Shown here piece by piece: positions 1 through 64,000 of a DNA stretch of 64,000 nucleotides; positions within the stretch are counted from its first letter, which is position 1; the number at the start of each line of letters is the position of its first letter. The stretch lies in the NCBI RefSeq assembly GCF_009914755.1, contig NC_060942.1; one strand, given 5' to 3'. The stretch is from the human T2T-CHM13v2.0 reference genome, Homo sapiens. Both the position numbers and the translations under genes were made by a program. The notes beneath the pieces are model-generated. The model had not been told where the DNA came from. It ran no database searches and saw only the letters and a list, made by a program, of their open reading frames with translations.

Positions 1-3000
1 TGCTTTTTCTGCATCTATTGAGATGATCATGTGATTTTTGTTTTTAATTCTGTTTATGTGGTATATCACATTTATTGACTTGCGTATGTTAAACCATCCC
101 TGCATCCCTGGTATGAAATCCACTTGATCATAGTGCATTATCTTCTTGACATGTTGTTGGATTTGGTTAGCTAGTATTTTATTAAGGATTTTAGCATCTA
201 TGTTCATCAAAGATACTGGTGGATAGTTTTCTTTTTTGGTTTTCTCCTTTCCTAGTTTTGGTATTAGGGTGATGCTGGCTTCATAGACTGAATTAGGGAG
301 GGTTCCTTCTTTCTCTATCTTGTGGAATAATGTCAAAAGGATTGGTACCAATTCTTCTTTGAATGTCTGGTAGAATTCTGGTATAAATGCCTCTGGTCCT
401 GGACTGTTTGTGTTGGTAATTATTTAATTTCCATTTCAATCTCGCTGCTTGTTATTAGTCTGTTCAGGGTATGTAATTCTTTCTGATTTAAGCTAGGAAG
501 GTTGTATTTTTCTAGGAATTTATCCATCTTGTCTAGGTTTTCTAGTTCATGAGCATAAAGGTGTTCATAGTAGAGTTGGATGATCTTTTGTATTTCTGTG
601 GTGTCAGTTGTAATATTTCCTGTTATGTTTCTTAGTGAGGTTATTTGGATTTTCTGTCTTCTTTTCTTGGTAAATCTTGCTAATAGTCTATCAATATTAT
701 TTATCTTTTCAAAGAACCAGCTTTTTGTTTCATTTATCTTCTGTATTATTTTTGTTTCAATTTCATTTAGTTCTGCTCTGGTCTTGGTTATTTCCTTTCT
801 TCTGCTGGGTTTGGGTTTGGTTTGCTCTTTTTTCTCTAGTTCCTTGAAGTGTGACCTTAGATTACCTGTTTGTGCTCTTTCAGACTTTTCGATGTAAGCA
901 TTTAGGGCTACGAATTTTCCTCTTATCACTGCCTTTACTGTATCCCAGAGGTTTTGATAGGTTGTGTCATTATTGTCATTCAGCTTGAAGAATTTTTTAA
1001 TTTCCATCTTGATTTCATTTTTGACCCAATGCTCATCCAGGAGCAGGTTACTTAATTTCTATGTATTTGCATGGTTTTGAAGGTTCCTTTGGAGTTGATT
1101 TCCAGTTTTATTCCCCTGTGGTTTGAGAGAGTGCTTGATATAATTTCAATTTTCTTAAATTTATTGAGGCTCGTTTGATGGCCTATCATATGGTCTATCT
1201 TGGAGAAAGTTCCATGCGCTGCTGAATAGAATGTGTATTCTGCAGTTGTTGGATAAAATGTTCTGTATATATCTGTTAAGTCCATTTGTTCAAGGTATAG
1301 TCTAAGTTCATTGTTTCTTTGTTGCCTTTATGTCTTGATGACCTGTCTAGTGCTGTCAGTGGAGTATTGAAGTCCCCCACTATTATTGTGTTGCTGTCTA
1401 TCTCATTTCTTAGATCTATTAGTAATTGTTTTATAAATTTGGGAGCTCCAGTGTTAAGTGAATATATGTTTAGGATTGTGATATTTTCCTGTTGGACAAG
1501 GCTTTTTACCATTAAATAATGTCCCTCTTTGTCTCTTTTAACCACTGTTGCTTTAAAGTTTGTTTTGTCTAATATAAGAATAGCTACCCCTGCTCGCTTT
1601 TGGTGTCTATTTGCATGAAATGTCTTTTTTCACCCCTTTAAGTTTATGTGAGTCTTTATGTGTTAGGTGAGTCTCCTGAAGGCAGTAGATGGTTGGTGAG
1701 TTCTTTTCCACTCTGTGTTTCTTTATTTTTTTAAGTGGAGCATTTAGGCCATTTACATTCAATGTTAGTATTGAAATGTGAGGTACCATTGCTTTCATCA
1801 TGATTTTTTTTGGATGTGTACTTTGTGTGTGTTTTTTTTTCTTTTTAACTTGTATTTTTGTTTTATAGGTCCTATGTGATTTATGCTTTGAAGAGATTCT
1901 GTTTTGATGTGTTTCCAGGATTTGTTTTTTCAAGATTTAGAGCTCCTTTTAGCAGTTCTTATAGTGGTGGCTTGGTAATGGTGAATTCTCTCAGCATTTG
2001 TTTGTCTGAAAAGAACTATATCTTTCCTTCATATATGATGCTTAGTTTTGCTGGATACAAAATTCTTGGCTGATAATTGTTTTGTTTGAAGAGGTTGAAG
2101 TAGGCCCTCAATCCTTTCTAGTTTGTAAAGAATCTGCTGTTAATATGATAGGTTTTCCTTTATAGGTTACCTAGTACTTCTGTCTCACAGCTCTTAAGAT
2201 TCTTTCCTTCATTTTAACTTTGGATAACCTGATGACAATGTGCCTAGGTGAAGATCTTTTTGCAATGAATTTCCCAGGTGTTTACTGTGCTTCTTGTATT
2301 TGGGTGTCTAGGTCTCTTGCAAGGCCAGGGAAGTTTTCCTGGATTATTCCCCCAAATATGTTTTCCAGGCTTTTAGAAGTCTCTTTTTCCTCAGGAACAC
2401 CAATTATTCTTAGGTTTGGTCATTTAACATGATCCCAGACTTCTTGGAGGCTTTGTTCATATTTTCTTATTCTTTTTTTCTTTGTCTTTGTTGGATTGCA
2501 TTAATTTGAAGACCTTGTCTTTGAGCTCTGAATTTCTTTCTTCTACTAGTTCAATTCTATTGCTGAGACTTTGCAGAGCATTTTGCATTTCTAAAAGTGT
2601 ATCCAAAGTTTCCTGAATTTTTGATTTTTTTTCCTTTAAGCTATCTATTTCCTTGAATATTTCTCCTTTTACTTCTTGTATCATTTTGTGGATTTCCTTG
2701 CACTGGGCGTAGCCTTTCTCTGGTCTCTCCCTGATTAGCTTAATAACTAACCTCCTGAATTCTCTTTCAGGTAAATCAGGGATTTCTTTTTGGTTTGGAT
2801 CCATTGCTGGTGAACAAATGTGATTTTTTGGGGGTGTTGAAGAGCCTTGTTTTGTCATACTACGAGGGTTGCTTTTCTGGTTCCTTCTCATTTGGGTAGG
2901 CTCTGTCAGAGGGAAGGCCTAGGTCTGAAGGTTGTTGTTCAGATTCTTTTGTCCCATAGAGTGTTTCTTTGATGTAATACTCTCCTCCTTTTCCTATGGA

Positions 3001-4300
3001 TGGGGCTTCCTGTGAGCCAAACTGCAGTGATAATTGTCTCTCTTCTGGGTCTAGCCACCCAGCGAATCTGCCTGATTCTGGCTGGTACTGGGGGTTGTCT
3101 GCACAGAGTCCCCTGATGTGAACTGTCTATGGGTCTCTCAGCTGTGGATACCAGTGCCTGTTCTGGTGGAGGTGGCGGATGATGCAATGGACTCTGTGAG
3201 GGTCCTTAGCTTTGGTGGTTTAATTCTCTATTTTTGTCCTGGTTGGCCTCCTGCCAGGAGGTGGTGCTTTCCAGAAAGCATCAGCTGTGGTAGTGTGGAG
3301 AGGGACTGCTGGTGGGCGAGGCCCTAGAACTCCCAAGATCATATGACTTTTGCCTTCCACTACCAGGGTGGATAGGGAAGGACCGTCAGGTGGAAGTAGG
3401 GCTAGGCATGTCTAAGATCAGACTCTCCTTGGGCAGGTCTTGCTGTGGCTGCTGTCGGGGGGTAGAGTGAGATTCCCAGATCACTGGAATTGTGTACCTA
3501 GGAGGATTGTGGCTGCCTCTGCTGAGTCATGCAGGTTGTCAGGGAAGTGGAGGAAAGCCCGCAGTTGCAGGCCTCACCCAGCTCCCATGCAAACCAGATG
3601 GCTAGTCTCATTCCCACTGTGCACCCTCCTCACCCCCAGCTGCCCCAAGTCTGTTTGGAGGCAGAGGGCATGATAGGCTTGAAAACTTGCCTGAGCTATC
3701 TGCCTCTCAGCTGCCAAAGAAAAGGGCTTTAGTTCTTCCCCTGCCTGCGAAGTCTGCACACGGGATTTGCCCCCTCCCGCAAGTTCTGGCCAGGGGGCTT
3801 CTCATGCCATTCAAACTGTTACAAATTTCCGCTAGAGAATTCCTTCTCCCTATGGAGTTTTACCACCTACTCCTCTGGCCACCCTCCTGATGGATCCCTG
3901 TGGTGCCAGGCAGGAATGGACTGCTTGGGGACCCAGCAAGCTCCCAGGGCCTTTCAGCTGCTTCCTCTACCACTCTATTTCACTTGGCTCTCTAACTTGA
4001 CTCAGCTCCAAGTAAAGCCGGAAACTTCTCCCACAAACAGACCTTCAACTTCTCCAATGGGGGTGTGTGTTCGGGAGAGGAAGATCTCCCTTTCGCACTT
4101 CTGCAGTTGGGGCACTCACAGTATTTGGGGTATCTCCCGGGTTCTGCAGTAGCAGTCCGATTCCTTCAGAGGGTCTGTGGGTCCTCTTGGGATTGCTGGT
4201 TTGTTCTTGCACTTGATATGGAGCTAAAATTCACAATGCAAGCCTCCGCATGCTGGTCTGTCTGGAGCTGCAATCTAGTCCTGCCGTGATCCCTTGAAAT
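1..4300 (-). mobile_element. LINE-1, L1PB/L1PBa-type: 5'UTR, decayed ORF1 and ORF2 (endonuclease to start of RT); continues off the left edge
   Basis: Minus-strand ORFs 2457-2891 (MRRNQKSN...PAMDPNQKEIPDLPEREFRR, L1PB-type ORF1 N-terminus), 1607-1933, 1276-1545, 1052-1285 and 420-1007 are L1 ORF1/ORF2 segments with frameshifts; GC-richer 5'UTR at about 2890-4300. Confidence 0.95.
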
Positions 4301-4599
4301 CCCGAATTATTTAGCTTTCTCGTAAAGTAAAGGTTTTTTAGGCTTCCAGTTCCTGGATGCAGTTAAGAAGTAAAATATATTTGCAAAAGAAGACAAATAC
4401 TAATGGAGTTATAAAAGTTTCTATTTTTTTAGAAATAGAAAACAAGAAAGAAATCCAAATGTCTTAGTCCAAGTTTAGATGGGACATTTAGTGATTGGTT
4501 CATCCAAAATCGTGATCATTTTTTTTTTCTTGCAACATCTACATAACAATGTTTAACCTTATCTAAAAGATGTCTAGAAATATAAATTCTGTGTGAAAC

Positions 4600-4740
4600 A
4601 GTACAGTATAATGGAAATAACATTCTATTTGTAGTCAGATATGTTAGGTTCCAATTTTGCTTGTGCAACTTTGGAAAAGTCATTTGGTATGTCTGGGCTT
4701 TTCCCTTTTATCTGCAAAATGAAAGGTTTGTCTATGTAAG
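4600..4740 (+). mobile_element. MIR SINE fragment
   Basis: Degenerate MIR core (..tttggaaaagtcattt..atctgcaaaatgaaagg). Confidence 0.55.
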
Positions 4741-6079
4741 CATTATGGAACTTTCATGGAAAAATACCATAAATGTATCTCAGATGGAAAGGGAGGTGTT
4801 GTTGGTGGGAGACACCACTGACATCTCTGACCTTTTACAGGAAAACACAAACAGTATGAAGGTAGTATATTCCCCGACTTGGAGTTGACATCTAAATAAC
4901 ATAACATTCAGAATCATTTTCTTATTGTCCTTGAGTTTCGGCCAGAAGATGAAATATTTTTCCTCTTAAATCCTCATTTTCTTCAAAGAATCCCTCAAGC
5001 TTCTTAGAATTTATATTAAGAACTGCAGCTATCCTACACTAATTTTGGTAGCTGTATACTTCTGCTAACAATAGGAGGTATGTTATTTATTCACAAGTAG
5101 TATCAAACTTTTGTTAAAATGTTAATTGTAAGTGCAGAGCTGTGGTCATTAGGGTAAACCCATCTGCAACAAAATACCCAGCTTGTGACCGAATGAATTG
5201 TTATGCAGTGAGAAGGATGACCATGGAATGACTCCCATTGTGCTATTGTAGACAAAAAAAAAAAAGGTAAATAACTTAGGGCTATAAATACCTGGCTGTG
5301 AAGGGGGCAATTAGTTAAATAAATTTAAATGTATTTATGCATTTGCTAGGTTGATATCATGCTGGTACATCATTTTTTTAAAACTGGCTTCACATTTTCT
5401 AATTTAAGATGGAAGCCAAGCTGCTGCAATGTCACAATGTATAATTATTGGACAGCCAGCAGCGATTTTTAAAGCAAATTTCACACAATTTCTGAGACTA
5501 GTGTCATACTTTGTTAGTTTGAATTAGTTTGTGAAAGTTTTTTATATACCAGACACCTTAAATTAATGAGACATAGCATTCTATTAATAAATTAGGCCTG
5601 GGAATTTAAATTTGCAAAGATGATATAGCTACAAATAGGTATTTTCAACAAAGATAAAAATATTTAGATTTTTATTTTCTTTTGTAAAAAGCCACTTATT
5701 ATTTTCCCTCTTTTATGTCTTTTCATTAGGACCTAAAGCTCAGCTTCCAATATCCACTGGGAAACAGGTAGCATGATTTAGGGTTAGCTTCCTCATAGCC
5801 TCTTCCCTGTTATCTCTTGCTCTCAGCCTCAACCGAAGTCAATTCTATCAGTGTCTCCCCTGCCGTTTCCTTCCTTCTCACTTTATGACTTCATTTCTCA
5901 ACACAACTTTCAAGTAACACTTAGCTGGGGCTTTGGGGTTACCAGAAGAACCCCTTCCCCATTTCTTCCCTCCATGCGCACAGCCTAAGCAATATAAGAA
6001 GGGACAAATGAGAAGAGTAGTCTTAATATCCGTATTATTTGTTAAGTATTTTTATTTATATATTTTCTCTTCTTTTTAT

Positions 6080-6378
<299 letters not shown>

Positions 6379-6994
6379 ATTTTTTCTCTTCTTAAAGAAT
6401 ACCTCAGACCAGACAGTAGTAGGCTGTTCCACTGAGAATCCAGGCAAAAAAATGAAGCCAAGATGGAATCATGGCAGCGCAGACAGAGCTTAGGGCTTAG
6501 ACAAGCTCCATGGTCAGTAGGCAGGGATGCGGACAGAGTGAGATAAAAGCTTGCTAATAAGCAGAATATACAGACAAAGAAGACTCGGGTTTGGTTAGCC
6601 AGCAAAATCTGAGCGGAAATAAGGAAAAGCAAGCTGGAGCCAGTGTTTTTTTTTTTTTCCCCAGCCAGCACCAAGGACAGCTCCCAGAGACCCATCTGAG
6701 CACAGGTGTTTGTCCTGGCAATTGCCTCTGGCAGCCCAGGTACGGGCAGTGGTAGGAGTTCTTGGTCCAGTAACTATGAGCTTGCTATTATGCCAATGAC
6801 ACAGTACCACACTCTGAAGTGGATCTGAAGTGAATCATAGCTAGTTGATGCTTCTTTGTGTGCACTTTAGAAGTCAGCAGTCAATATACTATAACTTGTG
6901 CATAACTTGCAGTTTTAATGTTTAACAATTAAGCCTAGCTTAAATGGCTGGAAAGGTATGATAATATCTGGTAGACCTCTATGGAAATTAGGAG

Positions 6995-7235
6995 GCAGTA
7001 AATCATGATGGTTAAAAGCACAGGCATTTTTGGCTTTGAATACAAGCTCTACTTCCTAGTTTTCTGAATCACTGAATCTTTCTAAGGCACAATGTCTATA
7101 TCGTGAGTATACTCCAGTAACACAGGGATAATAATAGTACTGACACTATATATTGTTGAGACGATTAAATGTTAATTATTACTATACTAAAGCTTACAGT
7201 AGGATGTGATATTTACTATATAATGCTACTTATTC
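6995..7235 (+). mobile_element. MIR SINE
   Basis: atggttaaaagcacaggc...tttgaatacaagctctacttcctag...gggataataatagtac...gattaaatg. Confidence 0.7.
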
Positions 7236-7799
7236 CATCAAAAATTTCAAAACTGGCCACAACATCACATGGTACTTAAGATCCTGGTGAATGTCTTAAG
7301 CCAGCTAGGCTTATATAAAAGGTTTTACAAAAGTTATTTTTTTGTGTCAGAGAAATGTGATAAAACCTCTATGTTTTTCCCTGAATGAAAATCTCCCTTA
7401 AAAATACTTTATATTACAAATTTAAAATCAGGACTGCAAATCTAGAGGTATAGATGTACCTGAATCCTTTGTGACCAAAGCTAATTGGCAGCTTCAACTT
7501 AGGGATGTGTACAGTAATCTCAGGTTAATATCTTTCAGTCTTGGATGCTTCTTAATCACATAAGGAAATGACTTGAAACAACACTATCTGAGTCTACTGA
7601 CCAGTAGTAGGATAAAGGTATTTGAGTAAGTTGGGTGGAAATAGTAGCCAGTTTGCTATCAAAGCTCATACATTTCAATCACTAGTTGTGTGAGCCTGTG
7701 AAGTGTGTGTGTGAAAGAGAGAGAGAGAGAAAGAGAATTTTCTCTTTTTGCTGATACAGAGCACACAATTCATGATGTTATTTTGAATGCCCACAATAT

Positions 7800-7990
<191 letters not shown>

Positions 7991-8014
7991 TAGGCTTCAG
8001 ATATCTTAGGGAGA

Positions 8015-8225
8015 GAGTATTGTACAGTGGAGAATTGTCAGGATTGTTTTGAAAACAGAATAGCTGGTTTGAATTTCAGAACAGAGGCTTACTTCATGTT
8101 TGGCAAGTCACCAAACTTCTTTGAACCTCTGATACCTCTTCAGTAAAATGTAGATAATATTTATTTTGAGGGTTGTTATAAAATGCAGAGATGGCATAGA
8201 CATTCAATAAATGTCAGCTATTATA
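8015..8225 (+). mobile_element. MIR SINE
   Basis: tggcaagtcaccaaacttctttgaacctctg...cagtaaaatgtagataata...cattcaataaatg. Confidence 0.65.
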
Positions 8226-8763
8226 TTTATTAAATTAATGTACCAATTCAGCCAGTTATTTGTACTAAATTTGTTTGTAATAAAATTTCTCCTTTTGTGA
8301 TTTTGCCAAAGGTTAACATTATTCTTTAAAACATTCTGCTTAAATGACAGTTTAAGCTTTTAAAATTAAAAATGTTTTTAGAGCCTGGTTTATTTCATGT
8401 AAATATATTCTAGTGCACATTTCCTTACTTTTTGGTAATTTTAACATTATCAAGGGATACGAAGCAATGGATATATTAACTAACTTGATTTAATCATTCT
8501 ATAATGCATATATATCAAAATATCATATTGTATACCATAAATATATACAATGCTTCCTTTGTCAACTAAAACAATTTAAAAATTTTTCAGTTTTTTCAGA
8601 TATTTCCATGAACAATGTTCATACTTTATTGCTTTTTCAGATCATGTGACAATACACATTTGTACATTAAGATTGAAAAGCCTACTTGGCTGTTGAATTT
8701 AAACAGCCTTTCATTTTCATTAACTTTTACATTTCTGTATTATCATGTTTAAAATGAACTGCT

Positions 8764-9233
8764 TCATCCCAGAGAAAACACATTTTCCTTGGTGAGATGA
8801 ATCACCATTGACTGATTCATCTCCATCTCAGGGCGGAAGCTCGGTCTAGTGGTTCAAGCTGTGAGGTGTGAGTCAGTTGTTCTAGTTCTATTCCCTTTTT
8901 GGCTCTTCAATAGTTGGTTAAATCCCTGTCCAAAGGAGATGGTACCTCCCGATGTATACTGCACAGAGGGACTGTCGGACAAGATAAATTTGTCCAAGGA
9001 AGAGTAGAGAATGGGATTTAAAATCCATTTAAAGCAATGCATTTGGTATTCATCTTTTCCCTTGGGTCAGTGTTGGCTTCAGGGTTTAGTGGTAAATCAG
9101 AAGGGGTTGGATAATGGGACTTCAACTGCAGACCCTGGGAGATAATTACCTGTATAGCCTCTTCTCCAGTAGTGACACTGTAGTGACTGAAAAGGAAATG
9201 AGGATTGATTGCCACCCAGAAGATAGGAGTCCT
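8764..9233 (-). pseudogene. Candidate decayed (possibly terminal) coding exon of the minus-strand relic gene
   Basis: Acceptor aaaacttttcag| at 9233, then 156 codons (DSYLLGGNQSSFPFQSLQCHYWRRGYTGNYLPG...MHCFKWILNPILYS...KENVFSLG*) with four internal stops, all TGA; non-repetitive sequence. Confidence 0.45.
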
Positions 9234-9807
9234 CTGAAAAGTTTTATTACAGTGGTGTTTTGCTTTAAAACACCATTTAACTGAAGATGTTCTCAGTATG
9301 GTTTTATTCTCTGACAGAAAGGGTACACAGGGCTAACAATGAACACATCGTTAGTACTTTATATTACTCAGTAAACTTTCAGTTCTAAACAGGCTATAGA
9401 TTTTATATTTAGCATATAGAGTAAGGAGACCTTTAAAGCAAGCTGCAGTGGTGTCATATCATTGTACAGTTATTTTAAAATAATCCATAAAAAGAAGAGA
9501 TTTTATTTAAGAATCTATCAGTAGAATTACAAATTCAGCATTAGGATAAGCCAATCATCTATTTATTAAATAAAAATATGCTAAAGCACTGTTGTAAGTT
9601 TCATGGTTCAATATGTTGCTTACTTAAAACTATAGGCCAACCGTTGGGCATCAGCTTGTGTATGTCTACTTTTGTGTCATATTATTGTTAATTTTTTCTC
9701 CAAACCTGGACCCCTTGGATGTTTAAAATGAACATTTGTTTCCTCATGGTACTTTCTCCATCTGTGCTGTTTGTAGGGGGATGCTCATCAGGGCCTTGAA
9801 TTTTTAT

Positions 9808-10240
9808 TGTGTCTTAGTTTGAAATTACGCAGAAGATACTAAGACAAGGATTTGAGTGCAAGCTGTTTATTTGGGAGGTGATTCCAGGGAACTCTGGTAG
9901 GGGACTGAGGAAGGGAGACAGAGCAGGGGAGGAAGGCAATCGTGTTGTCAAGCAAGTTACTATGGTGTGATAGTTTCATCCCATGGGGATCTCTGGGCTG
10001 CATGGAGAACATGGAGTTACCCTCACAGAGCGGCAGGGAAGCTGAGGCGTTTATCCTCATCCAACAGTGTCCCAGGGCTATTTCTGGGGGTAGTACTTCA
10101 CTTCCAGCTTGCCCTTGCCAAGGTCCAGCAAGAAAAATGCTCTCAGACAAGAAGACACTGGTGTTCCTGGTAAGCAGGCTTCAACATGTAGGTGGAGGTG
10201 GGTGCTGGGGGCTGTGAGCAGGCATTGAGAGTATTTGTCA
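9808..10240 (-). mobile_element. ERVL-class solo LTR (LTR33/LTR16-like)
   Basis: tgtcttagttt...agacaaggatttgagtgcaagctgtttatttgggaggtgattccaggg is typical of old ERVL LTRs. Confidence 0.65.
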
Positions 10241-10339
10241 CACACTCTTTCCTTCCTAGTTATTTGTTTTTCTGGTAGACATTTTTCTCAGTTCTTTGGT
10301 ATCTGTCTTGCTTCTTTCTTTTCCCGTGGAAAATATTGC

Positions 10340-11045
10340 AATATTAGCGGTGAAATATACATGACAAAATTTACCATATTTACCATTTTCAGTGTACAGT
10401 TCAGTGGCATTAAGTACATTTACGTTGTTGTGCAACGATCACTGCCATCCATCTCCAGAATGTTTTCATCTTGCAAAACTGAAACTCTGTACCCATTAAA
10501 CAGTAACTCCCCCATATCTCCTTCTCTCCAAGGCAGTCACTTTTCTATTTTCTGTCTCTAAGAGTCTAACTACTCTAGTACTGCATATAAGTGGAATCAT
10601 ATAATATTTGTCTTTTTGTGTCTGTCTTATTTCACTTAGCCTATCTTCAACGTTCATCCATATTCTAGGATGTGTCAGAATTTCCTTCCTTTTTAAGGCT
10701 GAACACTATTGCATTGTATGCAGATACCACATTTTATTTATCCATTCATCTATTGATAGCCACTTGTGTTGTTTCCACCTTTTGATATTGTAAATAATGC
10801 TCCCTTGAACATCGGTGTACAAATATCGGTTCAAGTCTTTGCTTTCAATTCTTTTGGGTATAAACCCAGACTTGGAATCATAGAGTAATTCTATTTTTAA
10901 CTTTTTGAGGAATGGCTATACTGTTTTCCACAGCATCTGTACCATTTTATATTCACAGCAGCAATGCACAGGAGTTCCAGTTTCTCCACAACCCTCATCA
11001 ATAATTTTGTTTTTTGATAATATCAAAATGGATATGAAGTGTTAC
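10340..11045 (-). mobile_element. L1MB-type 3' end
   Basis: aaatttaccatatttaccattttcagtgtacagttcagtggcattaagtacatt...aagtggaatcatataatatttgtc. Confidence 0.85.
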
Positions 11046-11489
11046 TGTTTCTTATAACTTACTTTAACCTTAATTTATCTCTGTTCTTTAAATATGTTCA
11101 GTTCATACCAAAGCATGCCTTAAAATATTTGTGTGAAATTTTGTTGAGCCCAAATGCTGTTTTAGGACAAAATTTACTTATTCTGTCATAAATTGTCACA
11201 TCATTTTAGAAAATTTGGAAAATATAAACACGTACAAAACAGATAAAAATTTCACTTATAATTTTATGAATTAAATACAACTGATGGAAAAGATAATTTA
11301 ATAATTTATTCAACAAATACTTAGATGATGGTGACTTTTAAAGATTGGGCTCTAAAGCCAGACACTATAGTTAAATCCCAACTCAATATATGGCTGACTT
11401 TGAAGTTATGTGACCTTTCAAAACCTCAATTTATATACCCATAAAGTAGAATAATAACTTAAAGTTGTGGGGATTAAATATTCATTATG

Positions 11490-13950
11490 TAATGGTGAGC
11501 AAAGATAGACCCAAGGCCTACCTCTGTATAATAGTCTAATGAGGAAAGAGATATTATTAAAGAGATCACTGTAATTAATATATAATCAGAAACTAAGAAA
11601 AGTTCTGGGAAAGAATAAAAACATTGTTCTCAGTTTAAAAAGGCCTGACCTAGTCAGGGGTTTCAGAAGGCTTCCTTAGGAAGTGGTGGTTGGAAGGATC
11701 TGAAGATTGAGAAGGAATTACATGAATAAAGAAATTGACATAAGTCTTGTTGTCGGGGGTATTGTAGACAGAACAGTTTTATAATGGAAGAGAGTAGAAA
11801 ATACAGGAAATGGCATTACATTCAATCTTGGGGAGTCAGAAAATGATTTATAGAAGAGGAGGTATTGAGTTAATTTTTAAGGAGAAGGAAGATTTTGCTG
11901 GACAGAAATTTGAGGAAGCAGGCAGTGCACTCCAGGCAGAAGGAACACTTCAGAGGCTTTCTTTCCACTCTGTAGAAGTCTGCCTATCATTTGTGTAGTG
12001 GAAAAGGGTAGCAGTGATATGTTACGGTGGAGAAGTAGGCAGACGCCTGACGAGGGATTCAGAACCATGCAGAATTTAGACTTTTATCTGTGAGCAACGG
12101 GAAACTATCTGAAGGAATCATGGAGGAATAGGACCGGATTTGCATTTTTGAAATATCACTCTGTAGTAAATGTGAAAAATGGATTGGGAGTTGAAGTGAG
12201 TTTGGAAGTAGAGAAAGCAATCAGGGGAATAGGGCAATTATTTTGATAGTCCTTTTGAGAGGTGACAGCATGCTGGCAGCCCTCGCCGGCTCTGGGTGCC
12301 TCCTCGCCGGCTCTGGGTGCCTCCTCGCCTCGCGCCCATTCTGGCCGCACTTGAGGAGCCCTTCAGCCCGCCGCTGCACTATGGTAGCCCCTTTCTGGGC
12401 TGGCCAAGGCCAGAGCCAGCGCCCTCAGCTTGCGGGGAGGTGTGGAGGGAGAAGCGCGGGCGGGAACCGGGGCTGCGTGAGGTGCTTGCAGGCCAACGCG
12501 AGTTCCGGGTGGGCGTGGGCTGGGCGGGCCAGCACTCCGAACTGCTGGCCGGCCCGCCAGCCTCGGGCAGTGAGGGGCTTAGCTAAACCCGGGCCAGCAG
12601 CTGCGTAGGGTGCGCCGGGTCCCCCAGCAGTGCCGGCCCACTGGCGCTGTGCTCGATTTCTCGCCAGGCCTTAGCTGCCTCCCTGTGGGGCAGGGCTCAG
12701 GACCTGCAGCCGGCCATGCCTGAGCCTCCCCCCGCCCACGGCTGTAGGCTCCTGCGCGGCCCCAGCCTCCCCGACGAGCGCCGCTCCCCGCTCCACAGCG
12801 CCCGGTCCCATCCACTGCCCAAGGGCTGAGGAGTGCGGGCGCAGGGCACGGGACCGGCAGGCAGCTCCACCTGTGGCCCCTGTGCGGGATCCACTGGGTG
12901 AAGCCAGCTGGGCTCCTGAGTCTGGTGGGGACTTGGAGAATCTTTATGTCTAGCTAAGGGATTGTGAATGCACCAATCAGCACTCAGTGTCTAGCTCAGG
13001 GTTTGTAAATACACCAATAGACACTGTGTCTAGCTAATCTAGTGGGGACGTGGAGAACTTTTGTGTCTTGCTTAGGGATTGTAAACACACCAATCAGCAC
13101 CCTGTCAAAACAGAGCAATCAGCTCTCTGTAAAACAGACCAATCGGCTCTCTGTAAAATGGACCAATCAGCAGGATGTGGGTGGGGCCAGATAAGACAAT
13201 AAAAGCAGGCTGCCCGAGCCAGCAGTGGCAACTCGGTCTGGTCCCCTTCCAGAGTGTGGGAGCTTAGTTCTTTCGGTCTTTGCAATAAATCTTGCTGCTG
13301 CTTACTCTTTGGGTCCACACCGCCTTTATGAGCTGTAACACTCACTGTGAAGGTCTGCAGCTTCACTCCTGAGCCAGCGAGACCACGAACCCACCAGAAG
13401 GAAGAAACTCTGAACACATCCGAACATCAGAAGGAACAAACTCTGGACGCGCCGCCTTTTTAAGAACTGTAACACTCACTGTGAGGGTCCGCGGCTTCAG
13501 TCTTGAAGTCAGTGAGACCAAGAACCCACCGATTCCGGACACACTTTCAGAATGTGACGAGGACCTGAGGTAGAGTTGTGACTGTGGGGATGAGCAGAAG
13601 GGAGAGTTTTGAGAGACTGAGAATTACAATAAAGTTTTATGACCCATGGGAGGTGGACGATGAGGAAGAGAAATGTAGAATAAAGTAGGTTTTCTGTCTT
13701 GGTGACTGGAAAGATTGAAAGTATGATTTAAAATAATCCATGGCTTCAGGGTTTAGTGAAGTAAGCATGGCCTGTTTTTCTCTTTTTGAAAGTAGTGGGG
13801 AAAATGGAGACAAAGGATTTCAGTTTGGATACGTTGACTATTAGGCGGCTGAAGGCTCTATGCCAATGTGGAGGTAATGAGAATTCTCTGGGCTGGAAAT
13901 GCAAATCTGAGAGATATCAGTACGTAGATGGCAGTTGAAGCCCGTAAGAT
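11490..13950 (-). mobile_element. L2 LINE fragments interrupted by LTR12
   Basis: Purine-rich L2-like sequence (gaatttagacttttatctgtgagcaacgggaa; ttcagtttggatacgttgact) on both sides of the LTR. Confidence 0.6.
12256..13543 (+). mobile_element. LTR12 (ERV9) solo LTR, long CpG-rich type (LTR12C/D/E-like)
   Basis: Starts TGAGAGGTGACAGC, ends ATTCCGGACACA; 4-bp TSD cttt at 12252-12255 and 13544-13547; tandem CCAAT repeats at about 12960-13170; AATAAA at 13198 and 13284. Confidence 0.97.
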
Positions 13951-13999
13951 GTTTTTTCTTGCTCTTCTCTTCTCAATGCGAACATCTCACACATTGTGT

Positions 14000-14240
14000 T
14001 TCAGCTGAAAAGTTACTTCCCCCAGCAGGCTTTCTCTCATCCCAGAGTAGATTAGGTGCTCTCCTCACATACGGAGCTGAGCCTTATGAATACTCAGCAC
14101 TCTCCTTAAATGTTTGTCTTCCCAGCAGCGACAGTGAGGGCAGGGACTGTCCCTTCTGGGTATCCAATGTCTAGCAGACTGCTTGACACACGGGAGACTA
14201 ACATATATTAAGTAATACATGTTGATTGATTGATTGAAGA
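14000..14240 (+). mobile_element. L2 3' end
   Basis: gtgagggcagggactgtccc...gtctagcagactgcttgacacacgggagact...gttgattgattgattgaa tail. Confidence 0.65.
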
Positions 14241-15244
14241 AATCAATGAAAAAGATTGTCCAGGGAAAATGAGTGCAGTGAAAGGAAAAACTCTCAGTGT
14301 CAAATTGGGAGGGAGATTAAATAAGATGGTCTTTTAAAGTGTCTTTTAAGAGGAAATTTCTGATCTTTATCACTAATGTTTGTTGTATTTCCTTTTGACC
14401 TTTTTATTGGTGTGTAGTTAAACTCAACATAGTTATTCCAAATTATACAAAATGCATTATTTGCCACTTAATATTTTAACGAGCATTTTTCTCATTGTTG
14501 AAATGCCTCTATTTTTAATTTAGGTTTTCTTTTATTTTTATAGGTTAGGCGGTAATTTTGTAGGCCTTTTTTGCTATATAGCAGTGAATTTTATTCATAC
14601 AGGGATGGTTTCAGAATTACCATCACCTTGTCCTTACACACTTGCTCCTTCACATGTGCAGAGTCATCTAACGATGTGACGTTACATATAAGATTCAGAT
14701 GTCAACATTTTGGAGCCCATCATAAGGTGGAAGAGACAGACATGCACACAATTAATTAAAAGAGAGAATAAAAAGAATTCTAACAGTAGTCTATTCTAAG
14801 TACTATGAGTCTAAAGTGAGGGAACGCCCTATTCATTTTTGCTAAAGCTAGATGCCTGCCATCAGGATGATATTTTAAAAATTAAAGGCAGGTATGTCTT
14901 TTTTACATAATATAACATTTATTTTTGAATGGGTAATGATCTTTTTTGTTAATGCCCTTAACTGTAAGCTTCAGACCATATGTTTTCTTACCCTTGTGCT
15001 TACAAGGAAGAGAAACTGGGATTTATTAATGAATTGTGATGTGCCTGGTGCTGTACTAAGTGAAATTATTCATATCATTTACTTTTTAAATGTAAGTGTA
15101 GACTCATGTATGTTTATTTTCTGTTAATACTTTGGGTTATAAATTAGTACTACATTATTTATTTTGTTGCTTAAATTTTTCTGGCTTTGGCCATTCAGGG
15201 TTCTTTCAGGTTGGCTCCAGAGTCTCCTTGACATGCCCCCAGCC

Positions 15245-15916
15245 TTTTTTTTTTTTTTTTTTTTTAATCTATTCTAGATGTATTAAAGGCTTTATTTTTT
15301 TATTTTTATTTCTACATTATCTATTTTTTTAAAATTAATTAATTAATTTATTATTATTATACTTTAAATTTTAGGGTACATGTGCACAATGTGCCGGTTA
15401 GTTACATATGTATACATGTGCCATGCTGGTGTGCTGCACCCACTAACTCGTCATCTAGCATTAGGTATATCTCCCAGTGCTATCCCTCCCCCCTCACCCC
15501 ACCCGACAACAGTCCCCAGAGTGTGATGTTCCCCGTCCTGTGTCCATGTGTTCTCATTGTTCAATTCCCACCTATGAGTGAGAATATGCGGTGTTTGGTT
15601 TTTTGTCCTTGCGACATTTTGCTGAGAATTATGGTTTCCAATTTCATCCATGTCCCTACAAAGGACATGAACTCATCATTTTTTATGGCTGCATAGTATT
15701 CCATGGTGTATATGTGCCACATTTTCTTAATCCAGTCTATCATTGTTGGACATTTGGGTTCGTTCCAAGTCTTTGCTATTGTGAATAGTGCCACAATAAA
15801 CATACGTGTGCGTGTGTCTTTATAGCAGCATGATTTATAGTCCCTTGGGTATATACCCAGTAATGGGATGGCTGGGTCAAATGGCAGAGACACAACCAAA
15901 AAAGAGAATTTTAGAC
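15245..15916 (-). mobile_element. Young L1PA (L1PA3/4-like), 5'-truncated, with 3' transduction and a short inverted 5' piece
   Basis: Poly-T 15245-15265; unique segment to about 15330; L1 3' end to 15884 (cccactaactcgtcatctagc); sense-strand ORF2 piece ggcagagacacaaccaaaaaagagaattttagac at 15883-15916; TSD gacatgccccca(g/t)cc at 15230-15244 and 15914-15928. Confidence 0.9.
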
Positions 15917-15934
15917 ATGCCCCCATCCTTTTTT

Positions 15935-17135
15935 CGTTTGTTTGTTTTGTTTTTGTTTAATTCAACTTTTATTTTAGATTAATGGTGTACACAGGCAGGT
16001 TTGTTATTTGTGTATATTGCATGATGTTGAGGTTTGGGGTACAAATGATCCTATCACTCAGATACTGAGCATGGTACCCAACAGTTAGTTTTCAACTTTT
16101 ACTCCCATCCCAACCTTCCCCCCAGTCCCCAGTGTCTATTGTTGCCATCTTTATTTCCATGAGTACCCAATGTTTAGCTTCCACTTATAAGTGAGAACAT
16201 GCAGTATTTGGTTTTCTGTTCCTGCATTAATTCACCTAAGTTAGTGGCTCCAGCTGCATCCGTATTGCTACAAAGGACATGGTTTCATTCTTTTTTATGG
16301 CTGTGTAGTATTTCATGGTGTATGTGTAGCACATTTTCTTTATCCAATCTACCACTGATGAAAACCTAGGCTGATTCCATGACTTTGCTATGGTGAATAG
16401 CACTGTGATAAACATGTGAGTGCCTGTGTCTTTTTGGTAGAAAAATTTGTTTTCTTTTGGATATATACCCCATAATGGGATTGCTGGCTTAGATGGTAAT
16501 TTTGTTTTAACTTCTTTGAGAAATCTCCAAACCGCTTTCCACAGAGGCTGAACTAATTTACATTCCCACCAACAGTGTATAAGCATTCCCTTTTCTTTGC
16601 AGCCTCACCAGCATCTGTTTTTCGACTTTTTAATCATAGCCATACTGACTGGTGTGAGATAGTATCTCATTATGGTTCTGATTTGTATTTCTCTGATGAT
16701 TAGTGATGCTGAGCATTTTATTTATATATTTGTTGTTGTCCATTTGTATGTCTTTTGAGAAGCATCTGTTCATGTCTTTTGTCCATTTTTAATGGGGTTG
16801 TATTTCTAGTTCTAGATCCCTGAGGAATTGCCACACTGGCTTCCACAATGGTTGAACTAGTTTACAGTCCCACCAACAGTGTAAAAGTGTTCCTATTTCT
16901 CCACATCCTCTCCAGCACCTGTTGTTTCCTGACTTTTTAATGATTGCCATTTTAACTGGTGTGAAATGGTATCTCATTGTGGTTTTGATTTGCATTTCTC
17001 TGATGGCCAGTGATGGTGAGCATTTTTTCATGTGTTTTTTGGCTGCATAAATGTCTTCTTTTGAGAAGTGTTGTTTTCTTATTCAATTGTTAAAGTTCCT
17101 TTTAGATTCTGGATATTAGACCTTTGTTAGATGCT
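15935..17135 (-). mobile_element. Older L1 (L1PA16/L1PB-type) 3' end, interrupted at 16801-17070
   Basis: ttcaacttttattttagatt...; ORF 16236-16586 is the ORF2 C-terminus ([14 protein letters not shown]); resumes at ttgttttcttattcaattg (17071). Confidence 0.9.
16801..17070 (-). mobile_element. Tail-less internal fragment of a young L1PA ORF2
   Basis: tatttctagttctagatccctgagg...ttgagaagtg; ORF 16789-17031 ([22 protein letters not shown]...); no poly-A; gttgt on both sides. Confidence 0.88.
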
Positions 17136-18656
17136 TATCATGAATTACGTTGACCAATTGCTTTTCTCCCAACACTTAGCTGAATAGGGTCTCTAAGGCA
17201 AAAAGGGAATAAAGAAGTAGCTCAAAGGGGACATTTTGGAAGCTGGGGTAGAGGGCATGTTGTGGAGCAAGCATCAGATGGCGCTGTTGGCTGTGAAGAG
17301 GGATGTGGGGGCCTGGGAATTCCAGCTGCAGAGGCTGGAGGGGAGTGCCAGGAGGAGGGTATCTTGAGGCCAACAGCACCCCTCCTTTGTAACATCCCCT
17401 GGTGTCAACTGACAGCATAGTGATTCTTAAAGAAAACTAGGACCTTGAAAGGTGACTTGTAGATGTAGAACATCCATACATACTATGTTCGTGTCCAATG
17501 AAGCTGTTAATTTTTCCATGCCAATGTTAAAATGATATGACATAGAAAATGGCACTTGTAGATAACCTCATACTTTCTGTTTATGAATAGTTTTACCCTC
17601 TTCCTCTCCTCTCCTCACTAAGTCTTTTCCCAGATCTGTTACATGAGATAAAAACAGCTGACTTGTGTCCCAATTCTCTTTAAATGTCTTGTGGCAGCAG
17701 TAATGAGAGAAAATGAACACCCCAAACTGTTTCCAGTTAAAGGAAGGAAGAATATGATAGCACTTGAGTCGTGTTCTTCAGTTGTTTTTCATATGTACAT
17801 CTGATCTTCTCAACCAAGGTAGTGGTTTCTTTTTCTGTCTCTCACTGAGCATGTCACCGGAGTGCTGTGTATAGAGTAAGGCCTTAATAAATATGTGTTC
17901 AGTTGACAGGAGCAGGAGCCAGGGGCTAAGCTGATCTCACAGTATAATGTCAGCTTCTGAATAATTGAGCATGGTCTGTGTGATTAATGTATTTATGTAT
18001 TCAGCTGGTATTAGCAATATCCTCCCTGCCACTTTCCTGCCTGTGTCTGTCATCTGTCAGCCATGCATTTGTAGAAAGACTCTATAATGGGTGCTTGTTA
18101 ATAAAACAAGCAGGAGAAGGCTTGTGCTGAAATAAAGGTGTTAGGGAGTTATTGATTTGAAAATATTTAAACAATTCATGTAAATGTTCTGCTTCATATG
18201 TATACATGGAATGTATATATAGACCATCAACAGTTTGTCAGTATCAACAGCTGAGATTTAAAAATGATATCCTTATGAGATGGTAAATTGACCAGAAACT
18301 ATATCAGCCAAGGCTAGCTTTTGTTGCTGTTGTTATGTTTCTTAGGAATGTAACACACAGTTAGTAAAAAAAAAAAAAGGTCTCCATTCAAGGTCATAAA
18401 TGATGTCTTATTTAATGGAAATGCATTGTGAAAAGCAATAAGCAATGATTTCCTGTTAACTACAATGATCCCAGCTGGAAAACATCACTAGAAGAAATTA
18501 TAAGTAACTCTTCTTTAGTTACTAGGAAGAGAGACAAAACATTTTCTTGGATGACTGTTCTGTATTTTTCAATCCCAGGAGGTGGAAGCAGGGGTACAGC
18601 CAATTAGGATTATTCAGTTTTTTACATGCACACTAATATAGAAAGAATCTTGTTGG

Positions 18657-19358
18657 TCAGATCCACTTAGATTTAGCTAGATTATGTACAACAATACCTA
18701 ACAAGATACTCAAGGCAGCACGTTTTAGCAAAAGGGTTTGTATGAGAATTGCTTGATTCACACGCATTGTGGAGGATAAGTAATGTTTATGAAGCAGATA
18801 TAGTAATCTGTGCTTACACTGTGAGCTTTTTAAACCACATCTAGAAATTTGGCATCTGTCCACTGGCCAGAAGTAGTTAGTCATCCCTAATGGAGCCCAT
18901 GTCGTTTTGTTGGTGCAGTTCTCTGGGGTTCTACTTGATCCTGATTTCTGGATCCATTCCACAATGTCTTGATCTATTTCTTCTGAAATGCTGGCTGCTG
19001 GACTCTAGAGAATTGTGGTTCTTGTTGCTAGGAAAATTGTCGGGATTTTAATATTCTCACTGTGGGTTCTTTTGGGTCAAGTCCTTACTGCTACAGGCCT
19101 TGCTAAACCCACCCTTCTAGGTTTATTGTGGGGGCTGTCCTTGCCTTTGCTGGTGTCTTTCTCTACTCCATCCTCAGCTATCTGGAGAGTCTTCTATTCA
19201 TGCACTTGTGGAATAGAAGGGGTAATATTTAATTCTTCTGTAAAAGAAATTTTTTTTGCAGAGAAAGATTTGCCGGAAATATCAAACGGAAGACTAGCTC
19301 CTTCAGAAAATATTTCTGACTTAGTCTGAGATCTGGGAACAGGGACTCCTAGATTTCT
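18657..19358 (-). pseudogene. Candidate decayed large coding exon of the minus-strand relic gene
   Basis: One 234-codon frame (RNLGVPVPRSQTKSEIFSEG...KPRRVGLARPVAVRT*PKRTHSENIK...EWIQKSG...) with three internal stops; the antisense register is also open (ORF 19015-19329); not a recognisable repeat. Confidence 0.45.
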
Positions 19359-20101
19359 TTACTTTCGCACATTCATAATCATAGCTATACTATGCTACTA
19401 GGATCAAAGGACCTTTCACCAATCCTGTCAGTCGAGCTACTTAATGTGTGAGTTAAACTTTCTAATAAGATATATTTTACTCAACCTTGTTCATTCATTC
19501 AATTTTAGGGTTACAGTTCTAAAAGCTTCCCCTTTTTGTGACTCCTAGCTCCTGCAATTTCACCATTCAACTCAATGTTGGACCAAGATGGACGCCTGAC
19601 TCAAAGGCACTAAATGCATTCACTGGCTAACAGACAGTCAGATTCTTTTTCTGGGAACTTAAGGGATTCAGAAGAATCATTTGGTAGTGACCAGTGGCTG
19701 TAAATATAGCTACAAAGACTTCACGCTAGTGGTTATGTTGGAACTTTGGTTGGCTTAGCATTGGTCAGATTCCAACTGCAATAAAATGACCCAGAGAGTC
19801 TGGTACTATGATTGGTACAGTAAGCGATTCATTTTTCCACCAGAAATAGGGAATAGAAAACAACAATAAATGTCACCGCACACTTGCTACTATTAGAGAA
19901 TTTGATGTATTATTTACCTGTCTATTTACTGACTTTTCTTCCCTGTGTTAACAGTTGTAAGTCAAAGAGGCTAAGGTTATTTGAGTAAGTAACCTGAGTT
20001 TTTTAGATGCAAGAATCATGTACCCATTTCTAGAAAAATGACAAAGAAGTCTCAAGGTAGGCTAGTTTTGCAATATGCTTAAATTGAAACTGGACAGCCA
20101 C

Positions 20102-20349
20102 CTAGCATTATAAAGCAATTTTGCTAAGCTCATCTATCGCTTGAGAGAAATGAGCTGCAGGATAATGAAAAAACACTGGGAGTCTTTGAAACAGCAGAGC
20201 ATAGTTCTTTGGAAAAGGAACACCAGGTCAGTTTGGAAGAACGTCTTGGGTAGATCATCACTTTCATTTGATATCTAAATAGTAGTGCTGGCGGTCCTGT
20301 TCCTCAGGGCAGAAGGTAAATGCCTGAGGAATGGAAGGCTTCTATTCCC
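20102..20349 (-). pseudogene. Candidate decayed exon of the relic gene
   Basis: Acceptor gtcttcacattcttag| at 20349; about 70 codons with one TAG (GNRSLPFLRHLPSALRNRTASTTI*...FLFQRTMLCCFKDSQCF); possible donor TAG|gtggct. Confidence 0.35.
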
Positions 20350-20479
20350 CTAAGAATGTGAAGACTTTATTCCTAGAGGCTGTGAACTTAAGTACAGTTA
20401 AATTAAATGGAGACAATAAAACTTAAGCCAAATGGGACAGTCTCAAAAGGAAGAAATCTATTTTATGGGGGAAAATAAT

Positions 20480-20690
20480 GGCTACCATTTATTGTGTGCC
20501 AGTATGTGCTGAGAATGGTATTAGGCAACTTTAGATTATTTCTATCCTCACAGTAAATATGCAACATAGGTATTATTATGTCTATTTTACAGACAAGGAA
20601 ATTAAGGCTTAGAGAGATTGTCTCATTATTTTTGCTAGTAAATGGAATGAAAACCCAGGCCTTTTGATTCCAATGAGAGTCCTGAAAGAA
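20480..20690 (-). mobile_element. MIR SINE
   Basis: ctaccatttattgtgtgccag...tctattttacagacaaggaaattaaggcttagagag. Confidence 0.8.
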
Positions 20691-21004
20691 CCTCACTTTG
20701 TTAGGCTCTGGAGGATTTCTTGTATTTTGCAGTAAAATACAGAACAGAAGATAGGTCATCTGTACTTTATTTTTGGATAAACGGGAAAGTATGTAACTGG
20801 GTCCTTAAATATATCCTAAAACAAACAATAACAAACAAACTAACCAACAAAAATACCATTTCTTGACTAACCTTCCTAACAGCTGATTTCATTATGCTTC
20901 AATCAAAAGCATTCACTGAGTCAGTCACCTATTGGAGGAAGTCTATACTATTTAGATTGGCATTCAAAATCCTTGGCCTGAGTGACCTCTGAAATTCCCA
21001 ATAT

Positions 21005-21105
21005 GGTCCCGTCCCGTCCCATCCCATCCCATCCCATCCCACCCTACCCTACCCCACCCCACCCCACCCCACCCCACCCCACCCCACCCCATCCCATCCC
21101 ATCCT
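21005..21105. repeat. (CCCAY)n pentanucleotide microsatellite
   Basis: gtccc/atccc/acccc units in tandem over about 100 bp. Confidence 0.95.
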
Positions 21106-22330
21106 GGTTTTCTAGATGCTTCACTAGAAAACCACTGCATTCAGATCTGTTTTTCTGCTTTTTCTGTTTTCTATTTCTTACCACCACCAGCCATCACCAC
21201 AGCTTCCACTGCCATCTTTGTGAAACATTCCTCATTTGCTTCATTCTTGCCCAAGCTGGTATGGCTATTCAGTGGCACAGCTAGTATTTAAGTCCAATTT
21301 CATCTGATCCCGAAGTCTGTTCTTTCTGCTCTGTTTCAGGAGCTCTGCTTTTATTAAAGGATGCTGTTGAATTTTCTCTTGGATGATAGATATAGGTTTT
21401 GGTTACCTGTTTTTATTTCCAGCACTTTCTACTGTTAAATTCTGATATGTTTTCTTCCAAGTGAGAGAAATAGTTTCCACCTACTGTCATGCCTAGCAGG
21501 GAGATTTCCTCAGGATTTTTGGATGGAGCTTAGAAGTAAAATTACTCTAAAAATATTAATTTGAGCCATTGGGGTAAGAGTAGTTCTAACGCAGGAGTCA
21601 TATAAATGAAAGATATTTGCAAGTCTTATAGAAATAAAAATTTCTTACCTGCCTAAGTTAAAGAAAGTGAAGTTTAAGTTATACAAGCATACTAGTGGCT
21701 TTAAGTGATGTCTTATGTCAAGAACAACTTTTACTGTTTATGAGATTAGATAAGAAGCACTTGGAGTCAGAAAAACTTTTGTTTACACTCAAGTTTCTAT
21801 TTATTTGTGTAATTCTGGAACAATTATCTCTGAGCTTCAATTTCCTGATTTTTAAGGTGGGGATAATATAACTAAGTAAGGTTCAAATGAAAATTCATGT
21901 GGAGCACATTGTGATTCATAAAACACAATACAAATATAAGGTGTAGTAATTATTATTGCTAGGAGATTTGAGAGAGAATGTATGAGTCTATCTGAATACA
22001 ACTCACTTGCATAAAAAGTTTGACTGATTATCACACCCCTAAGGAATTATTACTGTCAGTTTTGTTTGAACAATTACTGACTGATCAAGGAAAAATTATG
22101 AATCAATTTCAATAATACACATTATTATTAGCTTTCCCAAACTAATTTAGAGCACAGAGGTCCCTCAGTGTTCAGAACTCATAACATTTATTGTTTATAA
22201 CCATGGTTCACAAAATTTGACTACACCTCAAAATCACAGGAAGAAATTAAAAAGGAATCCTGGATTCCATGCTGAGATACTGTGGATCCATGTTTTTCTT
22301 TTTAACTACTTGATGATCCAATTTACTAAC

Positions 22331-22545
22331 CTGGTTTGGCATATACCACTGGTATATGCAAATCTTTTGATAGCCAGTGATGGTTTATCTTAGACATGGT
22401 CATTTTTCATGTTTTAAAAATGTTCTCAGTTATGTTGTGAGCTTTGCGTCTCCACATAAAGTGGCTTGCACTGAGTAGTATTGCTGATGATGTTTACATA
22501 GGGAAAAGTACTGGATTCTTCACAGGCCGTTTGTACATCAATTAT
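22331..22545 (-). pseudogene. Candidate decayed exon with an RGS-domain-like motif
   Basis: Degenerate acceptor ctattatctcttcaa|, donor CAG|gttagt at 22331; frame reads KNPVLFPM*TSSAILLSASHFMWRRKAHNITENIF. Confidence 0.35.
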
Positions 22546-23805
22546 TTGAAGAGATAATAGCAAGTTTTTAATTATTCATGACACATACTTAGAAAACTTG
22601 GAACTTGAAGAAACTATAGAAATTATCTGGTTCATTTGTCTTTTTTTTTTTTTTTCCTGGATAAGGAAACTTAGGGCAAGAGAAGTTAAAAGGCTCATCT
22701 AAGGTGACCATACTTGTCATCCAGGACTAGAATTCCCAGATCTTGTCTTTTTCCTTGATTCATGGTAATTGTAGAAGGCATAATTAAAAGGCACAAATAG
22801 ACAAATCCCTAATCTTAGAAGGACCTCGAGCTTCTCTTTTACTAGAATTCTTAATAAGTGGCAAAATGCACAGAGTACTTAAAATTTTTTTTCTCTTGAA
22901 TAATATATAGTAGATAGCTATGCAAGCATCTTCAAAATTCAATAGTCAAGGAAAAATAATTGGAATCAACAGTGTTGATACCTTCAATTTTTTTGTGTTT
23001 TTTTTTGGTTCTCCCATATATTACTCAGCATGGAAATTACTGCAGTATTAATCCCCTCTAATGTCATTAATGAGACCAGTTCCTACTAAAGTGAACAAAT
23101 TGGGTATTAGATGCATAATAAAGACCACACACGGAAGCAAAAGAAAATCTCAACCTTTCTAAATAAAATAGTTGAGGTTTCATGAATCCATACATAGGAA
23201 GAAATTTCTCTTGTATAAATTTTTAAAAATAGACTAGTTATGTTTCAGGACTACATCTTCCTCTTAAAATGTGAAATTCCTTTTAGCATAAATGATCTGT
23301 TTCTTTGTTATTCTTACTAAACTCTTCATCTTTTAAGGCATGGATCACGTCATTTTTATATTTGACCTTCTAGTACCTACCTCATGGCTGACTGTCAAGA
23401 GATCATCTGTTGAAACAAACTGATGAGGGAAGAAAACAAAAACCTTGAGAGCTGGAGCTAAGCAATATTTTTTTTAACTTTAAAACTATTTTTATTTCCA
23501 GTAGTATCCTAATGAAAGTGTTTTTGTACTAAAATGTATTTAGAAGTTGGTTTGTTTTTTAAAATTAAACTAAATTTGATTTAACTTTTGACAATGAAAG
23601 ACATAATGATCAAGATATGTCAATTGAAAGGTTAGAAATGAGATGATTTGAAAGAGGTTATATTGAAAAACCGGCTGCTAAGATAAAAATAACAATGAAG
23701 GGGCTAAAATTCACTCTTTTAATTATTGCAGGCATTGACCCAGGTGATGAGAATATAACCATGAACAAAAGAGTTCCAGTTCTATGTTCTCTCCAGGGAG
23801 AAGAT

Positions 23806-24000
23806 AGAATATATATATATTCTATATACATATTCTCTATATATATTCTCTATATATATTCTCTCTATATATTCTCTCTATATATTCTCTATATATTCTC
23901 TATATATATTCTATATATAGTGTATATATATATTCTATATATTCTATATATATAGTGTGTATATATATAGTGTATATATATATACACACACACACAAACA
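23806..24000. repeat. TA-rich / TATATTCTC low-complexity repeat followed by (CA)n
   Basis: Directly visible. Confidence 0.95.
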
Positions 24001-24939
24001 CATACTATCAGGTGGTAACTGTTAGGAGGAAAAAAGTGGAGTGAAGGGATAAATGACAATTAGGGAAGAGGGCCCATTAGGTAGGGTGGCCACAAGAACT
24101 TCTCTGAGGAAGTGATATTTAAATCAGTGAAACTGTGGTCACTCAACATGAGTAATTTTTGGGTTAATATATACAATTAAGTTTACTCATTATGATTTTG
24201 ATATTATATAATAATATATACAGTTAAGTTTATTCTTTTTTAGGTATAGAATAATCAAATATTTTTAAAAGTGGAACATATTTTTATTTTAGATAAAATA
24301 TTTAGAACATATTTATATTTTAGAGCTCACCTCTTTATTACAAATCCTCCCATTTTATAGGTGGGAGGTAACTGAGGTCTGCTTTAGACAAAGACTGCTC
24401 AGGTCACTTAACTTTTTGTTGACTGCTCACTAGAACCTGGTTTCCCAGTCCTCAGGCCAATGCTTTCTTCACAATATCAAGCTCTTCTCTCTCAGGTTTT
24501 GTATTGGAAACCTCTAAAGATCTGCATGATTTTGGCCCAAGAGGATGTAGGGAATAGGGGAGACAAAATTTAGTTCCTTTATAGAGACAACAAGAATAAA
24601 TTATATCATGGACCAATTCTGTGTAGTTAAGCCTCAGCTGTGCTTTCTTAGCACAAATTGGTAGAGCAAGCTCTTTTTCTTACTGGATGTTTTCTTGAGC
24701 TGATGCCTAGTTACTAGTATCATGGAGCCCCTAAGTATTGAGGCCTTGAAAAATTCTCGTGATTTACTCTATTCTTACAGAATAGATGACTCTGCATCTC
24801 AGGCCATTCCTGTTTGCTTTTAGGTAACATCTGGCTGTTGATTTAAAAAAAAAAAAGGTATCATGAAACCCAGCAAGGTCAATCAGTCAACTAGAGGCTC
24901 AGCTTGTTCATATTATGTCAATTGTTTCTGCTTTAACCT

Positions 24940-25224
24940 TCAGATTTAAATGTAGTAGGACACAAGAATCTATGCTGACAGGATAAATCAGACATTTTCT
25001 TCTTCACAGTGTTACCAGTTTGCTTATATTTCTTCGAATGTCATCAATACCAACATATCATTGAAAGAAAAAAATTAATGAACTCAAATAGTTTTGGGGT
25101 CTTATTTGAAAGGTTTAAGTCAGTACTAATGGGATCTTGATGTTGTAGTTCTCGTCCACTACAGCGTCCACAAAAGCATAGTTTAACACCTTCACCTATC
25201 AGCTATTTGGTATCTGAGAACAAT
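24940..25224 (-). pseudogene. Candidate decayed exon of the relic gene
   Basis: Strong acceptor gtccttgtccttcctcctactag| at 25224; about 58 codons with one TAG in one frame; right frame and donor uncertain. Confidence 0.3.
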
Positions 25225-25719
25225 CTAGTAGGAGGAAGGACAAGGACTTGTCTTAAAGTTGTTTTTTCATCGCAAATATATTGTTTTATCTTAACCCTGT
25301 TCATTTATTTCACCTGGCTTGATGCTGTGTTTGCATAATAAGAATCCTATTTTTTTTGAAAAATGAATTGTCAGTATAGCAGAGTTGTTAACGTGGTTTC
25401 TAGTGCCACATTATGTCTGTTCAAATCCCAGTTCTATTTTATCCTAGAAGTTTGACCTTTGGCGAAATTTTTAAGTTCTCTTTGCCTCAGTTTTTTCATA
25501 ATGGAGGCAATAGTAGCATTTATTTTGTGCAAATGTTATAGAAATACAAGGAGTCACTAAGTGTGAAGCATTTAGATCAGGGCCAATAGAAATATGCCTA
25601 ATGAATATTGGAAATTTTTATTTTATCTGAGGTTGTTGATAAGCTTGTTGTGGGAGGAGAGTACTGAATGAAAGCTGCCAGTTTTAAGCTGTTTTCTCTG
25701 GCCACTGTCTGTGCAAATT

Positions 25720-25952
25720 TTTTGAAAATAAGTTTTACTTTGTATATCTAAAGCATACAACATGATGTTCTAAGATACATTACAGTAAAATGATTAGTGA
25801 AACAAATAAAGGTACCCATCATCTCACATAGTTACCCACTTTTTCCTGTCTGTGGCAAGAGCAGCTATAATCTACTCATTTAGCAAAAATCCTGAATAAG
25901 ATACACTATTCATAACTATAATCCTCACATTGTACATTAGCTCTTTTGACTT
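25720..25952 (-). mobile_element. L1MA-type 3' end fragment
   Basis: aagcatacaacatgatgtt...catcatctcacatagttacc...tactcatttagcaaaaatcctgaat. Confidence 0.75.
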
Positions 25953-26060
25953 GTTTCACCATGTTGGCCAGGCCGGTCTCGAATTCATGACCTCAAATGA
26001 TCTGCTGCCTTGGTCTCCCAAAGTACTGGGATTGCAGGTGTGAGCCACTGCACCTGGCCA
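25953..26060 (-). mobile_element. Alu left-arm fragment (right arm and tail missing)
   Basis: tttcaccatgttggccaggccggtctcg...gtgagccactgcacctggcc. Confidence 0.9.
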
Positions 26061-27039
26061 ATATCATAATATAAATTATTTATTTTTATTTTTATTTATT
26101 TATTATTTATTTCTCTTGTCTTATTGCTCTGGCTAGGACTTCCAGTACTATGTTGAATGGAAGTGGTGAGTGAGGGCATCCTTGTCTTATTCCAGTTCTC
26201 AGGGGGAATGTTTTCAACTTTTCCCCATTCAGTATAATGTTGCCTGTGGGTTTGTCATAGATGGCTTTTATTATGTTAAGGTATGTCCCTGCTATGCTGA
26301 TTTTGCTGAGGGTTTTAATCATAAAAGGATGCTGGATTTTGTCAAATGCTTTTTCTGTGTCTATTAAGGTGATAATGTGATTTTTATTTTTAATTCTATG
26401 TGGTGTATCACATTTATTAACTTGCATATGTTAAACTGTCCCTTCATCCCTGGTATGAAACCCACTTGCACATGGTGGATTACCTTTTTGATATGTTGTT
26501 GGATTTCATTGCTAGTATTTTTTTTGAGGATTTTTGCGTCTATGTTCATTAGGGATAGTGGTCTGTAGTTTTCTTTTTTTGTTGTGTCCTTTCCTGGTTT
26601 TGGTATTAGGGTGATACTTGCTTCACAGAATGATTTAGGGAATATTCCCTCTTTATCTTGTGGAATAATGTCAATAGGATTGGTACCTATTCTTCTTCGA
26701 ATGTCTGATAGAATTCAGCTGTGAATCTGTCTGGTCCTGGACTTTTTTTTTTTTGTTAATTTTTAAATTACCATTTCAATCTCACTACTTGTTATTCGTC
26801 TGTTCAGGGTATCTAATTCTTCCTGATTTAAGCTAGGAGGGTTGTGTCTTTCCAGGAACGTATCCGTCTTCTCTAGGTTTTCTAGTTTATGTGTGTAAAG
26901 GTGTTCATAGTGGCCTTGAATGATCGTTTGTATTCCTGTGGTGTCAGTTGTAATATCTCCCCTTTCATTTCTAATTAAGCTTATTTGGATCTTCTCTCTT
27001 CTTTTCTTGGTTAATCTCACTAATGGTCTGTCAATTTAT

Positions 27040-27370
27040 ATATATATATATTTATTTTATTTTATTTTATTTATTTATTTATTTTTTTGAGACAGTCTCA
27101 CTGTGTTGTCACCTAGGCTGGAGTGCGGTGGTGTGATCTGCACTCACCGTAACTTCCACTTCCCAGGTTCAAGCAATTCTCATTCCTCTGCCTCCCAAGT
27201 AGCTGGGATTACAGGTATGACCACCACACCTGGCTAATTTTTGTATTTTTAGTAGAGACGGGGTTTAGCCGTGGGTGGGAATGCTGTTCTTGAACTCCTG
27301 GCCTCAAGTGATCTACCTGCTTCAGTCTTCCAAAGTGCTGGGATTACAGGCATGGGCAACTGCTCCCGGC
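27040..27370 (-). mobile_element. Alu (AluS/J-type) nested in L1
   Basis: (TTTAT)n tail, then gagacagtctcactgtg...ctgggattacaggcatgggcaactgctcccggc. Confidence 0.95.
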
Positions 27371-30071
27371 ATTATTTATCTTTTCAAAGAACCAACTTTT
27401 TGTTTCCTTTATCTTTTGTATTTTTTTTTGTTTCCATTTCATTTAATTCTGCTCTGATCTTTTTTTATTTCTTTTTTTCTGCTGTGTTTGGGTTTGATTT
27501 TTTCTTGTTTCTCTAGTTCCTTGAGGTGTGACCTTAGATTGTCTATTTGTGGTCTTCCAGACTTTTTGATGCAGGCATTTAATGTTTTGAAGCTTCCTCT
27601 TAGCACCCCTTTTGCTGTATCCAGAGGTTTTGCTAGGTTGTGTCACTATTATCACTCAGTTCAAAGAATTTTTTAATTTCCATTTTGATTTTATTGTTGA
27701 CCCAGTGATCACTTAGGAACAGGTTACTTAATGTCTATGTATTTGCATGGTTTTGGAGGTTCCTTTTGGAGTTGATTTCCAATTTTATTCCACTGTGGTC
27801 TGAGAGAGTACTTGATATAATTTAGATCTTCTTAAATTTGTTGAGACTTGTTTTATGGCCTATCATATATGATCTATCTTGGAGAATGTTCCATGCACTG
27901 ATGAATAGAATGTATATTCTGCAGTTGTTGGGTACAGTGTTCTGTAAATATCTTACCAGTTTATTTGTTCTATAGTATAGTTTAAGTCCATTGTTTCTTT
28001 GTTGGCTTTCTGTCTTGATGACGTGTCTAGTACTGTCAGTGGACTATTGAAGTCCCCCACTATTATTTTGTTTCTGTCTATCTCATTTCTTAGATCTAAA
28101 AGTAATTGTTTTATACATTTGGGAGCTGCAGTGTTAGTTGCATGTATATTTAGGATTGTGATATTTTCCTGTTGGACAAGGCCTTTTTTCATTAAATAAT
28201 GTCCCTCTTTGTCTTTTTTTTAACTGCTATTGCTTTAAAGTTTGTTTTGTCTGATATAAGAATAGCTACTTCTGCTCACTTTTGGTGTCCATTTGCATGG
28301 AATATCTTTTTCTATCCCTTTACCTTAAGTTTGTGTGAGCCCTTATGTGTTAGGTTAGTCTCTTGAAGATAGCAGAGACTTAGTTGGTGAATTCTTATCC
28401 ATTCTGCCATTCTGTGTCTTTTTAGTGGAGCATTTCTGCCAATTTACATTCAACATTAGTATTCAGATGTCAGGAACTATTCTATTCATCATGCTATTTG
28501 TTGCCTGAATACCTTGGTTTTTATTGGGTTATTGTTTTATAGGTTCTGTGAGATTTATGCTTTAAGGAGGTTCTATTTTGGTATATATCAAGGATTTGTT
28601 TCAAGATTTAGAGCTCCTTTTAGTAGTTCTTGTAGTGCTGGCTTCGTAGTGTTGAATTCTGTCAGCATTTGTTTATCTGAAAAAGACTGTATCTTTCCTT
28701 TATTTATGAAGCTTAGTTTCACTGGATACAAAATTCTTGGTTGATAATTGTTTTTTTTAAGGAGGCTAAAGATAAGATGCCAGTCCCTTTTAGCTTGTGG
28801 GGTTCCTGCTGAGAAATCTGATGTTAATATGATAGGTTTTCTTTCATAGGTTACCTGATGCTTTTGCCTCACAGCTCTTAAGACTTTTTTCCTTCATCTT
28901 GACTTTAGATAACCTGATGACAATGTGCCTAAGCGATAATCTTTTTGCAATGAATTTCTCAGGTGTTCTTTGAGCTTCTTGTATTTGGATGTCTAGGTCT
29001 CTAGCAAGGCCAGGGAAGTTTTCCTTGATTAATCCCTCAAGTCTGTTTTCCAAACTTTTACATTACTCTTCTTCCTCAGGAACACCAATTATTCTTAGAT
29101 TTGATCATTTAACATAATCCCAAACTTCTTGGAAGCTTTGTTCATTTATTTTAATTCTTTTTTTCTTTGTCTTTGTTGGATTAGGTTAATTTGAAAGTCT
29201 TGTCTTCAAGCTCTGAAGTTCTTTCTTCTACTTGTTTGGTTCTATTGCTGAGACTCTTCAGTGTATTTTGCATTTATTTAAGTTTGTCCTTTATTTCCAG
29301 AAGTTGTGATTGTTTTTTATTTAAGCTATCTATTTCTCCAGAGATTTTTCCATTCATATCCTGTAATACTTTATTTTAGTTGGACTTCAATATTTTCTGG
29401 TGCTTCCTTGGGTAGCTTAATAGTCATCTTCTGAATTCTTTTTCTGGCAATTCAGAAATTTCTTCCTGATTTGGATCCATTGCTGATGAGCTAGTATGAT
29501 CTTTTGGGGATGTTAAAGAACCTTTTTTTGTCATATTAACAGAATTGTTTTTCTGGTTCCATCTCATTTTGTTAGAGTATGTCAGAGGGAAGATCTGGGG
29601 TTCAGGAGCTGCTGTTTAGAATCTTTTGTCCTACGAGGTGCTCCCTTGATGTGGTGCTCTCCCGTTTCCCACAGGGATGGGGCTTCCTGAGAGCTGAACT
29701 GCAGTGATTGTTATTTCTCTTCTGGATTTAGCCACCCAGTGGAGCTACTGGGTTGTGGGCTAGTACTGGGGAGTGTCTGCAAAGAGTCCTGTGATGCAAT
29801 TTGTCTTCAGATCTCTCAGCCATGGATACTAGCACCTGCTGTGGTGGAGGTAGCAGGGGAGTGAAGTGGATTCTGTGAGAGTCCTTGGCATTTTTGTTTA
29901 GTGAGCTAGTTTTGGGTTGGTTGCCCTCCAGCCAGGAGGTGATGCCTTCAAGAGAGCATCAGCTTCAGTAGTGTAGGAGGATACAAGCTTGCCCTAGGGT
30001 CTCCTGGATAAGTATTTGGGTTTCTTAGGAGGTGGGCAAGGACATAGAGCTACCAAGAGATTATGTCCTTT

Positions 30072-30655
30072 TGTGTCCGGAATTGGTTCCTTCTGGTGGG
30101 TTCTTGGTCTCTCTGACTTCAAGCATGAAGCCATGGACCCTCGCGGTGAGTGTTACAGTTCTTAAGATGCTGTGTCCAGCGTTTATTCCTTTGGATATTC
30201 AGATGTGTCCAGAGTTTCTTCCTTCCAGTGGGTTTGTGGTCTCGCTGACTTCAGGAATGAAGCCACAGACCCTCGTAGTGAGTTTTACAGCTCATAAGGG
30301 TAGTGTTGACCCAAAGAGTGAGCAGCAGCAAGATTTATTGTGAAGAGCTAAAGAACAAAGCTTCCACAGTATGGAAGGGTACCTGAGCAGGTTGCTGCTG
30401 GTGGCTCGGGTGGCCAGCTTTTATTCCCTTATTTGGCCCCACCCACATCCTGCTGATTGGTCCATTTTACAGAGCACTGATTGGTCCATTTTACAGAGTG
30501 CTGATTGGTCCGTTTTTACAGAGTGCTGATTGGTGCATTTACAAAGCTTTAGCTAGACACAGAGTGCTGATTGGTGTGTTTACAATCCTTTAGGTAGACA
30601 GAAAAGTTCTCCAAGTCCCCACCCCACCCAGAAGCCCAGCTGGCTTCACCTCTCA
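30072..30655 (-). mobile_element. LTR12 (ERV9) solo LTR, short type, inserted in the L1 5'UTR
   Basis: tgtgtccggaattgg...ctggcttcacctctca; repeated gctgattgg (CCAAT) units; TSD cttt at 30068-30071 and 30656-30659. Confidence 0.95.
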
Positions 30656-30723
30656 CTTTGTCTTCAGCTACTGGAGCAGGTAGAGACAGACCATCAGGTT
30701 TGGGGAGGGTTTGGTGTGTCTGA

Positions 30724-31380
<657 letters not shown>

Positions 31381-33555
31381 GTCCCAGAAACTTTGCGTTA
31401 GGTTGAAGTTGTTACAAAGTTCAGCTGGAAGTTTTCTTCTCCCTGTGGCCTTTTCTCAATTCTACTGGCAGCCCTCCCCAAGGATCCCTGTGAGACAAAG
31501 TCAGGAGTGGCTTCCCTGGGGACTGAGAGTGCCCACAGGGCTCTTTCTGCTACTTTTTCTGCCCCTATATTTTGCTTGGCTCTATAAATTTATCTGAGCT
31601 CCAGGTAAGGTCAAATCCTCCAGTGATCTGGACCTTCAGATTCCCCAGTGAGGATGTGTGTTCAGGGGGAGAGTATCCCCTTTCGCACTTTCACACTTTG
31701 AGTACACAGTTTTTCAGCTGTGTCTGGGAGCTTGCAACAGCAATCTGCTTCCTTCAAACGGTCTGTGCATTCTCTCAGCTCTCCTGTATGTTCCCACAGG
31801 AGTTCTTGGAGCAAAAGTTCATGATGTGAGTTTCTACACATTGCTCTGTCCATCCACGTGGGAGCTGCAAGTTAGTCCTGCTCCTATCTGCCATTTTCTC
31901 TGGTATTGTGTTAATTACTGTAAAATGTTCTAATAAGATAGAGAGATGATTTTAAATAAGTTTTACCTGAACGTGGGATACGGAAAACTTCATGGATTTT
32001 AATAGTTTTCAGAAGTGCTACAAGTTATTGGAAAAACTTGTTTGGTAAAATGTCCTTTTTTCAAAAAAAAACAAATTAATTTTTAAAATAATTTAAACTT
32101 TTATTTTAGATTCAAGGGATACACGCACAGATTTGTAACCAGAATACATTGCGTGATACTCTGGTTTGGGGTACAAATGATCTTGTCACCAGATAATGAG
32201 CATAGTGCCCAACAGTCAGTCTTTCATCCCTTACCCCACTCCATCTCTCCCTCCCCCATCTAGTAGTCCCCAGTGTCCGTTGTTGGCATCTGTATATCCA
32301 TGAGTACCCATTATTTAGTTCCCACTTATAAGTGAGAACATGCAATATTTGGTTTTCTGTTCCTGTGTTAATTTGCTTAGGATAATGACCTCCAGCTGCA
32401 TCCATGCTGCTACAAAGGACAAGATTTTGTTCTTTTTTTTTTTTTAATTGCTGGGTATTATTCCCTGGTGTATATTATATCACATTTTCTTTATCCAGGC
32501 TACCACTGATGGGCATGGGCACCTAGGTTGATTTCATTTCTTTGCTCTTATGAGTGGTGCTGCGATGAACATGCAAGTGCATGTGTGTTTATGGTAGAAC
32601 GATTTGTTTTCTTTTGGATGTATACCCAGTAATGGTATTGTTGGGTTGGATGGTAGTTCTAACTTCTTTGAGAAATCTCCAAACTGCTTTCCACAGTAGC
32701 AGAACTAATTTACATCCCCACCAAAAGTGTATAAGTGTTCTCTTTTCTCTTCAGCCTTGCCAGCACCTGCTTTTTGATTTCTTAATAATAGCCATTCTGA
32801 CTTACGTGAGATGGTATCTTATTGTGGTTTTGATTTGCATTTCTCTGATGATTAGTGATATGGAGCATTTATTCATATATTTGTTGGCAACTTGTATGTC
32901 TTTGTCCATTGATATCTTTTGCCCATTTTAAAATAGGGTTATTTGTTTTTGGCTTGTTCAATTGTTTTAGTTCTTTATAGAGTCTGGATATTAGACCTTT
33001 GCCAGATACACAGTTTGCAAATGTTTTCTCCCATTCTGTAGGTTGTCTGTTTACTCTGTTGATAGTTATTTTTGCTGTGCAGAGAAACTAAGCTCTTTAG
33101 TTTAATTAGGTACCATTTATCAACATTTGTTTTTGTTGCAGTTGCTTTTGAGGACTTATAAATTTTTTCCCAAGGTCATTGTCCACAATGGTGTTTCCCA
33201 GGTTTTCTATTAGGACCATTTTAGTTTGAGATCTTACATTTAAATATTTAATTCATCTTAAGTTAATTTTTGTATATGGTGAAAGGTAGGAATCCAGTTT
33301 CATTCTTCTGTATGTAGTGAGCTAGCTATCCAAGCACTGTTTATTGAATAGGGAGTCTTTTCCACATTGTTTGTTTTTGTTGACTTTGCCAAAGATCAGA
33401 TTGATGCAGGTGTGCTGCTTTATTTCTGGGTTCTCTAGTCTATTCCATTGATCTACGTGTCTGTTTTTGTACCAGTACCATGCTGTTTTGGTTACAGTAG
33501 CCTTATGATATAATTTGAAGTCAAGGAATGTGGTGTCTGACTTTGTTCTTTTTCC

Positions 33556-33862
33556 TTTCTTTTTTTTTTTTTTTTTTTTTGAGGCAGAGTCTTGCTATGT
33601 CACCCAGGCTGGAATGCAGTGGCACAATCTCAGCTTGCTGCAGCCTCTGCCTCCTGGGTTCCAGTGATTCTTGTGCCTGAGCCTCCCAAGGAGCTGGGAC
33701 TACAGGTGTGTGCCACCACAACTGGCTAATTTTTGTATTTTTAGTAGAGATGGGGTTTCTCCATGTTGCCCAGGCTGGTCCCGAACTCCTGGCCTCAAGT
33801 GATCCACCGACCTCAGCCTCCCAAAATGTTGGGATTACAGGTGTGAGCCACTGTGCCTGGCC
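33556..33862 (-). mobile_element. Alu (AluJ/S-type) nested in L1
   Basis: Poly-T, gaggcagagtcttgctatgtcacccaggctgg...gtgagccactgtgcctggcc; flanked by tttgttcttt. Confidence 0.95.
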
Positions 33863-34981
33863 AGGTTTTGTTCTTTCTGCTTAGGACTGTTTTGACTATT
33901 TGGGCACCTTTCTGGATCCATATGAATTTTAGAGTGTTTTTTTCTAGTTCTATGAAAAATATTGGTAGTTTGACAGGAATAGCATTGATTCTGTAGATTG
34001 CTTTGGGCAGTATGGCCATTTTTAACAATACAAATTATTCTAACCCATAAGCATGGAATGTTTTTCTTTTTTTGTGTGTGTCATCTCATTTCTTTCAGCA
34101 GTGTTTTGTAGCTCACCTTGTAGAGCTCTTTCACCTCCTTAGTTAGATATATTTGTAAATATTTTTTTTTTGTGGCTGTTACGAGACTACATTCTTTACT
34201 TGGCTCTCAGCTTCAATGTTATTGGTGTATAGAAATGCTACTGATTTTTGTACATTTATTTTGTATCTTGAAACTTTACTGAAGTTGTTTATCATTTCCA
34301 GGAGCGTTTTGGCAGAGTATTTAGGATTTTCTAGGTATAGAACCATATTGTCTGTGAAGAGAGATAGTTTTGCTTCTTTTCTTCCTATTGGGATGCCTTT
34401 TATTTATTTCTCTTGCCTGATTGATTTGGCTAGGACTTCCAGTACTATATTGAAAAGGAGTGGTGAGAGTGGGCATCCTTGTCTTGTTCTGGTTATCAAG
34501 GGGAATGCTTCCAGGTTTTGCCCATTCAGTGCGACATTGACTGTGGGTTTGTCAGAGATGGCTTTTATTATTTTGAGTTATAGTCCTTTGATGCCTACTC
34601 CTTGAGGGTTTTTATTTTGAAGAGATATTGGATTTTTTTCAAAAGCTTTTTCTGTGTCTATTGAGATAACCATATGGTTTTTGTTTTTAATTCTGTTTAT
34701 ATGTTGAATCACACTTATTAATTTGCATATGTTGAACCAACCTTGCCTCCTGGGAATGAAGTCTGCTTGATCATGGTTAATTAATTTCTTGATGTGTTGC
34801 TGAATTAGGTTTGCTAGTATTTTTTTAAAATGATTTTTGGCATCTGTGTTCATGAGGGATATTGGCCTGTAGTTTTCTTTTTTGTTGTTGAATCTTTTCC
34901 AGGTTTTGGTATCACTGTGATGCTGCCTTAGTAGAATGAGTTAGGGAAGAGTCCCTCATCCTTAATTTATTGGGACAGTGT

Positions 34982-35553
34982 TGTTACTGACAAAGCTGGT
35001 CTCCCCAAAGAGGGGATTTTTCCCTGTTTGGTGTCACAAAGCCAATACACAAAACTGAAAGTGAGTGTCAAGTAGTACAGGCATTATTTGATGGCCATGA
35101 AATTGAAAAGCAAGACTGTGGCTCACAAATTAACTTCTTGACAATGAGGGGTGAACAAGTTAACATGTAGAGTTTCTCTAATGAAAGGGTTGAACATTAA
35201 AAGCAAAAGGAAAAATATTTGTGTCTTTTATGGAATTGGGCAGTGAAGTTTCCAGAACCAGAGTGCAGCCTTCCCTTTTGTCCTTTTATGGTTTCTTCTG
35301 GTCATTGTCATGGTGATTGTCAACTGTCGTGGTGCTGGTAGGAGTGTCATTTAGCATGGGAATGAGATTATAATGAAGCCTGAAGTCTTTTTGAAGTCAT
35401 TTGGTTGGCTGTCTTGGTTCTAACCAGTCTCAGCTGATCTGGTTACAAAGGGAACTTTTTTTTAAATCACAGGTGTCCTGTTTCTTAAAGATAAGCAGAA
35501 TTAGGACAGGGAAGAAATTCAGCTATGTCATGTAGGTATTACACCAGGTAGCA
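34982..35553 (-). mobile_element. Solo LTR, probably ERV1 class (MER4-group; subfamily not assigned)
   Basis: 572-bp insert with TG...CA ends (tgttactgac...caggtagca) splitting collinear L1 sequence; imperfect 4-bp TSD gtgt/gttt. Confidence 0.75.
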
Positions 35554-37526
35554 GTTTTAGCAGAATGAGTACCAGCTCTTTTTACATTTGGTAGAATTTG
35601 GCTGTGAATCCATCTGGTCTGGTGCTATTCAGGGTTTCAATTTCTCCCTGATTCAATCTTGGGAGATTGTGTTTCTAGGAGTTTATCCAGCTCCTGTAGA
35701 TTTTCTAGTTTGTATTAATAGAAGTGTTTGTAATAGTTTCTGAGGATGTTTTGTATTTCTGTGGGATTGGTTGTAATGTCTCCTTTGTCATTTCTGATTG
35801 TGCTTATTTGGATCTTCTCTCTGTTTTTCTTTGTTAATCTAGTTAGCAGTCTATTGATCTTGTTTATCCCATCAAAGAATCAACTTTTGATGTTGTTCAT
35901 TCTTTGTATGGATTTTTTGGGTCTTAATTGCATTCAGTTCTGCTCTAATTTTAGTTATTTCTTTTTTTCTGCTAGCTTTGGGGTTAGTTTTTACTTTTTT
36001 TTTTGTTCTTCTATGTGTGATGTTAAATTGTTAATTTGAGCTCTTTCTAACTTTTTGAGGTAGGTGTTTAGCGCTATTAACTTTCCTCTTAACACTGTCT
36101 TTGTTGCATCCTGGAAATTTTGGTATGTTGTGTCTCTGTTTTCACTTATTTCAAATAACTTTTTTGATGTCTGCCTTAATTTCATTGTTTACCCAAAAGT
36201 CATTCAGAAGCAAATTGTTTAATTTCTATGTAATTTTATGGTTTTGAGAGGTTTTCCTGGTACTGATTTCTATTTTTATTGCACTGTGGTCTGAGAATAT
36301 GATTGGTGTAATTTCAATTTTTTGACTCTACTGAGACTTGCTTTATGGTTGAGCATGTGGTCAATCTTATAGTATGTTCTGTGTGCAGATCAGAAGAATG
36401 TATATTCTGTGATTTATGGGTGGAATAATCTGTAGATGTCCATTAGGTCAAATTGGTCAAGTATCAAATTTAAGTCAAGCATTTCTTCTTTTAGTTTTCT
36501 GCCTTGATGATCTAATGCTGTCAGTCGGATGTTGAAGTCCCCTGCTATTATTATGTGACTAATTCTTTTTATAGGTCTAGAAGTACTTGTTTTATGATTT
36601 TGGGTGCTCCAATATTGGGTGCTATATATTTAGGATAGTTAAGTCTTCTTGTTGAATTGAACTCCTTATCATTATGTAATACCCTTCTTTGTCCTTTTTC
36701 TACTGTTGTTGGTTTAAAGTCTGTTTGATCTGATATAAGAATAGTAACCCTTGTCTTTTTTTGTGTTCCAGTTGTGTGATAGACTTTCTCCAACCCTTTA
36801 CTTTGGGCCTATGGTTGTCATTATAAAATGTCCTTTTTATACCTTAGAAACATAATTCAGCTGAGGTTTCCTTTATCTGCTACTGATTCTCATGGCTGTT
36901 TTTAGTAAGGCAAAAAAATGTGTGTGTATTCTAAAAAAAATTATGTACCTAGCAATTTTGGTTATATATCTTCAGAAAGGTTTTTAGCATGCTATGTGGA
37001 CCAATGAATCTCAGCATTTTGTTGTTCACAATCTATTTTACTTTACCTAAATATGGCTGCATAGCATGTTATCATAATCGTTCTTGACATTTCATATTTT
37101 AAGCCTAAGCCTGTGAAATATAAATATAAACACGATATATATATTTTAAATATCCCATTTTCTGCTAATTGCACTAGTGGAATGATATGAGCTCTGCTTT
37201 CTCAATAATTATTCAGATTTGGGCATATTAAGTAAGAAGGGCACTTGCAAGGAAAGCAATGTAATTGTGAGACTAATTGCATCCCAGCCTCCACTTTCGT
37301 TGTCTATGGGATTGAGTGAACAGAGGCCAAATTAGAGAGAAATCTTATAGAGATTAAAGTTATTTACCTTAAATTTACCTCTTATTGAAGGAATCTGAAA
37401 GATCTTTTATCTGCATATGTATTAAAAACAGGCCATGTTACCCTAATGTTACCAAGGTCTTATGTCTTCAGAAACCAGACATAGTCTGTGGTGTCTTTCT
37501 CTCTCTCTCTCTTTTTTTCAACTGAA

Positions 37527-37529
<3 letters not shown>

Positions 37530-37576
<47 letters not shown>

Positions 37577-38513
37577 CTCTAACTTCTGGGATACATGTGC
37601 AGAGTATGCAGGTTTGTTACATAGGTATACACATGCCATAGTGGTTTACTGCACCCATCAACCCCTCATCTACATTAGATATTTCTCCTAATGCTATCCC
37701 TCCCCTAGCCCCCACCCCCCGACATGCCCTGGTGTGTGATGTTCCCTTCTCCTGTGTCCATGTGTTCTCATTTTTCAACTCCCACTTATGAATGAGAACC
37801 TGCAGTGTTTGGTTTTCTGTTCCTGTGTTAGTTTGCTGAGAATGATGGTTTCCAGCTTCAACCATGTCCCTGCAAAGGACATGAACTCAATTCTTTTTTA
37901 TGGCTGCCTAGTATTCCACGGTGTATATGTGCCACATTTTCTTTATCCAGTCTATCATTGGTGGGCATGTGGGTTGGTTCCAAGTCTTTGGTATTGTGAA
38001 TAGTGCTGTAATAAACTACATGTGCATGTGTCTTTATAGTAGAATGATTTATAATCCTTTGGGTATATACCCAGTAATGGTATTGCTGGGTCTAATGGTA
38101 TTTCTAATTCTAGATCCTTGAGGAATCACCACACTGTCTTCCACAATGGTTGAACTAATTTATACTCCCACCAACAGCGTAAAAGCCTTCCTATTTCTCC
38201 ACATCCTCTCCAGCATCTGTTGTTTCCTGACGTTTTAATGATCGCCATTCTAACTGTCATGAAAGACTTAAACGTAAGACCTAAAACCATAAAAACCCTG
38301 GAAGAAAACCTAGGCAATACCATTCAGGACATAGGCATGGGCAAAGACTTCATGACTAAAACACCAAAAGCAATGGCAACAAAAGCCAAAATTGACAAAT
38401 GGGATCTAATAAAACTAAAGAGCTTCTGCACAGCAAAAGAAACTATCATCAGAGTGAACAGGCAACCTACAGAATGGGAGAAAATTTTTGCAATCTATCC
38501 ATCTGACAAAGGG
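37530..38513 (-). mobile_element. L1PA7/8-like, 5'-truncated, with 5' inversion (minus 37530-38257, plus 38259-38513)
   Basis: (TTA)n tail; strand switch at ..cattctaactg|tca|tgaaagacttaaacgtaagacc; ORF 38220-38552 reads [18 protein letters not shown] on the + strand; degenerate TSD ggtgtc..tttctct. Confidence 0.92.
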
Positions 38514-38519
38514 GTGTCC

Positions 38520-38933
38520 CTTTCTCTTGAAGATAGTTTTGGGACATTGTAGATGGGGAAGAGAACCATAAAGTATCTCAACGATCACCCATTTTCTAGT
38601 GTCATTGCCTTGGGAATTCTCTTAGGAGACAGGATATCTCTTAGGATAAAGCAAAAACTTTCAAGACATGGTGCTTAGTAGCATTTTCCTGTGTGCAATG
38701 AGTCAAATGTGGGCAGCTCTCCTGCCTAGCATTCTGGTACTCAAGTCTTCCTCTCTTTTGCAGCCTTCAGGGGAAATGGAAATAGCTTGAGATTCTTTTC
38801 TAAATTCATGAAGTTACCACTGACCTTCAGTTTTCTTAAAGTCTCCACAGATTTTGTAGTTCACTGACCCTCATGAATACTCATGCCCTGCAGGACTTTG
38901 AGATTTGGAGAAAAGCAGCAGTTCCCTGGTTCT
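38520..38933 (-). pseudogene. Candidate decayed exon abutting, or disrupted by, the L1PA insertion
   Basis: Acceptor catttacttctaatcag| at 38933; about 63 codons with one TGA (EPGNCCFSPNLKVLQGMSIHEGQ*TTKSVETLRKLK...). Confidence 0.3.
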
Positions 38934-39269
38934 CTGATTAGAAGTAAATGCATGCACGTAATATTCAAATATTCAGTGGAATAAAGGCATGCACATAATA
39001 TTCAGATATTTGTCTTTACAAAAGCTCTGTTGATACCAATTGCAGCTTTTCCATCCAGAGTACAGGCCTGAAGATATATTTCCTGAAAATGTATGCCACA
39101 TAAAAAATAAGTCTTAAAACAAAAAACAAGAACAATGCATTCTTTGCGGCATGTAGAGAGAGCTGAAAGTGTCACATCTTCAGGATGTAAAATAGTTTAA
39201 AGTTAATACAACTATGGTGTGTAAAGCTTGTCTGAAAAATAACCAAGGAGTGATGTTATTTGTAGTGAT

Positions 39270-39521
39270 TTTTTAAGCACGTAGACTGTGATGCACCACT
39301 GGATTGAGTCTTATTTCCAATAATGGCTCGGGCAAGATAATGAACGTATTATGTATAATACTGCTTCTTGATGACAAAGTAACTCTAAATATTCCCAGAC
39401 TCTTTGTATGTTTCAGTAGAACTCTTTTGTAATAATGGAATGCACCAAAAGGAAAATGGACCAGAGTTGTTAAACTCCTTTTGATGGAGTAACAAAAGGG
39501 CCCATTTTCCTTGCCTTTTCC
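39270..39521 (-). pseudogene. Candidate decayed exon of the relic gene
   Basis: Acceptor gatttctaaattag| at 39521; 82 stop-free codons without ATG (GKGKENGPFCYSIKRSLTTLVHFPF...). Confidence 0.35.
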
Positions 39522-39770
39522 CTAATTTAGAAATCGTTTTATGAAGCATTTGTTAAGTGAAACATATATGCACAGTTTGGTAAATGAGTTTAGTGGAATG
39601 TTGCAGTGTGGGACTAATTACAATCAGAAGAAAGCTGAACTAAAAATCAAGAGACATACAATCAAGTCCTGCTAATTTTTGACCTTGGGCAAAACACATT
39701 AGCTTTTTTTCTCAGGTTTTTCATTGGTAGAAGAGGTGTGTATATATGTGTATGTGTGAAAAGGGTAATC

Positions 39771-39985
39771 TCTGGGTTCTCAAATAAGGTGATACTGACC
39801 TCAAGGGAGTGTTTGGAAAACTGTAGGGGCATTTTTATTTGTCACATTCACTTGGGATATTCCTGACATTCACTGGTTGCCAGTCTGGGTTAGAAAACAT
39901 CCTACAATGCACAAGATGATCTTGCCCAGTGAAGAATTTTCCTTCCTCAAATGACAGTCATCAAGACCCCCCCTTGGGGAAGCTG
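39771..39985. mobile_element. MER20 (hAT-Charlie) DNA transposon
   Basis: ggttctcaaa..ggtgat..gacctcaagggagtgtttggaaaa...aaacatcctacaatgcacaagatg. Confidence 0.8.
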
Positions 39986-40077
39986 CAGATGATTCTCTGC
40001 AGTCTCTTCCAGTTCTGCATTCAAATTACACAGTTGGTAAAAACAGTATTAGGTTAAATAAAAAGCAGATTCCATGA

Positions 40078-40566
<489 letters not shown>

Positions 40567-40569
40567 TAG

Positions 40570-41700
40570 ATGTTATTATTATATTGCCGAAAATAAGCCT
40601 GAAGCTTAGGGAGGATGGGCAACTTGTCTAAGACTGCAAGTGGCAGAACAAAAATGTTAATTTGAACCTGTCTGGCTCCAAATCTGGGGCTCTTTCCTCA
40701 CATTATGCTCCTTTGAAGATGGAAAATAGTCAAGATGAGGATAGAAAAGTACATGTGTGTCAAGTGACCATGAAGAACTTTTTCTAGTTCCTTGGTGGAT
40801 GTATGTTAGTTACTGTTTTGCCTCTGACCCTTTGCAAAGGCTGCATCTTTTTTCCTGAACTCCTCTTCTGCGCTTGACCAACTCATCTTCATCCTCAGAT
40901 CTTGCTTGTGCTTTGCTTCCTCTGGGAAGCTTTCCCTGACCACGTGGAATGGATGTTAGGAGCCTGCTTTGTTCCAGGAGTCTCCAGTACTTCCTCAATC
41001 ATCCACACTCCACCTTAGTGTAGCTGTTTGATTGACTTCCACGCTGGTTGTAAGCTTCATGAGGATGAAGTGCGATGGGTCCCCATTTCCAAGCACTGTA
41101 TATTGCACATTACGAAATATTTGTTGAGTAGAGGGACATAAAAAGTGAACACAGCAATTCAGTTTAAGAAACACAGTGATATTAATTTGAACGTTTGTTC
41201 TTTGAACTCTTTTAACATTAAATAGCATTCATTTTATATAAATACATAATTTTACATATACTTATTGCTGTAATTCTTTATAGTATGCATTTCTAAAATT
41301 TATTTCTCATACTCGTGTTTACTCTTCTACTTTTACTATTTAATATGTTTTATTTTATGTATCTTTGTGTTTGTATTTGTTTTCTTTAGACATGCTGTGT
41401 ATCAGTTAAATGCATGATGATAATATATTCTGGGGACAGAATAGCAGAAAAGGCAGAGTGAAGACAGTGGAGCCAGGTGGCCTGAGTTTGAGAATCTTGG
41501 TTCTACCACTTACTAGCTACATGGCTTTTGACAAGTCACTTGGCCTTTCTTCATAGAAAAAAAAAAAAAGAAAGAAAGAAAATAGGAGTACTTATCCCTG
41601 ATGATTGTTTTGAATATTAACAAAGGTAATACATGTAATATATGCAGTATAAGTAAAGCACTTAAGGGGCTTGAGAAAAAGTGTTAGTACATGTGCAGTT
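40570..41700. mobile_element. MIR (40570-40710), L2 3' end (40820-41130) and MIR (41430-41700) fragments
   Basis: Degenerate MIR cores and an L2 3' motif (gggaagctttccctgacc...gtaagcttcatgagg...aatatttgttgag). Confidence 0.6.
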
Positions 41701-41829
41701 ATTCTTATTCTTATCTTTCTCTTTGATTGGGCCATTTTAAGGTATTATAGATTAAAAAATGTATGAGAAAGGGGAAATGATTAAACTTGATTATTTCCAT
41801 TCAGGGGACGTTAAATAGTTTTCTAAATC

Positions 41830-42045
41830 TTTGATTTAGAAGACTCAAGGTGACTTATGCCAATCAGTACCAGCGCAAAGAAGCAAGGAGCACATCGCTT
41901 GTCCCAGGATGGACTTAGAGGGTAACACTCTGGAAGAGACAATCAGCCATCTGGTGTCACGTTATTACTCCAGTGAAGCTTTGTTCTTATCTACCTCCTT
42001 TGTGCTGTTACTGTCAGCACATGTAGGCTCTGTCGTAATTCTTTT
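41830..42045 (-). pseudogene. Candidate decayed exon of the relic gene
   Basis: Strong acceptor caatctcaccttttcag| at 42045; GC-richer unique block; frame KELRQSLHVLTVTAQRR*IRTKLHW... with two stops. Confidence 0.3.
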
Positions 42046-42739
42046 CTGAAAAGGTGAGATTGAAGTCTTACGAGCCTATCAAAGAGCAGGTCCCTGTGGC
42101 TAATATTGGTGATAGATTTTTGCAATATGGCAGTACACAACCTTAATACTCTATGTTAGGAACCTTCTAAATCTCCTTGATGATAATTTAACAAAAGTCT
42201 TATATGCATCTCAAGGAATTAATCACCAAAGCTATTCTCTCTTTTGGGTGCTAGGCCCCAAAATAAACAGGCCTCACAATAAACAGTTTGAGACACATCT
42301 AAAACCAACATTTTCAAGTTTTCTCACTCTTGTTTTAGTGTATGGATCACTGTGAATCTCTAGTTTGCAAATAATTAATGGATGACAATTATGCTGCTTT
42401 CCACAGTACCATTTCTTGTTAATCTTGGCTGGTCATGCAACTTGTACGAGGACTCATTTTAAATCATAGCGATAAATCCTGATTAGTGAAATGTGCATAC
42501 AAGTTTCTCAACATATTGTACTGTGAAATACTGGATTAACAAATGTATGTTTGTATAATCCTCATCAGTAATGATATTTGGCTTGAGAGGTGAGGAATTG
42601 AAATTTAAGCAGTGTTATTTTTTTCTCACTTTTGGAAGTCTGGAGAGTTTATATTTTAGCTATTTATTAAACCATGAATAGTGTAAACTGTCATTGATAT
42701 GCTATAATGTCAAGAGAAAGCTAAGAAAGTCAAAATTAT

Positions 42740-42895
42740 TCAAGACACAATGTGGCAGATTTTGATAATAGGGAATATGTAGTGCACTGTTACAAAAACC
42801 GGATCTTGGAAGAATATCTGCTTGGTGATAGTAATGGCATTCTCCAGTTTTCTATTGAGAAAGCTCATTTGCTCCACTGGAGAGCTTCTTATATC
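42740..42895 (-). pseudogene. Candidate decayed exon of the relic gene
   Basis: Possible acceptor atatcatttaag| at 42895; ORF-track frame DIRSSPVEQMSFLNRKLENAITITKQIFFQDP; frame uncertain. Confidence 0.25.
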
Positions 42896-43239
42896 CTTAA
42901 ATGATATACATGTGTGGGAAAATACCAGAAGAATTTTTTTTTTTTGAGAAATGGGGCATATTTGTACCCCAGACTGGTTGGGTTTTGCTTTAATGCTTAC
43001 CAAATCACTATCATTCTAAGGCTATTTATATTGGTAATTACCTGGTTTTTTTATTTGATTACTCTTGCTAATTAAGAATTGGGTAAATAATGTGGGACAA
43101 GACATAATATCTATGTTGTACACTTTTCTGTGAATATATTTTATAATACCTTATGCAAATGGTAAGTTTTCTCAGGTGTAGCAGGTAGCATGGTCATGAC
43201 AATTCCAGGAATATATTGGAATACCTTTGTTCTTATGTT

Positions 43240-46200
43240 GTTAAGGAGAACAACAACTACATTAAAAGAGCTGAGAGAAGAAAGTAAGACAAATATGTAT
43301 TTATAAAGCTTGCTATATTAACCTTCTTATTTACCATTTCTGGGTCTCTTCCTTTCTTCTTATGACTTTGAGTTTTTGTACTGTGTCATTTTCTTATCCC
43401 AATACAATTTTCTTCTTTCCTGTCTATTTTGTGCTGGTATTGTCAAATATGTTTCATTTCTATGTGTTAACAGACCCCACAATGCAATCACATACATATT
43501 GTTTTGTGGAATTGCTTTTTAAGTTAGTTAAGAGAAGAAAAGAGAAGAAATGTGCAATTATATTATCTTTTAGAATCAACTACAGAAATACCTTTCTCGG
43601 CATTCTTTCTGTTTTATATGTGTGGATTCAAATTATTGCTTATCTGTTTTCTTCAGCCTGAAAACTTTCCTTTGTATTTCTTCTAAGGTGGGTCTGTGAG
43701 CAACAGACTGTCTCAGTTTTTGTGTATATGGAAGTGTATTTATTTGGCCTTCATTTGAAAAAATTGAGGTATAATTTAGAAGCTATAAAATTCTCTCCTT
43801 TAAAGCGTGTTATGTGGTTTTTACTAAATCCACAAAGTTGTGTAACCATCATCACTATCTAACTTCAGAACATTTTAATTACCTCACAAAGAAACCCTAC
43901 ATCCACTAGCAATCATTATTCATTCCTCCTACCCCGTAGTCTTTGGCATCCATTTTCTGTTTCAATGCATTTGCTTATTCTGGGCATTTCATATAAATAG
44001 AATCATATAATGTGTGGATTTTTGTCAGTCTACTTTTACTTAGCATAATGTTTTAAGGTTCACTCATGTTGTATTATGCGTCAGTATTTCATTTCTTTTT
44101 ATGGCTAAATATTCTATCTATGAATATATCATTTTATTTACCTATTCATCAGTTTTTGGACATTTGACTTGTTTCCACTTTTTGGGTATTTTGATTAATG
44201 CTGCTATAAATATGTACACAGAAGTTTCATGTAGATATGTTTTCAGTTCTCTTGTGTATGTACCTAGGAGTGGAATTGCTGGGTCATATAGTAACTCAAC
44301 GTTTAACTTTTTGAGGAACTGCCAAAGTAGTTTCTGTAATAGCTGCACCATTTTACATTCCCACTAACAATGTATTGCTTCTAATTTCTTCACATCCTTT
44401 CCAAAATGTGTTATTTCCTCCTTTTTGAATATAGCCATCCTAATGGGTATGAAGTGGTGTGACTCTAGTTGTGGCTTCAAATATGTCGTTTCATTGCCCT
44501 CTGGCTTTTAAAGTTTCTGATGAGAAGCCAGCTGTTAACCTTGTTCAGGTCCCCTTAACATGATGTATCTTTTTTTCCCTTGCTGCTTTCAAGATTTCCT
44601 CTTTGTATATCAATATTTTGACTATGACGTGAGGATAACAGCTCTTTGTATTTATTCTATATGAAGTTTGTTGAGCTTCTTGGATGTGTGGATTAATGAT
44701 TTTCATCAAATTTAGAAAATTTTCAGACACAATTTCTTCAAATACATTTTTGATCTTTTTTCTTTCCCCGTTTTTTTTCCTGGAACTCCCACTATGCATA
44801 TGTTGGTGTGTTAATGATGTCCCACCTTTTTCTGAGGTCCTGTTCATGTTTCTATGTTTTTCTTTCTGTTTTTGAGACTGCTTAGTCTCTATTGATCTAT
44901 CTTTGCCAGTTTTTTCTTCTGAGAGCTCAAATCACTGTTAAGCCCCTCTAAGTTTTTTATGTTTGGTAATTTCACTTATCAACTACAAAATTTTTGTTTT
45001 TATAATTTTTATCTCTTTGTCGTTTTTATAATTTCTATCTCTTTACTGATACTATCTATTTGATGAGACACTGTCATCATAAATTCCTTTAACTCTTTAA
45101 GCATGGGTTCCTTTAGCTCTTTGAACATACTAATAGTAGTTGTCTTGAAGTCTTTGTCTGATAAGTCCAACATCTAGGCCCCTTAAATAAGGTCCTTCCT
45201 ATTGCCTGCATTCTCCTCACTGTATATGGATCACACATTCCTGTTTCCTTACTGTTTTTTTGATAACTAGACCTTTAAATTAATACATTGTAGCAACTCT
45301 GGATACTGATCTCTCACTGCTTGGAGCTTATTGTTTGCTTCCTTATTTGTTTAATAACTTGGCTGGACTGCTTTAATGAGATCTATTCCCCGTAATGTGC
45401 AGCCTATGATGTCCCTTCTGAGAGGGCACCGCCATGGGCCCACAGTCTTTAATCCTGATCACCAGAGGTGACTGTGGTTTTAATCAGGCTCTTTTTGACT
45501 ATTTCTTTTCTGTTTCAGCTTCTGCTCTTTCTCTATTCATATCACATTCCTCTGTAGGATCCACTAATTGCTAGCTGATTGCTGTATTTTTTTGGACAAC
45601 ACGCTATGTATGGCATTAATTGTTCCATAGTTTGATACAATTAAAATTCAGCCCCTTGAAAGGGGCAGGTTGTTGCCAGTCTTTGAGGCTGGTTGGTATC
45701 CTCTCCTGAATAGAACCTCTATGCAACAGAGTAAGAGCTGAGAGGTGAACTAGATTTTCATTGGCTATCCCACCTGTATCCTCCCTGGAGAGATGGGTCT
45801 GTGTGTGTAGGAGGATGGAGGGAGGTAAGGGTTGGTATCACCTCTTGGTTTTGGCCACCAGCTAGCATGGATCTGCTGTAACCCAGTGCCAGAGAGGGTG
45901 GAAACTGCTGACATTCATCATCTGCCACATGGTCTTTGCCTTAGGAAGCTGGTGGAGGTGGGAGCTGACACTTGGGTGCCACACCCACTGGAGCAACTCA
46001 GAACTGTGTAGGAAAGGGGGACTGCATTCTTCAACAGCTGTCCTGCCTGGGTCCTACCCAAAATGCAGGGGTTGATGTGACAAAAGTTGCCCCCCAGCTG
46101 TTGCCAACTGCTTGATAGAGGTCCTCTGTATACAGATATGTAGAAAGTGGGATCTGCTGATATTCACGGGCTGCTGAAACCACCCAGAATAGTAATTCCA

Positions 46201-46500
46201 TCCCACAGAGCTGAGGAGGATAGGAACTTCCAGTTGGGTACCAAACCCACTGGGCCCACTGAAACTCTTCTGCAAGGGAGAGGTGTTGGTGGATGGGTGC
46301 AGTCTCTAGTTTGAATGTTGCAGCCTCCACAGTTCTTACTGAGTTTCCAGAGATTTTTTTGAGTAAGGGCTTTTCAATTTGTTGTAAGGTCTTTGATTAG
46401 TCTTTAGAGACTTTAAATAATTGTTTTTGCTAATTTTGACCCGCATACTTGATATCGCTCTAGTGGAGAGGTTTTACTGAACTATTCACAACATCATCTC
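43240..46500 (-). mobile_element. Old L1M (ORF1/5' region) with a nested L1MB 3' end at about 43760-44460
   Basis: ORF 44545-44847 is L1 ORF1-like (FEEIVSENFLNL..HIQEAQQT..EEILKAAREK); ORF 44142-44351 is the ORF2 C-terminus (YDPAIPLLG). Confidence 0.8.
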
Positions 46501-46901
46501 AGAAATCCTGCTTCTCACAATTAAATTATGTAATTATAAAACCCTGCCATATATTTTAAAGCAATTTTTGCTTATTGAATAATTTTTCAGCTAATTAGCT
46601 CATTTCACCTCTACTAAGAACTGGCCTTTCAAAATCTCAAAATCTCAAACTAGATGTTCTTACTTGGGACCTATTTATGAATGTGTTCAGATCACAGTAC
46701 TCATGTCACCAAGATCATGACATGTTTTAATTTGCTCCAAGAAGCACAAAATCTATCCACTGGGCCATTCTACTGCCACTTTAAATCTCAAGAAGATAAA
46801 CTCTATTTTTAATGTCTTTATTCACTTGGGTGTTTTATCTTTCCATTTTGAAAAAGACATCCAAAAAATTTCTTCCTTCATATAATTATTATTTTTCTTG
46901 C

Positions 46902-47154
46902 CTTGGGAAGTGGTGGCTGGTCTCTCTGGTTATCCTGGGGGTGCTGCCTTGGCTACTCAAAGCTGAGAGCTCAAGGTGAGCCAGGATCTGCACCCGCAGC
47001 AGCAGTATTTCAATATGCTGGAGCATTAGCCTCTACGGAGGAGTGTACTGGAGCCAATAGAGGAAGATGCCCAGTGAAGACTGGGATCTGGGTCCCAAAT
47101 CCACCATTTTATTTCCAATAGTCAAAGATGTAAGAGTGTTTTCAATAAGTTTAT
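46902..47154 (-). pseudogene. Candidate decayed exon (253 bp, phase 1 to 2)
   Basis: Pyrimidine tract ttttttccttttaa| (AG replaced by AA); 83 codons with one TAG (KLIENTLTSLTIGNKMVDLGPRSQSSLGIFLYWLQYTPP*RLMLQHIEILLL...); AAG|gcaaga donor. Confidence 0.45.
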
Positions 47155-47594
47155 TTAAAAGGAAAAAACCCACACACATACCTATATTCCATCATTGTAA
47201 AAATTATTTCCGCTTTTGTGTATTATTGTATTATTCTTGTCCATTTGCAAATAATTCTTATATTATGGAAATCTCAATTTTTAAAAAACTCTGTGGTTTT
47301 TAAATGTCATACCATTCATTTTAGATCCTTAGGTTTTTCAGGCTAGAAGTGGAGATGTAAAAAACTTGTTGCTCATCTTTAAAAAAATTTACTTTTCAAA
47401 GTTTAGATAATATTTCAAAATTTCATCTTTGTAGTTGGTAGAATTTTGGATCTGGAAGGAAAAGACCATCTATTTAATATTTTTTTTTACAAAAGAGAAA
47501 ACAGGGGCCCAGATAAGTTACCTGAGCTGCCTAAAGGGAAAAGTGGCCAATGGCAGAATTATGAGGATTTTTCTGACTCCTAGGTGCTTTCTTA

Positions 47595-47700
47595 AGTCTC
47601 ACTATGTTCCCTTGGCTGGCCTCAAACTCCTGGGCTTAAATGATCCTCCTGCCTCAGCCTCCTGAGCAGGTGGGACTACAGGCCTGCACCACCATGCTTG
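47595..47700 (-). mobile_element. FLAM / Alu monomer fragment
   Basis: gtctcactatgttcccttggctggcctcaaactcctgggcttaaatgatcctcctgcctcagcc. Confidence 0.85.
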
Positions 47701-47848
47701 ACTTTTCCTTGCATTTTTAACAGCATGCTTTATACTAATAAACATCAGCAAATAAGGCTAAACAAGTTATTTAAATTATTTTTTCCCCACACCTGGCACA
47801 GAGCTCAAATAGTGACTTTTGGGCTTTAAACATTTGCTCTTTGGAAAC

Positions 47849-48187
47849 CTAACTTGGCACACACGGTAAGAATATAAAGATGATTTCTCTTTCCTGGAAA
47901 TTTCAGGTTGTCTGGGATACAAACAAAAGGGCTGCCAGGTCGCCCAAAGCACATGCTGAAGCATGCCAAGGAAGGCTTCTGATTGGTCCCAGCCTTCCAG
48001 GTCTCTATGGGCCTCATTAATTTGATGTGCTTTGCTTCTATGACAATAGAACACTGGCCTAGTCAATTACTTGGAACTGCATTTCTCAGCTTGTCACACT
48101 CCCCCTGTCTTTTAGGGTCTGGAAATAACTGGGAAAGAAAAGCCTTGTGGAAAGAAGACATCTCCAGGTTTGTTTCCTTCTTGCACC
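47849..48187 (-). pseudogene. Candidate decayed exon (339 bp, phase 1 to 1)
   Basis: Strong acceptor cattcttttacag| at 48187; 112 codons with one TGA (CKKETNLEMSSFHKAFLSQLFPDPKRQ...MRPIETWKAG...); weak donor TAG|gtttcc. Confidence 0.5.
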
Positions 48188-51100
48188 CTGTAAAAGAATG
48201 TGGATCTTCCCTCAAATAAGTAAAGGTGAATTTATTCACTTAAAAACACTGAAACTGTTTTGATTGCAATGTATGGAAACATCCAAGTTTTAAAAACAGT
48301 CAACTCTTTGATACACGCTTATCTCATTAGTCTCTCCTTTTTAATGGAAAATTTCTTGTTTCCACATGTAAAGGTAAGCAATGCAGTTTCTTTATGCTTG
48401 AAAACATTAGACCACTAAATATTTCTAATTCCAATATTTTAAAATAGCCATTGTATAGAATAGTTTTATTCCAGACTGACATGAACATTCTCATATTTCT
48501 TGTTTTTAAGACAATACAAATTGTAGCCCTTTCACTTTCCATATGCGGAAAGGGCTGTAGTGGAAATAAGAACCAGCAAAAACCAGACTTTCTACTCTAG
48601 TGTTATGTTACTTGAAAGTCAAAACCTCAGTTTCCTTCAGTCTTATAAAGGGGTTGATAACCTGTTATGTAAGTCACAAGCCTTATGTTGGCTCTATTTT
48701 AGTAAGACAGTTTTCACTGTGAAAAAGTAAAGAATCTGCTGTTAACTTACTTTTTCTACCACATGCCAACAATTTGAAATGTAGAATTTTCTTCTTTTCT
48801 GATATTTCAGAAGTTCAATTCCTCTACCTGTTTTTAAAATTCTATTTTCTCTAATCTCCGTCAATTGGTGTAATAGATATTTATTGAGCTCAGATTCAGG
48901 AAATGCTCACAGCAGCATTAAAAATGTTAAAATAATCTCCTTCCATTTTAGGGACAAGGAACTGATGCTGAAGAGCTTAAAGAACATGTACAAAGTCTTA
49001 TTGGGAGTAAATGAGTTAGGACTTGAACCCAAGACTGACTCAAAGGCCTGAGCTTCTATCCATTAGTGCTAAACAATCAGTTCTAGTGCTTTCATCATCT
49101 GTCGCGTTCTTTCTCCTAACTTTTAAACATGTTCCAGTGTCTCCTTCTTTAAACCAATAGTAGAGATTTATTTTCTAGATCCTACTTCTCAAGCCCATCT
49201 TTTTCCTTCCTTTCATTGTTCAATACCTTGAACAATTAGTCTTTACACACAGACTCCACTTCTTTACCTCTCCATCCACTCCCCAACTCACTACCACCTG
49301 GCTTTTGCCTCTACCATTGTAAAAACTCCTTTCACGAAGGTGAACAATTATTTAAGTGCTAACTCTTATGGCCTTTCCTTTAAACATTTTAAACTCAAAG
49401 TACAAGTGCAAAGATTTAATTTTGATGAATTTTTACGTATTTACACACTACTCATATCAAGTTATAAAATATTTGCGGCATTCCAGAAGGCTCCCTTGTG
49501 CTTCTTGACAGTCTTATGCTTAACCCCACTCACAGGTGCCCCCATTCTGATTTCTATCACCACAGACTAAGCTTAAACTAATTTTGAATACTCTGTACAT
49601 AGAATCATGTACTTGTCTCCTTTTGTATCTGGTTTTGTTTACTCAATATTATGTCTAGTAGATTTATACAAACATCTATATGTAGTTTATTTTTAAAAAT
49701 TTGCTGAGTAGTATTCAAGATCTGAGTAAGTCACAGATTACTTATTCATTCTACTCTTGATAGACGTATGGTTTATTTTCAGTTTTTGCTATTACTAATA
49801 AAGCTGATGTGAACAGTCTTGTACATGGCTTTTGGTAGACATAGCACTCATTTTCTTGGGGCATATACACAGAAGTGGAATTGTTAGCTCATAGACTAAG
49901 CATTTACTAAGTTTTGGTAGATTCTGTCAAATGGTTTTTGAAGGTGATTTCACCAATATATACCCTTACTGGTAATATATGAGGGTTTTAACTACTTTAT
50001 ATCTTCACTGTCACTTGATACTGTCCGTCTTCTTTTAGGTGGTACTGTTTTTAAAAATTCCATTTTCCAATTGTTCGTTGTTAGAATTAGAAATACAATT
50101 TACCTTTTAAAAGATTTATTGAGATATAATTCACAAACCATACAATTCACCCATTTAAAGTATAAAATTCATATTCAAAGTATAATAACAAGTATAATAA
50201 AAATTCAAAGTATAATAAAAAGTTGTATAACCGTCAACACAATCAATTTTAGAACATTTTCATTACCCCAAGAGGCAACAGTCCCAAAGCCCCAATTCTG
50301 TGTCACTATTGCCCTCCAGCTCTAGGAAACCACTAATCTGCTTTTTATCTCCAGATTTACCTGTTCTGGCTATTTAATATAGGAGGAATCAGACACTATG
50401 CGATCCTTTCTGATGGCTTCTTTCACTTAGCATCATATTCTCAGGGTTCGTGCATGTTATAACATGCTTCAGTACTTCATTCTTTTTTATTGCCAAATAA
50501 TATTCAATTTTATGTATATACCACATTCTATTTATTCATTCATTCATTGATATACATTTGGATCTTTTTCATTTTTGATTATTATGAATAATGCTGCTAT
50601 GAACATTTGTGTATATATTATTGTATGGACATATGTTCCATTTCTCTTGCATATATACCTAGGAGTGGAATTGCTGGATCATATCATAACCCTATATTTA
50701 GACTTCTGAGGAAATGCCAGACCCTTTTCCAAAGTGGTTAACCATTTTAAATTTCCTACAACAAGGTGTAAAGATTCTAATTTCTCCATATCATTGACAA
50801 CACTTACTATTATCTTTTTATTATAGCTACCCTAGTGTGTATACAGTGATATCTTATTGTGATTGCATTTGCCTGATGGTTAAGGATATTGAGACTTTTT
50901 TCATGTGCATATTGATTGGTCTTTTGTATATATGTGTGAACACATATATTTTGGGAAGTGTCTGCTCAGATCTTTTGCCCATTTTTAGCTGGCTTGTCTT
51001 TTCATTACTAATTTATAATAGTTATTTATATTTTCTAGTTAAAAGTCCATATTTGATATATTATTTGCAAAACTTTTTTGGTATACTTCAGGTTGTCTTT

Positions 51101-52009
51101 TCACTTTCCTGATGGTGTCTCTGAAGCACAAAAGTTTTCCATTTTGATGAAATCCAATTTACCACCTTTCTTTGATTGCTTGTGCTTTTGGTGTCATATA
51201 TAAGAAACCATTGCCTAATCCAGGGCCATGAGTATTTATGCCTCTATTTTTTTTCCCAACAGTTACATAGTTTTAGCCCTTACATTCAGGACTTTGATCC
51301 GTTTTGAATTTTTTTTTAAAATATATGTTGTTAGGTAAGGTTTCAACTTCATTCTTTTGCATCCAATTGTCCCAGTGCCATTTGTTGAATTAGCTTTTTT
51401 TTTTTTTTTTTACCATTGAATTGTCTTGCAATCCTTGTCAAAAATAAATTCATCATAAATATGAGGATTTATTTCTAGACTTTCAATTCTATTCCACTGT
51501 CTCACATGTCTATTCTCATTCAAGTACTATATTGTCTCAATTACTGTGGCTTTGTAGAAAATACTGAAATCAGTTAGTATGAATCTTCCAACTTTGTTCT
51601 TTTTCAAGATTGTTTTGTTATTATGGGCTCCTTGAATTTCCAAATCAATTTTATTTATTTGGATAAGCTTGTCAACTTCTGCAACAAAGTCAGCTACTGG
51701 GATATTGATAGAGATTGTGTTGAATCTGTAGATTTATTTGGGAAGTAATGCTATCTTAGCAATATTAAATCTTCTAATCCTTGCACATGGGAAGTCTTTC
51801 CATTTATTTAGGTCTTCTTTAATTACCTTCAACAGTGCTTTGTAGTTCTCAGAGTATAAGTTATACACTTCTTTTTGTTAAATTTATTCATAAGGATGTT
51901 ATTCTTTTTGGTGCTATTACAAATAAAATTGTTTCTTCATTTCATTAAATGTTACCATTTAGAAATACAATTAGTCATTGTACATTGATCTTCCTTCCTG
52001 CAATCTTTC

Positions 52010-52401
52010 TATCTTAGTCTGTTTGTGCTGTTACAAAAAATCTGAGACTGGGCAATTTATAAAAAACATAAATTTATTTCTTACAGTTCTTGAGGCTGGG
52101 AAGTCCAAGATCAAGATACTGGCAGTTCTAATATCTGGTGAGGGCTTAATCTCTGCTTCCAAAATCGTGTCTTGAATGCTGTGTCCTCACATGGTGAAAG
52201 GGACAGAAAGGCAAAAGAGAACAAACACTGTTTTCTTACATGGTGGAAGAGCAGAAAGGGATGACCACTAGTTCCCTCCAGTGCTTATAAGCTCTTCCTA
52301 CAGGACTTAATCACCTTCAAAGGGTCCCACCTCTTAATACTATCACATTGACAATTTCACATTTCAGTACACAAATTTGGGGGGACATTCAGATCATAAC
52401 A
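52010..52401 (-). mobile_element. MaLR solo LTR (MST/MLT1A-like)
   Basis: tcttagtctgtttgtgctg...tttatttcttacagttcttgaggctgggaagtccaagatcaag...ggggacattcagatcataaca. Confidence 0.88.
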
Positions 52402-52509
52402 TTTGCCAATTTTTTTTCTTAATTCTAATGGATTGTTAGTGGATTCCTTGGGAATATGTAAAACTATATTTGCATTTGTTCTGACTATATATATTACATA
52501 ACAATACCC

Positions 52510-52640
52510 AAATTATATAAATGGATACACACACACATATATATGCATACTTATATGTATATACACACATGTACACATATATGTATATGTATAAAAATTA
52601 TATATATGTATATATGTGTGTGTGTATATATATACACACA
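52510..52640. repeat. Mixed (TA)/(CA)/(TG) microsatellite
   Basis: Directly visible. Confidence 0.9.
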
Positions 52641-55600
52641 GAAACGCTCTATTGACCAGAGGTGTTGAGAGCAGATATGCTTGTATTTCTTCTGATCTTA
52701 GAAGTGAAGTATCCAGGCTTTCACCATTAAGTAGTATGTTATGCGTTTTTTTGTAGATGTCTTTTATCAAGTTGAGGGCATTTCGTTCTATTCCTAGTGT
52801 ATTTACTTTTTTAAAAAGTCATGAAACAGTATGGAATTTTGTCAAATGTTGCCTCTGTCTATTGTAATAATCATGTGGTTTTGTCTGTTATTCTATTAAT
52901 GGCATTTATTACATTAATTGATTTTGAAATCTTAAACCAACTTTGTATTTCTGGGATAAGTCCTACTGGGTCAGGACTTTTTCTATTCGAATTTTCTATT
53001 TCTTCTTGAAACAGTTTCTGTAATATGTGACTTTCTAACTATTTGTCCATTTCATCTAGATTGTCTAATTTGTTGCATACAGTTTTTTTAAAAATAGGAT
53101 TCCCTTATCATCCTTCCTATTTCTGTAATGTCTGTAGTAATGTCTCATTTTTCATTCCTGATTTTATAATTTGAGTCTTCTTTCTGTTTTCCTTCATTAG
53201 TCTTGCTAAAGTTTTGTCAAATTGTTGATCTTTTCAAAGCTTCAACTGTCAGTTTTGTCTGTTGTTTTTCTGTTCTCTTTATTCTTGATCTAATCTTTAT
53301 TATTTCTTTCAATCTCCTTACTTTGGATATGGTTTGTTCCTCTTTTTCTAATTTGTTAAGGTGTAAGGTTAGGTTATTTTTTTAAGATCTTTGAGTAAGC
53401 GTTCGCAGCTGTAACATTTCCTTTAAGTACCTGCATTCATTGAATCCAATAAGTTTTAATATTTTGGGTTTTCATTTTCAGTTTTTCATAGTTTTAAACA
53501 TTTTCCTTGTTATTTTCTCCTCAATTTTTTGTTGAATTTTTACTTCATCCCATTGTAGTTGGAGAACATACTTTGTGTGATTCAATCATGTGCAATTTAT
53601 TGAGGTTTGTTTTATGCCCTCTATGTGGTCTATCCTGGAGAATGTTTCATGTGTGCTTGATGAGAATGTATGTTTTGTTTTGTGCAGTGCTCTATAGATG
53701 TCTCTTAGATCCAATTTTTAACATTTTCTATTTATATATTGATCTTCTGCCTAGTTTTATTTATTGTTGAAAGTGGGTTATTGAAGTCTCCAACTAGTAT
53801 TGTTGAATTATCTCTGTTTCTCTTCAATTCCATTAATTTTTGGGTCTCTGTTATTAGGTGATTACATTGTAATAATAATTATTATTTTTCTGATGGATTT
53901 ACCTTGTTGTCATTAAAATATCTTTCTTTTTCTCTAACTACTGTTATTATTTTGACTACTATTTTGTCCAGTATTATTAAAACTATTCCAGCAATTTTTT
54001 TAACTGCTTGTATGTTATATATATTTTTTATACTTCAACGTGATATGTCTTTGAATCTAAAGTGTATGTTTTGTAGGCAACAAATAATTAGATTATTAAA
54101 AAAATCAATTTTACCAATCTCTGCCTTCTGATTAAATGTTTATATTTATCTGATTAGCTCTGTTTATATTTAATATATGTACTGATAAAATAGGTTTTAT
54201 GACTGTCATTTTACTGTGTTTCCTACATGTTTTATTTCTATTTCTCTATTTGTTCCCTCTATTGTACAAATAGATATTTTCTAGTGGATATTTTAAATTA
54301 TTATTTTTTGTTTCTCTTCCTATATATTTTCAGTTATTCTCTTAGTAGTTGCCCTGAGATGACAGTATCATAACTTAAATAATTTAGTTTGAATTAACAG
54401 TAACTTAGTTTCAGTGGCATACCAACGCTTTGTTCTAATTTACCACAGTTTTCTCTCCTGTCATTTGTAGTCTTATTGTCATACAAGCTACATCTGTATA
54501 AATAATAATAGCATCAACAGTGTAGTATAATTATGCAGATATCTTTTAAAATACATTAGAGAAGAGTTATATACAAAAGTGCATTTATATCATATTTCAG
54601 AATACCTACATTTTTATCTTTATTGTTGCTTTGTGGGAATTTCTTTGTGTAAATTCAAGTTATTGTCTGGTGTCTTTTCATGTCAGCCTAAAGCCTAAAG
54701 TAGTGTAGGTGTGCTAACAACAAATTATGTGTTTGTATTTATCTCGGATCATGCAGTTTCTTCATTTTTTAAGGAGATTGTTTAGATGTATATAGAATCC
54801 TCGGTTGACAGTCTTGTTAAATTTTATTTTATTTATTGATATATAATAATTATATATATTTTTGGGATAAATGTGATATTTTGATACTTGTATGCCATGT
54901 GTAATGACCAAATCAAGGTAATTGTGTTATCTATCACCTCAGTGACAATCTTTTTATTTTAATACTTTAAAGATGTCATTCTGCTGTCTTCTGGCATACA
55001 TGGTTTCTGATGAGAAGTCAACTACAAATGTTATTGAAGATCCCTTAAATGTGATAAATTGTTTTTCTTTCCTGTTTTCTGTTTTTGACTATGGTGTATT
55101 TATCACTATCAATCACTGTCAATTTGACTATAGTGCATTTAAATGTAGGTCCCTTTGAGTTTATTCTACCAAAATGTATTGAGTGATTTGAATATGTAAA
55201 TTAATATTGTAACATTTAATTTTCAGTTCTTCATAATTTTTGTGTTAGTCACTTTGTATAAAATAATACTACAGAGTGAGGTAAATGATATTTACCTTGT
55301 AAAAGGAGCATATTTTTTCTTAGGTCAGGCCACTGTTGTGTGGAATTAGTCAATCTAAAGTTTTTTACCTGAGTCTGGGCTTTATCTGATTCATTTCACT
55401 ACTTTTTTCAAATATTGAAAGCAAGTATGGAATGAGAACTTTGGTTTCCCAGGCCTGGGACTTAAGTGTTGGCAGTATTTCAGAGATCTACCTTTGATTC
55501 ACAGGCAAGTTGAGAGATCTCTTCTTGCTTTACAACTTTGCTCTCTGTTTTTTGGGTTACTGCATTTCAATCTCACCCTGCTTTCTGAACTACCAGAGAT

Positions 55601-56616
55601 CACTTTTTAGTGCTGCTTTTCTGCCCTCAGATATTTGGAAGGTGGAAACTCTACCCTCTGTGAAGGCTAATGATGCCTTGGTGTGGGCACTCTCAGCTGG
55701 CTTCTCCTCCAGTCTTTGGCATTTGAAAGTGTGGGTGGCTTGGAACATTTTTAACTCTCTTGCCTGGCCCCTTCGTTGAATGAAAATCCCAAGTACCTAT
55801 GGGTGACATCCTTTCTCTGTCTCTCCCACTCCACTTTTGCCATATGACATTGAAGCACTAACTGATGGCTTGTGAGGGAGAGTTGGCAGGTAGTTGGAGA
55901 CATGCTTTGTGTCTGGAACTCCTAAGGATTCTAGCCTTTCATACTACTACACATGCACCAATTAGAAATTCATTGTTTTTCTCCCTATCTCCTCCTCTTC
56001 TGCAGGGATAGGAACAGTCTTTTCTCTCTTCTGAAGGTTCTTCATTTTTTGGAGTTTGAGTCATTTGAGTTATTTTGGTTCCTTAGGTCTCTGATGTGTT
56101 TCTAAAATATCCATGATTTTGTAGCCTATGTGGCTTGTTACATCATTCAGATGCGAGTAACAGTATCTTGTCATTTTCTGCATCCAAACTGGAAGTGAAA
56201 TCATCCCTAGGATTTTAAGATACTATTTACTTTTCCCATTAGAAGTCCTTTGAGATATGAGGTCTTTTTATCCCCATTTCATAGGTAAGGAAACATACCA
56301 TGTTCAAAGTTCAATAATCTTTCCAGTGCTAGGTAGTCAATGAGTTTCAGTTTTCATTTAAAATCAGATTTTTTTACTTTAAATTCATTTATTGATTTTC
56401 TCATTCACTATATCTTTTGGGGCCAAGAGAGAGGAAAGAATGATTCATACTTCAGAACTGAATTGAGAAAACCATCATTTCGTGTTGTATTGTCAGGTAT
56501 TCTATTCCCAGGAAGGTAGATTTTAAAGAAGTCTATCTTAAAATAAATTGGGAAGCATTCCATAAATTCTTCCGTTGAAAATTCTGATTGTGACCCAATT
56601 TTGCTGCTTTTCTCAC

Positions 56617-56811
56617 CAGCTGAATAAGTGAACTTCAGAGCTTATCCAAACCAGGTAGAGAGCAGCTGTTCTGGTGTCCATCACTCTGGTGCGTACACTC
56701 TGAAGTGACTTATTAGCCCATTAGCAGCTGGCTTAGTGGAATTTTGAAAGAACCTGTGCTTCTCAACCCAAATGCCTGAGACCCAGAGAGAGAACACTTG
56801 GCTACTGATAC
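56617..56811 (-). pseudogene. Candidate decayed exon (195 bp, phase 1 to 1)
   Basis: Acceptor aatttattcttcag| at 56811 and donor CTG|gtgaga at 56617; 64 codons with two stops (ISSQVFSLWVSGIWVEKHRFFQNS...APE*WTPEQLLSTWFG*ALKFTYSA). Confidence 0.5.
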
Positions 56812-57280
56812 CTGAAGAATAAATTACTTCAAATTCTGGGGGAAAATTTCTCAAAATAAAAATGAACATAAATGTAAAAATATTCCTAAGGAATACGCAT
56901 GCACCTGAGGTCCCCCAAATTTTATATTTTGAGACTTCTAAGGTGATAATCCTTTGTTTTCTAAAGAATATAATTAACACAAATTGGTTCCCTGTGTCAC
57001 TTTTGAATTTTCAAAGTGTGGTCTGATTTTTTTAGTTTGAGATTAATTTAAAAGAAACAAGCTGATGTGTAGAGTTAAAGGCACCATGTCACCCGAAATC
57101 ATGTTTTAGTGTGTTTCCCCTCACCCCAGCCCTTTTCATATTGCCTTCTTTGTTGCTGCAACTGTGCATCTTGCTTTGGCTTTAAGCATCTCTATACGTT
57201 AACTCAAAAGGAAACATTGTTCTGTCCTGACTGACTCTTAGATAATTCTCCAGTCTGTAAGTTAGGAAGAAAATCTCAAG

Positions 57281-57362
57281 AATAACCACTAAAGAACCTA
57301 CTCATGTAACCAAATACCACCTCTTTCCCAAAATCCTATGGAAATAAAAAATTTTTAAAAAA
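57281..57362 (+). mobile_element. Very short L1 (L1MA/L1PB-type) 3' terminus
   Basis: accactaaagaacctactcatgtaaccaaataccacct...ctatggaaataaaaa. Confidence 0.8.
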
Positions 57363-58031
57363 CAATATGGGAGTGAAGATTATTTTGTTTGTGTAGTCAC
57401 AGTGATACTTTTAAAGTGCAGATAGTGGAGATCTGAATAGACAGTTCCCCTGCTAGCAAATGCTTCAATGGCTCTCCACTGACCTGAGGAATCAACCCTC
57501 CTTTCCATTTGATTTATATGATTCTTCATGGTCTGGCATGGCTTACTCCTTAAGTCAGACTCTAGACTTTATCCTCACTGTGCTTCTCATCCATCATGGT
57601 TTTGCTAACCATACTGGTGATAGCACAATTAGGGATTTGATCTGTTACCCTCTTTAACTTTTCTCCAGCAATTCATAAGAATGACTCCCCTCTTCTTTTG
57701 GAAATGTTCTACTCCATTTGCTTCTATGACAATGGTTTCTTCTTGTGATCTTCCTAAAGTACTTGTCATTCGGTCTCAGTTTCAGTTTTGGACATGTTAA
57801 TTTTGAAATGCATGTGAGAGAGCCAAGCAGGGATCATTAGTATCCAAGGAATTTGGATATATGGGTCTGGAGATCCTCCTGGCTCCTCTTTTGAATTATC
57901 TTCAACTGAGGTCCTAACATCTCAGTCCTGGGTCCTCCTCTTTCCATCTCTCTCTGTTCTCCTTTCATATTTCCTTTTCCTTCTCCCTGCTCTCTTTTAT
58001 TCTCTTTGGCAATGACTTTTAAAATCTATGA

Positions 58032-59109
58032 TATCAGGGGAACCCACCCCCAATATTTCAACATAGGTTCTATTTTCCATAAGTGTTGGCCGGCTGAGAA
58101 AGAGAGAGAGTACAGAGAGAGGAATTTTACAGCTGGGCCTCTGGGGGTGACATCAGCTATCAGTAGGACCGTGATGCCCACCTGAGCCTTAAAGCCAGCA
58201 AGTTTTATTAAGGATTAGAAAAGGGGAGGGGGGTGCAAGAACAGGGAGTAGGTCACAAAGATCACATGCTTCAAAGGGCAAAAAGGAGAATAAGATCACA
58301 TGCTTCTAAGGGCAAAATCAGAAACTTCTGATAAGGGTCCAACAAAGATCACAAGGCAAATGGCAAAAGCAAAGATCACAAGTCAAAGGGCAAAAGCAGA
58401 ATTACTGATAAGGGTCTATGTTCAGTGGTGTACGTATTGTCTTGATAAACATCTTAAACAACAGAAAACAGGGTTTGAGAGCAGAGAACTGGTCTGACCT
58501 CAAATTTACCAGGGCAGGGTTTTTCCCCACCCTAGTAAGCCTGAGGGTACTGCAGGAGACCAGGGCATACTTCTGTCCTTATCTCAACCACATAAGACAG
58601 ACACTCCCAGAGCAGCCATTTATAGACCTCCCCTCCAGGAATGCATTCCTTCCCCAGCGTATTAATTATTAATATTCCTTGCTAGGAATAGAATTTAGCA
58701 ATATCTTCCCTACTTGCACGTCCGTTTATAGGCTCTCTGCAAGAAGAAAAATATGGCACTATTTTGCTCGACCCCGCAGGCAGTCAGACCTTATGGTTGT
58801 CTTCCCTTGTTCCCTGAAAATTGCTGTTATTCTGTTCTTTTTCAAGGTGCACTGATTTCATATTGTTCAAACACACATGTTTTGCAATCAATTTGTACAG
58901 TTAACACAATTATCATAGTGGCACTGAGGTGATGTACATCCTCAGCCTATGAAGATAACAGGATTAAGAGATTAAAGTAAGACAGGCATAAGAAATTATG
59001 AAAGTATTATTTGGGAACTGGTAAATGTCCATGAAATCTTCACAAGTTATGTTTCTCTGCTGCGGCTCCAGCCAGTCCCTCCGTTCGGGATCCCTGACTT
59101 CCTGCAACA
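58032..59109 (-). mobile_element. MER11 (HERV-K11, ERVK class) solo LTR
   Basis: Reverse complement starts TGTTGCAGGAAGTCAGGGATCCCGAACGGAGGGAC; perfect 6-bp TSD ctatga at 58026-58031 and 59110-59115. Confidence 0.95.
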
Positions 59110-59263
59110 CTATGACAATTCTAACACTTAAATCTCTAGCCAGTACTTCTCCATGAGCTACAGACTTTCATACACAAGCTGTTTGGAAGCATGTGTGTTT
59201 CTCAAAGAAAATGTGAGCTCCCTAGGAACAGGACCTTATGTTTCTTGTCCACTATTGTATTTC

Positions 59264-60200
<937 letters not shown>

Positions 60201-60779
60201 TTATTTCTATTACCTAGAAATACCTAGAATATTGAGTGCTTGGGACTCAATATATGCTAAAAAATATTTGAACAAATAGATATTAAATTTTATCAATCTA
60301 TTATGCCTATGAGGTCTTTTCAGAATCCTTTAGGTGAAGGCTATCAATTTTTCATTCCCTAGTAGATGTGTGGTTTGATGTGTGGATGGTGCAGTGCAAA
60401 AATTTACGTACAAGCCAAGCCTTGAGGTCACCAGTGAAAGAGGGCTCATTTTGTGGGTGCTTATAAAGACAAGATAGCAAATATGCGATTAAATTTAATT
60501 CAACTTACTGAATTCTATCAATACAGTACAGTTTTATTTGTTCATTCTTTGTCAATGAATAGATGAAATGTTTCTACTTTTCTGTGATTAATAATTTGGA
60601 TCTTATTCAAATTACTAACAATGTCAAATTAAATAAAAATGTTATGAAGATATAGGGTCATGTGATTAGTAGAAGCATCTGCTTTAGCAGACAAAATGTC
60701 CTGATGACTTGGAAATATTTTCTGAACAACTGAATATGGCTAGAATTAGGATTGGGTTTTTTTTCCTTTATTATCTTTC

Positions 60780-61850
60780 ATAATCTATATTAATTTGAAA
60801 AATAAAAAGTAACCTTTATAACATTTAGTAGTTATAAATAATAATTGTGTAAGGAACATTTATGAGCCCACTTCCAAATACAAAACTACAACATTAAAAC
60901 ATTTTCAGTTCCCTATTAATTCTCTTCCTTCTACCCATCTCTCTGCCTCCCTGCCCTCTACATTACTCCATGCCACAATGGTAATCACTATTCCAAAACT
61001 TACATTTATCATTAATTGTTTCTTTATAGTTTTATCATACATATACATATGTCTAAGTATGCCAATTGGCTTTATTTGTTAGTGAACTCTACATACCCTG
61101 TAGTTTATTGGGACATGCTTTTTTGGCTAAACATTATCATTTCAAGCTGTACCTATGTTGTTTCAGATAGTCATAATTCATTGTTGTGTGAATATACCAC
61201 AGTTTGATTCATCTGTTCTCAGTCAATGGATATTTATGATGTTTCTACTTTTATGCCATTAAGGATTCTGCTTTTATACAAATGTTTAACAAAGTAATAT
61301 TTATTTTTAAATACACAATTTTAATTTACTGTTTTAAAACACATATTCAATGTCACTGTACTTTCTTTAATAAGATTTTGCCCATAAAAAGTTATCAATG
61401 CCTGCACTTTTTAGACCTTTTGTATGTGGCTATCATTCTTTAACTTCCTAAAGCGGCTTATTTTCCCTTACTCCTGGGCCTTTGCAGATACAGTTCTATC
61501 TTGAAGGATTTTTGCCTTACTACTTCTCTCTCTCATTTGCCTGTGTACCTCCTATTCATCCTTCAGGTCTCATCTTAGATGTTACTTTTTCCAGGAATCT
61601 TTCCAGACTGCGCCATATTGTGGCAGGTGGCTCCAACCCCTGCCACACACACCCATTCTACTTTGTATTTTCCTTTTCAAAGTGCTCATTATGCACACGT
61701 GTATCATAGTTTCTGTTTACTTCTTTGTCTTCACCACTGACATGTCAACTGAGAATGGTAAACACTATGCCTCATTTTCTGATACATCCCCAGAATCCAG
61801 GCCAGGACCTGGCATTAAACAGATATTCAAAAAATATTTGTTAAATAAAT
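60780..61850. mobile_element. L1ME 3' fragment (minus, about 60780-61300) and L2 3' end (plus, about 61480-61850)
   Basis: Degenerate consensus motifs (atctgttctcagtcaatggatattt; cagatattcaaaaaatatttgttaaataaat). Confidence 0.6.
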
Positions 61851-61861
61851 ATATGAGAGAA

Positions 61862-63650
61862 AGTGGTAGAGCAAGATGGCAGAACAGAAGGCTCCACCAG
61901 TTGCTCCTGCTGCAAGGACACCAATTTAACAACTATATACAAAAGAAAGCACCTTCGTAAGAACCCCAAATCAAGTGAAAACTCACAGTACCTGGTTTTA
62001 GCTTCATGTAGCTCAAAGAGGCACTGAGGAGGGCCAGAGAGACTCTTGAATCACTGACACCACCCCTCCCCCATTTCCCAGCAGTGACCACCTGGCTCAG
62101 AGGGAGAATTTCTGAGCCTGGGAGAGGGAGAGTACAGCAACTGTGAGACATTGCATTGAACTCAGTGGTGCCCTGTCATAGCAGAAAGCCAAACTGGCTG
62201 AAACCTGCTCACAGAGGGAGTTTTTAAACCAGCCCTAGGCAGAGGGGAATTGCCCATAGCAGTGGTTGGAACTTGAGTTCTGGCAAGCCTCGCCACTGTG
62301 GGCTAAAGAGCCCTGGGGCTCTAAATAAACTGGAAAGGCAGTGTAAACCACAAGGACTGCAACTCTTAGGCAAATCCTAATGCTGAACTGGGTTCAGAGC
62401 CAGCAAACTGGGTGGCAGGGGAGGGATGTGACCTACTGAGACACCAGCTAGGGCAGCAAAGGGAGAGCTTATGCCACCCCTTCCCTAAACCCAGGTGCAC
62501 AGCTCGAGGCTCCAAAAGATAACCTTTCCTTCTGCTTGAGGAAAGGAGAGGAAAGAATAAAGAAGACTTTGTTTTATATCTTGGATATAAAACCAGCTCA
62601 GCCACAGTAGGATAGGGTGCCAGTGAGAGTCATTAGGCCCTATTTCCAGGCTCCAGCTTCTGGATGACAGTTGCTAGATACACGCCGGGCCAGAAGAGAA
62701 CATACAACCTTGAAGGGAAGGATCCAGTCCTGGCAAGACCCATCACCTGCTGACTCAAGAGCCCTTGGCCCCTGAACAACCAGCAGTGGTACCTAGGTAC
62801 TACATCGAGGGTCTTGGGTAAGGTTTTGAGACGTGCTGGCTTCAGGTGACATAAGCACATTTGCATCTATGGTGGCTACAGGGAGAGACTTCTGCTTGAG
62901 AAAGGCAGAGGGAAAGGTAAAGGGGACTTTGTCTTGCACCTTAGGTGCCAGCTCTGCCACAGTGGGAGCACCAAGCAGGCTCTTGGAGTCTCTGATAACA
63001 GGCCTTGGTTCTTGAATGGCTTTTTTAGACCAGAAAGGCTTTCTGGCCAGAAGGGAGCCCATTGCCCTGAAAGCTGACTCCAAGGCCAGGCAGCATTCAC
63101 TACAAACTGAATAAAGAGCCCTTGGGCCTTAAGGGAACATCAGCGGCATCTTGGCAGTACTCCCCGTGGCCTGTGGTAGTGGTGGCCTCAGGGTGAGGCT
63201 CCTCTGCCTTTGGAAAGGGGAGGGAAGAGTGGAAAGTAGTGCATGGTTTGAGTGCCAGCTCAGCCATGGTACAATACACCAGGTAGACTTCTAAGGTTCT
63301 TGACTCCAATCTCTGGCTCCCAGATGGCACCTCTGGACTGGAAGATCTCACCACTCTCAAAAGAAGGACGCAAGCCTTGCTGGCTTTGCCACCTGCTGAT
63401 TGTAGAGCCCCAGGGCCTTGAGTGAACATAGGCAATAGCCAGGTGGTGATTACAGGGGAGGCTTGGGTGAGATCCGATGCTATGCTGGCTTCGGGTCTGA
63501 TCCAGCACAGTCCCAGTGGTAGTGGCCCCGGGGTGCCTGTGTCACCCCTCTCCTAGCTTGGTGGCTCAGAACATAGGAAGAAATTCCGTTTGTTTGGAGG
63601 AAAGTAAGAGAAGAGAACAAGAGTTTCTGCCTGATGATCCAGAACATTAT
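61862..63650 (+). mobile_element. L1 5'UTR (L1M1/L1MA-type) with internal repeated monomers
   Basis: Starts gagcaagatggcagaacagaaggctccacc (YY1-type AAGATGGC L1 start); repeated gaagggaagga..cctggc..ctgctgact..agagccc units. Confidence 0.8.
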
Positions 63651-63664
63651 TTTTTCTTCTGTTC

Positions 63665-63955
63665 TTTTAATTTATTTTTAATTTTTTTAGGTACATAGTA
63701 GTCATACATGTTTATGGGGTACCTGAGATGTTTTGATATATGTACACAATGTATAATAACCGCATCATGCAGAATGGAGTCTCTATGCCCTCAAGCATTT
63801 ATCTGTTGTGTTACAAGCAATCCAATTATACTCTTTTAGTTATTAAAAGTGTATAATTAAGTTATTTACCATAGTCACCCTGTTGTGCTATCAAATTGTA
63901 GGTCTTATTCATTCTTTCTATGTTTTTCTACCCATTAGCCATCCACACCTTCCCT
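63665..63955 (-). mobile_element. L1MA-type 3' end
   Basis: ggtacatagtag...tttatggggtacctgagatgttttgata...atagtcaccctgttgtgctatcaaa. Confidence 0.85.
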
Positions 63956-64000
63956 TTCTAGATGCTGATATTCTCCTTCCTTCTAGTACTCTCCTGGCAC

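What the first reader, a model, noticed from the sequence alone, without database searches (positions are those of the whole stretch)
15230..17075. One young L1 apparently split into three pieces at two sites about 900 bp apart
Seen: the TSD-flanked L1PA stops at ...gctgggtcaaatgg (15884). The next consensus bases (tatttctagttctagatccctgagg..., contiguous in the copy at 59761-59800) reappear at 16801-17070 as a tail-less 270-bp insert inside an older L1, flanked by gttgt. The TSD-flanked part is capped by a 34-bp inverted piece from far upstream in ORF2 (GRDTTKKENFR, roughly 1.9 kb away in the consensus). Inference: a single complex retrotransposition event, with twin priming plus capture of a cDNA fragment at a second nearby break.
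Basis: partly seen in the sequence, partly recalled or inferred. Interest (0 to 1): 0.7.

Follow-up and report, generated by a model that had tools for sequence, protein, structure and literature searches.

The report
One L1 copy split in two
A young jumping gene (LINE-1) in human DNA lies in two pieces about 900 bases apart whose ends meet exactly, likely because one copying event was cut and pasted into two neighbouring places, which would mean some 'tail-less' LINE-1 fragments are offcuts of ordinary insertions.

Summary
Observation confirmed. A young antisense L1 3' end (A, 15345-15884) and a 34-nt inverted ORF2 piece (C, 15883-15916, from about 1.9 kb upstream) sit between target-site duplications (15230-15250, 15914-15934). 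The 270 nt that follow A in intact copies (B, 16800-17071) lie about 890 bp away, same strand, inside an older L1. A and B carry compatible subfamily states, though B has only three informative columns. 'gttgt' is not a proven duplication (0-5 nt). New: A's tail holds a 30-nt tag matching only one other place, on contig 2, an endonuclease-like site with no young L1 beside it, likely a 3' transduction from a source element missing here. Best reading: one twin-primed retrotransposition whose first cDNA was also joined at a second point and then cut (single event about 0.85; tethered route 0.55). Ape orthologues and reads could not be checked. Tumour and cell-culture analogues exist; a local, copy-neutral germline case was not found in eight literature searches. 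New variant of a known kind; one locus.

The parts
15230..15250 (.). Left copy of the target-site duplication (12 nt exact, 21 nt with one mismatch; its end overlaps the T-run)
15245..15264 (-). Final poly(A) tail of the inserted RNA (T-run on +)
15265..15294 (-). 30-nt non-L1 tag, likely a 3' transduction; 30/30 match to G000:C2:127461413-127461442; AATAAA (minus strand, 15291-15296) about 25 nt before the final tail
15295..15344 (-). A-rich tail of the source L1 (inferred)
15345..15884 (-). Piece A: 3' end of a young L1 (about 96% to nearest genomic copies); contains a patch of older-class states at 15607-15634
15883..15916 (+). Piece C: inverted ORF2 fragment; 29-nt core 15885-15913, 2-nt overlap with A and 3-nt overlap with the TSD; 1.9 kb upstream of A in intact copies
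15914..15934 (.). Right copy of the target-site duplication, running into the T-rich tail of the old L1
15935..16801 (-). Host segment M: T-rich tail and 3' end of an older L1 (79-82% to 39 genomic relatives); collinear homeologue of A (71%) and B (78%)
16800..17071 (-). Piece B: tail-less 270-nt young L1 fragment that directly continues A; boundaries blurred by 2-3 nt of microhomology on each side
17072..17137 (-). Host segment R: the older L1 resumes in register, then ends

Best explanation
Pieces A and B are adjacent parts of one young L1 sequence lying about 890 bp apart, likely because a single twin-primed retrotransposition event joined its first cDNA at two places and the cDNA was then cut between A and B. 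Inferred steps: (1) The L1 endonuclease nicked the + strand in the T-rich tail of the older L1, and a first cDNA was made from the poly(A) tail through the tag, A and B. (2) The overhang of the other end (TSD, 3-nt microhomology) primed internally on the same RNA 1.9 kb upstream and copied about 30 nt (C). (3) C's end paired by 2 nt (GG) inside the first cDNA, at the A|B boundary, leaving B unpaired but attached. (4) B's free end was joined by 1-3 nt of microhomology to host DNA about 890 nt away, probably at the end of a resected tract, giving a bubble with B on one strand and C plus host segment M on the other. (5) Cutting at opposite forks (or replication through the bubble), fill-in and end joining kept both strands in tandem: left flank, A, C, TSD, M, B, R. 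Shown: the order, orientations, junction overlaps and abutment. Inferred: steps 1-5.
For: A|B abut within 1-2 nt. B is on the same strand as A and on the side where the cDNA end would point; a free fragment had four strand/side options. A matches the middle class at 16 of 23 discriminating columns, the 8-copy older class at 15, the young class at 10 and the oldest set at 11; B matches the middle and 8-copy older classes at 3 of 3, the young class at 2 of 3, the oldest set at 0 of 3. Divergence from the majority of 25 near copies is 16/537 for A, 4/269 for B, 0/29 for C; A vs B Fisher p=0.24. No piece of B remains beside C and no inverted piece beside B, as expected if the ends were free during integration. 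Assumption-based chance estimate: at most 1.6e-6 per young L1, about 0.05 genome-wide. Precedents: two halves of one L1 at separate bridges, and one twin-primed L1 repairing other breaks, in tumours (10.1101/2024.08.27.596794, section 9); kilobase-scale remodelling (917 bp) of the reciprocal end and different outcomes on opposite strands (10.1101/2024.12.14.628481, sections 9 and 11).
Against: No outgroup genome or reads were available, so co-insertion is untested. B has only 3 discriminating columns and shares no private variant that ties it to A; no sibling or source copy was found. A is twice as diverged as B, with an older-class patch at 15607-15634. A 1.9-kb gap at the inversion is far above the 14.5-bp median in tumour insertions, and B fills only 270 nt of it. 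B's end lies 36 nt from its homeologous register in the host, but there is no trace of heteroduplex repair: A's variants equal the host base at 5 of 16 (controls 3 of 16 and 3 of 15), B's at 0 of 4. Mismatches are reported to suppress cDNA annealing (PMC13526784 passages), so homology guidance is unsupported. Sequence alone cannot separate the tethered route from free-flap capture.
Confidence: 0.55

Rival explanations
1. Same single event, but B was trimmed off as a free flap when C paired inside the first cDNA, and was then captured by end joining at an independent break nearby.
For: Explains the exact abutment equally well. B's site has no tail and no TTTT/A motif, as described for endonuclease-independent insertions (PMC1920257 passages). 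Flap removal is invoked for L1-induced ends.
Against: Needs a second, separate break within 900 bp. Does not predict B's strand or side (1 in 4 by chance) or its closeness to the homeologous register (36 nt).
Confidence: 0.28
2. An ordinary inverted insertion (A, B, then C) was later reshuffled by a local three-break or replication-switch rearrangement that moved B past M.
For: Post-insertion variation is a recognised source of non-canonical elements (PMC12350158 passages). It would also keep A|B abutting.
Against: One break would have to fall at or across the inversion junction and leave no B remnant at C and no C remnant at B, while M stays single-copy and uninverted. A duplication-plus-loss route needs two deletions ending exactly at the duplication edges.
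Confidence: 0.1
3. Two independent insertions: a twin-primed L1 and an unrelated tail-less L1 fragment that abuts it by coincidence.
For: Tail-less elements exist in numbers (21 curated in PMC1920257; 3,665 polymorphic tail-less mobile elements of all classes in PMC12350158). A is more diverged than B (3.0% vs 1.5%, not significant).
Against: Expected count about 0.0005-0.05 genome-wide for 100-10,000 assumed tail-less fragments and 30,000 assumed young L1s. Compatible class states.
Confidence: 0.04
4. Assembly error that moved part of a repeat.
For: The region is all repeat, and a graph error could give exact abutment.
Against: B differs from the window's other young copy (97.5%) and from the other 39 of 40 best genomic matches (99% at most). 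The C cap, TSD and transduction tag are biological signatures. The flank is single-copy.
Confidence: 0.03

Closest known systems
Twin-primed (5'-inverted) L1 insertion with internal deletion
   Same: TSD around a forward 3' piece and an inverted upstream piece, microhomology at both inversion junctions (description in PMC2837659 and 10.1101/2024.08.27.596794 passages).
   Different: The inverted piece is only about 30 nt, the gap is 1.9 kb, and the first 270 nt of the 'deleted' part survive 890 bp away outside the TSD.
Somatic L1 'two halves of the same element' bridges (10.1101/2024.08.27.596794, section 9)
   Same: An interstitial tail-less L1 fragment whose 3' breakpoint matches the 5' breakpoint of another piece; twin priming; cDNA ends engaging other breaks.
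   Different: Those are tumour events megabases apart that create inversions, deletions or translocations, often with two L1s. Here one L1, under 1 kb, host DNA kept in order and copy number, present in a reference assembly.
Non-classical (endonuclease-independent) L1 insertion, NCLI (PMC1920257)
   Same: B alone has no tail, no clear TSD, no TTTT/A motif and microhomology at both ends.
   Different: B continues a neighbouring tailed insertion. That study screened out fragments of 3'-intact L1s separated by intervening sequence; 'chr18' does not occur in its main text.
L1-mediated target-site deletion and local end remodelling (10.1101/2024.12.14.628481, sections 9 and 11)
   Same: Left flank-A-B-R is the shape of an L1-mediated deletion; sub-10-kb resection scale; different products from opposite strands.
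   Different: The would-be deleted segment M is retained, between A and B, in its original orientation.
L1 3' transduction
   Same: Unique tag between the L1's A-rich tail and a second poly(A), traceable to one locus (method as in PMC12350158 passages).
   Different: The traced locus holds no young L1 in this assembly.

Membership tests
Twin-primed L1 insertion | TSD enclosing both pieces | tested here: met
   15230-15250 and 15914-15934 enclose A and C
Twin-primed L1 insertion | Inverted piece from upstream in the same L1 | tested here: met
   C is opposite to A and 1,895-1,921 nt upstream in 9 of 9 uninverted copies holding it
Twin-primed L1 insertion | Microhomology at the internal priming site and at the inversion junction | tested here: met
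   3 nt (GAC) with the TSD, 2 nt (GG) with A; overlaps this short also arise by chance
Twin-primed L1 insertion | Poly(A) tail and endonuclease-type nick | tested here: inconclusive
   Tail present; the nick lies in a T-run followed by CG, not the canonical TTTT/A; TTTT/C is listed as a motif
NCLI (piece B) | 3' truncation, no poly(A) tail | tested here: met
NCLI (piece B) | No TSD | tested here: inconclusive
   0-5 nt depending on which host form was ancestral
NCLI (piece B) | Not a fragment of a nearby 3'-intact L1 | tested here: not met
   B abuts A
NCLI (piece B) | Empty site verified in an outgroup primate | not testable with these tools
   The genome has no relatives here (header)
L1 3' transduction | Unique tag between two A-rich tails mapping to one locus | tested here: met
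   2 matches genome-wide at up to 3 mismatches, one being the window itself; 6e-8 exact matches expected by chance
L1 3' transduction | Full-length source L1 directly upstream of the tag | tested here: not met
   No match to A, B or C in 6.4 kb upstream; the tag begins at a TT/AAAG site, as for an empty allele (inference)
L1PA3-type subfamily | Diagnostic states against curated consensus sequences | not testable with these tools
   No repeat library on hand; classes were built from genomic copies. The label L1PA3/L1PA4 is recalled, not tested

The most novel reading that the evidence does not exclude
This is a germline fossil of a retrotransposition intermediate in which one twin-primed L1 cDNA was attached at two sites and resolved so that the L1 is split around intact host DNA. 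It belongs to an overlooked class of 'split insertions' that accounts for a share of supposedly endonuclease-independent L1 fragments and of 'internal deletions' in inverted L1s, and its source is a lost L1 at an empty contig-2 site that another ape may still carry.
Probability: 0.3. Interest if true: 0.65.

Novelty: new variant of a known kind. Interest (0 to 1): 0.45.

Why it matters
If right, it shows where sequence 'deleted' at an L1 inversion junction can go, and that the first cDNA can run past the junction and be cut rather than simply stop. It suggests that some tail-less L1 fragments counted as break-repair insertions are by-products of neighbouring ordinary insertions, a class that an earlier screen excluded by design. 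It also extends a mechanism seen in tumours to a small, copy-neutral germline event. The transduction tag makes the claim directly testable if the source L1 survives in another ape. No functional effect is implied: the locus is repeat DNA in an intron of a predicted lncRNA.

Tried and rejected
Reading 'gttgt' as a TSD: unresolved, since host relatives have two forms. Looking for a duplicated copy of the locus with an empty site: none among 40 scored candidates of 1,007 for the right flank. Looking for the source L1 at the tag's locus: absent. Looking for siblings sharing private variants: none among the 15 fetched of the 40 best B matches or the 15 fetched of the 40 best matches to A's variant patch; these searches score only 40 candidates, so absence is weak. 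The A|C|TSD junction had no second full-length match among 40 scored of 594. Heteroduplex-patch test for homology guidance: negative. 'The old L1 inserted into the young one' was rejected because the old L1 continues in register beyond B and is about 20% diverged. 'B is a gene conversion' was rejected because the old homologue of B is still present at 16498-16762. Gilbert et al. 2005 (chimeric L1s, recalled) was not held and is not used as evidence. A genome-wide count of similar split insertions could not be made.

Full report
What is there. On the + strand the order is: left flank, TSD copy 1 (15230-15250), T-run, a 30-nt tag (15265-15294), an A/T-rich tail, piece A (antisense young L1 3' end, 15345-15884), piece C (sense ORF2 fragment, 15883-15916), TSD copy 2 (15914-15934), host segment M (antisense older L1, 15935-16801), piece B (antisense young L1, 16800-17071), host segment R (older L1 resumed, 17072-17137). 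The TSD is 12 nt exact and 21 nt with one mismatch if the T-run is counted. The older L1 is 79-82% identical to 39 genomic relatives, and R continues it in register, so B lies inside the old element and not the other way round.

The abutment is real. B matches the window's other young copy at 59774-60050 (97.5%), starting where A's match ends. In the genome search, A-matches end and B-matches begin at the same base of the same copies. In 19 of 20 fetched copies the alignments share one base; the other has a substitution at that spot. C occurs exactly 3,250 times in the genome. It was found in 12 of the 20 copies; in the 9 not themselves inverted it lies 1,895-1,921 nt beyond A's end, about 1,635 nt beyond B's end. 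C overlaps A by 2 nt and the TSD by 3 nt.

B's target site. GTTGT flanks B on both sides, but two of its letters on each side also belong to B's own L1 sequence. Of 20 old-L1 relatives, 4 have a short form of this spot and most of the rest a longer form. With the short form the site reads as a 5-nt duplication, with the long form as a blunt join; each needs the same 3-nt loss in the host. It cannot be settled without an outgroup. There is no tail and no TTTT/A motif at B.

Same age? Against the per-column majority of 25 near copies, A differs at 16 of 537, B at 4 of 269 and C at 0 of 29 (12 copies); A versus B gives Fisher p=0.24. I sorted 53 of the 56 copies examined (3 lacked coverage) into young (14), middle (31) and older (8) classes by A-side columns. 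A falls in the middle class; B's four-column haplotype is carried by 22 of 31 middle, 4 of 8 older and 3 of 14 young copies. Most of these copies were chosen for likeness to A or B; in the 17 classifiable of 20 chosen only by C, the haplotype is in 2 of 4 middle, 2 of 5 older and 0 of 8 young copies. With 15 still older copies added, B matches the middle and 8-copy older classes at 3 of 3 discriminating columns and the oldest set at 0 of 3; A matches middle at 16 of 23 and the older class at 15 of 23 (L071 and the window's 59-kb copy were left out there). A carries four older-class states in 15607-15634, bounded by middle-class states at 15585 and 15641, which looks like a short conversion tract; the oldest set was picked for likeness to that patch. 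So A and B are compatible, probably near the L1PA3/L1PA4 boundary (labels recalled, not tested), but the test is weak and no private variant links them.

The tag at 15265-15294 has one other genomic match within 3 mismatches, at G000:C2:127461413-127461442, 30 of 30 identical; about 6e-8 such matches are expected by chance. An AATAAA lies about 25 nt before the final tail. No match to A, B or C lies in the 6.4 kb upstream of that site, and the tag begins at a TT/AAAG step, an endonuclease-like site. Inference: a 3' transduction from a source L1 that stood there and is absent from this assembly (never fixed, or sorted away). A template switch onto a short RNA is the alternative.

Chance. Assuming 100 to 10,000 tail-less young L1 fragments and 30,000 young L1 insertions, an unrelated fragment within 1 kb, on the same strand and abutting within 3 nt is expected 0.0005 to 0.05 times genome-wide. 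The counts are assumptions. For scale, PMC1920257 curated 21 such insertions (passages) and PMC12350158 counts 3,665 polymorphic tail-less elements of all classes (passages).

Mechanism (inferred). The first cDNA ran from the tail through A and B. The other end primed internally and copied C. C's end paired at GG inside the first cDNA, which fixes the A|B boundary and leaves B unpaired. In the preferred route B's end was also joined to the host about 890 nt on, so that one strand read A-B-R and the other A-C-M-R; cutting at opposite forks or replication, fill-in and end joining then gave A-C-M-B-R. This predicts the strand, the side and the exact split, and needs no independent break. Free-flap capture at a separate break predicts only the split. 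Together the two single-event routes get about 0.85. B's end is 36 nt from its homeologous register in M, which hints at homology guidance, but the patch test was negative (5 of 16 and 0 of 4 variants equal the host base; controls 3 of 16 and 3 of 15 for A), and mismatches are reported to block cDNA annealing (PMC13526784, passages). I do not count homology as part of the mechanism.

Comparison with print. 10.1101/2024.08.27.596794 (passages and section 9) reports a tumour inversion in which an interstitial fragment and a truncated L1 are two halves of one element, and a twin-primed L1 whose cDNA ends repair other breaks; it gives a median internal deletion of 14.5 bp. 10.1101/2024.12.14.628481 (passages, sections 9 and 11) reports a 917-bp inversion at the reciprocal end and different outcomes from opposite strands. 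PMC1920257 (passages) defines tail-less insertions and excluded fragments of 3'-intact L1s separated by intervening sequence. Passages of 10.1101/2025.02.02.635956, PMC5673974, PMC10415145, PMC12350158 and PMC2837659 showed no case of this layout. Eight searches found no local, copy-neutral germline split insertion. The library lacks most subscription papers, Gilbert et al. 2005 was not held, and no supplements were read; the supplementary figures of the two preprints could hold such a case.

Verdict. It is a new variant of known twin-priming and L1-bridge mechanisms, at one neutral locus, with a concrete route to proof through the tag. Interest 0.45.

Noticed in passing
window 15265-15294 and L056 (G000:C2:127461413-127461442): Transduction-like tag whose only other genomic match has no young L1 upstream: a likely lost source element at an endonuclease-like site.
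   Followed up: partly
window 15607-15634: Six differences from near copies in 28 nt, four of them older-class states: a likely short gene-conversion tract from an older L1, not from the adjacent host.
   Followed up: partly
window 59260-60200: Young-class L1 3' end with an internal deletion of about 55 nt near 59562 relative to piece A; shares B's rare base at 16839 (1 of 52 copies), probably a recurrent change.
   Followed up: no
window 58030-59110: About 1.1-kb stretch with short internal repeats that resembles a solitary LTR (recalled impression, not tested).
   Followed up: no
L011, L018, L027: 3 of the 12 fetched copies that hold C carry it inverted, i.e. they have their own 5' inversions.
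   Followed up: no
L056:4300-5250: GC- and CpG-rich stretch 1.2-2.1 kb upstream of the tag's origin.
   Followed up: no
window 17135-17430: Flank right of the old L1 matches two places on contig 8 at 74-76%: probably an old low-copy repeat.
   Followed up: no
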